From assembly GCF_009914755.1 (NCBI RefSeq), contig NC_060943.1: a DNA stretch of 64,000 bases; one strand, 5' to 3'. Positions 1 to 64,000 of this stretch are shown here, piece after piece. The stretch comes from the human T2T-CHM13v2.0 reference genome, Homo sapiens. The position numbers were made by a program, and so were the translations under genes. The notes below the pieces were generated by a model, which made no database searches, had not been told where the DNA came from, and saw only the letters and a program-made list of their open reading frames with translations. Each line of letters opens with the position of its first letter. The first letter of the stretch is position 1.

Positions 1-113
1 ACCCTGCTGACCTCCCAGTGACCCCTGACCTCACTGTGACCTTGACTTGATTAGTGCCTTCTGCCCTCCCTGGAGCCTCCACTGCCTCTGGAATTGCTCA
101 AGTTCATTGATGA

Positions 114-344
<231 letters not shown>

Positions 345-416
345 TGATCCCGCCTCTGCCTGCCCAGGGGCTGCCCCTGGCCGAGTCACTGAAGCGACTG
401 ATGTCCCTGTCTCCAG

Positions 417-521
417 GACGGCCTCCTCTCCTACTTTGGGACGCCCACGTGGCAGACCGTGACCATCTTTGTGGCGGGAGTGCTCACCGCCTCACTCACC
501 ATCTGGAAGAAGATGGGCTGA
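417..521 (+). CDS. BAX: BAX (BCL2-associated X) last coding exon, C-terminal transmembrane helix
   Basis: CAG acceptor ends 416; exon reads DGLLSYFGTPTWQTVTIFVAGVLTASLTIWKKMG-stop (TGA 519-521), the BAX-alpha C-terminus. Upstream exons lie outside the window. Confidence 0.98.
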   Translation, partial: DGLLSYFGTPTWQTVTIFVAGVLTASLTIWKKMG

Positions 522-661
522 GGCCCCCAGCTGCCTTGGACTGTGTTTTTCCTCCATAAATTATGGCATTTTTCTGGGAGGGGTGGGGATTGGGGGACAT
601 GGGCATTTTTCTTACTTTTGTAATTATTGGGGGGTGTGGGGAAGAGTGGTCTTGAGGGGGT

Positions 662-667
662 AATAAA
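662..667 (+). terminator. BAX: BAX polyadenylation signal
   Basis: AATAAA 141 nt after the stop codon. Confidence 0.85.
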
Positions 668-904
668 CCTCCTTCGGGACACACTTCGGCATCTGAGTCA
701 CTGGGCCTCTGCCCCGCTCCCCGGCACGTCAGGAGAGCAGGCCCTGTCCGCTGCCCCACGCCGGGCCCGCCGTCTGCTGGCCTAGAGATACCTGCTTGGG
801 CCACTCAGGGACGTGGGGCTCTCTGCACTCACTTGACATCTTTTTCTGGGGTGCCCTGTGGGGTCTGTGGGTTAGGGATGAGTTGGTCCTGGGCCTGACC
901 TGCA

Positions 905-966
905 GGAGCTCACGGGAAAGGAAAAGAAGGGAGCTCACGGGAAAGGAAAAGGGAGCTCACGGGAAA
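905..966. repeat. Short tandem repeat, 3 copies of GGAGCTCACGGGAAA
   Basis: Copies start at 905, 930 and 952. Confidence 0.9.
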
Positions 967-1524
967 CGAGGGTGATAGGTGGTACATCTGTCGCAGCCCA
1001 GGATGATCTGTGCGGGACAGAGGCAGCGGCCTGTGAGGCCCAAGCAGGCGTGTGGGTAAGGGAAGAACAGCACGGCCGGCTGCAGAGCAAGCCTCCGCGG
1101 CCCGGGGACCACAGCCTGGCGTGTCACACGTGGGACCTCAGGAGGCCATACCTTTACCGAGCTGGAGAATGGGAGTGGGGGGAGGAGGGATGGGAGGACC
1201 AGAGGAGCAGGAAGGGCTCTGGAGCCTGGTGGTGAGGTCGCTGGAGGGTGGCAGGCTGAGGACACCAGGGCGAGGGCCCACGGGAGAGGCCTCCTGAGCT
1301 GGGCTGAGGACAGAGAGGAAGGGACCTGGCTGGCGACTGAGAGGCTGGAGGGCAGGGCAGAGGAGGAGGAACCTGGTCTGGCCCCACAGCTGGGTGGGGC
1401 CCCCCTGGAGAGGAACTGCCGGAAGAAGGTGCTGAGCTCAGAGGCCCAGTGACCTTAGACACAGGCGGAGCGAAGACAAGGGGGCTAGAGGATGTGGGTT
1501 CTCAGTCACAGGGTCTCTGGCACC

Positions 1525-2345
1525 CCCCTCTGGGTCTTTACCCCCTCCCATCTCTGGGTCTCTGTCCCCATGCTCTGGGTCTTTGCTTTCCGAGCCTCTG
1601 TTCCCACCCCACCTTTGGCCCTCTTTCTCTGGGCCTCTTTCCACCCCTGGCACCCAGACCTCTGGCCCCCTCTCTCTGGGTCTCTGTCCCCCCCTCTGGA
1701 TCTCTGGCCCCCCATCTCTCTCTGGGTCTGTCCCCCGACCCTGAGTTTCTGTCTCCCTCTCTCTGGGTCTCTGTCCTCTCTCTGGCTGTCACTCTCTCTT
1801 GGGTCTCTGTACCTCCCCTCTCTCTGGGTCTCTTTCCCTCTCCCCGGTCTCTGTCCCCCGCCCCCGGGTCCCTGTCCCCCCCCCCCAGGTCTCAGTCCTC
1901 CCTAGTCTCTGTCCCCTTCTGAGTCCCTGTCCCCCCTCTCTCTGGGTCTCTGTACCCCCTTCTCTGGATCTCTGTCCCCACCTCTCTCTGGATCTCTGTC
2001 CCCCACTCTGGATTTCTGTCCCCTCCCGCCGGGTCCCTCTGGGTCTCTATCCCCCCCACCCCTGGGTCTCTGTACCTCCCTGCCTCTGTCCCCCCCCACC
2101 TCTGTCCCCCCCTCTCTCTGGGTCTCTTTTCCCCTCCCTCTGGGTCTCTGCCCCCCTCTCTCTAGGTCTGTCCCCCTCCCCTCTCTCTCAGGGTCTCTGT
2201 ACCCCTCTGTCTCCGGGTCTGTTTTCCCCTCTCTCTGGGTCTCTGTCCCCCTCTCTCTCAGGGTCTCTGTCTGAGTCTCTTTTTCTCTGGGCCTCTGTCT
2301 CCCCACCCCACGTTCTCTATGGTCTTCAGATCCTGTCTCTCTCAG
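1525..2345. repeat. Pyrimidine-rich degenerate minisatellite (~21-24-nt unit CTCTCTGGGTCTCTGTCCCCC)
   Basis: Many degenerate copies visible; explains the low-complexity ORFs 1449-2428. Confidence 0.9.
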
Positions 2346-2821
2346 CCCCTCCTCTCCCTCCACCTATGGGCCCCAAGGCCCCTCTCGGCCGACTAAAGGT
2401 CTCTGGGCTGAGGTATGACATTTGGTAAATGAGTAACTCGGGCCCCACAGTCAACGGGGTGCTTTGGACGGCTGCCCCTCCTCCATGGACTCTTCCCAGA
2501 GACCCCAAGTCAGGGGAGAGAGAGGGGCAGAGGATCAATGAGTGTACACTGAGCCACCACCCAGAGTGAGGGGACAATATGGCCACAGGCAGGATCCCAG
2601 AAAAAAAAAAATTATGGGAACCAAAAAGACACGGAGACAAAGCACACAGCCGGCTTCCAACAAGGGGGGACCTTGGGGTAGGGGGCCCGATTTGGGTCTG
2701 AGCCAGGTCTAGTTCTGAGGGTCCCACCAAAAAAGTCGGGGAGTGCCAAGGGGATGAGGTCAGCGAGTGGCCCCACCCCCATCCGTCCCCGCGGGGGCCC
2801 CTTCCCGCGCTGAGCTCAGCA

Positions 2822-2831
2822 TGACTCAGCA
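2822..2831 (+). promoter_or_regulatory. FTL: MARE/ARE (NRF2/BACH1/AP-1) element of FTL
   Basis: Perfect TGACTCAGCA about 1.37 kb upstream of the FTL start, matching the known distal FTL ARE position as I recall it. Confidence 0.85.
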
Positions 2832-3874
2832 GTCGCTGCCTGCAACAAGGACCCCAGATACCGGCCTGGCGGGGCATCTGCAGATCCCCTCGGTCAGGGG
2901 CTGCCCCGCCTGGGCTGTTCGGAGCAGCTCCTCTGTAGGGCAGGGCCTGACCTCACCCCACACCCCAGTGGCTTCAGCTCCCTGCCCAGCGCACGGGCTG
3001 CCTCCATCAGGGCACTTAAGTAGAGTCAAGGTTTGCGCCGACTCCGTCTCCCAGAAATCAACGTGGACCAGGCCCACTTAAAAAATATGCATTAGTCGAA
3101 GACAGACGTCTCGTCCATAGGTCCCCAGACTGTTTGTCCACAACGCAGGGCTTCTCTTTGTGGGCCTGAAGGAGCACACGTCAGGCAAGACACGAGGGCA
3201 ACTTCAGAGACACTGTTCAGGGCCACGGAGAATTCTCGAAGTCTGTGAGTTGTCTCCAAAACAGCCTCCAGGAAATGCAATCCCAGAGACACCGCAAAGC
3301 TCAAAACAGACTTTTCATTCCTCCCCATTTCCACTCCCAGAAAAAGCCTGGGCCCCTGAAAGAGCTCCAAGGTATCCCCAAAGTCCCAGCCCATCTTTGG
3401 AGGGTTCCAGAGGGCTGTCCAGGGTTCCAGAAGTCACCCTACCTCATACAATGCTCCTCCTGGGCTTCCCGCACTGGGTGAAACCCACGGCTCCAGAATA
3501 ACTGCCCTTTCCAACTTGCAGAGCACCTCAAGAACCTAAAGATTTCCCCGGGGAGGGCTCCAAAATATAGAGAGTTTGCATCGTGAACCCCCACCCCTGT
3601 AAATCCCAGGACTCCAGTCCCCGCAACACTCCATCTTCCAGAGATCTCCAGGGGTCCAGAAATAACACCTCACAGCCTTCCAAGCTTCCCAAGGATCCGG
3701 AGACTCCTTATCTCGCAGCGCAAACCTCAGGCAACTACAGGTCCTCCCTGCACCTTTGAGGTGCCCCTCCCCCCACTCAAGGTTCCAGAAAAATCCATGC
3801 CCTCGGAAACCCCAGAATCTTACTTTCCCGAGGCACCCCAGGACCCCAGGGTCATCAGTTCACAGGGCTGTTAG

Positions 3875-5615
<1,741 letters not shown>

Positions 5616-5740
5616 GAGCCTTCTGAGCCCAGCGACTTCTGAAGGGCCCCTTGCAAAGTAATAGGGCTTCTGCCTAAGCCTCTCCCTCCAGCCAATAGGC
5701 AGCTTTCTTAACTATCCTAACAAGCCTTGGACCAAATGGA

Positions 5741-5746
5741 AATAAA
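5741..5746 (+). terminator. FTL: FTL polyadenylation signal
   Basis: AATAAA followed by a GT-rich downstream element (~5765-5782). Confidence 0.95.
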
Positions 5747-6059
5747 GCTTTTTGATGCAGCTGGTGGTTTTGTGTGTGGTGTGGAAGATGAGGTGGGATC
5801 TGTTCTCATAAAGCTTCTGGCTGGGTTGGGATGCCAGTGAAAGAGGAGTTGGCCCCATCTCCCATTTTCTTAACTGTCCTAAGACAAGAGGCTATCTGGG
5901 TAGTGTTGAACCTGAGGGTTCTCTGCTTGCCTGGCTGTTAACTGTCCCTCCCAGATGGTAGAGATAGACTCCAGGGAGTTGAATTAAGACCTAGGTTGGT
6001 ATCTAGAAACAGATGTTAGGTCTCAGCCAGAAACAGCCCTATTTAACGAGTGATTATGG

Positions 6060-6400
<341 letters not shown>

Positions 6401-7023
6401 AGCCTCAATTCTGGGAGGCAGTTGGAATTATTAGGCCCTTTATATGGGCACATTGACGCTATTGCTATGCAACTTGCATGGCAACCGGGGGGCTCACTGA
6501 GGTCTTTGCTCCAGAGTTTAAGAGATTATGGCCCGAGCTTGAGTGATCCCAATGTGAGGCGCACACTGAGAGGAACTGGCCAGTGGAGCTGAGCAGCCAG
6601 GAACACGTGATGCCCAAGCAATGCTGGACAAGGGGTTTAGGGTTCATCACAGAAATGGGATGTGAAACCTTGGGCCGGATTCTCCAAATGGGAACTGAAG
6701 AAGCTTAAAACAGGCCTTAAAAAGCACTTGCTGTGTCCAAGCTGCAAAACTGCTGTGTCAGCTCTGACTCTTCCCCTTCTCCTTCCCCTGGGTCTGGGGC
6801 AGGGTGGTTCAAGCCTGTAATCCCAGCACTTTGGGAGGCCAAGGCAGGACGATCACTTGAGCCCAGGAGGTTGAGACCAGCCTAAGCAACATAGGGAGAC
6901 CCCCCAAGTCTCTCTAGAATAAGAGGATGAGCTCAGACCAGGGAAGGGGTGGCACTGGGGGGACGTCACAGCCAGGCCCACCAAGTGTCATGTCTGACCA
7001 CACCTGGGATTCTTAAATATAGA

Positions 7024-7029
7024 TGTATT
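7024..7029 (-). terminator. GYS1: Probable GYS1 variant polyadenylation signal AATACA
   Basis: Minus strand GAAAAAAATACATCTATATTTAAG about 1.14 kb past the stop; I saw no AATAAA on the minus strand in the 3'UTR. Confidence 0.6.
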
Positions 7030-8167
7030 TTTTTCATCTCATCTCCGGACACACTCCAATCACACCCCTCCTGCCCTCCCCTCTCAACTGCAAACCAAGC
7101 GGTGCAGACACAGCACAGCACACATGAGGGGCCCTCCCTTTCACCAAAGCTGAAGGCAGGGCACAGTTTGGGGATGGAAGAGCCTCGAGGTAAATGTGGG
7201 GGTTCTAGAACCCAGTGACCTCAGTTCTGGATCATGGGAAAGGGATCAGTATGCAGTAACGTGGTAAGGTTCCAGATCTAGAAGCCAGGACCTAGAACCT
7301 AGTGGTTTCACAGTGGGCAGAGCAGTTGGGAATAAGCCAGGTTAGGGGTGGGGGAAGACAGCCAGCTCTGTCCTCTGCAGGCGGATTCCCTGGAGGGAGA
7401 TCTCAGATTTAGAAAGGAAGAGTAGGATCTGGTCCAGAAAGGGCCAGAAAGACAGGAAGGCATCTGGACTGAGACTGTGTGTCCTCCAGAAGGAATGAGC
7501 AGCCAAGTGGTTCTACCACCTCTTGCTTGGCCAAAGTGTAGGGGATGACAGGAGCCGGATGGAGGGATCCTCCAGGCAGAGCCTGGCTCTGACATGCCAG
7601 GGAGGGCTAGAACATCCCTCCCAGAGCCCCACTTCTGGAGTTGAAATGGAGGACCATCTGCTCTCAGTTACCTTCAAACTCTGAAAGTGCCCCGGCTCTG
7701 GACTTGATCGCCCCATTCGCAGGGACACCACGTGGTTTCCAGAACTTGGTGGCCCGCATGCCGGGCCTGAGCGTGGCCTGCTCTGTATGCTGTAGAATTT
7801 GTAAGCCACACGGGGGGCTCTAAAAGCCCCAGACCTGAAAGCACCATGCCAGGTTTCCTAAAACCTCTGGCACCACCGCAGAGTAATGGCAGATTCCTGG
7901 CCTCTGGGAAGCGGTCCAGGCCCAGGGGACTCCAGGGCGCTGATTATGCATATTCTGGAGCCAGAGAAAGGCACGGCTTTGTGGATTCTGGAGTGCAGGA
8001 ACTTGGAAACTGGAGCTGGAGGGGGTGGAGTGTTTGGCGGACTGGGTGGGGGCACTGCGGGGCCACACCCAGTGCAGATCTGGAGCGGGGGTTTAGGAGC
8101 AGCACCCCTCTGCATCCTCTCTCTGGAGCAGAGAGGCAGGACAGGCGGGGAGTGTGGTGGGGCGGAC

Positions 8168-32011
<23,844 letters not shown>

Positions 32012-32810
32012 GGCTGGCGCAGGAAGGGGGGCTCCGGGGATCTCCAGGTAGGGACCCCGGAGGTGTCTAGGGAATGCACCAGGTAGGGTGCGGGGCCGAG
32101 TAGCTGGTGCCCGACGGGAAGCTTGCAAGACGCTCGGCTTCCTATTGCAAGACCGCACCCCTGCCCCGAAGCGTTGGGACCTAGGCAGAAGGAGGCCGCA
32201 GCGTCACTGAGCCCACTGGCGCCCCTGCAGTGAAACCTCGCAGCCGCCAGGAGGCGGTGGCCGCCCCCCCCAGCCAGCGCCATTGGCCCACGCCCGGGGG
32301 CGGGGATTTCCGCGTGTCCTCATTGGTGGAACGGGTTGGAGTCGCTGTGTCCCGGCCCCGCCTCGGCCGTGAGACCTCCAGGGGGCGGAGCTTGCCGCTG
32401 CGCTTTACGGAAACGAGTGGCCTTCAGCTCTGTCAATCTGGAGCTGGAGGCCTCAAAGTGGGGAGGAGGAGGAGGGTGGGATAAAGAGGAAAGGAGCGTG
32501 GAGGACGTGTGGTTACTCAAAGAACAGCTAAGAATTTTGCAATCGGCCTGAGCGGGGCGGTGGTGGGGCTGAGCAAAAGGAGGAGGAGCCAGGAGACATT
32601 GGGAATGGACCCAGGAGTTCCGGACGCCCGTCTTCCAGCGCAGCCTCGGTGGGAGGGCGGGGCATAAAGTCCCGCCACGCCCCCACAATATTTACATATT
32701 TATGAGGAACCATCGAGATCTTTGAAGAACCAGCTAGCCTAGAGGAGCCAGAACATCTCGCTCCTCGCGCGTTTCCGTTTCCGCTAGGACTCTGGCAGTT
32801 GGTGAGCATC
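32012..32810. promoter_or_regulatory. Bidirectional CpG-island promoter and 5'UTRs shared by GYS1 and RUVBL2
   Basis: Head-to-head ATGs 800 bp apart; CpG-rich; ATTGG boxes ~32282 and ~32322; GC boxes; ACGTG 32505-32509 (HRE-like); tandem TTCCG (ETS-like) ~32773-32783. Confidence 0.9.
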
Positions 32811-54616
<21,806 letters not shown>

Positions 54617-54677
54617 GTTGGATGTCATCCCCCGACCCCACCCTGTTTTCCACCAGAGTTCTGACACTGTGACTCTG

Positions 54678-54683
54678 TATAAA
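54678..54683 (+). terminator. RUVBL2: RUVBL2 variant polyadenylation signal TATAAA
   Basis: TGTATAAA about 60 nt after the stop, with a GT-rich TGTGTATGTGTGGTT tract downstream. Confidence 0.7.
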
Positions 54684-54769
54684 ATGGTTGGGAAGCTGCA
54701 CCCACCCTGTGTATGTGTGGTTGCCCTGAGCCCACAGAAAGACACCGCCAGAGTGCGGATTGAGAAGCC

Positions 54770-54775
54770 TTTATT
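54770..54775 (-). terminator. LHB: LHB polyadenylation signal
   Basis: TTTATT on +, i.e. AATAAA on -. Confidence 0.95.
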
Positions 54776-54841
54776 GTGGGAGGATCGGGGTGTCAGGGCT
54801 CCAGGAGTCGGGATGGACTTGGAAGGCTGCGGGGAGGGTCT

Positions 54842-55854
<1,013 letters not shown>

Positions 55855-55886
55855 CCTTGGTGCATCCCCTGCCTCGTGTATCTGGC

Positions 55887-55990
55887 TTTATACCTCGGGG
55901 TTGTGGGGGCGGCAAGGCCACCAGGAGGTGATAGGATGCTGGGGTAACCTGGACACTAATCCCCCCGGGGGCGAGAGGTGCACATGGCCA
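55887..55990 (-). promoter_or_regulatory. LHB: LHB gonadotrope promoter: TATA plus SF-1/EGR1/PITX1 composite
   Basis: TATAAA 55887-55892; EGR CGCCCCCAC 55903-55911; SF-1 TGGCCTTG 55913-55920; PITX TAATCC 55957-55962; distal EGR 55965-55973; distal SF-1-like 55983-55990. Confidence 0.9.
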
Positions 55991-56487
55991 GGGAGGCGCA
56001 GGAGTGGCTCAGCAGAGTGCCCCAGCCCTCTCCCCTCAGTGGTCTAGCGCCAGAGGTGAGGCAGAGACCACGGTGAAGTGACCTCAGAGACTCAGTTGTC
56101 GAGTGCTAGGGACTAGTCGAGGCTGGAAGCACAGGGAGTAGGGTGTAGGAAGGCCTGCCTCTGCCAATTGTGGGGTCTTGGGAGCCAGGAGGAGGCCATG
56201 ACCCGAGAAAGGTGCTGGACTGAAGCCTCAACCCTCCACTTGAGGCTTTCCTGCACCACAGTCCAACCTAACAGGAGGGGCGCTGCTTCGGACTTAGCTT
56301 CTGCCCAGTGAGAGAGGGTCTCCCCGTGACTGTGCTGCCAGGGAAGCCACTTGACCCAGATGCCCCCAAGGAGGGATTAAGCCCGAGCCCCACCTCTCCC
56401 TTAGGGACCTCCGCCCACCCTACCCTCAAGCCAGGATGCCCGGAGCGTCCCCGGAAGTGGGTGTGGTTCAGGTGATTTAACTCATTA

Positions 56488-56493
56488 TTTAAT
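56488..56493 (-). terminator. Probable polyadenylation signal ATTAAA of the SAXO3-like gene
   Basis: First AWTAAA on the minus strand after the stop at 56741 (~250 nt downstream). Confidence 0.65.
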
Positions 56494-56740
56494 ACGCCCG
56501 CAGGGTGCGTGTCTTGCCCCCGGGGCCACAGCCTGCAAGGACATTATCTGGACTTAGTCCCCTCTCCGTGATGCCGCAGCTGAGTGGGTGTCTGGGCTAG
56601 TCCCGCCCCCACGTTGCCAATAGACGTAATGAGTGCGACTCAGGCTGGGTCCGGAACCCTTCCTAGTGAGCGGAGGTCCCGAGCTCCGCTCGGCAGCGCG
56701 GCCCTGGGGGCGGGTCTGGGGTGGGGCTGGCCCTGACGGC

Positions 56741-59378
<2,638 letters not shown>

Positions 59379-60180
59379 TCAATCAAGGGCCTGCAGGCAC
59401 CTGGATGGATGGAATGAGAAAGAGACCCAGAGACAGGGACCCCAAGAGGGGTACAAAGAAACACAAGGAGGGGGAATGGAGACTCAAAGATAGGAGGGTG
59501 GAAAGGGAAGGAGAAGTTCAGTATTTCAGAGACCCAGGGGGTGGGGGAGAGAGAAACCCAAAAAGAGGGACAGGGACCTGGAGGTGTCAGAGATCCAGAC
59601 AGAGAGACAGAGACCCCTGCGCTGCACCTAGCAACTCAGGACATCCATGAGAAACACCCCCCTTTCTTCCAGGGCCCAGATGCTCCTGGCTGCTTCCTCC
59701 CTCTACCAGGCCTGCCCACCTCAGGGTAACGATTTCCATACATCCCCGGGGCTCCCCGACCCTCCCTGCATGCACGTGCTGAAGTAATCAGCACTAGCAT
59801 TGGCTGTCCTGCCTGCCTTTGATTGGCTTGAAAAGTTCCACCTGGGTAGGCGGGGTGTGGAAACAGGGAGGCACCCACAGAGAAGTGCACCGGACCATAG
59901 CGAAAAACATGGGCTTTGATGAGTGAGAAAGAAATACAAGAGAGGAGAGAGACAGGGAGGAAGACACAGACCACGCTGGAAACGGAGCTATTAGTACTCA
60001 CCCAGAGGCTAGAGCCACCGGAAGTTAGAGACAGAGAGAAAGGCGGCAAAAAAGAGCAAAATCAGAGATGGTAACAAGGAGATGTAGAAACGGAGGCAGC
60101 CACACCCCTCCCTGCCGAGGGGCCTGGTCTGTACAGATTGGTGGAGGGGGTGCCTATGTCCTTTGCTCAAAGCTGGACCT

Positions 60181-60343
60181 GAGAGAGAGAGAGGGGGAGA
60201 GAAAGTGAGAGAGAGAGAGTGTGTGTGTGTGTCTGTGTCTGTGTGTTGGCAACACCTGTGGGGAGATGGGTAATAGGTAAAGGGCTATTGTGAAGTCCTG
60301 TGGTCTGTCCCAGACAGAGAGAAAGAGAGAGAGAGAGAGAGAG

Positions 60344-60374
<31 letters not shown>

Positions 60375-60570
60375 CTGTCTGTGTGTTGGCAACACATGTG
60401 GGGAGATGGGTAATAGGTGAAGGGCTATTGTGAAGTCCTGTGGACCAGAGAGAGAGAGAGAGAGTGAGTGTGTGTGTGTCTGTATGTCTGTGTGTTGGCA
60501 ACACATGTAGGGAGATGGGTAATAGGGGTCATAGGTGAAGGGCTACTGTGAACTCCTGTGGTCTGTCCCT
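60181..60570. repeat. Triplicated ~110-140-bp unit containing (GA)n(GT)n microsatellites
   Basis: Core TGTGTTGGCAACAC…GGGAGATGGGTAATAGG…GGCTATTGTGAAGTCCTGTGG occurs three times. Confidence 0.9.
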
Positions 60571-60609
60571 GGCTTCCCTTGTCATTTCTTCACCATATAG
60601 AGCTTTTGG

Positions 60610-60900
60610 TCACCGGGCACGATGACTCACTCCTGTAATCCCAGCACTTTGAGAGGCAGAGGCGGGCAGATAACTTGAGGTTAGGAGTTTGAAACCAGCC
60701 TGGCCAACATGGCAAAACCCTGTCTCTATCGAAAAATATAAAAAGTAGCCAGGCATGGTGGCGCACACCTGTAATCCCAACTAAGGCAGGAGAATCACTT
60801 GAACTCAGGAGGTGAAGGTGGCAGTGAGCTGAGATCATGCCACTGCACTCCAGCCTAGGGGACAGAGCAAGACTCCATCTCAAAAAAAAAAAAAAAAAAT
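60610..60900 (+). mobile_element. Alu with TSD ATAGAGCTTTTGGTC-like
   Basis: Alu body and A tail; AGCTTTTGGTC on both sides. Confidence 0.85.
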
Positions 60901-61096
60901 AGCTTTTGGTCTAGGCCTCTGCCTCCTCAACCCTCATTATCTCATCCCACGAGCCCATTCTTCAGACAAGGAAACCTGAGGCTGCCTTCTGCAGCCAGGC
61001 CCACAATCCCACTTACTGTTCCTCCCTGAATCATGCTTCTGGGGCCCTTCTGTTGGATTTTGCTGACCCTACTCAAGGGCTCTCAATGACGAATAA

Positions 61097-61463
<367 letters not shown>

Positions 61464-61667
61464 ATCAAGCTGGAAAATTTTAAGGTCTGTTTCTTTCCCA
61501 ATGTAGAGTAAAGTTGCGATGTCATCCCCCGACCCCACACTGTTTTCTACCAGAGTTCTCATACTGTGACTCTGTATAAAATGGTTTGGAAGCTGGACCC
61601 ATCCTGTGTGTGTGTGGTTGCCCTGAGCCCACAGAAAGACACCGCCAGAGTGCGGATTGAGAAGCCT

Positions 61668-62753
61668 TTATTGTGGGAGGATCGGGGTGTCCGAGGGCCC
61701 CGGGAGTCGGGATGGACTTGGAAGGCTCGGGGGAGGGGCCTTTGAGGAAGAGGAGTCCTGGAAGCGGGGGTCATCACAGGTCAAGGGGTGGTCCTTGGGA
61801 CCCCCGCAGTCAGTGGTGCTGCGGCGGCAGAGTGCACATTGACAGCTGAGAGCCACGGCGTAGGAGACCACGGGGTTCACGCCGCGCGGGCAGCCAGGGA
61901 GCCGGATGGACTCGAAGCGCACATCGCGGTAGTTGCACACCACCTGAGGCAGGGCCGGCAGGACCCCCTGCAGCACGCGGGTCTGGAAGCCGTGTGAGTG
62001 GGAGAATGAGCATGTGCCTGGGGCCAGCGCCTCAGCTGAGCTCCCCAGCTGCCCCCACAGGTCTCAGACTCAGGGGTCCAGGAAGCCCTCTGTTCCTGCC
62101 CTCCCACACCCCATTCCGCAGCCCCTGACCAGAGAGGCAGACCACCCTTCCTCCCCCGCTGCCTCTGTGGGTCTGGCCCTGAGGTGGCAGCACCTGCCCT
62201 GGCCCCGGGCAGCTCACCATGGTGGGGCAGTAGCCGGCACAGATGGTGGTGTTGACGGTGATGCACACGGGGCAGCCCTCCTTCTCCACAGCCAGGGTGG
62301 CATTGATGGGGCGGCACCGTGGCCGAAGCGGCTCCTTGGATGCCCATGTCCCGCCCATGCTCAGCAGCAGCAACAGCAGCAGCCCCTGGGACAAGGACAC
62401 TGCTTCACCCGGGTCTGAGACCGCAGCCCCGAGTCCTGGCCTTCCCATCCCGCGTGGTACACCACCCACAAAGACCCAGAGACCCTTCCCGGCATCTCCT
62501 ATTCAGGACCCACCACCCGGACACCTGCCTTTCAGAGCCCACCCCACAGCCCAGAGGACCTGAGATACCCCAACATTTCAGATCCCCACCCTCAGGAAAT
62601 GCCCCACCTGAAGCTTACTGGGGGTCACGCTCCTCCAGAAAGAGGCCTCCTTACACAGCTCACACGGGTCTGACCCCTTCTCATGCCAGTGATTGCCTGG
62701 AAGGAGGTGGAAGGTGCCCAGGGGCCCTGCAGTCTTACCTGGAACATCTCCAT
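61668..62753 (-). CDS. CGB3: Chorionic gonadotropin beta subunit, 165 aa (Asp117 type)
   Basis: Exons 62753-62739, 62385-62218, 61982-61668 (498 nt); MEMFQ…[16 protein letters not shown]…[32 protein letters not shown]; stop overlaps AATAAA (61667-61672). CGB3 inferred from being the LHB-proximal copy. Confidence 0.93.
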
Positions 62754-63117
62754 CCTTGGTGCGTCCCCTGCCTCGTGTACCTGGCTTTATACCTCGGGGT
62801 TGTGGGGGCGGCAAGGCCACCAGGAGGTTGTAGGATGCTGGGGTGAGCTCGACACTAACCCCTTGGGGGGCAAGAGGTAGACAAGGCCAGGGGGGCTCAG
62901 GAGTGGCTCAGCGGAGCGCCCCAGCCCTCTCCCCTCAGTGGTCCAGCGCCAAGGGTGAGGCGGAGACCACGGTGAAGTGACCTCAGAGACTCAGTCGTCG
63001 AGTGCTAGGGACTAGTCGAGGCTGGAGGCACAGGGAGTAGGGTGTAGGAAGGCCTGCCTCTGCCTATGGTGGGGTCTTGGAAGCCAGGAGGAGGCCGTGA
63101 CCCGAGCAAAGTGCTGG

Positions 63118-63479
63118 ACTGAAGCCTCAACCCTCCTCTACTTGAGGCTTTCCTGCACCACAGTCCAACCTCCCAGGAGGGGCGCGGCTTCGGACTTAGC
63201 TTCTGCCCAATGAGAGAGGGCCTCCCCGTGACTGTGCTGCCAGGGAAGCCACTTGACCCTGGTGCCCCCCAACGAGGGATTCAGCCCGAGCCCCACCTCT
63301 CCCTTAGGGACCTCCGCCCACCCTACCCTCAAGCCAGGATGCCCGGAGCGGTCCCCGGAAATGCGTGTGCTTCAGGTGATTTAACTGATTATTGAATAGG
63401 CCCGCAGGGGGTGTGTCCTGCCCGCGGGGCCGCAGCCTCGGAGGACATTATCTGGACTTAGTCCCTTCCCCGCGATGCC
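63118..63479 (-). promoter_or_regulatory. CGB3: TATA-less placental CGB promoter (TSS ~63118, ~365-nt 5'UTR)
   Basis: TCCAGCACTTTGCTCGGG start-site sequence; GC-rich AP-2/Sp1-like tracts; AATAATCA at 63386-63393. Confidence 0.75.
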
Positions 63480-64000
63480 ATCAAGCTGGACAATTTTAAG
63501 GTCTGTTTCTTTCCCAGTGTAGGGTATAGGTTGGCACAGGGAAGAGGGCTAGAAACCTGACTTGAGCTCCCCACCCAGGGCTGAACTCTCCAGCATCCTG
63601 ATCACTTCTCATTGAACCTTGCTTATACTCCCCGTGTGATCGGTAGCTCTTTATCTCAAAACAGAATATTCTAAGCCAACCCCTGCCCGCTCTCACCAAG
63701 TAAGATTTCTCATTTGAACCCCAGCTCCCAGATACTTAAAGGCCTTCTGTAGACCATGTCCTCAAGGTCCCCTGGCCATCTGCTTGCATGTTCCAGTTTC
63801 TCTCCTCCCCCATGCACATCGTGAAATGTGCCCTCCCACTCCCCAGGATGAGCAAGGTGGTGTCCTCTGTGACTGAGCAGTCAGCAACTTAACACCAAAG
63901 GTCACCAATGATCAAATCCATGAGAGTTGATCCGAGGAGTTATGTATTAGGGCTACGAAAGAGTAAACACTCAGTAAATAGTGGCTATTATTATCATCAT

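What the first reader, a model, noticed from the sequence alone, without database searches (positions are those of the whole stretch)
61461..63533. Possible birth scar of CGB: LHB copy bracketed by a ~56-bp direct repeat with microhomologies
Seen: GCCATCAAGCTGGAAAATTTTAAGGTCTGTTTCTTTCCCAATGTAGAGTA-AAGTTG (61461-61516) recurs at 63477-63533 with 4 substitutions and 1 indel. The two copies exactly flank the duplicate of 54616-56575. The left junction shares AGTTG with the donor start. The right junction shares GCC with the donor end and the adjacent Alu 5' end. A third partial copy (61150-61165) is the Alu TSD. Inference: a two-step replication template switch (FoSTeS/MMBIR-like) copied ~1.96 kb of LHB ~5 kb away and duplicated the landing site, rather than Alu-Alu recombination. 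I do not know whether this has been published.
Basis: partly seen in the sequence, partly recalled or inferred. Interest (0 to 1): 0.78.

Follow-up and report, generated by a model that had tools for sequence, protein, structure and literature searches.

The report
Duplication scar flanking the CGB3 gene
The human CGB3 pregnancy-hormone gene sits as a 1.96 kb copied segment between two copies of a ~53-base stretch of the landing site, a real rearrangement scar, though it is not yet clear that it marks the very first CGB gene.

Summary
A 53-56 bp direct repeat (61461-61516 and 63477-63533; 4 substitutions and 1 indel) brackets a 1.96 kb LHB-type segment containing CGB3. The repeat is not dispersed: 7 genome matches, all inside the LHB/CGB cluster.

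New evidence:
- Next to CGB7 lies a 7 kb paralogue of LHB-SAXO3-spacer-Alu-56mer. There the 56-mer is single and runs straight on towards NTF4, so it is an internal "empty site".
- The Alu at 61163-61463 is shared by both units. It therefore predates the event, and the GCC microhomology at the right junction is the Alu's own 5' end.
- The right junction is shared by 5 of 6 CGB genes. The left junction is unique in the genome.
- The two landing-site breakpoints lie 53 bp apart, which argues for one coupled event (template switch or equivalent). Alu-Alu recombination, retrocopying and transposition are excluded.

The "birth of CGB" reading stays open (about 40%). The cluster also carries a separate ~10.5 kb tandem-unit junction, gene conversion blurs which gene was copied, and Hallast 2008 treats CGB(3) as a recent copy. 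New World monkey, tarsier and chimpanzee loci would decide it. I found no description of this repeat in the papers I could search; Hallast 2005 could not be read.

The parts
54616..56575 (-). Donor-type segment. It runs from the last base of the RUVBL2 stop codon through the LHB gene to 711 bp upstream of LHB exon 1, and is homologous to the CGB3 insert.
   Evidence: blastn 54616-56575 vs 61512-63479, 93.0% over 1969 columns. RUVBL2 coding ends at 54616 (annotation; sequence).
61146..61162 (.). Left target-site duplication of the Alu.
   Evidence: 15 of 17 identical to 61465-61481. The same arrangement is seen in the CGB7-side paralogue.
61163..61463 (-). Full-length Alu, with its T-run at the left and its 5' end (ggcc) at 61460-61463. 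It is older than the rearrangement.
   Evidence: About 100 Alu-type matches in the window. A paralogous Alu sits at the same site with the same flanks at 99124-99424 of the extended map. Alu vs Alu' non-CpG divergence is 9.5-10.6%.
61464..61516 (.). Repeat copy A: one base plus the right Alu target-site duplication plus 35 bp of spacer.
   Evidence: It forms part of a 67 bp run (61447-61513) identical to the CGB7-side copy.
61512..61517 (.). Junction J1 (landing site to donor base 54616). AG/AGTTG is shared with the donor, and there is one extra C at 61517.
   Evidence: Alignment of LHB, CGB3 and five R' copies. J1 is unique in the genome: 1 of 9 matches covers the full query.
61517..63476 (-). 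The 1,960 bp insert: CGB3 with both introns, 134 bp of 3' flank and 361 bp upstream of its transcription start.
   Evidence: and the annotation. No terminal inverted repeats (best 15 of 40) and no A/T run longer than 4 at the ends.
63477..63479 (.). Junction J2 microhomology GCC, shared by the donor end (56573-56575) and the Alu 5' end (61461-61463).
   Evidence: The identical junction motif occurs at 5 CGB genes: CGB3, 2, 1, 5 and 8.
63480..63534 (.). Repeat copy B, continuous on its right with the NTF4-downstream-type spacer Y.
63535..64000 (.). Start of spacer Y leading to pseudogene NTF6A. It is a paralogue of the sequence downstream of NTF4.
   Evidence: 63477-65725 matches 99422-101609 of the extended map at 86.1%. 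Tree of six Y copies.

Best explanation
A single, old, non-homologous duplicative insertion. A 1.96 kb LHB-family gene segment was copied into the spacer between SAXO3 and the NTF4-type sequence, immediately beside an Alu that was already there. The segment runs from the RUVBL2 stop codon to about 710 bp upstream of LHB exon 1.

The copying process left the landing site at ...AAAG(G)TTGG and entered the donor at AGTTGG (junction J1). It left the donor at ...GATGCC and re-entered the landing site 53 bp behind the point where it had left, at the Alu's terminal GCC (junction J2). Those 53 bp are therefore present twice. This is what a two-switch replicative template switch (FoSTeS/MMBIR type) produces.

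Later, unequal recombination between CGB genes carried J2, copy B and the spacer to four more CGB genes. Gene conversion then made the insert CGB-type.

Shown: the anatomy, the empty-site paralogue, the Alu being older than the event, and the junction copy numbers. Inferred: that there was one event, that it was replicative, and its age.
For: - Repeat and insert boundaries are confirmed.
- The 56-mer is specific to the cluster: 7 genome matches, all there.
- The CGB7-side unit holds spacer'-Alu'-56mer-Y uninterrupted. 54638-60193 matches 92943-98447 at 89.4% and 60526-61513 matches 98465-99474 at 86.1% (junction alignments). The ancestral site therefore had one 56-mer.
- Copy B begins GCC-A-TCAAG, exactly like the Alu end plus its flank in both units, so the template already carried the Alu.
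- Microhomology is 3 bp at J2 and 2 bp perfect, or 5 bp with a slip, at J1. By chance, P(>=3 bp) = 0.05.
- No homology beyond that, no Alu at the donor ends, introns retained, no poly-A, no terminal inverted repeats.
- The two landing-site breakpoints lie 53 bp apart within a ~4.9 kb spacer. That is about 1% if they arose independently (my arithmetic from the coordinates).
- Age: A differs from B at 4 of 53 positions, whereas the five B copies differ from one another at only 0-2. J2 is shared by 5 CGB genes.
Against: - The end product is identical to a tandem duplication of 54616-61516 followed by a deletion, or to capture of a fragment at a staggered break. No feature seen here proves replication.
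- J1 is not a clean microhomology. Against the uninterrupted copies it needs a lost G and an extra C.
- The two ends of the insert resemble different relatives. The J1-proximal ~30 bp are LHB-like and unlike all five R' copies. The J2-proximal 138 bp are 99.3% identical to CGB7 but 87.4% to LHB. Either gene conversion or a hybrid origin of the two junctions could explain this.
- Copy A is identical to the CGB7-side copy over 67 bp, while its neighbours differ at 11% of non-CpG sites (P about 4e-4). No simple history predicts this.
Confidence: 0.6

Rival explanations
1. Two independent events. First, a tandem duplication of 54616-61516 (LHB, SAXO3, spacer, Alu and 56-mer) created J1. Later, a ~4.9 kb deletion in the second copy removed SAXO3', the spacer and the Alu, ending at the Alu's 5' end, and created J2.
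For: The CGB7 unit shows that a gene copy followed by SAXO3'-spacer'-Alu'-56mer-Y can exist and persist. It looks like an undeleted intermediate. Both junctions are of simple end-joining type.
Against: The deletion would have to end within 56 bp of the duplication's end by chance, about 1% over a ~4.9 kb spacer. The CGB7 unit cannot be that intermediate. It starts at 54470 with R' and an extra Alu, not at J1, and J1 is unique in the genome.
Confidence: 0.15
2. Non-replicative capture. Two nicks about 53 nt apart on opposite strands opened the spacer. A free or synthesis-derived 1.96 kb LHB-type fragment was ligated in by microhomology end joining, and filling in the overhangs duplicated the 53 bp.
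For: It gives the same end product: short microhomologies and one extra base at J1, which is typical of end joining. One breakpoint lies exactly at the Alu/flank boundary.
Against: There is no independent sign of such a staggered break. The donor lies only 5-10 kb away in cis, as expected for template switching. The sequence cannot separate the two.
Confidence: 0.15
3. The bracket is a composite. J2 arose as a deletion in a CGB7-type unit and J1 arose separately at the end of the LHB unit. Unequal crossing-over between gene bodies then brought them onto one gene, so the 'direct repeat' is a by-product.
For: The J2-proximal sequence is CGB7-like (99.3%) and the J1-proximal sequence is LHB-like. 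Five R'-bearing units share J2 and an Alu insertion that CGB3 lacks. Hallast 2008 (PMC2478647, section 6) infers recent reshuffling of the CGB-to-CGB2 segment.
Against: The 53 bp proximity of the two breakpoints would again be a coincidence. It needs more events. Gene conversion, well documented in this cluster (PMC2478647 section 6, PMC8522476 passage), explains the mosaic similarity without it.
Confidence: 0.1

Closest known systems
FoSTeS / MMBIR template-switch rearrangements (Hastings et al. 2009, PMC2621351; seen only as a search listing and abstract start)
   Same: Non-recurrent junctions with 2-5 bp microhomology. Two junctions formed together. The template is a nearby sequence in cis. 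Duplication of sequence behind the re-entry point, and a small untemplated or slipped base at a junction.
   Different: Those cases are recent, disease-linked copy-number changes with known parental alleles. This one is an ancient, fixed event inferred from paralogues, later overwritten by gene conversion, so replication cannot be shown.
Alu-mediated non-allelic homologous recombination model for LHB/CGB cluster expansion (Hallast et al. 2008, PMC2478647, sections 5-6 read)
   Same: Same locus. An Alu sits at a breakpoint. Later spread of the J2-bearing unit probably did use homologous misalignment.
   Different: At J1 and J2 there is no Alu on the donor side and no chimeric Alu. The Alu is intact with both target-site duplications and contributes only its last 3 bases.
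Target-site duplications of transposable elements and L1-mediated retrocopies
   Same: An inserted segment bracketed by a direct repeat of the landing site.
   Different: The repeat is 53 bp, not 2-20 bp. The insert keeps its introns and promoter and has no poly-A and no terminal inverted repeats.

Membership tests
Microhomology-mediated template-switch duplication (FoSTeS/MMBIR type) | Short (about 2-5+ bp) microhomology at each breakpoint and no long homology | tested here: met
   J2 has GCC (3 bp). J1 has AG perfect, or GTTGG with a one-base slip. Flanks are otherwise unrelated. By chance, P(>=3 bp) = 0.05.
Microhomology-mediated template-switch duplication (FoSTeS/MMBIR type) | Two or more junctions created in one event, with return close to the point of departure | tested here: inconclusive
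   The landing-site breakpoints are 53 bp apart in a ~4.9 kb spacer, which favours coupling. No intermediate or parental allele can be examined.
Microhomology-mediated template-switch duplication (FoSTeS/MMBIR type) | Template lies nearby in cis | tested here: met
   The LHB donor is 4.9 kb away. The only other LHB-type sequences in the genome are in the same cluster.
Microhomology-mediated template-switch duplication (FoSTeS/MMBIR type) | Replicative origin (fork stalling or break-induced replication) | not testable with these tools
   The sequence end product is the same as for end-joining capture.
Alu-Alu non-allelic homologous recombination | Alu elements at both breakpoints and a chimeric Alu at the junction | tested here: not met
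   The donor ends 54616 and 56575 have no Alu. The Alu at 61163-61463 is full length with both target-site duplications.
L1-mediated retrocopy | Intron loss, 3' poly-A and a 7-20 bp target-site duplication | tested here: not met
   Both introns and the promoter are retained (annotation). The longest A/T run at the ends is 4, and the repeat is 53 bp.
DNA transposon insertion | Terminal inverted repeats and a short fixed-length target-site duplication | tested here: not met
   The best match between the two ends is 15 of 40 in inverted orientation.
Simple tandem duplication | Copy directly abuts the source segment | tested here: not met
   4.9 kb (56576-61460: SAXO3, spacer, two Alus) lies between source and copy and is not duplicated here.

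The most novel reading that the evidence does not exclude
J1 and J2 are the physical record of the event that created the first chorionic gonadotropin beta gene in an anthropoid ancestor. One template-switch event copied LHB into the SAXO3-NTF4 spacer just after an Alu had landed there.

On this reading the ~10.5 kb tandem unit (J3) and the CGB7 unit came later. The 'empty site' beside CGB7 arose when copying or recombination slipped between the two 53 bp repeats.

Points in its favour:
- A local Alu clock places J3 at only about 0.5-0.65 of the age of two Alus shared by both units. That is probably later than the split from New World monkeys, which already have CGB (PMC2478647, PMC2954307 passages).
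- Copy B keeps the base seen in both left target-site duplications, where A and the CGB7-side copy share a different base.
Probability: 0.4. Interest if true: 0.65.

Novelty: new member of a known kind. Interest (0 to 1): 0.5.

Why it matters
CGB is a textbook case of a new gene arising by duplication, and it underlies primate pregnancy recognition. The base-level breakpoints and the mechanism of its origin are not described in the literature I could search.

This scar gives exact junctions (J1, J2), a dated landmark (the Alu) and an internal empty site. Together they turn 'how and when did CGB arise' into a direct test on public primate assemblies.

The scar also fixes the upstream limit of LHB-derived promoter DNA at -361 of CGB3. 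The mapped trophoblast and cAMP elements (-311 to -202, figure legend in PMC2599907) all lie inside that limit.

If the event proves secondary, it is still a clean ancient example of a coupled microhomology insertion in a medically relevant gene cluster.

Tried and rejected
Mechanisms and histories considered:
- **Dispersed repeat:** rejected. There are 7 matches, all in the cluster.
- **Alu-Alu recombination, retrocopy, DNA transposon, simple tandem duplication:** rejected on structure.
- **Both junctions as deletions in an array of full-length units:** rejected. All five R'-bearing units carry an Alu insertion at 54638-54650 that CGB3 lacks.
- **Ordering the events from the 56-mer itself:** A equals the CGB7-side copy, and B differs at 3 shared sites. 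The 67 bp identity is anomalous under every history. It needs gene conversion or constraint, and that removes the signal.
- **Ordering from similarity of the insert ends:** the left end is LHB-like and the right end CGB7-like. Gene conversion confounds this.
- **Alu clock:** 77 local Alus were compared with a majority consensus used only inside scripts. The result is suggestive, but subfamily names could not be assigned, and the absolute ages rest on recalled Alu and primate dates.

Material I could not reach:
- Hallast et al. 2005 (PMC1310641 / doi 10.1101/gr.4270505) is not held. It may describe the duplication boundaries.
- The supplementary PDFs of PMC2478647 were not opened.
- No primate genome other than the window's own could be reached with these tools.

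Literature searches for a prior description:
- No paper holds chorionic gonadotropin + LHB + microhomology.
- The only paper with LHB + CGB + direct repeat + duplication is on an unrelated topic.
- None of the 20 listed papers mentions LHB or CGB.

Full report
**Coordinates.** All positions are window positions. Positions above 64000 belong to an extended map made by adding the next 48 kb of the same contig. A window position equals the contig C19 position minus 51,956,000.

**1. The observation**

Reading the sequence and blastn within the window confirm the finding.
- 61461-61513 matches 63477-63529 at 92.5% over 53 bp (E 3.6e-16).
- 61512-63479 matches 54616-56575 at 93.0% over 1969 columns. 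The insert is 61517-63476 (1,960 bp). It holds CGB3 with both introns, 134 bp of 3' flank and 361 bp upstream of the transcription start.
- AGTTG is shared at the left junction, and GCC at the right junction.
- The third partial copy is the left target-site duplication of the Alu: 61146-61162 matches 61465-61481 at 15 of 17.
- The Alu (61163-61463) lies in minus orientation. Its 5' end, ggcc, is at 61460-61463, so the GCC of copy A belongs to the Alu.
- The 56-mer is not a dispersed repeat. A 91-nt query across copy B has 7 matches in the whole genome, all in this cluster: copy A, one upstream of each of CGB3, 2, 1, 5 and 8, and one between CGB7 and NTF4.

**2. What surrounds it**

Mapping the whole cluster shows two long paralogous units.
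- **U1** runs R (54469-54650, the end of RUVBL2), LHB, SAXO3, spacer X, Alu, copy A, J1, CGB3, J2, copy B, spacer Y, NTF6A, up to 67618.
- **U2** runs R' (92435-92615), an extra Alu, CGB7, SAXO3', X', Alu', 56-mer, Y'' and then the real NTF4.
- 54638-60193 matches 92943-98447 at 89.4% over 5,598 columns, and 60526-61513 matches 98465-99474 at 86.1%. A global alignment gives 5884 of 6472 aligned positions identical, 90.9%.
- In U2 the 56-mer is single. It lies after the same Alu, at the same site with the same flanks, and is continuous with Y''.

Three conclusions follow:
- The ancestral site held one 56-mer.
- The Alu predates the separation of U1 and U2.
- Copy B reads GCC-A-TCAAG, exactly like the Alu end plus flank. 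Both left target-site duplications have C rather than A before TCAAG. Copy B was therefore copied from a template that already carried the Alu.

**3. The junctions**

- **J2** (donor ...GATGCC joined to ATCAAG...) occurs identically at five genes.
- **J1** is unique in the genome. Of 9 matches to a 107-nt query across it, only the query's own site covers the full length.
- Against the uninterrupted copies, which read ...AAAGGTTGG..., J1 shares AG with the donor perfectly, or GTTGG with a one-base slip, and carries an extra C at 61517.
- For a blunt random join, P(>=3 bp microhomology) is 0.05 and P(>=5 bp) is 0.005.
- **J3**, a third junction type, joins the NTF-side end (equivalent to 102918) to R' at 54469. 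It occurs five times, always followed by an Alu insertion at 54638-54650 that LHB and CGB3 lack. J3 defines a ~10.5 kb tandem unit.

**4. Mechanism**

Several mechanisms are excluded:
- Alu-Alu recombination: there is no Alu at either donor end, and the one Alu present is intact.
- Retrocopying: the introns are retained, there is no poly-A, and the repeat is 53 bp.
- Transposition: the ends match at best 15 of 40 in inverted orientation.
- Two deletions in an array of R'-bearing units: CGB3 lacks their Alu insertion.

The landing-site breakpoints of J1 and J2 lie 53 bp apart within a ~4.9 kb spacer. Independent events would do that about 1% of the time (my arithmetic). I therefore favour one coupled event: departure from the spacer, a 1.96 kb copy of an LHB-family gene, and re-entry 53 bp behind the point of departure. 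That is the product of a two-switch template switch. A fragment captured at a staggered break gives the same product. A tandem duplication followed by a deletion is possible but needs the coincidence. After the event, unequal crossing-over between the J2-bearing gene and a CGB7-type gene would yield the R'-Alu-CGB-J2-B-Y units in one step.

**5. Is it the birth of CGB?**

*Points against, or blurring the answer:*
- J3 is a separate large duplication, and U2's empty site is most simply explained if J3 came first.
- The insert is now CGB-type: 97.3-98.3% identical to CGB7/5/8 and 93.4% to LHB. The 138 bp next to J2 are 99.3% identical to CGB7 and 87.4% to LHB.
- Hallast et al. 2008 (sections 5-6 read) regard the human CGB-to-CGB2 12.7 kb as a human-specific inverted duplication. 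In chimpanzee, 'region A' is followed by CGB1B.
- The Y copies next to CGB3, CGB1 and CGB2 are 97.0-97.5% identical to one another.

*Points in favour:*
- The ~30 bp next to J1 are LHB-like at 4 sites where all five R' copies differ.
- A differs from B at 4 of 53 positions, while the B copies differ from one another at 0-2.
- B keeps the C seen in both left target-site duplications, where A and the U2 copy share an A.
- The Alu clock. Two Alus shared by U1 and U2 had about 3.8-4.2% non-CpG divergence from a local 77-Alu consensus before the units separated, and 4.3-4.7% per lineage afterwards. J3 therefore falls at about 0.5-0.65 of their age. On recalled Alu ages this is younger than the split from New World monkeys, which already have CGB (PMC2478647 and PMC2954307 passages).
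- The U1/U2 baseline divergence is consistent across separate segments. Non-CpG divergence is 10.5-11.2% in X, 11-14.5% in 56576-57113, 8.4-9.3% in Y and 6-10% in R.

*An anomaly under every history:* copy A and the U2 copy are identical over 67 bp (61447-61513), while their neighbours differ at 11% of non-CpG sites (P about 4e-4). This implies gene conversion or constraint, and it removes the 56-mer as a clock.

I put the birth reading at about 40%.

**6. Comparison and novelty**

The event works like a FoSTeS/MMBIR rearrangement. The defining features testable here are met: microhomology, no long homology, and a donor in cis. Coupling of the two junctions is supported but not proven, and replication cannot be tested.

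I found no prior description in the searchable library. Hallast et al. 2005, the main structural paper, is not held and may cover the boundaries. I rate this a new member of a known kind, of moderate interest, with a sharp test available on public primate assemblies.

Noticed in passing
L010/L011, extended-map 95054-97551 (C19:52051054-52053551), between CGB7 and NTF4: A paralogue of SAXO3 lies upstream of CGB7. When its exons are mapped from SAXO3 it has an in-frame stop, a 1 bp longer exon 3, a 15 bp longer exon 1 and a 46 bp shorter last exon, so it is a pseudogene.
   Followed up: partly
window 61447-61513 vs extended-map 99408-99474: A 67 bp run is perfectly identical between the LHB-side and CGB7-side units, where flanking Alu and spacer differ at 11% of non-CpG sites (P about 4e-4). 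It is the only identical run of 45 bp or more in the 59300-61516 spacer. Either gene conversion up to the homology edge or a constrained element.
   Followed up: partly
window 57114-59291 (SAXO3 introns and exons) vs the CGB7-side unit: Non-CpG divergence here is only 3.3-5.3%, against 10.5-14.5% on both sides. This is a mosaic pattern that suggests gene conversion or selection across SAXO3 and its pseudogene copy.
   Followed up: no
window 54469-54650; copies at extended-map 67643, 72603(-), 78749(-), 85835, 92435: The end of RUVBL2 (part of the last intron plus the last 26 coding bases and the stop codon) is present in five extra copies. Each is joined on one side to NTF-type sequence (junction J3) and is followed by the same Alu insertion. 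This defines a ~10.5 kb tandem unit of the cluster.
   Followed up: partly
window 60181-60569: An internal tandem repeat of about 125-135 bp units in the LHB-CGB3 spacer (self-matches at 77-84%). The stretch is largely absent from the CGB7-side unit. It is probably the simple-repeat stretch where Hallast 2008 report a 128 bp human/chimpanzee indel.
   Followed up: no
window 63116-63476: Only 361 bp of LHB-derived DNA lie upstream of the CGB3 transcription start before J2. The mapped cAMP and trophoblast elements (-311 to -202, legend in PMC2599907) all fall inside it.
   Followed up: no
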